Origin: Salpingoeca rosetta
Lineage: Eukaryota; Protista; Choanoflagellata
Direction: 5' to 3'
DNA length: 64,000 nt
NCBI GenBank assembly: GCA_033442325.1
Contig: JAWQFM010000008.1
Span: 1,310,123-1,374,122 of the forward strand
Part shown: positions 1 to 64,000 of the stretch, in pieces
Layout of the letters: each line of letters opens with the position of its first letter
Numbering within the stretch: position 1 is the stretch's first letter
Notes under the pieces: generated by a model
Database searches by the model: none
The model's input: the letters and a program-made list of their open reading frames with translations, nothing else
What the model was told of the DNA's origin: nothing
Made by a program: the position numbers and the translations under genes

Positions 1-1329
1 CCCCTCTGGCGTTCGTCCAGCTGATGGCACATCTGCAGAGATATACAAAGACGGATGGAGCTTGTCAGACGCGCACGTGCAAACACAGCACACAAGCAAA
101 CACAGCACACACGCAAACACAGCACACACATACACACGCGCACACGCGCACGTGCAAATATCCCACAAGCAAACACAGCACACACGCAAACACAGCACAC
201 ACGCACGCACGCACACACATACACACGCGCACACACGTACGTGATATGTCCCAGAGTTTGATGCTTCCATCCCACGAGGTTGTGGCCACCGTCTGGCCAG
301 TCGGACTGTGGTCAACAAAGGTGTCGCAAGATGCACGCGCCGCAGTGACAGCATCAGCGTGGTGTGGTAGTTCATGCATGTGCTGACGGAGACACAATCG
401 CTCATACAAAGACACGCACACGCACACGCACACGCACACACACACACGCACACACACACCTACGCGCACACATCCACGCACCTGAAGTCACAGGAAGAGG
501 CGCACTGCCTGTGCCCGTGCAAGATGGAGACGCATTTGCAGCTCTGCAGGTTCCAGATGCGCGTTGTCGTGTCTGCACACGTGGACGCCATGAGCCAGCC
601 GTCCGGGGAGAAGGCGACACCAGTGACAATGTCCGTGTGCCCTCGGAACACCATGAGCTGGCTGCCGTTGTCGATGCTCCACGCGATGATGGTCGTGTCG
701 CGGGAAGCAGATATGACGATGCGGTCGTCCAGCGGGCTGAACTTGACGTCTGTGACGGCGTCGCGATGGCCCGTCAGCGCCTTGAGCTTCCGCCGCGTGG
801 CCGCGTTCCAGATGATGAGTGTGTGGTCCTCGGAGCCCGAGGCAATCAGGCGGCGGCCCGGTGGCGAGAAGCAGCATGCCAAGACGGGCGCACTGTGACC
901 GACCAGCTTGGACAGCATCTCGCCCGTGCCCGTGACCCACAGGATGACGCTCTCGTCTGTTGAGGAGGAGGCGATGGTGCGGCCGTCCGGCGCGAACGAG
1001 ACGTCGTTCACCTCCAGGCTGTGGCCGCGCAGCGTGCGCATGACGCTCCCTGTGTCTGTGTTCCAGATGCGGACGGTCTTGTCCTTGGACGCCGTGGCCA
1101 GGATGTGGCGGGTGCGCGGGGAGAAGGCAAGCCCGTTGATGCGGTCATGGTGCCCGCGCAGCGTGTGCACCTCGTCAAAGTTGGCTGTGTTGAACACCTT
1201 GGCGGTCTTGTCCTTGGACGCGGACGCCAGCAGGGATCCGTCGCACGAATACTCCAAGGTCAGCGATGGGGTGGCATGCGCCAGGACGGTGCGCAGCAAC
1301 CGCTCGGCATACATCGTATCGGCGGCCAT
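1..1329 (-). CDS. WD40-repeat protein (3' end runs off the window)
   Basis: ORF 460..1362 has repeated GH...WD-type units (GHHDRINGLAFSP..ASKDKTVRIW; GHSLEVNDVSFAPDG; GHTDIVTGVAFSPDG). ATG at 1329. GT-AG splicing links exons 1329-482, 305-241 (FSPTGQTVATTSWDGSIKLWD) and 32-1. Confidence 0.85.
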
Positions 1330-2233
1330 TGCGCTGAGACTTGGACTGGGACTGCGTGTCAATGGGCACGTGCAGAGACGTGCGCGTGTTGTTCGCGTTG
1401 GTCAAAGTTGGCGGCACGTGTAGGGAGGAGGGCGGGGTGTGGCGCGTGTTTGGGTGAGAGGCAAGGCTCGAGGGAGGAGTGGTTGGTGTGTTGGCTGGTT
1501 GGTTGGTGTGCTGGGTTGGTTGTGGCTCGCGTCCCGTCCAAACGCGATGGTGATGCTGATGCTCTGTCGGAAGGCTGTTGGAAATGTAAGTTGTCACACA
1601 CAGAGCAACCACAGGTGTTGCTCTGCAGCTTCGCGAGGATTGATGTGAGGGATTGGTACTTGCTGCTGCTGTTGCTGCCGGTGCTGATGGTGGTGGGTGG
1701 GTTGGGGGAATGCGGCACACACACACACACACACACGAGCGGAAGAGGAGGTGGCGTGTGTGATGATACCTGTTGTGATCAACAACTGCGACACCCACAC
1801 AAACAACACGGCGTCTGATATTGCTTCTTTCGAAATTCGTGCATGCACGCAAACGACGAGCAAGACTTTGGGAGTGATGTGGCTTTGCTGTTTTGTTGGT
1901 TGCGTTGTGTTGACTTGCTTGCGGCTGTTGCTCCTGCTGTTGTGAGTCTTGTGCTGTTGTTGTTGGGTTGGCGTGTGTGAGGCTTGCTTGATGTTGCTTC
2001 ACTTTTTGGCTGTCTTTTCGTGTTGTCATAGTGTGTGGGGTGGTTGCTACATGTGCTGTACGAGCAATCAAACGCGTGGCTCATCCACACAGGCAGACAC
2101 AGGTGCAGATGCAGACACAGGCAAGTAGCGCCAAGAGCACCGATGCTTCACAGCTGTCGCCACCATGCCCCACATCACCTCTTCATCTCAAGACTCGAAC
2201 AACAACTCTCAACAAAAGAGGCCAATCGCGGCT

Positions 2234-3189
2234 TCAACTGGTATCAGCCTTTGGCTTCTTGTTCTTGAACACAATCTTGATGTCCTCCTTCTTGATCTGA
2301 GAGGGTGGGAGACAGAGGCCGTGTGACAGTGTATGAGAGTGGGAGGAAGAAAGGCAGAGGGCATGCGCGTGTGTGGATTGTGCATGTGTGTATGTGTGTG
2401 CGTGTGTAATGTCCTGTGTAGAACAAGGTACTACAACGAACAGTGCGCATGTGCGTTTGTGTGTGTGCGTGTAATGTCCTGTGTAGAACAAGGTACTACA
2501 ACGAACAACAGATATCGTCAAAACATCACGACAGCCAGCAGGCCAGGCACGCACCCCGTCGAATTTGCTTGTGAGAAAGTCAACAATGTCGACTGTGACG
2601 TCGCCGGTCACCTGCACCTCATCGTCGCCAACCACGCTCGAGCTCGCAGCAAACCTTTCAACACAAACCCCGCCCGCACGTGTCCGTGAGCCAAAGCAGT
2701 GCAATCTATTTCGCGCGCGCGAATGCACAGACAACCTACACCAACATCTGCAGTAACAACGGCAACCAACGCCAACAACGGCAATAGCAACAGCAATAGC
2801 AGCAGCGCTGTACTGCTTACCGCCCGGAGATGGCCTTTGATGCCTTCTTCAGGTCGATGCCTGCACGAGGCAGCACAACGCAAACGACACACGAGTCAGC
2901 GCATGCAGTCTTCGCATCCAATTGCATCCAATGGCATCCAATGGTATCCAATGGTACCTACCACGACACAACCACAACACAACCACAACACAACCACAAC
3001 ACAACCACGACACAACCACAACAAAACCACAACACAACCACAACACAACGCAAACACACCACACCACGGCAACAACGTCAACCCCACCGAATGCCTTGAG
3101 GCCAGCAATGTTGGACGCAAACTTCTTCTTTGTGCGCTGGATGCGCGTGACGACAATCGCCGACTTCTGCTTATGCAACAGTGCATGCA

Positions 3190-3266
<77 letters not shown>

Positions 3267-4258
3267 AGGAAGCAAAGGTGCAACAGGCGAGAAAGGTCAG
3301 TCAAGGAAGGAGTATGCATGTGCCAGTTGTCATGTGCACGTGTCATGTGCACGCCACATGTGCGCATGTGCCATGTGCAGAGTACATTACACAGTGCAGT
3401 GAGCTCATTGCACTCGCAGGGCATGCAGTGTGGCGGTCGCACCTTGGTGTCCTCGGTGAATTTCACTGTGGTCGAACGCACACAGCACATGAAATGAAAA
3501 GAGGCGGCAGAGGATATGAATGGGTACACGTGCATCACCAAAGCAGAACATGCACGTTCAAGGATGTCAACACATGTGCACGCTCGACACGCACACATAT
3601 GACATACACATGGGTACACCACACAACCGCGTACCTTGTGCAGGCTTCTTCTTGTCCTGGACCTCATCCAAGTTCACTGCAAGAACACACAAAGGAGGAA
3701 TGACAAGCGATCAGCAATGACAGCATGATGGAAATATGACGGGAAAGGGCGGTAGCACGTGTCGACAATCAGAAACACAGTCACACACACACACACAAGC
3801 ACACGCACACACGCACGTACGCACACACGCGCAAACAAAAGCATGCAACACTCACAATCGCCGAGGAGCTCTGCAAACAGGTCTGGGTCGTCCTCCTTCA
3901 GCCTCGTGTAGCACTGCTTCTTTGTGTTTGAAAACTCACAGTACTCGTACGGCATGGTACACACTGCATGGAGCATTACCCAGAAGAACCACCCCCCCCC
4001 CCATTGTGTGTGGATGGCATGACATGATGGTGAGCGCGTGTAACTAACAATCCATGCTGCGATGAACGTGGTGATTTGCGTCCACAATCAAACCAGGATG
4101 CAAAAAGCAACACACCCCTCCTGTATTTCATTTTTCCTTCCTTCACACCACACATGAAAGCCCCACGCCGCCTCACCTGGGCAGTACTTGACCACAACCG
4201 GCTCGGGGATCTCCATGGGGGCGCCCTCGCCCTCGCTCTGATGCTCATCGTCAGACAT
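2234..4258 (-). CDS. DENR: Density-regulated protein (DENR/Tma22), SUI1-domain translation re-initiation factor
   Basis: Spliced exons give MSDDEHQ..VVKYCP|VCTMPYEYCEF (N-terminal Cys/Zn motif), IVVTRIQRTKKKFASNIAGLKAF|GIDLKKASKAISG|RFAASSSVVGDDEVQVTGD (SUI1 domain), ending KPKADTS* at 2234. Confidence 0.9.
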
Positions 4259-4348
4259 GATGATGGTTGGAGTCGTGTGGTTGGTGTGCTTGTTGATATG
4301 GGACTACTATTTATGGCGTCGTTAAACAGCTGCAGCCATGCATCTTTT

Positions 4349-6856
4349 TCAGTGTCGTGTCGCCACACCATTGGTGTGCGCATGCTCGTGGCTTGTGGAG
4401 GGTGGCGGGCGTGTGGCGGTGGTGAGAGGGGTGGGGTAACACCTGCGCGAGATGACAATGACAGCCAGGGTGAGGAGCACAGCCAACACTGTTCGTCCGT
4501 GCTGCTTGATCAGTTTCACCAGCACCACATTCACCAGAAACGAATCCCAGGCCTCCTCAAAGTCCTACACATATTTTGCAGCGTGGATGTGTGTGTGTGT
4601 GGATGTGTGTGCGTGTATGTGTGTGTATGTGTGCGGGCGTGTGGATGTGTGTGTGTGTGTGTATGGATGTGTGTATGTGAGAGGGGGCAAACTGAGTCCA
4701 TCATGCGTGTGTGTGTGTGTAACAGTGTCCCGATGCAATCAATGAATGAGCCATGAACAATGAATGAATGAATGTGGGCTGGGTGTTGTACTGTTACCGC
4801 TGGTGGCGCCATAAGCTTCTTCTCCGTCGACAGCAGCGTGTCAAAGAACGGGCAAAATGCAAACGGGCTCGGCTCCGATTCGTTTACAAACAGCGGCTCT
4901 GGTGGTGTGTATGCGTATGTGTATGAGTATGTGTATATGTATGTGTAAGATGTGTGTGTAAGATGTGTGTGTGTGTGTGTAAGATGTGTGCGTGTAAGAT
5001 GTGTGTGCAAGATATGAGTATGTGTATTTTCATATGTGTGGCCGAGGCGCGCGCAGGGCGTTCATGGCGGAGCACACCAGCCAATCTACCGTGGTCTTCA
5101 AGGCGGTGCTGCGTGTCCTCCCAGCGCTCGATGGGTTTGGTGGAGCGCGCAGAGAGATTGCCGTTGTGCAAGTCAAGATACACGGGGTGCTGGTCATCCA
5201 GACGCGGCCAATGCACTTCTGTACGCAGTGCACGTTGTATCAGTGGGTGACGGATGAGTGTCGAGGGCGTGCAATGCTCAGAGTCGAAAGGAGGAGAGAA
5301 ACGCAGGGTGTGTGCTTGTGCGTATGCGTGTTTGCCTTGGAATTGGCAGACACACGCACGCCCTTCCGGCCAACAGACAAGACTCACAGCCCTCAATAGC
5401 CACCACCACCACAACAACAACAACAATTCACCACCACCACCACAACAACAACAATTCACCACCACCACCACAACACCACTTTGTCACAACCAGCATATTG
5501 CTCGCACCGCCGCTGGAGAGGTTGTGCGTGGAGCCGCGGGCAAAGGCGTACCACAGGTCCTGGATGGTCTGGGAGAGGTGCTTCTCTGCATCGCTCATCT
5601 CAGGCTCGCCCTCAAACACATATCTACCATGCACGCAGGCGCAGGAGTGATTGATGGGTGATATCGATGTTGGTTGTGGTGGTCGGGAGGGGGGAAGGTG
5701 CAGGGAGCGTTGGAGTGTTTCACAATCAGTCGCAGTCGTCTTGCACACAACACAACAAGTGCAAACTCGCTTTCGCACGCACACGTGCACACACATACGC
5801 ACGCTCACATGAACTCATACCTGAGTTCTGAGCCGTGGAATGCACCCAGCTGATCAAAGGGCCAACCAAGTGTTTCCGGCACAAACGTGTAGTGGTACAC
5901 GAACACGTGCGATTCAGGGGACGAGGCAAGCGCCCTGGCGATGGAACGAAAGCGTTGAACGTGCGTTGAACGCGTGTGGAGCGCGTGTGGAGCGCGTGTT
6001 GAACGCGTGTGAGTTTGGGGGTCGGGAAGCAGGTGAGCAAGAACTTATCGATGTTGCCCTGACAGAGACAAAGGCGGGGGGGGGCAGAGAGAAAGAGAAA
6101 GAGATGCACACACACATACACACACGCGCACACACGCACACACGCACACGCACACACACACACACACGCGCGCGCACACGCACACACGCACACACACACA
6201 CACACAGAGACGCACACACACACGCGCGCACACACGCACACACGCACACACACACACAGACGCACTATATACACACAACTCCTCCCCTCCCCCAACACAT
6301 ACACACACACACACACATTGCTGTTCTGAGGGTTGAGCAGGACGACATGTTGTCGAGGAGAGCAGCCATCTTCTGGAACGGCGACCACTCCTGCGGAAAA
6401 AGCGCCGCAACCCGCCCAAGCTGCCGCCGTGTTGGTGGTGTTGCAACGCCATGCCGTGTGAGGTGTGTGATGTGATGGCCGTGGGCGAGGCGGGGATGAA
6501 GGAATGCATGAATACAAATCCCTCCGTCATCTGCACACGCGCGCACACACTTACACAAAGTCTTGCATCACCTCCATGCGGCCGCTATCTCCACCCATGC
6601 CACCACCACCGCCACCAGCAGTACCAACATCACCACCACAATCGTGTCCTTTGCAGACCTGGTCTTGGGCGAATGTTGCTGGGAGAAGATCGCGCCATGA
6701 GCTCTCAAACACGGCGACGTTGTACGCAATCAGCAGAAACAGAGACGCCTCGTCGGCGTTGTTGCCGATAATCACATCAACCTGGACGCGAAACAGAAGG
6801 AGAGGGAGATGGAGAGAGAAAGAGAGTGCCAGAGCAAGAGCGAGAGAGAGAGAGAG

Positions 6857-6887
<31 letters not shown>

Positions 6888-7847
6888 CCTTCATGCGTGG
6901 CGACACCCGCCACCACCATTAACATCTTCACCACCACCACCACCACGCAGACAGCTGCCGCCACCACCACACCGTGTACTGACCTTGTTGTGCTTGTGCT
7001 GGCGCATGAGGGAGACGGGGTAGTCTGGGATCACGACACCATCAACAGTGGGGAACCAGCGCACCCCCGTGTGCAGCAGCAAGCCGCGCTTGTTGTTGAA
7101 CGCCCGCTGTATCTTCTCCGCAGGCAGCGAGCGCAGACATGCAAGCCGGTCCCCAGCCTGATTGGGAGGAGTGATTGGTGTGATGGTGTGGCGACGATGT
7201 GGTGTGGTGATGTGGTTGTTGTTGGTGATGTGTGAGTGGAGCGTTTGGGCGATGCACGCAACACGTACACGTGGCGGTGTGATGACGTCATGATGAACGC
7301 GCGTGTTGCAACAGCAGCAACAGCAAGCAACAGCAAGCAACAGCAAGCAACCACTGCGCAGCAGCCTGTGAACTCACATCCCCACAGCCAACGTGCTTGG
7401 CGAGTCGGTTGCCTTGGTCAACAGCCTCTGAGGAGAGGATATCATAAAGATTGGGGACAAGGGGGGGAGGGGGCAGTGGGTGATGGAAAGCCGCTAGTGA
7501 GGGCGATTGAGGGCGTCCCCACAAGTACACTGGCACACGTACACACGCACATACACACGTACACACACGTAGGCACACGTACACACGCACATACACACAC
7601 GTACACATACGTATACATGTACACAAGTGTGTCGCTCACCTTCGTACGACTGGAACTTCATGTCGCACATGGACGATTGCATAATGACGCGCTGAAACAG
7701 GCCGGCGCTCTGTGGGGAAACGAGATGGAAGCACAAGCAGAACGCGCCTGCGCTCTCACCCATCACCGTCACCTGAAGCCATTGGGCCAGCGAGTTGCAT
7801 GCAGTGCAAAAAGATGTGAAACAGGAGGGAAAGGGGAGAAAGATAGC

Positions 7848-7909
<62 letters not shown>

Positions 7910-8779
7910 TGGGTGGGTGGGTGGGTGGGTGGGTGGGTGTGCCAGCACGTCAGAGAATACAAACGGATACGAAGCACGCTTGCGTCGCATGCAGACACAC
8001 ACACACACACATACAAACACACGCACAACACACGCACTCTGGCTCTTCATGTTTGCAAGATCGTCACCTGTGCTGGGTCGCCACCAAAGGCGCGAATGTT
8101 GTTCTGCACCCACTGCAGTGCGAGCTGTTGATCCATCAGGCCAAGCACGCCTGCACATTGGTCGAGGGTGAACAATGGTGCAGTTTGGACTGAGTGTGAG
8201 ACTGAAGAGTCATCACATGGTACATGCAGGCACACACACACACAACCAAACACCACGCGTGTGTGCAAACGGCGGGCACCTGCGTGGCCGTGCTCCTGGC
8301 GCATTTCCTCGAGTGCAATAAAGCCGAGGGGTCCAAGGCGGTAGTTGAAGTTGACATACACGCAGTCGCACTCCACCAGGAACTTAAATGGGCGCTGCAC
8401 GACAGCCGTGTGGTGATGTAGGGAAGGAGGAAGGAGAGTTGTTCGTGTGCATGGGACGTGTTTGTTTTCGTGTGAATGACGTGTGAAGGAATGAAGAGAT
8501 CAGACGTGTGGAGTCAGAATCCACAACCTCAGAGAAGCAACGACAAGCATTGTTAGGCCCAACTCCTGGTAAGGAACGCACCGGAGAGACGACGGGGAAG
8601 TTGCTTGCACCCATGATGAAGCCGCCACCGTGGATGAACACAACGACTGGCTTGTTGCTTGTCTGGATGAACGAGAAAAGGGAGGCATGGGGTATTAGGA
8701 CACTGGTGCATTTGAACGTTTGTGGACAACAACAACGACAGCAGCAGCAACAACAACAACAGCAGCAACAGCAGCAGCG

Positions 8780-8813
<34 letters not shown>

Positions 8814-9649
8814 CAGCAGCAGCAGCATCAAACCAAACCCACGCACTCGCGCACACGTACACACGCACACACACTCGCACTCGCACTCATACACACACTC
8901 ATACACACACTCATACACACACACGCACACACAGACGCACGGTAGTTGTGTTTGGAGGGACAAAGACGTTGATGTGCAGGCAGTCCTCGCTGGTGGGCAA
9001 TCCGCTGTTGCCAAAGTGAACGTCGCCAGCCGTGTAGCACGTGTCTCCATACTCTGTCTGCAGTGGTAGTGGTTCGCAAAGGAAAAAATGATGGAGCAGC
9101 AGCCATGAGTGTGTCACAGGAGCACCGAACGTGTGCACAGAGGCAGACACACGGTCTCCCGCACACGCACACAACTGTTCACGTTACAGGTATACGTACA
9201 GCCTGCATCACGCCCTTCCACGGCTGCTTGGGCACGGGCGGCGCAAACCGCCTCCTGCATGGTTGGCGTGATGGTACATATCGTAAGCACAGTGCTTTGC
9301 ACCATCTGGCGCAAGTCTCGAGGCGTGGGAACGAGGAACACTGTCACACACACACACATACACACACACGCACACACACACACACATACACACACACGCA
9401 CACACACACACACATACACATGTGCAGTGGCAAACTGACCTGCCAGCAGGCATCTGCGCATAGGGAATGCCCATGAACGCGGTGACATCATGATCCTCAA
9501 GGTTCTTTCCAATCACATCGCCTGCAAGCAAGCAACAAGGAAGCGCACGCAAAGGTGGACGGCGATCAGCGGTGAGGGTCGTGCGATCCGAAGGACTGCA
9601 GGCAAGCAAGCAAGAAGGACATGTGATTGCACATCACACACACTCACAC

Positions 9650-9690
<41 letters not shown>

Positions 9691-9833
9691 CACACACACA
9701 CACCTGCGGCTGTGTGGATGATGGTCGTGTCCGAGATGACTTCACCTGCACCAGCACCAGCAGAGGCACAGGCACTCGCGTGGGCTGTCAGTGCGCCAAG
9801 CACCAGAAGCAACACCCCACTCTTCGTCATCAT
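4349..9833 (-). CDS. Type-B carboxylesterase/cholinesterase-family protein with signal peptide and a C-terminal hydrophobic segment
   Basis: Motifs [64 protein letters not shown] (catalytic Ser), GNNADEA (Glu) and GAFHGSE (His). N-terminal hydrophobic leader. The last exon encodes [15 protein letters not shown] and stops at 4349. Confidence 0.88.
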
Positions 9834-10365
9834 CTGCTGCTGTGCACAAACGTGTCTTGCCGCGAAATTTGAACTGTGATGATGATGATGATGATGTTGT
9901 GTGGAGATGGTGGTGGTTGCTCGGAGATGGCGTGCTTGGTTGGTAACAGGCGCCGTTGACTGGAAACGGCAGGACTCCAAGACAACTGCGGTGCACGGAA
10001 CTTGAGTGTGCACTGCAGGCTCGAGCGTGACGTCAGGGCGTTCTTGCCGCGCTGTTTGCGGGTGATGTGAGTGGAAAGCTGGCATTCAACTCAACAAGGG
10101 CGCGAAGAGCACAGCAACACAACACAGCAATCCTCCCACTTCGTCTCTCTGTCTCTCTGTCTCTCTCTCTGTCTCTCTCTCTGTCTCTCTGTCTCTCTCT
10201 GTCTCTCTCTCTCTCTCTCTCTGTCTGTCTCTCTCTCTCTGTCTCTCTCTGTCTGTCTCTCTCTCTCTGTCTCTCTGTCTCTCTCTCTGTCTCTCTCTCT
10301 CTCTCTGTCTCTCTTTCTCTCTCTGTCTCTCTGTCTCTCTGTCTCTCTGTCTTCCTCTGTATCTC

Positions 10366-12869
10366 ATGATGCGCTGGAAAGCTGGCACCCTCCCTTTCCT
10401 GGCTGGGGCGACGATCGTGGCCGTCGTGTCGCTGTTCTCGTGGCCCGCAGCTGCCCAAGCACTCTCATTGACCTTCTACGACTCACCGACGACATGGCCA
10501 GAGGCAGAATGCTTCTGCAAGGAGCAAGGCGGTCACCTGGCAAGCATCTCCTCTCCTGACGACATTGCCGCTATCGCTGCTGTCGCACCGACTGGCCGTT
10601 TCTGGATCGGTGCGTGTGCTGTGTGTGCTGTGTGTGCTGTGTGTGCTGTGTGTGCTGTGTGTGCTGTGTGTGCTGTGTGTGCTGTGTCTGTGTGTATGTG
10701 TCTGTGCGTCTGTGTGTGTGTGTGTGTGTCTGTCTGTGTGTGTGTGCCTGACTGTGTGTGATTCCTGGCCTGTCTGCATGTCCCTCTCTCTATCTGTCCC
10801 TCTCTCCGCCTGTGTCTGTGTCTGTGCCCAAGAGTGTGTGCAACTGCTTGACCCAGCGCCTTGCCATGCTCCAAGGTGCTGATCACAACTATCTGCTTCT
10901 TGTTTCAAGGTGGGCACGAGGTGTCGCTGTCGGCAGACCTGACTGGATCCCCTCGCTCTTTCGCCTGGACAGACCAAGTCGCCTTCAACGCTTCCATCAT
11001 TCCATGGTTGGTTGCCGGCTGGTTTGCTGTTTGTGCCATGGCAGCTGCAGCTTAGGCACATCGCTAGGCTCCTAAGCGCCGTGCAGAGAGTGGACTGAAC
11101 GCACAGGTTAACGTTCGTGTCCATGTCATATTTTGTCCCTGTATATGTGCAGGGGCATGGATCAGCCAGACAATGCAGCCGGCACGGTACATGAGCGCGG
11201 CATCTCTGCCCAACTGCAGTCCGTAAGCTACTTATGCACAAGTGCATGTGTGATTGTGCGCTTGTGGTTGCGGCTCCGTGTGTGTGTGTGTGTGTTTCCC
11301 AAATCGCACTGCCCTGACGATGCGATGTGCGTGTGCACTTGTGGCAACAGGGCGTGCAGCTTGCGGCATTTGACGACGACACCACGCTGCACCTTCCCTT
11401 TGTGTGCCTGGACGAAATCTCTACCTCCACAAGCACGAGTACAAGCACCAGCACAACCAGCAGCACCAGTACAAGCACGAGTACGTCTACGTCCACTTCA
11501 ACCTCGACCTCCACAAGCACCAGCACAAGCACCAGCACGAGTACATCCACTTCAACCTCGACCTCCACAAGCACGAGTACGTCTACGTCCACGTCGACCT
11601 CCACCTCTACGTCGATGTCCACAACCAGCAGCACCAGCACAAGCACAAGCACGAGTACGTCTACGTCCACTTCAACATCCACTTCCACGTCGACGTCCAC
11701 AACCAGCAGCACCAGCACCTCGACCTCGACCTCCACGTCATCATCGCATGAGCCGTGCCTCACCAGTGTTGATGCAGATATCGTCCTTGTCTTGGACTCC
11801 TCCATCGCGTACGTCGTGCCGTGTGCACGTGTGCTTGTGTGCGTGCTTGTGTGCGTGTGCGTGGTTTTGCGTGTGTACATGTGTTGATAGCAGCGGGATG
11901 TTCAAACTGCTCTCAGTCCCCCCTCCAACACACACACACACACGCATATCCGCATGTCCATCCATCCATTCACACTCACGTACACATGCGCATGCGCGCG
12001 TTGCATGTACAGCATTGGCAGCGACGGCTGGCAAGACCTACAGCAGTTTGCTCGCCGATATGTTGAGAACATCGACATTGCCCTCGACCGAATGAGGTGC
12101 GTGCGCACGTGTGTAAGTGTATGATTGTGAGTGAGTGAGTGCGTGTGTGTGTGTATGAGTGTGAGTGTGTGAGTGTGAGTGTGTGAGAGAGTGTGTGTGT
12201 GTGAGTGTCTGTGTGAGTGTGTGTGAGTGTGAGTGTGTGTGTGTGTGAGTGTGTGTGTGTGTGAGTGTGTGTGTGTGTGTGAAAGTGTTCATGACGACAG
12301 CACTTGTTGGTATTCTTGGTGTGAGCGAGATTGATGCTTGGAGTGCCATCGCTAACAATTGTACACATATACACACACGTGAACATGCACCCACCACCAC
12401 GACCATCAACAGGGTGGCCATGGTGTCGTTCTCAGACACGTCCACGACTGTGTTTGACTTTGACGACCACGGCGACGTGGGCAGCATGAAGGCAGCCATC
12501 ACCGCTGCGCCCTACCACAACAGCGGGCCCAGTGCCGTTGCATCTGCCCTTCAAGCCATCATCCCGTCCCTGCTTGAGAATCCCGCTGCAGGGCGGCGCC
12601 TCTCCGTCCCCTCTGTTGTCATCGTCGTCACAACAGAGACCAGCGAGCCAGAAGCACTGCTGCAGTCGACAGCAGCAAGCGTGGCGGGCACGGGCGCGCA
12701 GGTGTACGTGATTGGCGTTGGCGCCTTTGATCCATTGCGCAACACGGTGGATGATCTGTCCACTTTGAATGCTTGGGCGCGCGAGTTTGCCACCACAGAG
12801 CCTGTGGCTCGCTGGTCCACAGCAACACTGGCCGTCATCCAGACCGTGTGCGACCGCTTCGACGGCTGA
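10366..12869 (+). CDS. Secreted protein: C-type lectin-like domain, Ser/Thr mucin-like stalk, vWA domain
   Basis: Signal peptide; TWPEAECFCKEQGGHLASI..FWIG..WTD..WGMDQPDN..LPFVC (CTLD); long (ST)n repeat at about 11420-11745; ADIVLVLDSS..RVAMVSFS..VVIVVT..VYVIGVG (vWA). Exons join at canonical GT-AG sites. Confidence 0.85.
11420..11745 (+). repeat. Coding (Ser-Thr)n low-complexity repeat with internally duplicated blocks
   Basis: Recurring units such as acaagcacgagtacgtctacgtccac and acaaccagcagcaccagcac, translating STSTST. Confidence 0.85.
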
Positions 12870-12897
12870 GATGAGTGCACGTTGTCGTGTTTATGTT

Positions 12898-13035
12898 GTG
12901 TGTGTCTGTGTGTGTTGTATGGTGTGTGTGCGTGCGTGTGTGTGTCTGTGTGTGTTGTATGGTGTGTGTGCGTGCGTGTGTGTGTCTGTGTGTGTTGTAT
13001 GGTGTGTGTGCGTGCGTGTGTGTGTCTGTGTGTCT
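12898..13035 (+). repeat. Tandem repeat of about 40 bp (about 3 copies) downstream of the CTLD-vWA gene
   Basis: tgtgtgtctgtgtgtgttgtatggtgtgtgtgcgtgcg repeated. Confidence 0.75.
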
Positions 13036-13245
13036 GTGTGTATGCTTCTTCAACTCGTATCATTTTTGTGGTTTGCTGTGCCAGCCTCTGCGACGTTGGA
13101 TTGTATTCTTTGAAAATGATGAAACAAGACATCAACTAACAAGAGGAAGGAGAGGCTAGTGAAGAACACACACACACACACACACACACGTACACAACGC
13201 ACACACACACACGTACACAACGCACACACACACACACTTCCACGC

Positions 13246-14080
13246 TCAAGCCCACATTGCGTCGACGACGGCCCTGACGGCGTTGTTGAACTTCTGTCGG
13301 TACGCGTGGATCTTTGCTTCGGACTCATCGTCCGCCTTTGGGTACACGCGATTGGTCAACAGGACCGTGATGATGCCGCGCTCAGGGTCGTTGCAAACCT
13401 CCGTGCCCGTGTACCCCGTGTGCGTGAATGTCGTGGAGGAGAGGTTGGCGCACCCACGGTACGTGTTCATCTGGTAGTTGTTCGTGTCCCAGCCGAGCGC
13501 GCGGCTGGACTGCGTCAGGTTGTAGGCCTAGCGGTGAGAGCCAAGAGTTGCGGTGAGCGTGGACGAGCATTGATTAAGTGTGGGTGAGAACAAGTGTGGG
13601 GAGGTTTGAACATGCACGCCTACACTTCAAAAAGGGCAAATGAACACACGCAAAGGGGCGATCAGTAGGAAGACGCTACTGTCTGAAAAACAAGCAACGC
13701 ACACAAACACACACACATATATGTATACAAACACACACACACGCACAAACACACACACGCACAAACACACAAGCACACACACACACACGCACACACAAGC
13801 ACGCACAAACACACACACACACACACACACACAAACACGCACCGTCGTGAACTTGTGTGCGGTGGTTTTGTTGACAAAGTCATCGCCGTGCTCTGCAAAC
13901 AAAATGCGTCGCGTAAGGACAGCAATGTCGCCTGCGGTGCTGAACAGGCCCGCGTGCCCGGCAATGCCACCCAGGGCATAGGCGTTTTGGTCCGACACCT
14001 GTCCTTGGATGACGCGGTTGCGGTATCCAGGGCCCGGCGCATCTGGAGTTGTGTCGTTCCACGTCGGTACACAGTTGCCC

Positions 14081-14163
<83 letters not shown>

Positions 14164-15978
14164 ATGTGTGTGTGAAACAAGGGACGTGATGCACACTTGC
14201 TTCACTGGGTGTAGCGTCAGCGAGCGTGACCTGCGCCCTTCACCAACAGAATCTTACTCGTTCTTTGGCGGAAGGAATCCCGTGTGATCAAGGTTCAGCC
14301 GCTCAATGACAAACTTGCGCACGTACGCCTGCAATTGATCAAAATGGTGTGCACAAAGAAAACGTGCAGTGTGCTCTCATTGGCAGGATGAAGGACGCAC
14401 ACACGCACGCACGCATTCACACACAAGCACACAAGCACACATTCACACACAAGCACGCATTCACACACACACACACTTATGCACGCGTTGGTGACCTCAT
14501 AGTAGCACTGGTCGACGGGGTGGGCTGTGTCTGAGATGCTGCTCACGTCCACGCCGGCCAAGCAGTCCTGCACTCCCGCAGACAGCACGCACCAGCGAGT
14601 ACACGTCATGATGCATTTCGTGACACGGATGCAATTCGCGTGAAATACACAACTCACGTCTCACATGTCACAACACACACACACACATATTCACAAATGT
14701 CTCACGTCACACCACACGCATCTCGCACATACGCATCGCGCAGTTCACATCACACACACACACACACACATACACACACACACATACACACACACACACA
14801 CAAACATCTCACGTCATGTAACTTGCACGTGCTTACCGGTCTAACTTGGGCCTGCGAGATGTAGTTGAGACGGCGGGCCAGGGTGCCGACAACGTACATC
14901 ATTGTGATCATCGACAGGTCTGGATATGTGATGACAGCGTGAGGATGATATCAATGACTCGTAAACGGCAATGCCATCACAACGCACAGCTGGTTAGCAG
15001 CAAAACTGTACAGCTCATGACACACACGTTCACACATACACACACACATGTTCACACACACACATGTTCCACACACACAAGACACACACACACACAAAAC
15101 ATGCATACACACACAAAACATGCATACACACACACCTGAGTAGACGTATTTCTTGCCGATGGGGTTCTCCAGCGTCTGCTTCATGAGGGCGGTGAAGATC
15201 TGCGATTGGCACGTGAACACCTCCGGCGGGTCGCGCTGCTGCGTTGCAGGACAAGCAAACGCCTTGGACCAGTACCCGGGGTACGGATCAGGCGGGTATC
15301 CCGAGTTGTGCAGGAGGAGGTTGAGGACCTTGATGGGGCCTTTTCCGTTTTGGGCGTAGGGAGCACCCAGCAGGCGATCGGACGACACAAGCTCGTCCAG
15401 CTGCAGCTCGCCACGCTGATAAAACGTCATCGTCGCTGTCGTAGTCGCCAACACCTTGGTTGATTCATATGGGCATTGTGCATGTGCATGTGTGTGTATG
15501 TGCGTGTGAGTGAGTGAGTGTGAGTGAGTGAGTGGATTGACGCGAAACGCACACAGTGAACAGTCTTCACAATGACGATGAAGTACAGAATGTGGCCGTG
15601 CCTTGCCGACTTGTTTGAGCGGTAATGCAATCGTGAAAGCACATGTGGACCGCAGCCTCCGTCTCAACAACAGCATACCTTTGTCAAGCTGGCAAGGTCA
15701 AACTTGGCGTCGGAGTGCATGGCTGGGTTGCCTTGGCTGAATGGCGGAGGAAGGCCGTAGGTGAATGCACCCACTGCGTTTGAGTACATGGTCGCTGTCT
15801 TGTTCACCACCAGTGCCACTGCGCCCGGGAACGCATGGTCCACGACACCGGCATGCAGGACATCCGACACGCTCGTCCAGGGATCTGCGCGATGCAACCG
15901 CGCAGGAACAGCTGATGTGGCCGGAACACCAGCCAGTGCAGCCAGCGCTCCAACCACCACAACAAGCAGCCCAAACAT
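13246..15978 (-). CDS. Secreted beta-lactamase-family (class C-like) serine hydrolase
   Basis: Signal peptide; FPGAVALV; FDLASLTK (SxxK); LLLHNSG; YVYSD; GQVSDQNAYALGGIAGHAGLFST; HTGYTGT; LLTNRVYP. ATG at 15978, stop at 13246. Confidence 0.88.
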
Positions 15979-16137
15979 CTTCACACGACTTCTTGCTTGC
16001 TTGTTTGTCTTCGTTGTCGTCTCGACGAAAATTGTTCATATTTTCTGCGAACGTTCTACAACCACGACGAGCAAAAAGCAGGGAACGCTCACTGCCAACT
16101 GCTTGGTGCTTGTGGACACACACGACGACTGACCACC
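15979..16137. promoter_or_regulatory. Very short (159 bp) head-to-head intergenic region, probable bidirectional promoter
   Basis: Lies between the divergent ATGs at 15978 (-) and 16138 (+). Confidence 0.5.
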
Positions 16138-16439
16138 ATGGAAGACAGCTTGTCAGAGTAAGTGGTGGCGTGGGTGTGTTGCGCGCGTTGTGTGGTTGAC
16201 TTTGTGTACGATCTTGCTGCACGCTGCTTTTCCTCACAAGTTGTGCTTGGACCTCCTTCCCCAACTTGGTTTTCTCCCAATCAGTTTGAGCGGCCACGAG
16301 TTTGAGCTGGCCAAACGGCTGGATGCTCAGGATGCGGCGTACTTGGTGCCGTTCGAGGGCATGGACAGTAAGTTCACGAGGGTGCTGGTGGATGGCACGG
16401 TGGTTTGTACCTGTCTGCGAGTGTGTGTGTGTGTGTGTG

Positions 16440-16495
<56 letters not shown>

Positions 16496-17725
16496 TGGGT
16501 GTGGGTGTGGGTGTGTGTGTGCGTGTGTGTGTGTGCGTGTGTGGCGCGTGCTGAAGAGTGCGCGCACCTCTCACGTGAATACCACCTGTACAATGCCCAT
16601 TGCCTGTTGCCCCACAGACTCGGGTGAGGAGATTTGCAAGGCGTTTCTGCAAGGCACGTGTACGCGAGGCAGTCTGTGTCCGTTTCGCCACACAAAGCCC
16701 ACCCGCAACGTAGTTTGCAAGCATTGGATCAACGGCCTGTGCCGCAAGGGTGACAACTGCGACTTTTTGCACATCTACGACCTCTCCAAGATGCCCGAAT
16801 GCCACTTTTTCCGAAACGACGGTACGCATTGGTGTATGTGTGTGAGCGCGCGTGTGAGCGCGCATGTGTGCGCGCGTGTGGAGCGTTTGTGTGCGCGTGC
16901 GTGCGTGCGTGCATATGCTGCAGCTACCATACAGTGCTTGTGTCGTGTGTCTCTCCGTCTTTGGAACGCTCATCTCACCAACGCAACAACAACACACACA
17001 ATGCCGCACGATTGGATTGGCAGGGCACTGCGAGAAGGGCAAGGATTGTCTGTTCCTACACATTACACCAGAGCAGCGTCGTCGTGACTGCGCTTGGTAC
17101 TGGCGCGGCTTCTGCAAAAACGGTGCGTGCGTGGGCGTTGTGGCTACTGCGCCCATGTTATATATTACCGCGTTTGGAGTGCTTTGCTTTCTGCATCTGC
17201 TATTGTGCTCGACCCAACGACAACGCTGAATCCACGCTTCCACGCCACCTACTTGCTTGAGCTTGTACGTGCGTATGCGTGTTCTCATGGGCTGTGTGCG
17301 TTCTGTTCTCTCATGCATTTTTCTTTCCTGTCCAGGCGCCAACTGTCGATTGCGGCACCGCAAGGCGGTTCTCTGCCCAAACTACCTCGTCGGGTTCTGC
17401 CCAAAGGGGCCAGACTGCCAACACATGCAGTGAGTTGTGTGGCCTGCGTGGCTTGTGGTGGCGCGTGTCGCTTGCATGGCTTCAGTCCTCAGTGCGGGCG
17501 CATGGTGTGTCCTCACCAGCCCCTCTCTGTCTGTCGCGCCTTCGTGTTACTGTCATGTTGCTGTCATGTTGATGTCATGTTGCTTCCCCTCATGCCACCA
17601 CCACCGCCGTCACCACCGCAGCCCGCGCTGGGAGCTTCCGACCTCGAACGCCATCAATCCCAAGACAGGGAAACCAGACGACAAAATAGAAGGTCCGCAC
17701 ACACGCACACACACACACACGTTGC

Positions 17726-17787
<62 letters not shown>

Positions 17788-18576
17788 TTGTTGTTGTTGT
17801 TTATGTTGTTGTTGTTGTTTATGTTGTTGTTGTTGTTTATGTTGTTGTTGTTGTTGCTGCTGTTGCGTGTATTTGTGTGACATTTTCAGTGTTCTGGTTG
17901 TGGTGTGTGCGTGCGATTGGATTAGCTGTTGCCAATCAGGCAGTGGTTTTGCACGTGCTCACTTTGAGTGCACATGTCACTGTGTCAGGTATGAGGCGCG
18001 GCCCACGACAGCAGCAGTCGGATCAGCCACAGTCACAACAGCTACCTCCAGGCTTTAATACCATGCGTCAGCAGCAACAACAGCAGCAACAACAACAGCA
18101 GCAGCAGCAAATGCAGCCGACACCGCCCATGCCACCTCCATTCTTCATGCAGCAACAACAGCAGCAACGACCTCCACGGCCACCGCCACCACAACAGCAG
18201 CTGCTGCAGCAGCAACAGATGCAACAACAGCGGCCACAGGCGTTTGCACCCAATATGCGACCGCCGTTCCCACCCACGTCTGGCGCCCCACCGCAGCAGC
18301 AGATGCCTCCGCGCCCACCCATGCCGCCACCTCAGCTCCGTCCCCCACAACAGCAGCAGCAGCAGCAGCCATGGCGACCGCCACCCATGTCACAACACGG
18401 GTTTCCGCCCAGCAGCCAGCAGCAGCCTGCCCGGCCTGGCCTGATGGCGCCACCGCCACGCCCAGGATTCTTCCCGCAACGGGTGAGCGCAACGGGGCGG
18501 TGGTGGTAATGCTGTGGTGGTGGTGGTGGTGGAGCAGTGATGGCGGCGGCGGTGGTGGTAGTGTCGTTCTCCTTTT

Positions 18577-18641
<65 letters not shown>

Positions 18642-18860
18642 TGCATCGCGCCTTACTGCCGTCGCAAATTGGAGAGGCGTTACCCTCACTCACTGCCAAA
18701 CCACTGCCATTACCATTGCTGCCAACAGATGCCGATGAGCCAGGGCCCGCGCATGATGCCGCCATTCTCCATGGGCCCGCCACCACACTTCCAACAACAA
18801 CAACAGCAGCACCAGCAACAGTTCCCTCGACCACCCATGCCACCACCAGGGCGCAGATGA
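16138..18860 (+). CDS. CPSF4: Cleavage and polyadenylation specificity factor subunit 4 (CPSF30/Yth1)
   Basis: PFEGMD followed by five CCCH fingers: CKAFLQGTCTRGSLCPFRH, VCKHWINGLCRKGDNCDFLHIYDLSKMPECHFF, CAWYWRGFCKNG, LCPNYLVGFCPKGPDC. Q/P-rich tail; last exon ends PPGRR* at 18860. AATAAA at 18947-18952. Confidence 0.92.
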
Positions 18861-19067
18861 CCACGGTGCAGCGCACACACACAGGCACAGTTTATGCTTG
18901 TTCTTCCTCGTTGAGCTTGTGTGATGGGTGGATCATGTGTGCAGATAATAAACAGATTCATGCCAATGAATGCAATGAGAAAGAGAAACCAGCGACGAAC
19001 GAAAGGTGCAGTGAAGGACACCGAGCGAAGCGAAGAGACAGAAAAAAAAACACACACGTCCTCCTCA

Positions 19068-21136
19068 CAGAGGATGACATCAGTGAGCGGAAAAAATAAG
19101 TTTTCATCACCGGCACACATTCAAAACCACCCGAAATATGCGTCAATCGCTTCCATTTTCCGTTGGCTGTCCCACGCACAACAGAGAACGAAGACAGCAA
19201 ACCTCAGAGCGCAAGCACAGAACCATCTTTTCCTGTTACCTCCGGGATTGCCGATTATTCACATTGATGCCAACGACTTTCTGCATCCAAGATGGCGCAG
19301 CGCAGATCGGCCACCGCAGCAGGCAGCACTGACGGAACACCGCCGTGTGTCAAGAAGAAAGAAGGCCGATTGTACACCGGGAGCCTTGACAATGAGGAGT
19401 ACGACGCCTTCAAGAAGTGGCTCAAGAAGCAGCGCAAGGAAAACTCCAGGACGCTGACGGTGGACGCAAAGCTGGACATCGTCGCCGTGCAGGCGTACTT
19501 TCGCCATGAGAAGTTTGTCAACGCGAACAAGTCAGGGAGGCCCAAGCAGTATCGGTTCACGGCACTCGCAAAGAACGTCCTTCAGCGCAGCACAGACGTC
19601 TGTCAACAAGCATGGAAGGACTACGAGCGCGCGCAAGCGGTGTCAGTCGCAGACAACGACGGGCCACGCGGGACCAAGACGACGAAGTTCAAGCGCACTG
19701 AGGCATTGCGTGTGAAGCTGCAGAACTGGTTGTACGAGCGCACTGTCAAGGGCAACCGAACTGTGGCAAAGGACGTGCTCGGCTTCTTCTGCTCCTCCGG
19801 TGTGCTGCCGATGTACTCTGATCCCACTTCGAAAGCGAACGCCCTGAGAGCTGTGCAACGATACCTGGAGTCCCTTGGCTACGAGAGAGGTCAGCGAGGC
19901 GGTTGCACCACCTACATGGAGAAGGAGGAGGTGCTGATCAAACGAGACGCGTACATCACCCAGATGATCAAGGCCCGACAGCAGCGGCGACGCATTGTCT
20001 ACCTCGACGAGAGCTACATACACCACCACTACCGCCGGCATGATGAGTCGCTGTACGACCCCGGTGATAACCGCCTGCTCCCCAAGCAAAAGCACAAAGG
20101 CCGGCGCTTCTGTTTCATCGCGGCAATCATCTCAAGCGACCCTGCAGTACCAGAAGCAGAGCGATCCGAGGAACATCGTGCACAGCTGTTACCCGAGACG
20201 CTGGACATCTTTGAGGGGGGCAAGAAGCAGAGTGGCAAGGCGCAGACCAAAGACTACCATGGCATGTTTGACAGTGCGTACTTTGAGCGCTGGATGCAGA
20301 CGCTGCTCGCCACGCTCGACGCCCGTGGCATCAAAAACACCATCATTGTCATGGACAACGCCAAGTACCACAAGTCACTCCCAGCGGACACGCCCAAGCA
20401 ATCATGGAAGAAGGCAGCCATGGTCGAGGCCTGCACGGCGCGCGGCCTGCCAGTATCCGACACCGACACTCGGGCCTTGCTGTGGGCCAGGCTGCGCGAC
20501 CACATTGCACAAACAGTCAAGCCCGTCGTCGTGCAAATGGCAGAGGACGCTGGGCACGAGGTGCTGTGGACACCGCCGCATTACTCCGACCTTCAGCCCA
20601 TCGAGATTGTTTGGGCAAACGTGAAAGGAGACGTTGGTCGACAGTACAACTACGACACAACGTTCAAGGACGTGCGCCAGCGGTTGGACGAGGCGTTTGC
20701 AACCCTGACACCGAAGACAGTTGAGGGATGCATTGCAAAAGCAAATGCTCGGCTGGATGAGCTTTACAGGCAGATCACGAGCCTCGATGAGGTGGATGAG
20801 GAGGCAATCGATGATGGGGTGTTCGATGACGGGCAGCGTGATGATGATGATGAGAATATGGAAGAGGTCGATGTTGTGAACGAGGACAAAGACAAGGACA
20901 GTGACGAGGACAGTGACGAGGACGACGATGAGGGTGAACATGAAGACGAGGATTAGTGTGAGTGGTTTGCCTGTTGTGTGGTTCATTGTGACTTGGTGGG
21001 TGGATGTGGGGTGGGGTGCCGTAGTCAATTGTGCTGAGGGAAAGGGGGTTTTTAGCGTGTTCTCTGTGGTCGAGAACGGCGAAATAAATCGTCAAACACG
21101 TTAATGTGATTTTCCGCTCACTGATGTCATCCTCTG
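19068..21136 (+). mobile_element. Autonomous IS630-Tc1-mariner DNA transposon, DD82E (Sailor-type)
   Basis: Perfect 27-bp TIRs (cagaggatgacatcagtgagcggaaaa at 19068-19094, reverse complement at 21110-21136). Right end is followed by TA. One intronless transposase ORF inside. Confidence 0.93.
19292..20956 (+). CDS. DDE transposase (DD82E), 554 aa, with acidic C-terminal tail
   Basis: IVYLDESY (D1), IIVMDNAKYH (D2), PPHYSDLQPIEIVW (E). I counted 82 residues between D2 and E. Confidence 0.93.
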   Translation: MAQRRSATAAGSTDGTPPCVKKKEGRLYTGSLDNEEYDAFKKWLKKQRKENSRTLTVDAKLDIVAVQAYFRHEKFVNANKSGRPKQYRFTALAKNVLQRSTDVCQQAWKDYERAQAVSVADNDGPRGTKTTKFKRTEALRVKLQNWLYERTVKGNRTVAKDVLGFFCSSGVLPMYSDPTSKANALRAVQRYLESLGYERGQRGGCTTYMEKEEVLIKRDAYITQMIKARQQRRRIVYLDESYIHHHYRRHDESLYDPGDNRLLPKQKHKGRRFCFIAAIISSDPAVPEAERSEEHRAQLLPETLDIFEGGKKQSGKAQTKDYHGMFDSAYFERWMQTLLATLDARGIKNTIIVMDNAKYHKSLPADTPKQSWKKAAMVEACTARGLPVSDTDTRALLWARLRDHIAQTVKPVVVQMAEDAGHEVLWTPPHYSDLQPIEIVWANVKGDVGRQYNYDTTFKDVRQRLDEAFATLTPKTVEGCIAKANARLDELYRQITSLDEVDEEAIDDGVFDDGQRDDDDENMEEVDVVNEDKDKDSDEDSDEDDDEGEHEDED

Positions 21137-21190
21137 TAAGCGCATATGCAAGCGAGGGTACATGACACGTGATGGAGTGCTTGCTTGGCG

Positions 21191-21229
<39 letters not shown>

Positions 21230-21591
21230 TGTGTGGTAGATTCTCTTCTGTGGTCGACGGAATAGTAAATGGCAGTGGTCGTGTATTGATGATGATGATG
21301 ATGATGATGATCTGAACATGTTGCAGATGATGAAACCAACCCGCAGACACACATACACACTAACACACTACACAACACACCCACACCCACACCCACACCC
21401 ACACCCACCCACACACCCACACTCAGACACACTCAGACACCCTCAGACACACGCACTAAACACAACATGGAGCTACGCGGCGGTCCCCTTTGTTTGTTCT
21501 GCGGATGCGAGTATGCGATCCCACTTGACTAACTGGTCCGAGAGGATCAGGACGACGTTGTTGGAGGCCTGCAGCAGCGAAAACACCCGGT

Positions 21592-21691
21592 NNNNNNNNN
21601 NNNNNNNNNNNNNNNNNNNNNNNNNNNNNNNNNNNNNNNNNNNNNNNNNNNNNNNNNNNNNNNNNNNNNNNNNNNNNNNNNNNNNNNNNNN
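21592..21691. other. Assembly gap (100 N)
   Basis: Run of N. Confidence 1.
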
Positions 21692-21744
21692 TCAACTGCA
21701 TCCGCCTCACACGTTCGCTGTCCTACACGACACGCGATGCACAG

Positions 21745-22429
21745 CCTTGCTGAAGAGTGTGTGCAGCAGTTGAAGCAGGGCGAGTCCTTGGAGCAATGCA
21801 AGCAGCTCAAGCACAGGGCGCTGGGTCGCATGGCGACTGTCTTGCATGATCGCAAGTCCTCGCTGGGGTACCTTGAGCAATTGCGGCAGCATTTGTCGCG
21901 TCTGCCTTCGATCGACCCCAACACGCGCACGCTGCTTGTGACGGGCTTCCCGAACGTGGGCAAATCGAGCTTTGTCAACAAGGTGACGCGCGCAGATGTT
22001 GAAGTGCAGCCGTACGTATTTACAACCAAGTCCCTCTTCGTCGGACACACAGACTACCAGTATCTTCGCTGGCAGGTACGCGTCCTCGGCACAAGCATAT
22101 GCACGTACACGTTACGCAGAAGTTGCGCATACACACGTGCATGACAGATCGTGTAGTAGTGCCACCGTTTACCCGGTCCATCTCCTGCAAGCACCACTCA
22201 TTCAAGCTCACACTGCACACAAACGCCCCTGCCATATAGGTGATTGACACACCGGCCATTCTTGACCACCCGCTGGAGCAGCGCAACACGATTGAGATGC
22301 AGGCCATCACGGCGCTTGCGCATCTGCGCGCGTGTGTGCTGTATGTGATGGACCTGAGCCAGCAGTGCGGCTTCACTGTGGAGCAGCAGTTTTCCCTCTT
22401 TGAGAACATCAAGCCCCTCTTTGCAAAGA

Positions 22430-22464
<35 letters not shown>

Positions 22465-23714
22465 CTGGATACGGTTGTGACGAGTAGCTGTGACGTTGGT
22501 GATTGTCGTCGTACTGCTTCCACTTGCCGCTTGCCATCGCGCTCACGCAACCCCCCACCCCACCCCAACCCAATGTTTGCATGTTTGCCACGGCAGCCGC
22601 TGGCGATTATTGTGAACAAGGCTGACACGATGAAGATTGAGGATGCGCCGACGGAGGTGCAGGAGCGGCTGAAGGCGTATGAGGCCGAGGGCATCAGCGT
22701 GCTGAGCATGAGCACGCTCACGGGGGAGGGCGTGGCGCAGGTCAAGAACGCAGCCTGCGACAAGCTCATGACATACCGTATGAAGTCGAAGCTTCAAGCT
22801 ACACCCACGCCACACACAATCGTTTCCAAACCAAAGACTGCCCCCGCCACAACAACTGCAACAACAGCAACAACCGCTAATCTCAGCACCAACAACAACC
22901 CAAACACTAACAACACCAACAACTACGTGACGTCCACACCCAGCGCGTTCGCTCCGAAAACCGACGATGCAGAACTCCCACCCTCCTACGCCGCGCCCAG
23001 CACAACCGACACCACCACGAGGACCAACATCGGCACCGACGCTGACGACTCGGCTGCAGTCCGTGGTCCGTCCACGCTGTGCGTCACACTGCACACGCTG
23101 CGGGACTGTTTGCGCATCTCCACGCTGTGCACGCTGGCGGCTGTGGGCATCCAGCCGCTGTATCACCACTTTGTGACGGGCGTGTGGCCGTGGTCTCAGC
23201 GGGCGTGGTTCGTGGCATCGACGATGGCGGTGCACGAGGTGATGTACTACGGCGTCAACTCGGCCTTCCTGCTCATGGACCGCTTTGGCATCTGCAGCAA
23301 GCACAAGATTGACCGAGGCAGCACGCCAGAGCCATCGCGCGCACTCATTGCCAAGACGCTGCGCAAGAGTGCTGTGTCGCACTGGGTCATCCAGCCCATC
23401 TCGCTGTACGCGCTGTTTCCGCTCTTCCTGCGTATGGGCATGGATGTTGCGGGCCCGCCGGCAGCAGGGGCGCTTGTGCCGATGATGTGTCGGTTTGGCT
23501 TCAGCGTGCTTGTCAACGACGCCTTGTTCTACTGGACGCACCGCCTCCTGCACATGCCGCAGCTGTACGCCCGCTTCCACAAGCAGCACCACGAATACAA
23601 AGGTTCGGCAAAGGCGGTGCAAGGCTGCCCGAAAGCTGCCCCTGTTGTGGTTTTCATGCTTCTACATGTGTGCGTTTGTGTCTGTCTGTGTGTCTGTGCG
23701 TGTGTGTGTGTGTG

Positions 23715-23756
<42 letters not shown>

Positions 23757-23757
23757 A

Positions 23758-23788
<31 letters not shown>

Positions 23789-24648
23789 ACTGTCTGTCTG
23801 TCTGTCTGTCTGTCTCTGTCTCTGTGTGTCTGTGTCCGACCTTTGTCTGCGGGAGCTTAACGTTCGTCATCCGGTATATTCACATGCGCGTTTCTTTGCC
23901 ATCTCACCCCACACCGCTGCCCCCTCCCCCAACCCTTGTGCACCGCCAGCCACCACGGGCTTTGCTGCGGAATACGCGAGCCCCCTGGAGCAGCTACTCA
24001 GCAACCAGGTGAGGGGACACGGTGGTGCGGTTTTGGCTGCGCTGGCGTGCAAATGAAGAGTGCGTTTGTTTGCTTGTTTTGTAGTTTGTTCATCTGAATT
24101 GGTCCATTCCACCGATAACACACGCATACACGTGCGCCCACCACGTACCACGCATTCATCTCTGTGCGACATGACTCCTTTCGCACAGCTGCCTGTGGTT
24201 GTCGGCCCTCTGCTGTGCCGTATGACCACAACAGAGTGGCTTGTCTTCCTCGTCTGGCGTCTCTGGCGCACATATGAAGACCACAGGTGTGGCATCGCGC
24301 TTTGCATATTTTTTTTTTCACACGGCACACCCCACCGGCTTTCTGTACTGCACCAACAACCCTGCTGCTGGCCGTTTATCTTTTGCTCTTCGCACGTTCT
24401 GCCTTGTGTTCAATTGCACATTTTCCATGCGCATGTACAATCAACTGTGCATGCACCGCTCGTGCATTCTCTCCTACACGTACCACTTTCATGCGTGGTG
24501 CTCACCGCCACTGGTTTTTTTTTTTTTTTTTGCTTGCATGCAGCGGGTACGACTTTCACAACACGTTCCTGGGCCGCCTCGGCTTGTCGCACGGCTACAG
24601 TGCCATCTACCACGATTTTCATCACTCACACAACCTCGGGAACTTCGG

Positions 24649-24679
<31 letters not shown>

Positions 24680-25018
24680 GATGCAGAAGCACGAGGGACG
24701 GATGATTTAGGAGCAGAGACGCACACAAACATGCACACAGTAACATGCTTGAGCAATGGCACTGCTAATTTGATTGATTGCATCGTACATTGCTTGGTTT
24801 ATTTCTTTTCGTCTTCGGAAACATCACTCACACTCGCACACTCACACATCTACGCCCACACACGCATACACGCACATGCGTGCGCACATGTACCCCTGCT
24901 TGCGCCATCAGGACCCGCCAATGCGTTCTGGGATCACATTGGCGGCACACAGGACGCGTACTTGCGGTACATTCGTCGAAACAACATCCCATCCTACCAC
25001 ACCCCATACCTCTTTTGA
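21745..25018 (+). CDS. Chimeric gene: duplicated NOG1 GTPase domain fused to an ERG25/methylsterol-monooxygenase-like fatty-acid-hydroxylase-family oxidase (5' end hidden by the gap)
   Basis: Exons 21745-22075, 22240-22431 and 22597-23602 encode NOG1 G1 (GFPNVGKSS), G3 (DTPA) and G4 (NKAD). The same exon then continues through a T/N-rich linker into [25 protein letters not shown]. Later exons give [32 protein letters not shown] and FWDHIGGT, with stop at 25018. Confidence 0.75.
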
Positions 25019-25030
25019 TCCCCAACGCGT

Positions 25031-25094
<64 letters not shown>

Positions 25095-25576
25095 TCAAAC
25101 ACATTCACGTGTGCTTCCATCGTGTCAGCTCTTGCTTGTGTTAAATTCTCCCCTGCCTCTGCTTCGCGCTCGTGGGTGTTGTCACCTGACCGACATGACA
25201 GCAGTTCGTTCTTTCAGTTACCAGTGCGCTACAGCCCTCGCTGCCTCATTCGCGTCATTGTGCCTCCTCTCGCGTGCTTGTCTTGAGTGTTGCTCTGTAT
25301 GTTACATTGCTTGCTGGAATGCGTTGCTTAATCGCCGCTGATACGTGCAAACCAAGCTGGTCACCAAAATACACACGCTGAACAAGAACACGCACTTCAA
25401 TTACGCCACATACAGAACTGGTGGCGAGCAACGCAAGGCTACACGCAAAACCTCGCTCGCGCTTGCGCTTGCACCTGTGCTGGTCTGCTGGTATGGCCAC
25501 GGTGCTGCTCGCAACCACGATTTCGTATGGGGTGTCGCTGAATGTTTGCTTCATGGCATTGCCTTTATCACTCTCT

Positions 25577-28027
<2,451 letters not shown>

Positions 28028-28502
28028 CTTCTATTCGTTGTGTTGAGGCAGATGGATGATGGCTGTCCTTGATGATGTTTGTGTTATGCAACAACAACTT
28101 GCTTCGCACTCTCCTCAACAGCTTCGCAGGGTCACCCTCGCTACTGCAACTTCAAGGACGTTCGCTTTGTTGGCGCTGACTGGAGTTGCAGTTGCCTGTG
28201 ACACTGTTGCTTTCATCATCATCAGAAGTGTAGTCCTGCCGCGTAAAATTGCTTCGTCAGCGAATTCACAAATGGCAAATTTTTGACATTGTACATTTCT
28301 CAACAAATGAGCTAGTTCCTGTATTTTTCCGCTTCCCGCACATCTCACGCTTCACCCACGTGCACCGCACGCTGCCTTTTTTTCCATTCTCACACACGCA
28401 CACGCACACGCACACGCACACGCACACAACCTCACGTGTGCACCAACCAACCCTTCACGCGGATACCCACACGCGACCACTACAACTACAAGACCGGCCA
28501 CC

Positions 28503-33766
<5,264 letters not shown>

Positions 33767-34081
33767 GCGTCTCAAGGAACAACGACGCCCTGGTCTTTAT
33801 CTTGATCTTACATCTTACTTTCTTCCTCTGTATTTCGACTCCTGCACTGTCGTGTTTCTTCTTGTGAATATATTGGCCCTCTCTTCCTGTTCCCTTCTTC
33901 TCTCGCCCGTGATGTTATCCATGTCGACGACGACAATCAATTTGACTCTTGTTGATGATCGAGCTTCTTTCTTCCTATCGCTTAAATGGCATCCATATCT
34001 CAAAGACAACCGAGAAAGTGAAATAACCCAACGGCATGTGTGACGGCGAAGAAGATAGAGTATCGCATGGGCTGGAGACAG

Positions 34082-34147
<66 letters not shown>

Positions 34148-34148
<1 letters not shown>

Positions 34149-34602
34149 CAGGAGAGGCCTGCCTCTGCTTGCTCTACCGCAGCCAGCATGGCTGACAAAT
34201 AATCATCATCATCATCCTCATCATGCTCCTCATCATTGTCGACCTTGCTGCGCTTGTGCGCGTGTGGGTCTTCTGTTGTCGTGGCGCCTGATGGCTGCCG
34301 GTCCTGTTCTTGGGGTAGCGGCGGCCTCTTGACCACGGCCACTTCCGGGTTGGTTAAGAAGCAATCGTCGTCGTCGCCATCACTATCCAGCGTCACCACC
34401 ACAGCCGCCTTCTTGCTCCCTTGGCTTGCTGCCCCGTGGTTCGACCCTTTGCCCGTGCCCTCTGCTGGAAATGCCTGTTTGTCCCTCTTCTCCCTTTTTG
34501 CTGGCCTCATTCCTCCCTCTGTCTCAAAGAACGACAGCAAATCTCGCTGCCCAACTTCCCTCTGCTCACCCCTACCATCATCATCATCATCACCACTATC
34601 AC

Positions 34603-34646
<44 letters not shown>

Positions 34647-36802
34647 CCACCACTGTCACCATCGCCACCTTTGTTCTTGTTCTTGTTCTTGTTCTTCTTC
34701 TTCCCGCTTTTCTTCTTGGTTTTGCGCGTGTCCGTGCGTTCGGCTCCCATGGTCTCCGATGCGCCCTTGACCGCCCTGCCCACCACCGCCATCTTGCGCT
34801 CCACCTTCTCCCACATGCTCTCGTCCAGCGTGTTGCGGCAAATCAGGTACTTGACGTCCACGGCGCACTGCTGGCCCACGCGGTGCGCCCTGTCCTCTGC
34901 CTGCAGCAGCTGCCCCGGGTTCCAGAACAGCTCTGCAAACACAACCAGCGTCGCAGCGTGCAGCGTGAGGCCCGTGCCTGCGGCGGTGATGCTGAGTAGG
35001 GCCACGCGGCACGTCTCGTCCGTCTGAAAGCGGGTGGCCAGCTCATTACGTAGCGACGATGGTGTGGACCCGTCAATGCGCACGTGTCGGATGCTCTTTT
35101 CGCACAGCGCCTGCATCAGCCCGTCCATCACGGGCTGGTGGTGCGCAAACAGCAGCATCTTCACCCCTTTCGCCAGCTGCTCCAGCACATATGTCACGCA
35201 TGCGGCCAGCTTGGCCTGCCCCGTGGCCTGGAACAGCTTGAGCGTGACGCCGTGCATCTCGCCGTCACCACGACCAGCGGCGACAGCAGCGGCGTCCATG
35301 TGGAAGCGTTTCTTCATGAGCTGCGAGATTTCGCGGCGGTGCTTGGCCGAGCAGTCAACAACGACCGTCTGCCGTGTTTTTGGCGGGAGCGAGGACAGCA
35401 CGCCCTTCTTGTCGCGCCGAATCATCACCGTGCGCTGCAGCAGCGTGTGCAGCTCCTCCTCGTTGCTGGAGCCGTCGTGGCACCACCCGTACGCGGTCAT
35501 GTGTGAGTTGCAGTATCGCTCACCAAACGCAATCTCCACGCGGAAGAGGTCGCGGCGCAGCGCGCGCAGCTGCTGGAACAGCTCAATCGGCTTGGAGAGG
35601 GCTGGGGTGCCGGAGAGCAGGAGGGCGCGCTTGGCGTCCTGCACCACGGGCACGAGCGCCTTTGTGCGGGCCGCCTGCCTGTTCTTGATGTAGTGGGCCT
35701 CGTCGGCGATGACGACGCGGAACTTGCGCTGCTGCACCTGCGTGCGCAGCCCGCGCGCCAGGTCGTAGCTGAGGATGCACACGGCGTGCGTGAGCTTCTC
35801 GCGCCCATTCTGCACAACTTGCACCGCGTCCTCGCCCAGGCCAAGCCAGCGGTGGATCTCGTTCGCCCACGTCAGCTTCAGGCTGCTCGGGCACACGATG
35901 AGCAGGGGCCACTCGCTGCGGTAGTGCAGAGCCGTGACCAGCGCCTGCACGGTCTTGCCCAGCCCCATTTCATCGCACCACAGGATGCGCCCGGAGCGCC
36001 GCACCGCACACAGCACGCCCGTCAGCTGGTACGGCAGCAGCTTCTGCAGCAGCTCCAGCGGCACGCGGCCCTGCAGGGCCTCGTACGCCTGCTCCGGAGT
36101 CACGGTGGAGTGCAGCAGTTCGAGCGTGTTCCACGTGGACGAGTGCATGGCTGCCAGCACCCATTTCGGCAGGCCCGTGATGCGCGTCTCAACGGCGGTG
36201 AGCTCGTGCAGCTTCGTCAGCAGCGTCTTGTACATGCGCAGCGGCAGGACCCAGCCCGAGACGGGGGTGCGATCCCGATCATATGTGCCGCCAAGGCCCC
36301 GCACCACGGCGTTCACTTCCGTGCTGAAGGGCTGCACGACAACGAGTATTTCTCGGCACGACTTGAGCAGCGACACCACCACCTTGATTTGGCCAAACGC
36401 GCGCACGCCACCCGTCCCACGCGACGCAGCTGATGACGATGACGAAGACGATGACGAAGACGAAGACGAAGACTTGAATGGTTTCCTCGAGGGTGGCATG
36501 GCGGATCTGCCACGATGGCTGTTGGAGGATGTGTTTGGTGCAAACGGCAGCGTGCGCTGCCTCTGTTGCTTTGCCGTCGATGAGCTGGATGATGATGCTG
36601 CTGCTGATGATGATGACGATGATGATGATGATGTGTGGCGAGCGCTGGTGGAGACAAACTTGTCGATCCTTGGCGCTGCGGCGCCAATGTTGCTATTGCT
36701 GGTTTGGTTGCTGCTCATGCTACTATGTCTGCTGGTGCTGGTGCTGGTGGTCGGCCGCCTGTCGAATGCCGCCACAGGCCGCTTCCTGCCGCTATTGTGC
36801 AT
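34148..36802 (-). CDS. SMARCAL1: SNF2-family annealing helicase, SMARCAL1-like (single exon, 884 aa)
   Basis: LLPYQ..G..DEMGLGKTVQAL, WPLLIVCPSSL, DEAHYIKN, LLSGTPALSKPIELF, RIDGSTP, LSITAAGTGLTL, ELFWNPG.LLQAEDRAHRVGQ. A HARP-like segment precedes the ATPase domain. No ZRANB3-type HNH or zinc finger is visible. Confidence 0.85.
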
Positions 36803-36940
36803 CCTGCTGCTTGCTGCTTGCTGATGGTGTGCCTTCTGTTAAGCGCTTTGCACTTTGGGCGGCAAAAACCGACACAAACACGTCCAAACGCCGACAACTG
36901 CTTGAAAATATGGCAAATCCTCCCAACCTTGAGTGTGTAT

Positions 36941-36984
<44 letters not shown>

Positions 36985-37172
36985 TTTATTGGGGAAAACT
37001 CGCTGAAATCTTACACTGCTCCCAGCGCTCAAAGATGGGGAAGGCAATTGCGGCAAAACAAAGGGCAGCGGTGCGTATGGGTGAATGTGTGTGAGAGCAC
37101 GCGCCTCATAGACAGAAAGAAAAGTGAATCAATAGATAGATAGATAGAAACCAAGTGCCTCGGTGCGAGGCT

Positions 37173-37241
<69 letters not shown>

Positions 37242-37244
37242 GTA

Positions 37245-37297
<53 letters not shown>

Positions 37298-37418
37298 CGA
37301 GCATCTCCCTCTCCCTCTCCCTTCCCTCAGCTCAACCACGCTCCCTCCCTCCCCTCCCCTCAATCACGCACGCACTCTCACTGACTCGTTTAATTATCAA
37401 CACACACCCGCAAAGACC

Positions 37419-46983
<9,565 letters not shown>

Positions 46984-47145
46984 CGTGCACCAACTTCCGC
47001 CTAGCCATTCCTCCTGCTGCCTCCTGTTGCCTGTGTTGTGTCTTGTCGAAACACGTTTGTCTGACTGAAAAAAGGGCGCCACACAAAAACAAAGGCGAGT
47101 ACTATTCATATATAAAAAATTAAAGAGAATATGCAACAAAGCAGG

Positions 47146-47219
47146 TCCCCTGTGGCGCAATTGGCTAGCGCGTTCGACTGTTAATCGAGAGGTTGCAAGT
47201 TCGAGCCTTGCCAGGGGAG
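47146..47219 (+). tRNA. tRNA-Asn (anticodon GTT)
   Basis: Cloverleaf: acceptor TCCCCTG/CAGGGGA, D arm GCGC/GCGC, anticodon arm TTCGA-CTGTTAA-TCGAG, T arm GCAAG-TTCGAGC-CTTGC. T6 terminator at 47224-47229; TATA-like element about 30 bp upstream. Confidence 0.97.
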
Positions 47220-47326
47220 TAGCTTTTTTGGTTCGTCTTTTTTCTTGCTTGCTGCTGCTTTGGAGCTTGCTTGCTGCACCCATTCATCGTCAACAATAAC
47301 GTCGCCAACGCCACACACCACCCGCC

Positions 47327-49865
<2,539 letters not shown>

Positions 49866-50378
49866 CGCGCGGTGGACACTGTAATGTGATATGTGTGTGT
49901 GTGTGTGTGCGTCTGTGTTGGTTTGTTTGTTTGTCATTTGCCTCATGAGCAGCCTCTCCTTCTCTCTTCCTGTCCTTGTTATCTGTTTGTGCTGATGTGT
50001 ACACAACTGCTGCCACGGACGTGTGTCACTCATTGTTTGGTGCAATGTGAAGGAAAGGGCTGAAACGACATGGACTCCAATTAAAGAAGCAGAAAGAAGT
50101 GAGATTCAGATGCATGCATGCAGATAAGAAAAGGGGGTGCGAACAGTGTGGAAGGCGAGAGAGAAAGAAAGAGAGAGATCCGAAACGAAACGTGCATTCA
50201 TTCAAAGAGAAGAGCGAAGAGAGAGAACACACACGTGACACAGTAGCGAGAGCAGATAAGCGAGCCGAGTGAGGGGAGCAACATAGGGGAAGGGAAGAAG
50301 GGGTGGGGGGAATAAATCAGGAAACAACATCAGCCGACGACTGAACCAATTAGTCATCAACAACACCACCGCAAATCA

Positions 50379-51857
50379 TCACAGGTTGGTATCGACGTGT
50401 GTCTCTGCTGCGCGCGTCACCCAATATGCAGCGATGCTCGTCACCATCCATTCCAGCAGCGCGCCTGCCACGCACAGGGCGAAAGGGAAAATCGTGCGTG
50501 CGTGTTTGTGCATGTGTGTGTGTGTGTGTCGTGTCGTGTGTGTCGTGTCGTGTGTGTGTGTGTTTGTGCATGTGTGTGTGTTAGCGACGTGGGATGAGGG
50601 AACGAGGCAGCAATCGCCGCAGACAATCAAGAGTTGCATCAGAGACACGTACCAACGGCAACAGACATCTTGCGAATCTGCTTGCACGGCGTCTCCTGTC
50701 ACAACAACAGCAATTATTCGGCGTGAGGAACAAGCAACAGCACGCGTGCGAACACGTATCAATGCTCCTGCATGCTTTAACTCAAGACACACACATACGC
50801 TACGCTGCACACACGCACCCACAGACGCTACGCTACACACACGCAATACACGCACGCACACACGCATGCACGTGCACGACAAGACTCACGGCGACGGGAG
50901 CGAGCTGTGCGCGTGTGCGGTGGATGCGGTCGTCTGCGAGCATGTGCGGCATCGTCGACATGACCGCCTTGATGTACTCGTGCGTCAACAGATTCTTCAC
51001 GTTTGTCCACACACTCAGGTCCTGCTTCAACAACCTGGTGATGGGGAGGGTAAGGGGGTGTGTTAAGGGGGTGGAGTGTGGTTTGCAAGTGGATGGCATG
51101 TATACAATGCATGTGTATTGCCGTTTGATTGACAAGAATGCACGTAAATTCACGACACGCACACGCACACACACATATGCATACACACACATATGCATAC
51201 AGACACACGCACACTCATACATATGCAAGCGACTGACTTGTTCTTGTGGTCTGTGAGGAGCATGGAGGCAGCAATGACGCGTTGAAGGGATTCGTGTGTG
51301 CGTTTGAGCGCTTTGATCTCGCGCAAATGCCCAGCGGTAATCGGCTGTGATGGCGGTGGGGAGATGGTGCACAAGCAACCACATGTGCGCAGGGAGTTGG
51401 TGAGGTCCGAACATGTGCAAGCACACAGGAGTGTGATGTGAACATAAGCCAAACAACCACACATATGAGCACACACAAACACACACAAACACACACAAAC
51501 ACAAACACACACACACAAACACACACAAACACACACACACAAACACACACACACAAACACACACAAACACACACACACATATCACATCACATCATCTCAC
51601 ATCATCTCACATACTCATACACACACACATCACAACCCTCACCGCGACGTGGGTGGCGAGGGGCTCGACGGCTGCGAATCGGATGAGCGCAGACATGAGG
51701 CGGCGCTGGGCGTGGATCCAATTGCGGAGATACACGCCAGCGACCGGCAGCTGGAGTGGAGAGATGGAGGGTTGGATGGGGGAATGGGATATGTGGATGT
51801 ATGTCATGATGAGGGCGATTGTGGGTCATTCAACAGTAGCAAGTGCGACTTGCACAA

Positions 51858-51895
<38 letters not shown>

Positions 51896-51912
51896 ACTCA
51901 CACACACACACA

Positions 51913-51955
<43 letters not shown>

Positions 51956-53542
51956 ACACACACTCACACTCACACACACACACACACACCTCCTGGTCGG
52001 GGTCCCGTGTGAGTGAGCGTTCAATGAGAGGATCGAGGAGGTGGAGGGTGTGGCGATGGCGGGAGAGCCAGCGTCTCGCATCAAAAGATGCCACGTGCGT
52101 ATGAAGGTTTCTATACAGCGATGAGGTAGGGCAGAGGTGTGAGGAACCAGCCGACAACAAGCAAACACACACACATACACATGTGGGAACAGAAATGGAG
52201 GTGAGAGTGTGTTGGCAAGTATGTTTGTACACGCACGTGCACCACAGTTCACACACATAGAACCACACTGAGACATACACACATACACACATACACACAT
52301 ACACACACACACATGTACACACACACACACACCTGCGTTTGATGATGCGCCTGAGGGAGTCCCACGCTGGAAGGTGGTCTGTGTCCTCATGCACAAGCTC
52401 AAGCGCACACAGCACCGCCGCCGTCACAATCGCGCGTAGTTGCAGCGAGGCCGCGCGTGTGCGTGTGAGCTCCGTCAGGTAGTCTTGCGTCACGCTGCCA
52501 TCGACACGTGCCTCAAGCTCAATGGCCGCCGTCAGTGCAGACAGCTCGTCCGCCACTGCTGCCAGATATGCCTTTGGTGTTGTCTCTGCGATGGAGACCA
52601 GCGTTGCATCCTTCTCCCGTGCTTGCAGCGCGTGGAGCTCCTCTGCGCTCGCCAGTGTCGCTTGCAGCGGTGATGGCGCAGCCGCATCTACTTGCTCTTC
52701 ATCTGCACCAGGACCATCCTCCTCACTGGCTGCTTCCACTGGTGGTGTTGCGTCAACTGCTGGCAGTGTTGCTTCTGCTGGCGGTGTTGTTGTTGTTGTT
52801 GCGTCTGTCGTGGTCACATCTGCTAGTGCTGCTGTTGCGTCTGCGTGACCGGTTGCAGAGGACTGCTGCTCATCACCCGCTGAAGTTGTTGTTGCCTCTG
52901 CATCGTGCGCGCTGCCCTCGATTTCACCCGTGCCATGGTCTCGTTCACTTGGCACCTGTGCCTGTACGTCATCCTCTTCAGCGTTGGCGACAGCGCCACG
53001 ACCAGTCGGCTCCGCTTTGCCAGCGAGAGGTGCCGTTTTGTCTGAAGTCGTTGTGTCGTGCTCTGCCTCGACCGCAGTGCTGTTGGCACTTTGGTCCTCC
53101 GTCACTGACGGCGGTGGTGACTGGACGGGCTCCGCTGTGGCGGCACTTAGTGACTGTGCCTTCTCCGCTGCGCTGCCAGGGTTCTGTGCAGGTTTCTTGC
53201 GCGAGGGTGCACGACGCTGACTGCGCGCGTGTTGGTGTTGGTGCTGCTGCTGTGGACGTGATGACTGTGGATAGGACACCCTTGCCTGTGCACGGATGAA
53301 CTGACGCAGGGACCCGTGCTTGTCCGGGGTTGCCTGCTTCTGCTGCGTGGGCGTTTTCGGCGCACCTGATACGCGCTGGCGCGAGGGTGTTCCTGGCTTG
53401 CGTCGCGTGGAACCTTTCTGCTGGCGACGAGCGCGCTGCTCCCTTTCTTTTGCAGCCACAGATGCCCGCACCCGCTGGGCGAACGTGGGCCGTGTCAGCC
53501 GAGACAACCTTGCCTGTGCCTGCGCCTGTGTAGACGGGCTTG

Positions 53543-53588
<46 letters not shown>

Positions 53589-53789
53589 CTGCTGTAGCTG
53601 CTGCTTGCTGTCGCCAGCAGTCGTCATCATGCCCTGTCTTGTTGTAGTTGTTGTCCCTTGTTGTCCCTTGCTGGTGTCTGTTACTTGTTTTCCCTTCGGC
53701 ACTTCTTCCTGAACTTGCACAGACGAGCTGGCAGCGCCTGTGCTCGAGGCTTGTGCCTCCTCCTGCTTCTCCCCCGCACCTCCTGGCAT
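50379..53789 (-). CDS. Uncharacterised protein: long disordered N-terminus plus two tandem dynein microtubule-binding-domain-like repeats (start uncertain)
   Basis: Large exon (ORF 51804..53819) plus six smaller GT-AG exons ending ETHVDTNL* at 50379. The repeats resemble the dynein heavy-chain stalk head (see findings). Confidence 0.65.
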
Positions 53790-54246
53790 CTGGCTGGCTG
53801 GTCTTGCTCCCTTCGCCACTGTCTGCTGCCGTTTTGGTGTTTTTGAAGGTTGGTGACAACTGAATTCAGTTTGTGGTCTTGGTTGCTGAAAAGCTGTGAA
53901 TGTCTTCCATCAAATACCGCGCGCACCTCAAAGAACAAACGAAGGTCCGAGGGAAAACGCGGCAGGCAGTGCTGCATGCAGGCGGTGGTGGCGGTGCATA
54001 GTTTGCTGGCTAGGTGGTGTTGTGGATGGGTGGGTATGCAGACGCAGGTGCAGCTGCAGTGGTGGAGTGCAGTGGAGTGTTGGAGTGGAGTGTGTGTGAG
54101 TGTTACGCGCATGTCCTTTTTCTTCATGCGCGCTCACGCCTCTTGTTGATTGTGAACTGCTTGCTGAAGACAGACAAGCAACGACTACCCAGCCGGACAC
54201 AAACAAAGAACAAACGCCAAAACAATCAAATCAAGTCCGAAACAAA

Positions 54247-57237
<2,991 letters not shown>

Positions 57238-57772
57238 ACAACCAACCGACGCTATCCTCCTCTCCACCCACCAATTCCTGTTCCGCCACTCTTCATACCT
57301 CTCCCGCCTTATGCTACGTTAACTCTTGCCACGCCGTGCATGCCAAGGCCTGGCGCTTGGGGTCCGTTGTGATAATGCCAGCACGTGCGTGTGTGTGTTG
57401 GTTGTCTTGCATGAATAGACCCAAGCAACGACAGCACTGAGGAAGTGAAAGGCCTGGGTTTGTCGACGCATGAGGAAACCAGAGAAAAAGTTGCACGTGG
57501 TCATGAATGGGTGACCGCGAACGCACACAACCACACCACTTCGGACAAGCGAGAAAGAGCGGAGGTATGACAAGAACCGAGCCTCGGCTGCCTTGGCCGC
57601 ATAGCCGATGTTGTACATCCGTTTCATCTTCAAGGATGTCACTCATCCATTCATTGATTGCCATGGTTCGCGTGCTGCAGTTCCTTTCCGCTGTTTCCGT
57701 GTCTGTTCCGTTGTCCCGTTTCGTACAGCCCGTTTTGGCGGGAAAATCGTTCACCCGCTTGCTCTCGTAACG

Positions 57773-60005
<2,233 letters not shown>

Positions 60006-60129
60006 ACGAAGCCCAAGAATAAACAGACAACAGCGCGACGAACATGCGTCATCAGAAGTGGTAACAATGTAACAAGGCAAGGAGGGGCTGCAACAGCCGG
60101 GCGCACAGCTGCTGCTTGTGGCACAGCCA

Positions 60130-60379
60130 TCACCATGTGCGGAACGTAGCGATCATGGCCATGGGGTCGCGCGTGTGTGTCGTGACGCGGACAACGGCTT
60201 CGTCGTCGCTGCCGCTGTCACGCTCAATATCAGCAGCGTCGCGCAGGGATGGCGGTGGTACCTGTCGGCGTGGTGGTGGTGGGTGGGGGGGGGGGAGGGG
60301 GGTCGTAGGCGGTGGTGTGAGTGGCGACCGGAGGTAACTCAAAAACAACAACAACAACAACAGCAGCAGCAGCAGCAGC

Positions 60380-60434
<55 letters not shown>

Positions 60435-60491
60435 GCAACAACTACTACTACAACAACTACAACAACAACAACTACAACAACAACAACAACT

Positions 60492-60574
<83 letters not shown>

Positions 60575-61267
60575 AGTGTTCACACACACATACATTACAC
60601 ACACACATACATCACACATCACCCGTGCTCTCTACACCGAGCGCACCCCATATGGGTTGGCCATGAGGACGAGGGCCTCTGGTATCGGGTCGGGTCCCGG
60701 CCATGCCGTGCGTGTGTGTGTGATGCGGAGCGGATCGCGCGCGTCGAAGATGATGCCCGTGTTGCCACCGGCCCACTGCCGCTGACAGTGGATGCGGGCG
60801 CTGTCGGCGGTCTCCGTCCCCGATGGGATGCACAGCGTCACGCCGCAGCTCTCCACGTGCAGCGTGTCTGGGGTATGGGGGAAGTCTTCGCCGTGGTGCT
60901 GGCTGAACGCCGTAACAAGGATCGTGTTGCGCTGGTTCAAACGCGTTGACGCTGGCGATGATGGTGGTCGTGGACGGTGGGCGGAGTCGTGCGCAGCCGC
61001 AAACGTGGTTATGTTGATGATGGTGCCTGTGATGTGACACGTGGTGCCGTTGCCGCGAAAGGTGTGGTTGAGCCGCAGCACGGGTGAGCGCACTCGCGTC
61101 TCATCTCCACCTGCTGGTGGCGTGAAGTCTGGCACCTCGTGCACGCTGCAGTCAAACGGGAACCACTGCGTCGCGTACGATGAACACAGCGACTTGCGCC
61201 AGCCAGTGGTGACAGTGGAGACCACGCGGCTGCTATCACCCTCACTTGCGTTGCCTCTGCCGTTACT

Positions 61268-61312
<45 letters not shown>

Positions 61313-61314
61313 GC

Positions 61315-61345
<31 letters not shown>

Positions 61346-61389
61346 GCTGTTGTTGTTGTTGTTGTTGTTGCTGTTGTTGTTGTTGTTGC

Positions 61390-61420
<31 letters not shown>

Positions 61421-62153
61421 GCGATGGCCGTCAGCATTACTGCTGCTCCCCACCGTGTCAGTGATCTTATTCGTCTCACCGCCGGCGTGTGCTGTTGTGA
61501 CGGGCAGCAGCGTGCTGACAGGGATGGCCACGGGCTGGAGCGTGCATCCAGCAGAGCCCAGCCGCCCCTCTGCGGCCCGGCAAGGTGCTGTGTTCTCGGT
61601 GCTGTTGATACGCAGACCACGCGAATATATGCCGCCACCAGCAACGTATCCGTTGTCTGCTCTGTTTGCCACCGCCAGCGTCGCATTGTGCGCTTCACTC
61701 CTGCGAGCAGAGAAGAGAGACATGCGTGTGCGTGTGTGTGTTGTGTGTGTGTGTGTGCGTGTGTGTGTGTGTGTGTTGTGAGTTGTGCGTGCGCGGATGC
61801 GATTGTGCGTGGATATGTTTGTGTGCTTGAGATGTGGCCTTGTGTTCAGCTGCTGGTTGTGTGAACCGCAGACTCTCAATCAGTACACTACGTCAAAGTG
61901 CGATGGGATACACACCAGGCCTGCTGGTACATGACGGCGGTGAAGAGGGGCGGGTCGTTGATCCACTCGGATGCAGCGAGGATGATGTCGGTGTCCTTGA
62001 GCACGGCCTGGCTTGGCTGCTGGAACTCCATGTCATAGCAAATCAGCTGGCCGGGCAAAACCGGATTGGGGGGATGGAAGGAGAGGGGGAGCGCAGTTGC
62101 ACATTGGCTTTGTTAGGCAGGCGTAAATGCATGGTGAGGTTTGGGGGGAGCAA

Positions 62154-62187
<34 letters not shown>

Positions 62188-63262
62188 GACACACTCATAC
62201 ACTCATAGACACCCACTCATACACCCATGCACGCAGACACACACACCCACTTATACACTCATGCACACGCTCATACACTCATACACCCATGCACACACAC
62301 TCACAAACACAGACAGAGACACAGACTGACAATGCCGATGGTCGTGCTGATCTCTGGGACAAAGAAGGTGACGGGTTGCGGCGGCGCCTGGTTCATGGCA
62401 GAGTCAGTGCCGAAGATGTGCGCCTTGTGGTATTTGGCGATGAGCTGCCCGCTCGGCGCAAACACCACGAGCGTGTTGTACAGGTACACGCCGTCGTCAG
62501 GGCAGGCTGCGGCGTCGCTGTGTTGGTTGCACGGCACGCGGTCAACGACGCTTGCAGCCAGGTACACGTGCTGCCGATGAGCGAGGCACGACAACTGTCG
62601 CGGCAGGTTGAACCCGACCTGCTTCTGCTGTGTGCTGGTAGTGCACGGGTTTGTGCCATTATGGAACGGGGTGCTGAGGTTGAAGACGGCCGGGCGAAAA
62701 GGGAGGGCCTGGCCCCACAGCACAGCTTCAGGGAAGAGCACCAAGTCGCAGGCGGCAGTTGGGTCACGCTGAAGCTTGCTGACAGCCACGTCCATCTGTT
62801 CCACCACCCTCTGCAGCAACTCCTCCCAGTCATCCGACGGCTGTGATCTATTCAAACCGAATAATTCCGGGGGGGGGGGAGGCGGAGCAAGGAAGCATTT
62901 GTGAGTGAGCAAACTGTGCGCGAAAGGGAGTAAGGGGGGAGGGGAGGACAACAGCCAAGACACGAGGGCGTGCGATTCCTCCACACTCCCAGGCCATCCA
63001 TTGTTCAAGTGTGCAGGACGCACCCTGGAGCTTGTTGAATTGCCCACAGCTTGCATGACGCGTTCTCCTTCTGGATGGCCTGTACATCATGCACACCAGC
63101 TGCTAGTGCTGCACTTGTGCCAGCATCCGCGGCGCCGACGCAGCTCAGCAGCAGCAGCAGGAGCAGCACTACCACCACAAGCGGCAGCGGCGATGCCAGT
63201 GCAGCTGCCACACGCGCACGCACACAACTTGCGTGGCGCGACGTCCACGACATCATCGTCAT
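60130..63262 (-). CDS. Vanin/biotinidase-like nitrilase-superfamily amidohydrolase, secreted
   Basis: Signal peptide; catalytic triad in DLVLFPE, AKYHKAH and LICYDMEF; LSCLA..VYL..CP.DG.YLYNT.VVF..G.LIAKY typical of vanins; C-terminal base-like domain with a poly-Asn insert. The last exon (ending at 60130) is tentative; the alternative stop is at 60632. Confidence 0.82.
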
Positions 63263-63339
63263 CTTGGACGTTGACATTTATTTGGTAACATTGCAATTAA
63301 TCTACAAACGCCACTTCACCCGCTCCTGCCTCTCACTCT

Positions 63340-64000
63340 TCACTGCTCCGCTCGCTGCCGTTCATGTCGACGTCGTCGAAGCGCGGGTGAGGTGGTGGAT
63401 GAGGTGGTGGCGAGGGAAGGAGCGGGCCCAAGCGAGGACGACTGTTGTGCGTGGTCGTCACGGTACTCTCCATCTCCCCCACCAGCAACATGTCCAATGT
63501 CTCTTCTTCGTCGACCTTCTTCGTGCAGCACATCCTCTGCATCACTCATCTCCCCTGCGTCATTTTCACCACCGTTGTCATCAGCGCCCTCGTGGCTGCC
63601 CTTGGACCGTGTGTGCGCACGGGCAATGTTGATAGACGAGGTGTGTTGGCGCTCCCTTGTCCTCTCCGGCTCGTCATTGCTGCTGTCATCATCATCATCA
63701 TCATCATCATCAGCATCACCACCACCACCAACAGCGTGTCTGGCTCGCTGTCGTGATTCCCGCTGCAGCCGATGCGCGAGCTCGTCCACATCAACGGCAC
63801 CCGCGCCCCCAGTGTTGTCATCGCCACCGGGCAAGACGTCCATGTCCAGCTCTGGGTTGTACACCAGACCTGCAACAGCAAGCGCGTATGCGTGTGTGTC
63901 GGTGCATGGTGCGTGGTGCGTGAGTAATGCGAGAAGGAGAGCATGCGCGCGAATATCGACACAATACAGCAAACGCACACACATACACAAAAAGCCAACC
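63340..64000 (-). CDS. 3' end of an unidentified gene (acidic, low-complexity terminal exon 63340-63869)
   Basis: Acceptor ttgcag|GTCTGG.. opens a long stop-free exon (LVYNPELDMDVLPGG...RAEQ*). The rest lies outside the window. Confidence 0.55.
   Translation of the reverse strand, partial: VGFLCMCVRLLYCVDIRAHALLLALLTHHAPCTDTHAYALAVAGLVYNPELDMDVLPGGDDNTGGAGAVDVDELAHRLQRESRQRARHAVGGGGDADDDDDDDDDSSNDEPERTRERQHTSSINIARAHTRSKGSHEGADDNGGENDAGEMSDAEDVLHEEGRRRRDIGHVAGGGDGEYRDDHAQQSSSLGPAPSLATTSSTTSPALRRRRHERQRAEQ

What the first reader, a model, noticed from the sequence alone, without database searches (positions are those of the whole stretch)
21745..25018. Chimeric gene: NOG1 GTPase domain fused to an ERG25-like sterol oxidase
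Seen: a second copy of the NOG1 helical/G-domain exons sits about 8-9 kb upstream of the matching exons of intact NOG1. Similarity ends at YRMKSK (parent YRIESK, about 22790). The frame continues without a stop or intron through a T/N-rich linker (containing a PPSY motif) into a complete di-iron oxidase with HRLLH, HKQHH and HDFHH boxes. The oxidase part has no ATG between 22783 and 23224. The ATG at 23224 lies just before the conserved HE..Y motif, so the oxidase probably needs NOG1-derived sequence to start. Established: NOG1 is a nucleolar 60S-assembly GTPase, and ERG25/MSMO1-family enzymes are ER-membrane sterol oxidases. I know of no natural fusion of the two. Inference: a lineage-specific, membrane-tethered nucleotide-binding module attached to a sterol or lipid enzyme, possibly coupling sterol synthesis to GTP or ribosome status.
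Basis: partly seen in the sequence, partly recalled or inferred. Interest (0 to 1): 0.92.

Follow-up and report, generated by a model that had tools for sequence, protein, structure and literature searches.

The report
Expressed NOG1–lipid oxidase chimeric gene
In the choanoflagellate Salpingoeca rosetta, a partial copy of the ribosome-assembly GTPase gene NOG1 is fused in frame to a membrane lipid/sterol oxidase gene and is transcribed as one mRNA; it looks like a one-species gene born by duplication, whose GTPase half is decaying, rather than a new regulatory machine.

Summary
Window 21745-25018 (+) is one seven-exon reading frame. Its 5' part copies NOG1 exons (NOG1_N tail, MMR_HSR1, NOG1 domain). 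A 93-residue T/A/P/N-rich linker then leads into a complete FA_hydroxylase oxidase. It is already deposited as S. rosetta XP_004995906.1, "GTP binding protein 4", 635 aa, but I found no paper on it.

Stranded RNA reads cover the copy-specific NOG1 exon, the linker and the oxidase at similar depth. No splice or transcript start lies between them. The fusion mRNA is about as abundant as NOG1 mRNA.

New here: the annotated ATG (21737) is intronic. The first visible exon is spliced to an exon identical to the end of NOG1 exon 3, so the 5' exons and promoter must lie in the gap at 21592-21691. The predicted protein is about 742 aa.

The duplicate is old (dS about 0.76) but is patched by gene conversion. 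Unconverted parts evolve almost neutrally. The G3 motif reads DTPA, the same change as the dominant-negative Nog1 G223A.

The oxidase stands alone in seven other choanoflagellates, and no other such fusion turned up in 1.8 billion cluster representatives.

Best reading: a lineage-specific chimera in which the oxidase took over NOG1's promoter and N-terminus. GTP-regulated catalysis is possible but unsupported.

The parts
21592..21691 (.). Assembly gap (100 N). Inferred to hide the 5' exons (equivalents of NOG1 exons 1-3) and the promoter of the chimeric gene.
   Evidence: Ten X21 reads and one X9 contig that lie on copy-specific sequence from 21745 onward carry, before it, 30 letters identical to window 29192-29221, the end of NOG1 exon 3. 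NOG1 exons 1-3 occur only once in the 55.4-Mb assembly.
21745..22075 (+). First visible exon, a copy of NOG1 exon 4. It encodes the tail of the NOG1 N-terminal helical domain, the P-loop GFPNVGKS (21944-21967) and the G2 threonines. 21751-21881 is old and diverged (39 mismatches); 21882-22078 is a conversion tract (4 mismatches).
   Evidence: Pfam NOG1_N and MMR_HSR1. Mismatch map. Copy-specific RNA: X21 13x, and an X9 contig over 21745-21911 with 0 differences. The annotated ATG at 21737 lies upstream of the acceptor, in sequence with about 0.4x coverage.
22076..22239 (+). Intron, 164 nt. It cannot be aligned with the parental intron, which is 630 nt (30399-31028).
   Evidence: Alignment. The joint 22075/22240 appears in 7 stranded reads. 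DNA contig X1 over 22033-22290 has 0 differences.
22240..22431 (+). Exon, a copy of NOG1 exon 5. The G3/switch II motif reads DTPA instead of DTPG (Ala codon at 22255-22257), followed by the Pfam NOG1 domain. 22237-22260 is old (7 mismatches); 22261-22432 is identical to the parent.
   Evidence: The equivalent yeast G223A and human G224A changes are dominant negative (PMC6968927).
22432..22596 (+). Intron, 165 nt. It is identical to the parental intron except for 12 extra bases of (GT)n.
   Evidence: RNA depth is 0 here, while DNA run X1 covers it.
22597..22791 (+). NOG1-derived start of the long exon: G4 NKAD (22615-22626) through to YRMKSK. It corresponds to human GTPBP4 residues of about 283-347.
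   Evidence: Copy-specific letters at 22651, 22722 and 22724 are seen in 16/36, 9/23 and 9/23 stranded RNA reads.
22792..23070 (+). Linker of 93 residues (24 T, 14 A, 11 P, 10 N), including PPSY. It has no homologue anywhere and no in-frame ATG or stop.
   Evidence: Continuous plus-strand RNA at 27-40x with no joint and no pile of read starts.
23067..23602 (+). First half of the oxidase: the conserved N-terminal helices, then His boxes HRLLH (23539-23553) and HKQHH (23578-23592).
   Evidence: Alignment with eight orthologues. Pfam FA_hydroxylase.
23950..24008 (+). Oxidase exon.
   Evidence: Joints 23602/23950 and 24008/24189 in RNA reads and contigs. Model.
24189..24286 (+). Oxidase exon, ending in EDH of the EDHSGY motif.
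24544..24650 (+). Oxidase exon carrying the third His box, HDFHH (24611-24625).
   Evidence: Loose ends at 24910 show splicing from 24650.
24912..25018 (+). Last coding exon. Its C-terminus, PSYHTPYLF, is conserved in orthologues. Stop codon at 25016-25018.
25019..25300 (+). 3' UTR, reaching at least the end of the stretch that was laid.
   Evidence: Plus-strand RNA at 28-34x.
28503..33766 (+). Parental, intact NOG1 gene. Exons 30068-30398, 31029-31220 and 31374 onward are the source or partner of the copy. Exon 3 is 29107-29225.
   Evidence: Parental mRNA contig X4 record 10.

Best explanation
This is a real, expressed, species-specific chimeric gene of Salpingoeca rosetta.

Origin: a partial duplicate of NOG1 came to lie directly upstream of a FAXDC2/MSMO1-like membrane oxidase gene. 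The duplicate runs from the promoter and 5' exons to a breakpoint inside the exon that ends the G domain. The oxidase has no start codon of its own.

Product: the locus is transcribed from a NOG1-type promoter hidden in the assembly gap. It is spliced into one mRNA and should give a protein of about 742 aa with four parts:
- the NOG1 N-terminal helical domain;
- the G domain;
- a 93-residue disordered linker;
- a multi-pass di-iron oxidase.

Inferred function: the oxidase is the selected, working part. The NOG1 half mainly supplies the promoter, the start codon and a cytosolic N-terminal appendage. That ties oxidase expression to a ribosome-biogenesis promoter. As a GTPase it is degenerating: its G3 glycine has become alanine, and it evolves near-neutrally wherever gene conversion from NOG1 has not overwritten it.

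Shown: the anatomy, the single transcript, the missing 5' end, the mosaic divergence and the uniqueness of the fusion. Inferred: the content of the gap, translation of the whole frame, the protein's location and which half is functional.
For: Anatomy and annotation:
- The model equals the deposited XP_004995906.1.

Single transcript (stranded raw RNA run X21):
- Copy-specific exon 13x, linker 27-40x, oxidase exons 8-34x, all on the same strand.
- No joint and no cluster of read starts inside 22597-23602.
- Sequence just upstream of 21745 has about 0.4x.
- In RNA contigs of X9, copy-specific pieces have equal depth: 1498 for 21745-21911, 2099 for the linker and 2128 for the oxidase.

Abundance: at diagnostic sites, 35 of 77 reads carry the copy's letters. 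The fusion mRNA is therefore at roughly 0.8 times NOG1 mRNA, as expected from a duplicated NOG1 promoter.

5' end:
- Spliced reads join 21745 to a sequence identical to NOG1 exon 3.
- Those exons are single-copy in the assembly.
- With them the frame stays open for 742 aa.

Assembly is sound: DNA contigs from a 2022 run reproduce the copy-specific letters, the copy-specific intron and the stretch 22752-23666 with 0-1 differences.

Age and conversion:
- 39 mismatches in 131 nt and 7 in 24 nt, against 0-4 in tracts of 172-197 nt.
- One intron is identical and the other cannot be aligned.
- dS is 0.76 in the old segments and 0.033 in the converted ones.

Decay of the NOG1 part:
- dN is 0.245-0.28 in the old segments.
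- All 18 changes there arose in the copy, 12 of them at sites that human GTPBP4 shares with the parent.
- DTPG has become DTPA, the known dominant-negative change (PMC6968927).

Oxidase intact and needs the upstream frame:
- All three His boxes and the C-terminal motif are conserved.
- The eight orthologues start 5-35 residues before the first conserved helix, where this gene has no ATG.

Lineage-specific:
- The oxidase stands alone in Barroeca monosierra, Monosiga brevicollis and five choanoflagellate transcriptomes.
- There is no second fusion among 1.84 billion representatives.
Against: - The 5' exons and promoter have not been seen. Only about 30 nt of the upstream exon are read, and they are identical to the parent.
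- No long read or contig spans from the copy-specific exon to the oxidase, because 31-mer contigs break in the tracts shared with NOG1. Linkage therefore rests on equal depth, continuous short-read coverage and the absence of alternatives.
- There is no protein evidence.
- The near-neutral estimate rests on only 55 unconverted codons.
- The frame of the NOG1 part has stayed open, and its P-loop, G2 and G4 motifs are intact, so a retained nucleotide-binding role cannot be excluded.
- A G3 Gly-to-Ala GTPase can still bind GTP.
- X21 coverage drops about four-fold at around 23016 within the long exon. I put this down to stray reads on the low-complexity linker, but I did not test that.
Confidence: 0.6

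Rival explanations
1. Functional module. The NOG1-derived G domain is a working nucleotide-binding, and possibly GTP-locked, regulatory or scaffolding domain tethered to the ER by the oxidase. It would couple lipid or sterol oxidation to GTP level or to ribosome or pre-60S contacts.
For: - The frame has stayed open over at least 240 visible NOG1-derived codons. G1 (GFPNVGKS), the G2 threonines and G4 (NKAD) are intact.
- The duplicate is old (dS about 0.76), yet it is still expressed at NOG1-like level.
- N-terminal soluble domains fused to FA_hydroxylase enzymes do exist elsewhere, for example the bacterial FAD/NAD-binding fusions.
- A Gly-to-Ala change in G3 gives a stable, release-defective state rather than an unfolded protein (PMC6968927).
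Against: - The conserved look comes from gene conversion: identity includes an intron, and dS is 0.033 in the tracts.
- Where there has been no conversion, 18 of 47 residues differ. All 18 changes arose in the copy, 12 of them at sites that human GTPBP4 shares with the parent.
- The catalytic switch II glycine is lost.
- The C-terminal tail that anchors Nog1 to Rlp24 and the exit tunnel is absent. Nog1 1-426 is non-functional in yeast.
- The fusion occurs in one species only.
Confidence: 0.17
2. Non-productive or decaying locus. The fusion mRNA is made, but the long protein is unstable, mislocalised or inactive. Either the oxidase is made from an internal start (ATG 23224 or a non-AUG codon), or the gene is on its way to loss.
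For: - No protein evidence exists.
- A soluble domain of about 440 residues ahead of the first membrane helix is unusual for this family, whose orthologues have 5-35 residues there.
- The genome has at least seven other FA_hydroxylase loci that might cover the function.
- Two conserved histidines next to the boxes are changed (HRLLHH to HRLLHM and HGH to HGY).
- Introns are partly retained.
Against: - All seven exons, the splice sites, the three His boxes and the C-terminal motif have stayed intact over a time in which silent sites of the duplicate reached dS about 0.76.
- Starting at 23224 would remove the two conserved N-terminal helices.
- mRNA level is high and splicing is mostly complete.
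Confidence: 0.15
3. The upstream exon is not in the gap. The chimeric mRNA would acquire NOG1 exons 1-3 from the single NOG1 gene 7 kb downstream, by trans-splicing or by a different true gene order.
For: - The 30 nt that were read are identical to the parental exon.
- No second copy of those exons is in the assembly.
Against: - The contig 21692-43576 is continuous and puts the copy upstream of NOG1, so cis-splicing from the parent is impossible.
- Nearly every read entering 21745 is spliced this way (10 reads at 13x depth). That would be extraordinary for trans-splicing.
- A near-identical repeat is exactly what leaves an assembly gap.
Confidence: 0.05
4. Assembly artefact: the NOG1-like segment was wrongly joined to the oxidase gene.
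For: - A scaffold gap lies 54 bp upstream of the first visible exon.
- The region carries a young transposon and another duplicated fragment.
Against: - The copy differs from NOG1 at 60 sites and has its own intron, so it is not a collapsed repeat.
- The junction at 22782-22792 lies inside continuous sequence. A DNA contig from a 2022 run (22752-23666) covers it, overlapped by a copy-specific contig at 22472-22781. Stranded RNA reads cover it continuously.
Confidence: 0.03

Closest known systems
Chimeric genes created by partial (tandem) gene duplication with capture of a neighbour's promoter and 5' exons, as catalogued for example in Drosophila yakuba (PMC5460883, seen)
   Same: - A fragment running from a parental gene's 5' end to a breakpoint within an exon is joined in frame to another gene nearby on the same strand.
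- The recipient gene is then expressed under the donor's regulation.
- It is restricted to one species.
   Different: - This one is old enough to reach dS about 0.76.
- It is kept partly identical to its parent by gene conversion.
- Its upstream half is not in the assembly.
- The duplication mechanism (tandem or dispersed) could not be determined, because no second copy of the oxidase or of the intervening gene was found.
NOG1 / GTPBP4 (Obg-family nucleolar GTPase of pre-60S particles; PDB 6lss chain 4, 3jct chain b)
   Same: The visible NOG1-derived part aligns to human residues 110 to about 347 at E = 4.5e-50 for the first exon alone. It carries the NOG1_N tail, the MMR_HSR1 G domain and the Pfam NOG1 motif.
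   Different: - It lacks everything after about residue 347, including the C-terminal tail with the Rlp24-binding and tunnel-inserting parts.
- G3 reads DTPA, the dominant-negative change G223A in yeast and G224A in human.
- It has 18 derived substitutions in 47 unconverted residues.
- It is fused to a membrane enzyme.
FAXDC2 and MSMO1/ERG25 (C4-methyl sterol oxidases of the FA_hydroxylase superfamily; PMC10940096)
   Same: - Pfam FA_hydroxylase at 7.5e-22.
- His-box pattern HX3H, HX2HH, HX2HH, followed by a GN(F/Y)G...WD...GT tail.
- The best structural cluster is FAXDC2, with TM-score 0.76 over residues 356-632. The feature-based neighbours are FAXDC2 and plant MSMO1-like clusters.
   Different: - Only about 30% identity to any named member.
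- It belongs to a clade made up mostly of uncharacterised protist proteins, including standalone choanoflagellate orthologues of 272-346 aa.
- The substrate is untested, and orthology to ERG25 is not established.
- No solved structure matches by sequence.
FA2H/Scs7-type and bacterial reductase-fused FA_hydroxylases, which carry a soluble domain fused N-terminally to the membrane oxidase
   Same: The architecture is a soluble cytosolic domain, then a linker, then the FA_hydroxylase membrane domain. Bacterial FAD/NAD-binding fusions appeared among the structural neighbours. The cytochrome b5 fusion of FA2H is from my own knowledge.
   Different: In those enzymes the fused domain is the electron donor, which gives the fusion an obvious mechanistic reason. 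A ribosome-assembly GTPase has no known link to di-iron oxidase chemistry.

Membership tests
FA_hydroxylase superfamily (Pfam PF04116) | Profile match above the curated cut-off | tested here: met
   78.6 bits against a cut-off of 31, covering residues 480-613 of P0194.
FA_hydroxylase superfamily (Pfam PF04116) | Three histidine boxes (HX3-4H, HX2-3HH, HX2-3HH) that bind the di-iron centre | tested here: met
   HRLLH, HKQHH and HDFHH are present and align with the eight orthologues. Two neighbouring non-box histidines are substituted (HRLLHM, HGY).
FA_hydroxylase superfamily (Pfam PF04116) | Oxidase or hydroxylase activity on a lipid substrate | not testable with these tools
   Needs an enzyme assay or complementation.
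ERG25 / MSMO1 (C4-methyl sterol oxidase) orthologue | Closer to characterised ERG25/MSMO1 than to other FA_hydroxylase subfamilies (reciprocal best hit or clade membership) | tested here: inconclusive
   The nearest named relatives are FAXDC2 and MSMO1-like at about 30% identity. The genome holds at least eight other FA_hydroxylase loci. No trusted ERG25 reference sequence was available for a tree.
NOG1 / GTPBP4 | NOG1_N helical domain, an Obg-type G domain and the NOG1 motif | tested here: met
   PF17835 3e-9 (tail only in the visible part), PF01926 2.5e-15, PF06858 3.6e-27. Human GTPBP4 at 4.5e-50.
NOG1 / GTPBP4 | Intact G1-G4 motifs, including the DxxG glycine of switch II | tested here: not met
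   G1, G2 and G4 are intact, but G3 reads DTPA (codon 22255-22257). The parent and human GTPBP4 have DTPG.
NOG1 / GTPBP4 | C-terminal NOGCT region and tail that binds Rlp24 and enters the exit tunnel | tested here: not met
   Similarity to NOG1 ends at 22782-22792, about residue 347. The rest of the protein is linker and oxidase.
Chimeric gene by partial duplication | A paralogous fragment with an identifiable intact parent, and a breakpoint inside a parental exon | tested here: met
   The parent at 28503-33766 is intact and expressed.
Chimeric gene by partial duplication | Both parts present in one mature transcript | tested here: met
   - Short reads of one strand cover the long exon continuously across the NOG1/linker/oxidase boundaries.
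- Copy-specific pieces have equal depth.
- No internal start or joint was seen.
- Caveat: no single molecule spanning from 21745 to 25018 was seen.
Chimeric gene by partial duplication | Absence of the fusion in outgroups | tested here: met
   Standalone orthologues exist in Barroeca monosierra, Monosiga brevicollis and five transcriptomes. No other fusion was found.

The most novel reading that the evidence does not exclude
The ER-tethered NOG1 half, with its natural switch II Gly-to-Ala change (a 'locked' Obg-type G domain), is a selected functional module. It might be a GTP sensor, or a dock for ribosomal or pre-60S partners, that controls a sterol or lipid oxidase. That would link membrane lipid chemistry directly to growth status. 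It would also be the first GTPase-fused FA_hydroxylase.
Probability: 0.15. Interest if true: 0.75.

Novelty: new member of a known kind. Interest (0 to 1): 0.45.

Why it matters
- It is a clean, expressed example of gene birth by partial duplication in the closest living relatives of animals. The parent gene is known, an outgroup lacks the fusion, and the copy is a visible mosaic of old divergence and recent gene conversion.
- It corrects a public annotation. XP_004995906.1 is misnamed "GTP binding protein 4", its start codon is intronic, and its true 5' end lies in an assembly gap.
- S. rosetta is genetically tractable. The locus therefore offers a natural experiment on whether a truncated NOG1 carrying the classical dominant-negative switch II change is harmless, useful or toxic when tethered to a membrane enzyme and expressed at NOG1-like level.
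- Anyone counting NOG1 genes, mapping NOG1 RNA-seq reads or knocking out NOG1 in this organism must allow for the near-identical tracts.
- If the rival reading were right, it would be a new type of regulated lipid oxidase.

Tried and rejected
- **Search for the missing 5' exons.** A DNA search with window 28400-30100 and profile searches with PF17835 and PF06858 found only the parental exons and the known copy. The missing exons are therefore not elsewhere in the assembly.
- **Test of a full tandem-duplication model.** I looked for a second copy of the oxidase and of the gene between it and NOG1. None was found, only dispersed short repeats, so the mechanism stays open.
- **Is the sequence left of the gap (21275-21591) part of the gene?** No. 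It is a 97% reverse copy of a fragment on contig C2. The RNA reads there carry C2's letter and C2's splice.
- **Is the transposon at 19064-21137 involved?** Its copies are 98-100% identical, so it inserted long after the duplication. I rejected it as a cause.
- **ERG25 orthology by tblastn against the genome's paralogues.** Uninformative, because the only 'methylsterol monooxygenase' name available was an automatic label on a metagenome protein.
- **Solved structures for the oxidase.** None matched by sequence.
- **Earlier findings of the scan.** Nothing was held.
- **Papers naming the accession numbers.** None.
- **Pfam on the neighbouring minus-strand ORFs at 25577-28027.** No family matched, so I leave that gene unnamed.
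- **Steps not run.** I made no structure prediction or complex prediction, because no claim here depends on one.
- DNA depth over NOG1 exons 1-3, which would have shown a hidden second copy, could therefore not be measured.


Full report
**What is in the sequence.**

The window is from Salpingoeca rosetta (contig C8 of a 55.4-Mb assembly). Between 21745 and 25018 on the plus strand, seven GT..AG exons form one open frame.

That frame is letter for letter the deposited protein XP_004995906.1 / EGD82670.1 / F2U4V4, "GTP binding protein 4", 635 aa (P0194). Pfam finds these domains on it:
- NOG1_N (tail only), 3e-9
- MMR_HSR1, 2.5e-15
- NOG1, 3.6e-27
- FA_hydroxylase, 7.5e-22

The intact NOG1 gene lies at 28503-33766 on the same strand. 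BLASTN and alignments show that 21773-22078 and 22230-22791 copy NOG1 at 30096-30401 and 31019-31568. Similarity stops at 22782-22792, inside a NOG1 exon (YRMKSK in the copy, YRIESK in the parent).

Downstream, the same exon runs on through 93 codons rich in T, A, P and N, including PPSY. No protein anywhere resembles this stretch. The exon then enters the oxidase. The coding frame of this linker has no stop and no ATG. The other two frames have one and three stops, and the only ATG (22967) is out of frame.

**The oxidase.**

Eight relatives were recovered: Barroeca monosierra, Monosiga brevicollis MONBRDRAFT_27469, five choanoflagellate transcriptome proteins and Logan-derived proteins. All are standalone proteins of 272-346 aa. 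Each begins with a methionine 5-35 residues before the first conserved helix (LRDC.RIS). At that place the window reads ...[12 protein letters not shown] with no methionine.

The three histidine boxes (HRLLH, HKQHH, HDFHH), EDHSGY and the C-terminal PSYHTPYLF are conserved. The next in-frame ATG (23224) would remove the two conserved N-terminal helices.

The nearest named clusters are FAXDC2 and MSMO1-like proteins. FAXDC2 gives a structure TM-score of 0.76 over residues 356-632. Sequence identity to any named protein is only about 30%. FAXDC2 is an experimentally shown C4-methyl sterol oxidase and a paralogue of MSMO1 (PMC10940096).

So 'ERG25-like' is fair at family level. Orthology and substrate are not established, and the genome has at least eight further FA_hydroxylase loci.

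**Transcription.**

One stranded raw-read RNA run (X21), two sets of RNA contigs (X4, X9) and one set of DNA contigs (X1, from 2022) were laid on 21000-25300 at 97% likeness or better.

- Coverage of the gene is on one strand only.
- The diverged 5' part of the first visible exon can only come from the copy, because the parent is about 70% identical there. It has 13x in X21, and an X9 contig covers 21745-21911 without a difference.
- The linker has 27-40x and the oxidase exons 8-34x.
- In X9 the copy-specific pieces have equal contig depth: 1498, 2099 and 2128.
- Introns 22076-22239, 23603-23949 and 24009-24188 are seen as joints. Loose ends give the others.
- No joint and no cluster of read starts lies within 22597-23602.
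- At the five sites that tell copy from parent inside the near-identical tracts (22017/22018, 22651, 22722/22724), 35 of 77 reads carry the copy's letters. The chimeric mRNA is thus about as abundant as NOG1 mRNA.

The DNA contigs reproduce the copy's own letters and its own intron. They tile 21882-23666 with k-1 overlaps, so the locus is not an assembly chimera.

**The 5' end is missing from the assembly.**

Ten X21 reads and one X9 contig that lie on copy-specific sequence from 21745 carry, in front of it, 30 letters found only once in the window: at 29192-29221, the end of NOG1 exon 3. The next four bases and the intron phase also fit. Sequence just upstream of 21745, including the annotated ATG at 21737, has about 0.4x coverage against 13x in the exon. 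So that ATG is intronic, and nearly all transcripts carry an upstream NOG1-type exon.

The contig 21692-43576 is continuous and places the copy upstream of NOG1. The exon therefore cannot be the parental one spliced in cis. NOG1 exons 1-3 occur once in the assembly.

The simplest explanation is that near-identical copies of exons 1-3, with their promoter, lie in the 100-N gap at 21592-21691. A near-identical repeat would also explain why the assembler left a gap there. With the parental exons as stand-ins the frame is open for 742 codons. This step is inference.

**History.**

The copy is a mosaic:
- 21751-21881 has 39 mismatches in 131 nt.
- 21882-22078 has 4.
- The following intron cannot be aligned (164 nt against 630 nt).
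- 22237-22260 has 7 mismatches.
- 22261-22432 and 22462-22650 have none, and the second of these includes most of an intron.
- 22651-22781 has 3.

In the old segments dS is 0.76 and dN 0.245. In the others dS is 0.033. This is the signature of an old duplication repeatedly patched by gene conversion with its neighbour 8 kb away.

In the unconverted 47 codons of the helical domain, 18 residues differ. In every case the parent keeps either the state shared with human GTPBP4 or a conservative variant, while the copy is derived. With dS split between the two lineages, this gives a dN/dS near 0.9 on the copy's branch, from few sites.

The only non-synonymous change in the second old island turns the G3 motif DTPG into DTPA. 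The same substitution in yeast Nog1 (G223A) and human Nog1 (G224A) is dominant negative and blocks release from pre-60S particles (PMC6968927).

The copy also lacks everything after about residue 347, including the tail that binds Rlp24. A yeast Nog1 1-426 truncation is non-functional (same paper).

By contrast, the oxidase half has kept seven exons, all boxes and its C-terminal motif over the same period.

**How it most likely works.**

*Shown:* one promoter-distal to stop-codon transcript, NOG1-like abundance, an intact oxidase without its own start, and a degenerate switch II.

*Inferred:*
- Transcription starts at a duplicated NOG1 promoter.
- Translation starts at the NOG1 ATG.
- The first hydrophobic helices of the oxidase act as signal anchors. 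This leaves about 440 residues (helical domain, G domain, linker) in the cytosol, on the side where this enzyme family carries its di-iron site.
- The oxidase works as in its standalone relatives.
- The NOG1 half is mainly a carrier of promoter and start codon. It slowly decays except where conversion refreshes it, and membrane tethering and loss of the tail keep it away from pre-60S particles.

One consequence is that the oxidase is now expressed like a ribosome-biogenesis gene.

I put 0.6 on this reading. The alternatives are:
- 0.17 on a selected nucleotide-binding module;
- 0.15 on a non-productive or decaying product;
- 0.05 on an unconventional source of the upstream exon;
- 0.03 on an artefact.

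**Novelty.**

No other protein combines the NOG1 G domain with FA_hydroxylase among 1.84 billion cluster representatives. All 150 best hits were 113-450 aa and matched one half only. Among candidates of 250-794 aa in the 5.8-billion set, the only such hit is this protein itself.

No paper names its accessions. The protein is thus deposited but undescribed and mis-annotated. As a kind of thing it is familiar: a chimeric gene born by partial duplication with capture of a 5' end. I therefore rate it a new member of a known kind, of moderate interest. The tractable host and the natural dominant-negative-type substitution raise that interest. Restriction to one species and the signs of decay in the GTPase half lower it.

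The stretch given to read laying was 4301 letters.

Noticed in passing
window 19064-21137: A 2074-bp DNA transposon with an intact 554-aa DDE_3 transposase ORF (19292-20956, Pfam 1.1e-14). At least five other copies at 98-100% identity lie on contigs C11, C2, C22, C1 and C6. RNA reads at its right end (21137) run on into different flanks. It is probably recently or currently active in S. rosetta.
   Followed up: partly
window 21275-21591 and L026:3051-3366 (G000:C2:1819050-1819365): The 317 bp that abut the left side of the gap are a 97% reverse copy of a fragment on contig C2. RNA reads laid there carry C2's letter at 21564 and a C2 splice. They therefore come from the C2 gene, and this fragment is probably a silent duplicated piece. 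The neighbourhood is a patchwork of duplicated fragments.
   Followed up: partly
window 23217: The window reads A here, but all four runs, including the DNA run, read G. The change is synonymous (GCA to GCG). It is either a reference error or a difference between culture lines.
   Followed up: no
window 24287-24543 and 24651-24911: These two oxidase introns are partly retained in RNA: 5-9x in X21 against 8-34x in the exons, and low-depth intron contigs appear in X4.
   Followed up: no
window 30399-31028: The parental NOG1 intron is 630 nt against 164 nt in the copy. It contains an internal direct repeat of about 55 nt (...CCTGACTAATTCCTTGATGACAAACCC...), suggesting an insertion or local duplication after the gene duplication.
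   Followed up: no
window about 26250-26400 and 27110-27275: Two stretches of about 150 nt match more than 100 places across the genome at 80-94% identity, often in both orientations. They are either a dispersed short repeat or microsatellite-rich sequence.
   Followed up: no
window 34148-36802 (-): An intronless 884-aa ORF with SNF2-related and Helicase_C domains (7.4e-34 and 5.1e-17). It has long serine and acidic low-complexity tails.
   Followed up: no

What the first reader, a model, noticed from the sequence alone, without database searches (positions are those of the whole stretch)
22240..22260. The NOG1 copy carries the G3 Gly>Ala change equivalent to the dominant-negative Nog1 mutation
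Seen: the parent reads GTG ATT GAT ACG CCA GGT ATC (VIDTPGI, 31029-31049) and the copy reads GTG ATT GAC ACA CCG GCC ATT (VIDTPAI). The copy also changes switch I from QPYAFTTK to QPYVFTTK (GCG>GTA at 22016-22018). G1 and G4 are intact. Established: Gly>Ala in the DxxG motif of Nog1 (mammalian G224A, yeast G223A) restricts switch II and dominantly inhibits 60S maturation. Inference: the domain is a conformationally locked pseudo-GTPase or nucleotide sensor. It may be tolerated because it lacks the NOG1 C-terminal tail and is membrane-anchored, or it may act as a regulator.
Basis: partly seen in the sequence, partly recalled or inferred. Interest (0 to 1): 0.85.

Follow-up and report, generated by a model that had tools for sequence, protein, structure and literature searches.

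The report
Switch-dead NOG1 domain fused to hydroxylase
In the choanoflagellate Salpingoeca rosetta, a partial copy of the essential ribosome-assembly GTPase NOG1 is fused to a membrane lipid-hydroxylase gene and really does carry the Gly-to-Ala switch change that is lethal when engineered into normal NOG1, but the evidence fits a tolerated defect in a passenger domain better than a newly evolved function.

Summary
The copy reads GCC (Ala) at 22255-22257 and GTA (Val) at 22016-22018. The parent reads GGT and GCG. DNA contigs from two independent studies carry the copy's letters without a difference. The Ala aligns with human GTPBP4 G224 and yeast Nog1 G223, the published dominant-negative site. 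All 119 other NOG1 proteins retrieved keep DTPG.

The organism is Salpingoeca rosetta. The copy is part of an annotated 635-aa gene. It has NOG1 helical-tail and G-domain exons, then a low-complexity linker and an intact fatty-acid-hydroxylase enzyme in one frame. The fusion is unique in the databases searched. The hydroxylase has lost its own start codon.

The copy is old (dS about 0.66 in unconverted parts), but most of its G domain is identical to the parent through gene conversion. The G3 change lies in a 36-nt unconverted patch beside a non-homologous intron. The copy's substitutions hit conserved and variable NOG1 positions at chance rates.

One RNA contig shows copy exon A spliced to an upstream NOG1 exon, probably hidden in the adjacent 100-N gap. 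No RNA evidence covers the DTPA codon.

Best reading: a switch-dead passenger module. A locked regulatory pseudo-GTPase is not excluded.

The parts
21592..21691 (.). 100-N assembly gap directly upstream of the copy. It probably hides the copy's own versions of NOG1 exons 1-3 and its promoter.
   Evidence: Searches show the N run. RNA contig X18 record 11 joins copy exon A to 20-24 letters identical to the end of parent exon 3. That sequence occurs only once in the assembly, at 29202-29221.
21692..21744 (+). 3' end of the intron upstream of copy exon A. The acceptor AG is at 21743-21744. The annotated start ATG at 21737 lies inside this intron.
   Evidence: Searches show the same cag|CCTTGC acceptor as the parent at 30067|30068. 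There is weak colinear similarity to the end of the parent intron (score 17, shuffle maximum 16).
21745..22075 (+). Copy exon A: the last helices of the NOG1 N-terminal domain (strongly diverged, 21745-21883), then G1 and switch I (identical to the parent at 21884-22015 and 22019-22060).
   Evidence: Pfam NOG1_N and MMR_HSR1 match. For the 5' part, dS is 0.66, dN 0.285 and omega 0.43. It is transcribed in X18 (record 11, 21741-21911, 1 other letter).
22016..22018 (+). Switch I codon, GTA (Val) where the parent has GCG (Ala201).
   Evidence: DNA contigs with 0 other letters; Ala in all 38 distinct homologues.
22076..22239 (+). Copy intron A-B (GT..AG, 164 nt). It has no detectable similarity to the parent's 627-nt intron.
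   Evidence: local alignment score 11 against a shuffle mean of 11.5.
22240..22431 (+). Copy exon B: G3/switch II and the Pfam NOG1 domain. Six differences lie in 22246-22260, and 22261-22431 is identical to the parent.
22255..22257 (+). G3 codon GCC (Ala; residue 119 of the annotated model, equivalent to parent G226, human G224 and yeast G223).
22432..22596 (+). Copy intron B-C, identical to the parent intron (153/153) apart from the length of the (GT)n run.
22597..23602 (+). Exon C, one continuous reading frame. It runs through NOG1 G4/G5 (to 22781, where homology to the parent ends), a low-complexity Thr/Asn/Pro linker (about 22782-23060), and then hydroxylase helices 1-4 with His boxes 1 and 2.
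   Evidence: An RNA contig runs from 22752 into the hydroxylase, with splice joints at 23602^23950 and 24008^24189.
23950..25018 (+). Hydroxylase exons D (23950-24008), E (24189-24286), F (24544-24650, His box 3) and G (24912-25018, stop TGA at 25016-25018).
   Evidence: My exon model equals the database protein P0001. FA_hydroxylase matches with E = 7.5e-22.
28503..33766 (+). Parent NOG1 gene (679 aa, complete). Its exons 1-3 are at 28503-28622, 28813-28920 and 29062-29226. The exon homologous to A is 30068-30401. The G3 codon GGT is at 31044-31046 and the switch I codon GCG at 30339-30341.

Best explanation
This is a species-specific fusion gene of Salpingoeca rosetta. An old DNA-level duplicate of the 5' two-thirds of NOG1 reaches parent residue 346 and lacks the NOGCT domain and the C-terminal tail. 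It is joined in frame, through a low-complexity linker, to a fatty-acid-hydroxylase-superfamily enzyme that other choanoflagellates have as a standalone gene. That enzyme has lost its own start codon here. The hydroxylase is the conserved, expressed part. The NOG1 module supplies the 5' end (shown for the start codon, inferred for the promoter) and rides along as an N-terminal extension that is probably cytosolic. Non-allelic gene conversion from the neighbouring parent keeps most of its G domain identical to real NOG1. The Gly-to-Ala change at DxxG sits in a 36-nt island at the edge of a non-homologous intron, where conversion tracts end. By analogy with GTPBP4 G224A, Nog1 G223A and Ras G60A, the change should leave nucleotide binding intact but block the GTP-driven switch-II movement. 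The module is therefore a switch-dead G domain. It is tolerated because it lacks the Rlp24-binding C-terminal region needed for recruitment to pre-60S particles. Its last N-terminal-domain helices have also lost conserved basic and aromatic residues, and it is tied to a membrane protein. The Ala is most likely a tolerated loss of function in a module selected only to stay in frame and foldable, not an adaptive lock. Shown here: the letters, the gene structure, the conversion mosaic, expression of the hydroxylase and of copy exon A, and uniqueness of the fusion. Inferred: translation of the whole fusion, biochemical consequences, topology and lack of ribosomal function.
For: The letters are present in the assembly and in independent DNA contigs. 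The fusion model equals NCBI protein P0001, which carries NOG1_N, MMR_HSR1, NOG1 and FA_hydroxylase domains, and it was the only hit with both NOG1 and FA_hydroxylase. Hydroxylase orthologues are standalone proteins of 272-346 aa whose Met aligns about 5 residues before GPSTL. S. rosetta has no Met there, and the next downstream Met lies inside a conserved helix. For gene conversion, tracts 21884-22015 and 22261-22431 have no synonymous difference (P about 6e-9 and 2e-10 at the old-stratum pS of 0.44). Intron B-C is 153/153 identical, while intron A-B is unalignable. For relaxed constraint, the exon A 5' part has 18 of 46 residues replaced and pairwise omega 0.43, although the parent is almost unchanged against its orthologue. 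Copy substitutions hit positions that are at least 98% conserved at the chance rate, 2/5 in the G domain and 8/18 in the tail. In the converted tracts the copy has about 4-5 replacement against 2 silent differences. RNA contigs show the hydroxylase mRNA spliced and reaching into the NOG1-derived exon C (at least to 22752). Copy exon A in X18 has depth 188, against 261 for the hydroxylase contig. From the literature, G224A and G223A are dominant negative; Nog1 1-426 without the C-terminal tail is non-functional; and Nog1 and Rlp24 depend on each other for recruitment. Four long helices precede His box 1 in a confident model (pLDDT 91), which puts the N-terminus on the His-box side.
Against: In the unconverted patch around G3 (22061-22075 plus 22240-22260), 7 of 8 differences are silent and only Gly-to-Ala changes the protein. 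The exon A tail has 25 replacement to 14 silent differences (Fisher p = 0.015; P of at most 1 replacement at the tail's rate = 0.006). These core residues were therefore under protein-level selection in the copy for a long time. That fits selection for foldability, but it equally fits a functional G domain in which Ala matters. All three NOG1-derived exons keep an open frame and canonical splice sites. No RNA contig carries the copy's letters at 22016-18, 22246-60, 22651 or 22722/24, so translation of the DTPA exon is not shown. Contig depths in X17 hint that many hydroxylase transcripts lack the NOG1 part, which would favour the leader-only rival.
Confidence: 0.45

Rival explanations
1. Adaptive pseudo-GTPase. 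The NOG1-derived G domain is a selected, conformationally locked GTP- or GDP-binding module. It regulates or localises the hydroxylase, or senses guanine-nucleotide or ribosome-biogenesis state at the ER membrane. The Ala (and perhaps the switch I Val) is kept by selection against re-conversion from the parent.
For: The island of divergence centred on G3 has seven silent differences and only one replacement. This is the pattern expected when conversion across a selected site is removed. The GCG-to-GTA codon is a one-codon island inside otherwise identical sequence. The reading frame and splice sites of all NOG1-derived exons are intact. Copy exon A is expressed at the same order as the hydroxylase in X18. 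G1, G2 Thr, G4 and G5 are intact, so nucleotide binding is plausible.
Against: The G3 island is also explained by its position at the edge of a non-homologous intron. Substitutions fall on conserved and variable positions at chance rates, and recent differences are mostly replacements. No orthologous fusion was found anywhere, so there is no test of conservation. No RNA or protein evidence covers the DTPA exon. The numbers in the patch are small (12 codons).
Confidence: 0.2
2. Leader only. Most or all hydroxylase protein is made from transcripts or start codons inside NOG1-derived exon C (in-frame Met 189, 215, 235 or 239 of the annotated model). The exons carrying switch I and DTPA are then an untranslated or rarely translated 5' relic, a decaying pseudogene piece that conversion keeps looking fresh.
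For: The hydroxylase needs only an upstream Met, and several lie in exon C. In X17 no contig covers copy exon A although the hydroxylase contig has depth 136. In both RNA runs the parent's letters, not the copy's, were kept at every site where the two differ in exons A-C. The evolution of the exon A tail is close to neutral.
Against: In X18 a copy-specific contig shows exon A correctly spliced to an upstream NOG1 exon, at depth 188 against 261 for the hydroxylase. Contigs drop minority variants, so absence proves nothing. The frame is open and the GT..AG sites are kept through exons A and B. The silent-only pattern around G3 argues for past translation.
Confidence: 0.27
3. Artefact. The copy or its two changes come from misassembly, a collapsed repeat or sequencing error.
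For: A 100-N gap lies 150 nt upstream of the first diverged exon. No DNA contig was laid on 21692-21881 in either DNA run.
Against: The copy and the parent lie on the same gap-free stretch, 21692-43576. DNA contigs of two studies eleven years apart carry the copy-specific intron, the patch and both codons with 0 differences, and they link the copy's exon C variants to the hydroxylase. 20 runs from 9 studies hold half or more of the stretch's sampled words.
Confidence: 0.03

Closest known systems
Engineered dominant-negative NOG1: human GTPBP4 G224A and yeast Nog1 G223A
   Same: The same protein family and the same residue, the glycine of the G3 DxxG motif, changed to the same amino acid (alignment; literature).
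   Different: Those are full-length proteins that dock on pre-60S particles and fail to leave. This natural version stops at the equivalent of human residue about 349. It lacks the NOGCT domain, the Rlp24-binding region and the tunnel-inserting tail. Its last N-terminal-domain helices are heavily mutated, and it is fused to a membrane enzyme. Dominance was not tested and is not expected.
Ras G60A (and the Galpha DxxG Gly-to-Ala mutants)
   Same: The same motif position. In Ras the mutant binds GTP but cannot adopt the active switch conformation (as summarised in PMC6968927; the Galpha cases rest on my own knowledge).
   Different: A different GTPase family. The Ras mechanism of dominance, GEF sequestration, has no known counterpart for NOG1.
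PseudoGTPases (G-domain proteins with degenerate G motifs, such as CENP-M and the p190RhoGAP pG domains; from my own knowledge)
   Same: A G domain with an altered catalytic or switch motif that is kept inside a larger protein.
   Different: Those are conserved across lineages and have shown roles. This one is confined to a single species, is partly overwritten by its active parent, and has no shown role.
FeoB (N-terminal cytosolic G domain fused to a polytopic membrane domain)
   Same: The same architecture, a TRAFAC-type G domain in front of a membrane-embedded domain. The Pfam FeoB_N model even matches weakly.
   Different: FeoB is an ancient, conserved transporter with an active G domain. 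Here the membrane part is a di-iron hydroxylase-type enzyme and the G domain is a recent NOG1 derivative with a dead switch.
Standalone choanoflagellate fatty-acid-hydroxylase orthologues (for example Monosiga brevicollis MONBRDRAFT_27469)
   Same: 50-64% identical across the whole enzyme part, with all three His boxes conserved.
   Different: They have their own start codon and no NOG1 part. In M. brevicollis the gene is not next to NOG1. In the closest relative in the database, NOG1 and the hydroxylase bear consecutive gene numbers.

Membership tests
NOG1 / GTPBP4 (nucleolar GTP-binding protein 1) | Complete N-terminal helical domain (Pfam NOG1_N, 160 positions) | tested here: inconclusive
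   Only profile positions 104-160 are in the assembled sequence, and they are strongly diverged. An RNA contig shows splicing to an upstream exon identical to the end of parent exon 3, so the rest may lie in the gap.
NOG1 / GTPBP4 (nucleolar GTP-binding protein 1) | G domain with the Pfam NOG1 signature (PF06858) | tested here: met
   PF06858 matches with E = 3.6e-27 and MMR_HSR1 with E = 2.5e-15. The match to human GTPBP4 has E = 5e-102.
NOG1 / GTPBP4 (nucleolar GTP-binding protein 1) | NOGCT domain and long C-terminal tail (Rlp24 binding, insertion into the exit tunnel) | tested here: not met
   P0001 has no PF08155 match, whereas the parent has one. Homology ends at parent residue 346.
Active TRAFAC/Obg-class GTPase | G3 motif DxxG with the invariant glycine | tested here: not met
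   DTPA at 22246-22257. 119 of 119 other hits have DTPG.
Active TRAFAC/Obg-class GTPase | G1 (GxxxxGKS), G2 Thr and G4 (NKxD) | tested here: met
   [11 protein letters not shown] and NKAD are present.
PseudoGTPase | G-domain sequence with a disabled catalytic or switch motif | tested here: met
PseudoGTPase | Shown loss of hydrolysis or of the conformational switch, with a retained non-enzymatic role | not testable with these tools
   This needs recombinant protein and genetics.
Dominant-negative Nog1 allele (functional class) | Docks on pre-60S particles and blocks 60S maturation | not testable with these tools
   The region needed for co-recruitment with Rlp24 is absent, so this is not expected.
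Fatty acid hydroxylase superfamily (PF04116) | Three histidine boxes (HxxxH, HxxHH, HxxHH) after four membrane helices | tested here: met
   HRLLH is at residue 492, HKQHH at 505 and HDFHH at 588. These His residues are invariant in 62 homologues. The model has pLDDT 91.2 with four long helices before box 1. The best structural match is the Scs7p hydroxylase domain, but it is weak (Z 4.4).

The most novel reading that the evidence does not exclude
A natural 'dominant-negative-type' NOG1 G domain has been tethered to the ER by fusion to a lipid hydroxylase and kept by selection as a locked guanine-nucleotide-binding regulator. It would couple membrane-lipid modification to the growth or ribosome-biogenesis state. 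It sits 8 kb from its essential parent and exchanges sequence with it, so every copy-to-parent conversion across the G3 codon would create a lethal allele.
Probability: 0.12. Interest if true: 0.75.

Novelty: new variant of a known kind. Interest (0 to 1): 0.42.

Why it matters
If the module is made as protein, this is a natural experiment on a substitution that is lethal in the full-length factor. It would show which parts of NOG1 must be removed or mutated for the switch-dead G domain to be harmless. It would also give ribosome-biogenesis laboratories a ready-made, evolution-tested truncated variant to compare with G223A and G224A.

For genome evolution it is a clear case of a chimeric gene born between neighbours, with three unusual features. 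The enzyme part has become dependent on the donated 5' end. The donated part is continually rewritten by gene conversion from an essential parent. An island of old divergence survives exactly at a functionally critical codon.

Salpingoeca rosetta is genetically tractable, so the competing readings can be tested directly. If the neutral reading holds, the finding is an instructive but ordinary example of domain decay masked by gene conversion.

Tried and rejected
1. Assembly artefact or haplotig: rejected. Both loci lie on one gap-free stretch, and independent DNA contigs agree.

2. Retrocopy: rejected. The copy keeps introns at the parental positions, with the same acceptor sequence and an identical intron B-C.

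3. RNA support for the DTPA codon: not obtained. The RNA contigs that lie on exons A, B and C-left carry the parent's letters (7/4, 6 and 3 other letters). They are the parent's mRNA laid on the copy, so the joint 22073-22238 is not evidence for splicing of the copy.

4. Homology search with the copy-specific N-terminus (P0001:1-110) for transcript-derived fragments: nothing copy-specific was found; the best hit was 84% identical.

5. AlphaFold2 of the whole protein without an alignment: unusable, with pLDDT 41.

6. Foldseek of the hydroxylase model against the PDB found no match at E <= 0.001. A profile search of PDB sequences found none. VIA-align ranked Scs7p first, but only at Z 4.4.

7. 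The search of earlier findings by place and by words returned nothing.

8. Lapik et al. 2007 (PMC2169037) is not held. It is cited only through PMC6968927.

9. A hypermutation origin for the patch: considered because all 7 silent differences are transitions (p = 0.02 against the exon A tail). The directions are mixed and the sample is tiny, so it is left unexplained.

10. A second hidden hydroxylase copy (tandem-duplication scenario): DNA contig depths give no clear 2x signal, and the genome search finds one copy.

Full report
**The observation**

Copy 22240-22260 is GTG ATT GAC ACA CCG GCC ATT and parent 31029-31049 is GTG ATT GAT ACG CCA GGT ATC. Copy 22016-22018 is GTA where the parent, at 30339-30341, has GCG. 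A self-comparison finds two homology blocks: 21773-22078 matches 30096-30401 at 90% identity, and 22230-22791 matches 31019-31568 at 95.6%. It also finds a 100-N gap at 21592-21691. Both loci lie on one gap-free stretch, and they are the only two NOG1 loci in the 55.4-Mb genome.

Logan contigs of two DNA runs from different studies (2014 and 2025) cover 21882-22062 and 22033-22422 with no differing letter. The Val and Ala codons are therefore real DNA.

**Identity and gene structure**

The database names the organism as Salpingoeca rosetta. Protein P0001 (635 aa, called 'GTP binding protein 4') is exactly the exon model I derived by hand from the sequence:
- exon A to 22075
- exon B, 22240-22431
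- exon C, 22597-23602
- four further exons ending at the stop codon at 25016-25018

P0001 carries the end of NOG1_N, MMR_HSR1, the NOG1 signature and a complete FA_hydroxylase domain. The parent, P0002 (679 aa), has the full NOG1_N and NOGCT domains.

Exon C is one open frame. It runs from NKAD through the point where homology to the parent stops (22781, parent residue 346), then through an ~85-residue Thr/Asn/Pro-rich linker, and into the hydroxylase.

**Residue equivalence**

In the HMMER alignment with human GTPBP4, the Ala stands opposite G224. The published literature confirms that G224A in mammals and G223A in yeast are dominant negative. It also cites Lapik et al. 2007 and the Ras G60A analogy. 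Of the 120 best hits, 119 have DTPG and 118 have QPYAFTT.

**The hydroxylase part**

Orthologues in other choanoflagellates are standalone proteins of 272-346 aa and 50-64% identity. Their start codon aligns about five residues before the GPSTL motif. S. rosetta has no Met there, and the next Met downstream lies inside a conserved helix. The enzyme therefore depends on a start codon in the NOG1-derived part.

All catalytic histidines are invariant in 62 homologues. A model built with that alignment is confident (pLDDT 91.2) and has four long helices before His box 1. This places the N-terminal extension on the same side as the His boxes. That this side is the cytosol is inferred from the family, not tested here. 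The only structural relative found is the Scs7p hydroxylase domain, and the match is weak (Z 4.4).

No other protein in the search combined NOG1 and FA_hydroxylase domains. In the closest relative in the database, NOG1 and the hydroxylase bear consecutive gene numbers (9181 and 9182). In Monosiga brevicollis the hydroxylase is not next to NOG1. The fusion thus arose between neighbouring genes in the S. rosetta lineage.

**History of the copy**

The copy is a mosaic.
- The 5' part of exon A (21746-21883) has dS 0.66, dN 0.285 and omega 0.43.
- The intron upstream keeps only a trace of similarity to the parent, and intron A-B keeps none.
- By contrast, 21884-22015, 22019-22060 and 22261-22431 are identical, and intron B-C is 153/153 identical.
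- With the old stratum's silent divergence, tracts without a single silent difference have P of about 6e-9 and 2e-10.

Gene conversion from (or with) the parent is therefore required. The differences that remain cluster at the two edges of the non-homologous intron A-B: two silent changes at 22061-22066 and six changes at 22246-22260, including the G3 codon. Conversion tracts need homology on both sides, so this is where old divergence should survive.

**Selection**

Two signals point in opposite directions.

Relaxed constraint:
- In the exon A tail, 18 of 46 residues are replaced, although the parent differs from its nearest orthologue at only two of about 50 residues in this stretch.
- The replacements remove conserved basic and aromatic residues.
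- They hit positions that are at least 98% conserved as often as chance predicts (8 of 18). The same holds in the G domain (2 of 5).
- The few differences inside converted tracts are mostly replacements.

Constraint:
- In the 12-codon patch around G3, seven of eight differences are silent and the only replacement is Gly-to-Ala.
- This differs from the tail (Fisher p = 0.015).
- At most one replacement at the tail's rate has P = 0.006.

The core strand and the DTP residues were thus kept at the protein level for a long time. I read this as selection for a foldable module attached to a needed enzyme. It fits a functional G domain equally well.

**Expression**

Two runs behave as RNA; their contigs skip introns.
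- They hold a spliced hydroxylase contig that runs left to 22752. That is the point where the assembly graph must branch, because the sequence becomes shared with the parent.
- The contigs lying over exons A, B and the left of exon C carry the parent's letters. They are the parent's mRNA and say nothing about the copy.
- One contig in X18 (record 11, depth 188, against 261 for the hydroxylase and 588 for the parent) covers the copy-specific 21741-21911. It continues leftwards with 20 letters that match exactly the end of parent exon 3 at 29202-29221, the only such place in the genome.
- Its left end lies exactly 30 letters before the first copy-specific base (21751), as a 31-letter-word assembly requires.

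Copy exon A is therefore transcribed and spliced at the conserved acceptor to an upstream NOG1 exon. The simplest reading is that the copy's own exons 1-3, homogenised with the parent's, lie in the 100-N gap. In that case the annotated ATG at 21737, which sits inside the intron, is an artefact of the gap. No contig shows the DTPA codon in RNA. Contigs keep only the majority variant, so this is not evidence of absence.

**Mechanism**

By analogy with G224A, G223A and Ras G60A, the Ala should allow nucleotide binding but prevent the switch-II response to GTP. Yeast Nog1 lacking its C-terminal tail cannot function, and Nog1 and Rlp24 recruit each other. The fusion lacks that whole region. This gives a concrete, though inferred, reason why the change is harmless here.

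I put the readings as follows:
- Tolerated defect in a passenger module: 0.45
- Largely untranslated leader: 0.27
- Selected locked regulator: 0.20
- Artefact: 0.03

**Novelty**

The gene model is public, but I found no paper linking Salpingoeca with NOG1 or GTPBP4. The architecture is unique in the searches run. It is a new variant of known kinds: a chimeric gene formed from neighbours, and a degenerate G domain.

Noticed in passing
window 19292-20956 (+): Intact 554-aa open reading frame with a DDE_3 (Tc1/mariner-type) transposase domain (E = 1.1e-14). It lies just upstream of the gap and the fusion gene and could be relevant to how the region was rearranged.
   Followed up: partly
window 21692-21881: Neither DNA run had any contig laid on this stretch (depth 0 in the first bin), although an RNA contig of X18 covers 21741-21911. 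The tool warns that holes prove nothing. This remains unexplained.
   Followed up: no
window 23217: All four runs, DNA and RNA, read G where the assembly has A. The change is silent (GCA to GCG, Ala) in the hydroxylase part. It is a likely assembly error or a difference between culture lines.
   Followed up: partly
window 22061-22066 and 22246-22260: All seven silent differences in the unconverted patch are transitions, and nearly every available silent transition has occurred. The exon A tail shows 2 transitions and 5 transversions at comparable sites (p = 0.02). The sample is small and no explanation was found.
   Followed up: partly
window 22017-22018 and 22722/22724: Inside otherwise identical converted tracts, the differences come as tight pairs (adjacent, or 2 nt apart), each pair made of one replacement and one silent change. 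This could be patchy mismatch repair of heteroduplex DNA or multi-nucleotide mutation.
   Followed up: no
window about 30600-30630 and 30834-30864: A motif of about 30-40 nt (atgacaaaccctttagagcgtttattt...) occurs twice in direct orientation inside the parent's intron A-B. This suggests an inserted repeat or MITE-like element and may explain why this intron no longer aligns with the copy's.
   Followed up: no
proteins P0003 and P0121 (closest relative in the database): The relative's NOG1 and its standalone hydroxylase are named gene9181 and gene9182, so they are apparently adjacent genes. This implies that the NOG1-hydroxylase neighbourhood predates the fusion.
   Followed up: partly
window 24296-24504: A low-depth X17 RNA contig (depth 6.8, with one extra T after 24308) lies within hydroxylase intron E-F. 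This indicates a little unspliced transcript or DNA carry-over.
   Followed up: no
window 43577-43712: A second run of N (136 bases) marks another assembly gap in the window.
   Followed up: no

Follow-up and report, generated by a model that had tools for sequence, protein, structure and literature searches.

A probable, highly diverged motor-less protein of Salpingoeca rosetta with two dynein microtubule-binding-domain-like modules

Gene structure, protein layout, and transcription

The window—the whole stretch of 64,000 nucleotides of S. rosetta DNA that was analyzed—bears on its minus strand a gene that extends from 53789 to 50379 and appears to encode a product of 688 amino acids in seven exons, separated by six introns that are all of the GT..AG type (Table 1). 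It is flanked by two unrelated genes: one for UDP-GlcNAc pyrophosphorylase, whose product is 100% identical to the S. rosetta protein of that name, and, on the other side, a BSD-domain gene. The reading frame stays unbroken across the seven exons up to a single stop, with neither frame breaks nor internal stop codons. All peptides quoted in the original prediction for this locus were found on the minus strand, two of them arising by splicing only, namely RRIIKR/R/NLHTHVASFDA across intron 1 and SVAV/G/ALLEW across intron 6.

Table 1 Features of the gene and of its product (positions are those of the window).
Feature	Position	Strand	Description
Exon 1	52333–53789	−	485 codons + 2 nt; start ATG at 53789, open frame from 53819; Gln-rich head, basic tract, acidic tract, long helix, repeat 1 helices 1–3
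Exon 2	51990–52110	−	Repeat 1 fourth helix; SFD motif matching dynein NFD
Exon 3	51643–51750	−	Repeat 1 sixth helix, YLRNWIHAQ ... AVEPL
Exon 4	51238–51344	−	Repeat 2 helices 1–2, ITAGHLREIKALKRTHESLQRVIAASMLL; strongest single-exon match
Exon 5	50890–51034	−	Repeat 2 helices 3–4, VWTNVKNLLTHEYIKAVM
Exon 6	50653–50695	−	Terminates with the first part of the sixth helix, KMSVAV
Exon 7	50379–50464	−	Remainder of the sixth helix, ALLEWMVTSIAAY; short tail; TGA at 50381–50379
Intron 1	52111–52332	−	222 nt, mainly (TG)n, in frame, without stop codons
Basic low-complexity tract	53115–53534	−	Residues 86–225, net charge +25, pI 12
Acidic low-complexity tract	52575–53114	−	Residues 226–405, net charge −31
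Predicted single long α-helix	52500–52670	−	~57 residues, enters repeat 1
Repeat 1	51643–52496	−	Residues 432–562; end of exon 1, exon 2, and exon 3
Repeat 2	50382–51344	−	Residues 563–688; exons 4 to 7

The protein starts with a Gln-rich head, followed by a basic disordered tract enriched in Arg, Gln, Ala, Ser, and Pro, an acidic disordered tract enriched in Ala, Thr, Glu, Asp, and Pro, one long helix, and finally two abutting modules that resemble the microtubule-binding domain (MTBD) of dynein. The opposite net charges of the two tracts agree with the "basic then acidic" stretch that had been described ahead of the repeats. For the long helix, an AlphaFold2 prediction without alignment of the segment 52335–52700 on the minus strand yields a helix at residues 11–67 with a block pLDDT of 66–84. 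This helix occupies the place of the first stalk helix (CC1) of dynein, and the returning helix is absent.

Indeed, the absence of an AAA ring and of a long stalk, as originally claimed, is borne out by several observations. The gene is boxed in by its two unrelated neighbors, and exon 1 carries no Pfam domain and no match to the dynein stalk profile. Repeat 1 and repeat 2 are linked by six residues only, and the protein ends 14 residues past the last dynein-aligned residue of the sixth helix of repeat 2, so that an antiparallel coiled-coil stalk (CC1 + CC2) is missing around both repeats. A dynein heavy chain is recognized by an AAA+ ring, a linker, and a stalk within the same polypeptide, a combination not found in this product.

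On the level of codon usage, the proposed frame scores best of all six for exon 1 as a whole, for its last 122 codons, and for exons 4–7—in the case of exon 4 narrowly. In exons 2 and 3, the proposed frame is equaled or beaten by an antisense one. The codon bias is lowest in the middle of exon 1 (52701–53309, GC3 0.48), mainly within the acidic tract, and across the parts of the gene GC3 ranges from 0.48 to 0.85, as compared with 0.89 in dynein genes. Eight transcriptome-sized assemblies from two studies contain 0.52–0.60 of the words sampled from the locus, where a fully spliced mRNA is expected to give 0.573 and exon 1 alone 0.431, at a sampling error of 0.026. This word share hints, if only indirectly, at spliced RNA from the locus. 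The locus appears to be a real, spliced, and single-copy S. rosetta gene that is seemingly missing from the public protein sets.

Comparison of the two repeats with the dynein tip

The reference profile comprises 11 S. rosetta dynein stalk/tip regions, against which the exons were scored one by one. In an unconstrained alignment of the exon chain, the seven pieces fall colinearly onto profile positions 100–217. For repeat 1, these pieces cover positions 121–145, 147–169, and 188–217; for repeat 2, positions 100–133, 136–153, 180–189, and 191–202. The best-match register of each exon is attained by 0.8–3.7% of shuffles. When three of the exon pieces are combined into a profile (A6), this aligns with the dynein one at positions 99–145 (E 0.017). 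In pairwise scoring with the 11 dyneins individually, none of them emerges as the parent.

For repeat 2, the likeness to the dynein MTBD is solid as far as sequence comparison goes: it is above chance and colinear. Its exon chain scores 58.0 bits as compared with 38.1 ± 4.1 bits for natural decoys, none of which (0 of 5000) reaches this score, corresponding to z values of 4.9 for the full profile and 7.1 for the core; among shuffles, 1 of 5000 attains it. The MTBD core also ranks first among 105 dynein-derived slices, the others scoring 33.1 ± 2.6 bits with a maximum of 41.3 bits. Exon 4 on its own gives 7.9 bits in hmmsearch at profile positions 102–132 (i-E 7.8e-5, for a search space of one sequence), a score reached by 0 of 1000 shuffles, and hhalign places it at positions 102–131 with an E-value of 0.0016.

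For repeat 1, the likeness is weak. The chain scores 37.0 bits, or 35.9 bits against the core, with p-values of 0.06 against shuffles and, for natural decoys, of 0.14 (full profile) and 0.014 (core only). The MTBD core likewise comes first of the 105 profile slices here, and hhalign of single repeat 1 exons against the dynein profile gives nothing useful. The similarity between the two repeats is weak as well: the C-terminal part of exon 1 aligns to exon 4 with p 0.01, and so does exon 3, a pairing that is not expected. Hence, of the two tandem MTBD-like repeats that had been predicted, the second stands up to the decoys, whereas the first is marginal (p 0.014–0.14).

The pattern of hallmark residues is one of partial retention. 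Both repeats bear the core Trp residues of the third and sixth helices as well as the conserved first-helix Glu, which in the MTBD is the partner of α-tubulin R403 (PMC4298687). Repeat 1 retains E108, V126, W141, D162, A194, W201, A204, and P217; repeat 2 retains E108, W141, S192, A194, and W201, and has lost V126, D162, A204, and P217. Of the columns that are invariant in the alignment of the 11 S. rosetta dyneins (P115, P116, V126, W141, and P217), repeat 1 thus keeps V126, W141, and P217 and repeat 2 W141 only, with the PP motif (P115, P116) being replaced in both; the other residues kept belong to near-invariant columns. Also gone from both repeats is the Lys/Arg pair that follows the sixth helix (H6). 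The repeat 1 exon pieces carry a near-neutral charge, and repeat 2 is net basic overall (+3, +2, +2, and −2 for exons 4–7).

It has to be considered that this locus was chosen by eye from a scan of ~250,000 windows. The p-values of 1e-4 to 1e-6 are less impressive than they look, because the locus was picked from such a large scan.

Database searches and alternative explanations

Scoring the exons one by one against Pfam with E-values up to 10 gave no match, to PF12777 or otherwise, and a whole-genome scan with PF12777 returned 16 dynein matches, none of them at this locus; the threshold of this family is 24 bits, and the best exon here attains 7.9 bits against the dynein profile. Among the sequences of solved structures, the exon pieces and A6 found no dynein, the sole match being a chance one to glutaredoxin (E 0.04). 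A word-indexed protein search with exon 1 and with regions 380–495 and 95–345 returned no match, not even the protein itself; both protein collections lack this gene, although the S. rosetta protein of the neighboring gene is present. HMMER with the A6 profile gave 0 matches in 1.84 billion representatives, searches for paralogues in the own genome gave self matches only, and a metagenome scan revealed no relative. As neither orthologue nor paralogue was found, nothing points to purifying selection. Profile and protein searches of the genome for other MTBD-like genes retrieved the dyneins and one divergent dynein-like gene only.

Structure prediction gave no evidence for the fold. AlphaFold2 gives helices only, at a pLDDT of 68, for the C-terminal 122 residues encoded by exon 1, and Foldseek found no solved structure with an E-value below 5 for this model. 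A piece reading through intron 1 shows a pLDDT of 40 and no structural match. The complex prediction of the three repeat 1 exon pieces scores 0.01, which is evidence neither way, and a feature search of the ESM Atlas is uninformative with a top score of 0.77.

Judged by its sequence, the product is probably a highly diverged, motor-less protein of the MTBD type. The best overall explanation would be that of an unannotated non-motor protein with two MTBD-like modules that acts as a static putative microtubule binder, to which we assign a probability of about 0.5. That a real gene with MTBD-derived modules lies at this locus is somewhat better than an even bet. Actual binding to microtubules, which we infer, is a tentative proposal with the odds lying rather against it.

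It is improbable, if worth weighing, that the modules derive from an MTBD and were repurposed, keeping the tip fold and losing microtubule binding. They would then mediate protein–protein interactions or serve as a scaffold, with the disordered tracts doing the real work. The loss of the PP motif and of the post-H6 Lys/Arg pair in both repeats as well as that of four further hallmark residues in repeat 2 would fit such a scenario, as would the near-neutral charge of repeat 1 and the extreme divergence, with 7.9 bits for the best exon. Nevertheless, neither repeat has lost the first-helix Glu or the two core Trp residues, repeat 2 carries a net basic charge, and the same protein bears a basic tract of net charge +25—as is common in microtubule-associated proteins.

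A chance or convergent likeness, that is, one or two ordinary small helical domains whose amphipathic pattern coincides with the MTBD profile by accident and caught the eye of a reader in search of such patterns, is given similarly low odds. The lack of a curated Pfam match and of a dynein among the solved-structure sequences, the insignificance of repeat 1 on its own against the full profile (p 0.06–0.14), and the selection effect of the scan all speak for it; the alignment of exon 3 to exon 4 shows, in addition, that such helices match each other easily. However, repeat 2 scores above all 5000 natural helical decoys, and its score against the MTBD core exceeds that against any of the 104 other profile slices by >16 bits. 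The seven exon pieces are colinear without constraint, both repeats independently choose the same profile region with the same two Trp residues and Glu, and two methods give the same register. If the likeness were merely apparent, an unannotated, fast-evolving, lineage-specific gene would remain.

Very improbable is the reading that there is no functional coding gene at all, but a transcribed locus that is decaying or mis-modelled—such as what an old, partial duplication of dynein left behind—with an exon chain that is in part an artifact of choosing GT–AG pairs that keep the frame. The absence from both protein collections, which hold the neighbor's protein, the codon bias, which is weak above all in the middle of exon 1, the antisense frame that equals or beats the proposed one in exons 2 and 3, and the lack of orthologues are in line with this. 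On the contrary, a 485-codon exon and six small ones are all in frame with canonical splice sites and one stop, and the word share in the RNA-like assemblies fits full splicing. Also, the homology crosses the junctions between exons 4–5, 5–6, and 6–7 in order, which would not persist in non-coding DNA. A recent dynein pseudogene fragment was rejected, given the intact frame over seven exons and a similarity far too weak for such an origin.

Putative microtubule binding and relation to known systems

To our knowledge, the dynein MTBD is known solely at the end of the dynein stalk, and nothing relevant on an MTBD outside of dynein came up in the literature searches. As compared with the dynein MTBD (PF12777)—represented for cytoplasmic dynein-1 by PDB 3ERR (cited in PMC6629372)—the present modules share the helix order along positions 100–217, the size of ~125 amino acids, the core Trp residues of helices 3 and 6, and the first-helix Glu. 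In repeat 1, the fourth helix additionally shares its F-D with the dynein MTBD, and the sixth helix its V-E-P end. Unlike the dynein MTBD, they stand in tandem with a 6-residue linker, and bear neither a returning stalk helix in either repeat nor an AAA+ ring, PP motif, or Lys/Arg after the sixth helix, with the best exon scoring 7.9 bits against the 24-bit cut-off.

Dynein-derived microtubule-binding parts without ATP-driven motility are also found in non-motile heavy chains: DNHD1, DNAHX (PMC11785096), and the S. rosetta gene G000:C23:~766 kb. These, however, keep the complete heavy-chain layout with a degenerate AAA ring, stalk, and MTBD, whereas of these parts the present protein has the tip modules only. 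Their MTBD is also easily recognized (19.6 + 33.1 bits for the divergent dynein-like C23 gene).

Tandem modules in combination with charged disordered tracts are a feature of microtubule-associated proteins such as doublecortin, with its two DCX domains, and tau/MAP2 with their repeats. By analogy, two modules beside a basic disordered region would likely bind the lattice statically. Their folds and binding sites are unrelated to the present ones, and hence the likeness would be functional only, and putative.

In dynein, the affinity of the MTBD is set by the helix registry of the stalk. If each module of the present protein is still folded as an MTBD, as we infer, it would be held in one fixed affinity state because there is no antiparallel stalk to shift this registry. 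Locked in this way, the modules would make the protein a static microtubule-associated protein, docking at the dynein site, the intradimer groove of α/β-tubulin, while the basic tract would strengthen this hold by electrostatic attraction to the acidic tails of tubulin. An MTBD has its N- and C-terminus next to each other, and the linker spans 6 residues; the two modules would therefore at best reach neighboring sites, most plausibly on adjacent protofilaments. The proposed roles as a bivalent microtubule binder, a cross-linker, or a dynein-site competitor, or in the flagellum, are purely conjectural.

In the widest reading, which we regard as unlikely, the dynein tip would be an autonomous, reusable module that came out of the motor more than once in choanoflagellates. 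Proteins of this kind would then make up a novel group of static microtubule-associated proteins on the dynein footprint, with the potential to gate dynein, or to compete with it, on microtubules of the flagellum or the cytoplasm.

If the static putative binder holds true, the MTBD fold works, or was re-used, as a free module, and nature would provide a "locked" MTBD for the study of the dynein–tubulin interface. It would also suggest a cellular means to mark or block dynein sites. The host S. rosetta is among the closest living relatives of animals, and gene tagging and knock-outs are feasible in this organism.

Gene model, expression and genomic setting

The seven exons lie on the minus strand and are separated by GT...AG introns (6/6), with (TG)n filling most of them. 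Phases agree at every junction and the frame is unbroken, giving a predicted product of 688 aa. All peptide strings quoted in the original prediction were found on this strand, including two that arise only once exons are joined. Intron 1 (222 nt, mostly (TG)n) is in frame and carries no stop codon, hence the raw open frame of 671 codons at 51804-53819; its retention would push the third helix of repeat 1 apart from the fourth by an insert of 74 residues rich in Cys and Val. Long (TG)n/(CA)n microsatellites sit in nearly every intron seen in the window, and six-frame ORF lists are therefore crowded with Cys-Val and His-Thr repeat "proteins".

Features of the gene, its predicted protein and its neighbours (exons by strand reading; placements by chain alignment to the profile of A1, the alignment of S. 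rosetta dynein stalk/tip stretches; helices by AlphaFold2)
Feature	Position	Strand	Placement in A1 profile	Remark
Exon 1	53789-52333	minus	121-145 (end of exon)	repeat 1
Intron 1	52111-52332	minus
Exon 2	52110-51990	minus	147-169	repeat 1
Exon 3	51750-51643	minus	188-217	repeat 1
Exon 4	51344-51238	minus	100-133	repeat 2
Exon 5	51034-50890	minus	136-153	repeat 2
Exon 6	50695-50653	minus	180-189	repeat 2
Exon 7	50464-50379	minus	191-202	repeat 2; TGA at 50381-50379
N-terminal region	residues 1-85			Gln/Thr/Gly-rich, long Gln run
Basic tract	residues 86-225			net charge +25
Acidic tract	residues 226-405			net charge -31
Predicted long helix	residues ~374-430			then break at GSVT
Two more predicted helices	residues ~435-468 and 474-484			break at DTDHL between
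Repeat 1	residues 432-562
Repeat 2	residues 563-688
Pyrophosphorylase gene	~54247-57200	plus		start near 54.25 kb
BSD-domain gene	48202-49870	plus

Codon usage favours the proposed frame over the other five for the whole of exon 1, for its last 122 codons and for exons 4-7, with only a narrow lead in exon 4. Two features speak against a real gene: GC3 falls far short of the dynein genes' value, and coding bias reaches its minimum midway through exon 1 (52701-53309), mostly within the acidic tract. When 31-letter words were sampled from 50300-53900, a share of 0.52-0.60 was present in eight transcriptome-sized assemblies from two studies and 0.97 in DNA-like assemblies; the share expected is 0.573 for a fully spliced mRNA and 0.431 for exon 1 alone, with a sampling error of 0.026. 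In favour of a real gene, the dynein-likeness signal also runs on in the correct order across three exon boundaries (4-5, 5-6 and 6-7).

The head-to-head neighbour encodes the S. rosetta UDP-N-acetylglucosamine pyrophosphorylase (first exon 100% identical), which bears out the stated source organism. As the two start codons are merely ~460 bp apart, both genes probably use a common promoter region. The neighbour's protein is present in public protein collections, unlike that of the gene under study: searches of a 5.8-billion-cluster collection and a 1.84-billion-representative library gave neither a protein over exon 1 or the first module nor a self match, a further point against a real gene. 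Hence, the gene (50379-53819) seems to be absent from the deposited annotation and public protein sets. Downstream, in tail-to-tail orientation, lies a BSD-domain gene whose C-terminal region is acidic. Its BSD domain, split by a (TG)n intron, matches Pfam PF03909 exon-wise (profile positions 3-34 and 33-57 of 58)—which indicates what exon-by-exon scanning recovers for a well-conserved domain.

Hemmed in by these two neighbours, the gene has no space for a motor domain. The absence of an AAA ring or long stalk, as originally proposed, is borne out further by exon 1, to which the coiled-coil segments of the dynein profile do not match, and by both repeats, neither of which is followed by a returning stalk helix after its sixth helix. 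The succession of a basic and then an acidic N-terminal stretch likewise holds. The linker from the V-E-P-L end of repeat 1 to the start of repeat 2 comprises 6 residues only, and the C-terminus lies 14 residues past the last dynein-profile-aligned residue of repeat 2's sixth helix. The helices were predicted by AlphaFold2 without alignment for the C-terminal 122 residues encoded by exon 1 (mean pLDDT 68). The junction of the long helix and repeat 1 (52460-52520, minus; IELEARVDGSVTQDYLTELT) matches a glutaredoxin segment (4i2t), which at E 0.04 is taken as chance.

Likeness to the dynein microtubule-binding domain

Stalk/microtubule-binding domain (MTBD) stretches from 11 dynein heavy chains of S. 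rosetta were aligned (A1) and turned into a reference profile, against which exon peptides were scored singly with HMMER filters off and without joining spliced sequence. Exon 4 (AGHLREIKALKRTHESLQRVIAASMLLTDHK) aligns to profile 102-132 (kediteikalakPPaaVklvleaVvillgek) with 7.9 bits (i-E 7.8e-5 for a search space of one sequence), a score reached by 0/1000 shuffles. Exons 3, 5 and 6 score near zero, as does the C-terminal part of exon 1; the placements reproduce the register assigned by eye, and only 0.8-3.7% of shuffles reach these registers. By hhalign, exon 4 is placed at profile 102-131 (E 0.0016) and A6—a profile made of three exon pieces of the gene—at 99-145 (E 0.017), and single exons of repeat 1 have no match to the dynein profile. 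Curated Pfam models match no exon, and a scan of the S. rosetta genome with PF12777, the stalk/MTBD family, returns dyneins only, this gene not among them.

A chain score was taken as the sum of local exon-to-profile alignments with placements forced in order along the profile, again without joined sequence. Run without prior constraints on where each exon falls, it gives best chains that are fully colinear with the dynein profile for both repeats. Over the full profile, repeat 2 scores 58.0 bits, compared with 40.7±3.3 for within-exon shuffles (1/5000 reach 58.0) and 38.1±4.1 for natural decoys, i.e., pieces cut from other parts of dynein frames (0/5000); repeat 1 scores 37.0 bits (p 0.06 and 0.14, respectively). 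Restricted to the MTBD core columns, the natural decoys give z 7.1 for repeat 2 and p 0.014 for repeat 1 (35.9 bits). Against 104 other 121-column dynein-derived profile slices (33.1±2.6, maximum 41.3, for repeat 2; 27.8±2.9, maximum 35.2, for repeat 1), the MTBD core ranks 1/105 for both. Of the two tandem MTBD-like repeats originally proposed, the second has a likeness above chance, and that of the first is marginal by natural decoys (p 0.014-0.14) at the same rank. The repeats show weak mutual similarity: exon 1 resembles exon 4 at its end and in the expected register (p 0.01), but exon 3 does so equally (p 0.01) in an unexpected one.

In the chain and A6 alignments, both repeats keep E108 (first-helix Glu), W141 (third-helix Trp), A194 and W201 (sixth-helix Trp), and both have lost the PP motif (P115, P116). 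V126, D162 (F-D of the fourth helix), A204 and P217 (V-E-P end of the sixth helix) are kept in repeat 1 and lost in repeat 2; the reverse is true for S192. In dynein, the first-helix Glu is partnered by alpha-tubulin R403, and an Arg/Lys pair after the sixth helix pairs with alpha-tubulin E416 (PMC4298687). This Arg/Lys pair is absent from both repeats.

Relatives and possible function

No orthologue was found in 1.84 billion representative proteins (82-position profile), in a word-indexed protein collection or in metagenomes, and no paralogue in the S. rosetta genome. Solved-structure sequences searched with exon pieces and A6 gave the chance glutaredoxin match and no dynein; predicted folds of two contiguous pieces (pLDDT 68 and 40) had no structural match. 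No single S. rosetta dynein stands out as parent. The MTBD is far better preserved in a divergent, multi-exon dynein-like gene at C23:~766 kb, where it is itself divergent and split by an intron (LTNPPQLVKLV ... DNWE / ... SKDAHVLLEWM; about 1750-2340 of the stretch G000:C23:764500-768500). Literature searches turned up no dynein MTBD described apart from a heavy chain, and the non-motile heavy chains DNHD1 and DNAHX retain the full architecture, unlike this gene.

The weight of evidence, drawn from sequence, favours a real gene whose C-terminus comprises two very old or fast-evolving dynein-tip derivatives. As judged from the alignments, this assignment appears secure for repeat 2, and for repeat 1 it is likely, in view of its colinear placement, its hallmark residues and their context. 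Judged by the threshold set for PF12777, the protein falls outside that family, and three defining features are missing from it: the stalk, the PP motif and the motor. What is claimed is therefore MTBD-like function or folding, not identity as a dynein stalk.

That it binds microtubules has perhaps one chance in three. Any such binding would be constitutive, since registry switching is impossible without a stalk. The basic tract could raise the affinity for tubulin tails, the acidic tract might mask this contribution, and the short linker would let the two modules occupy neighbouring sites at most.
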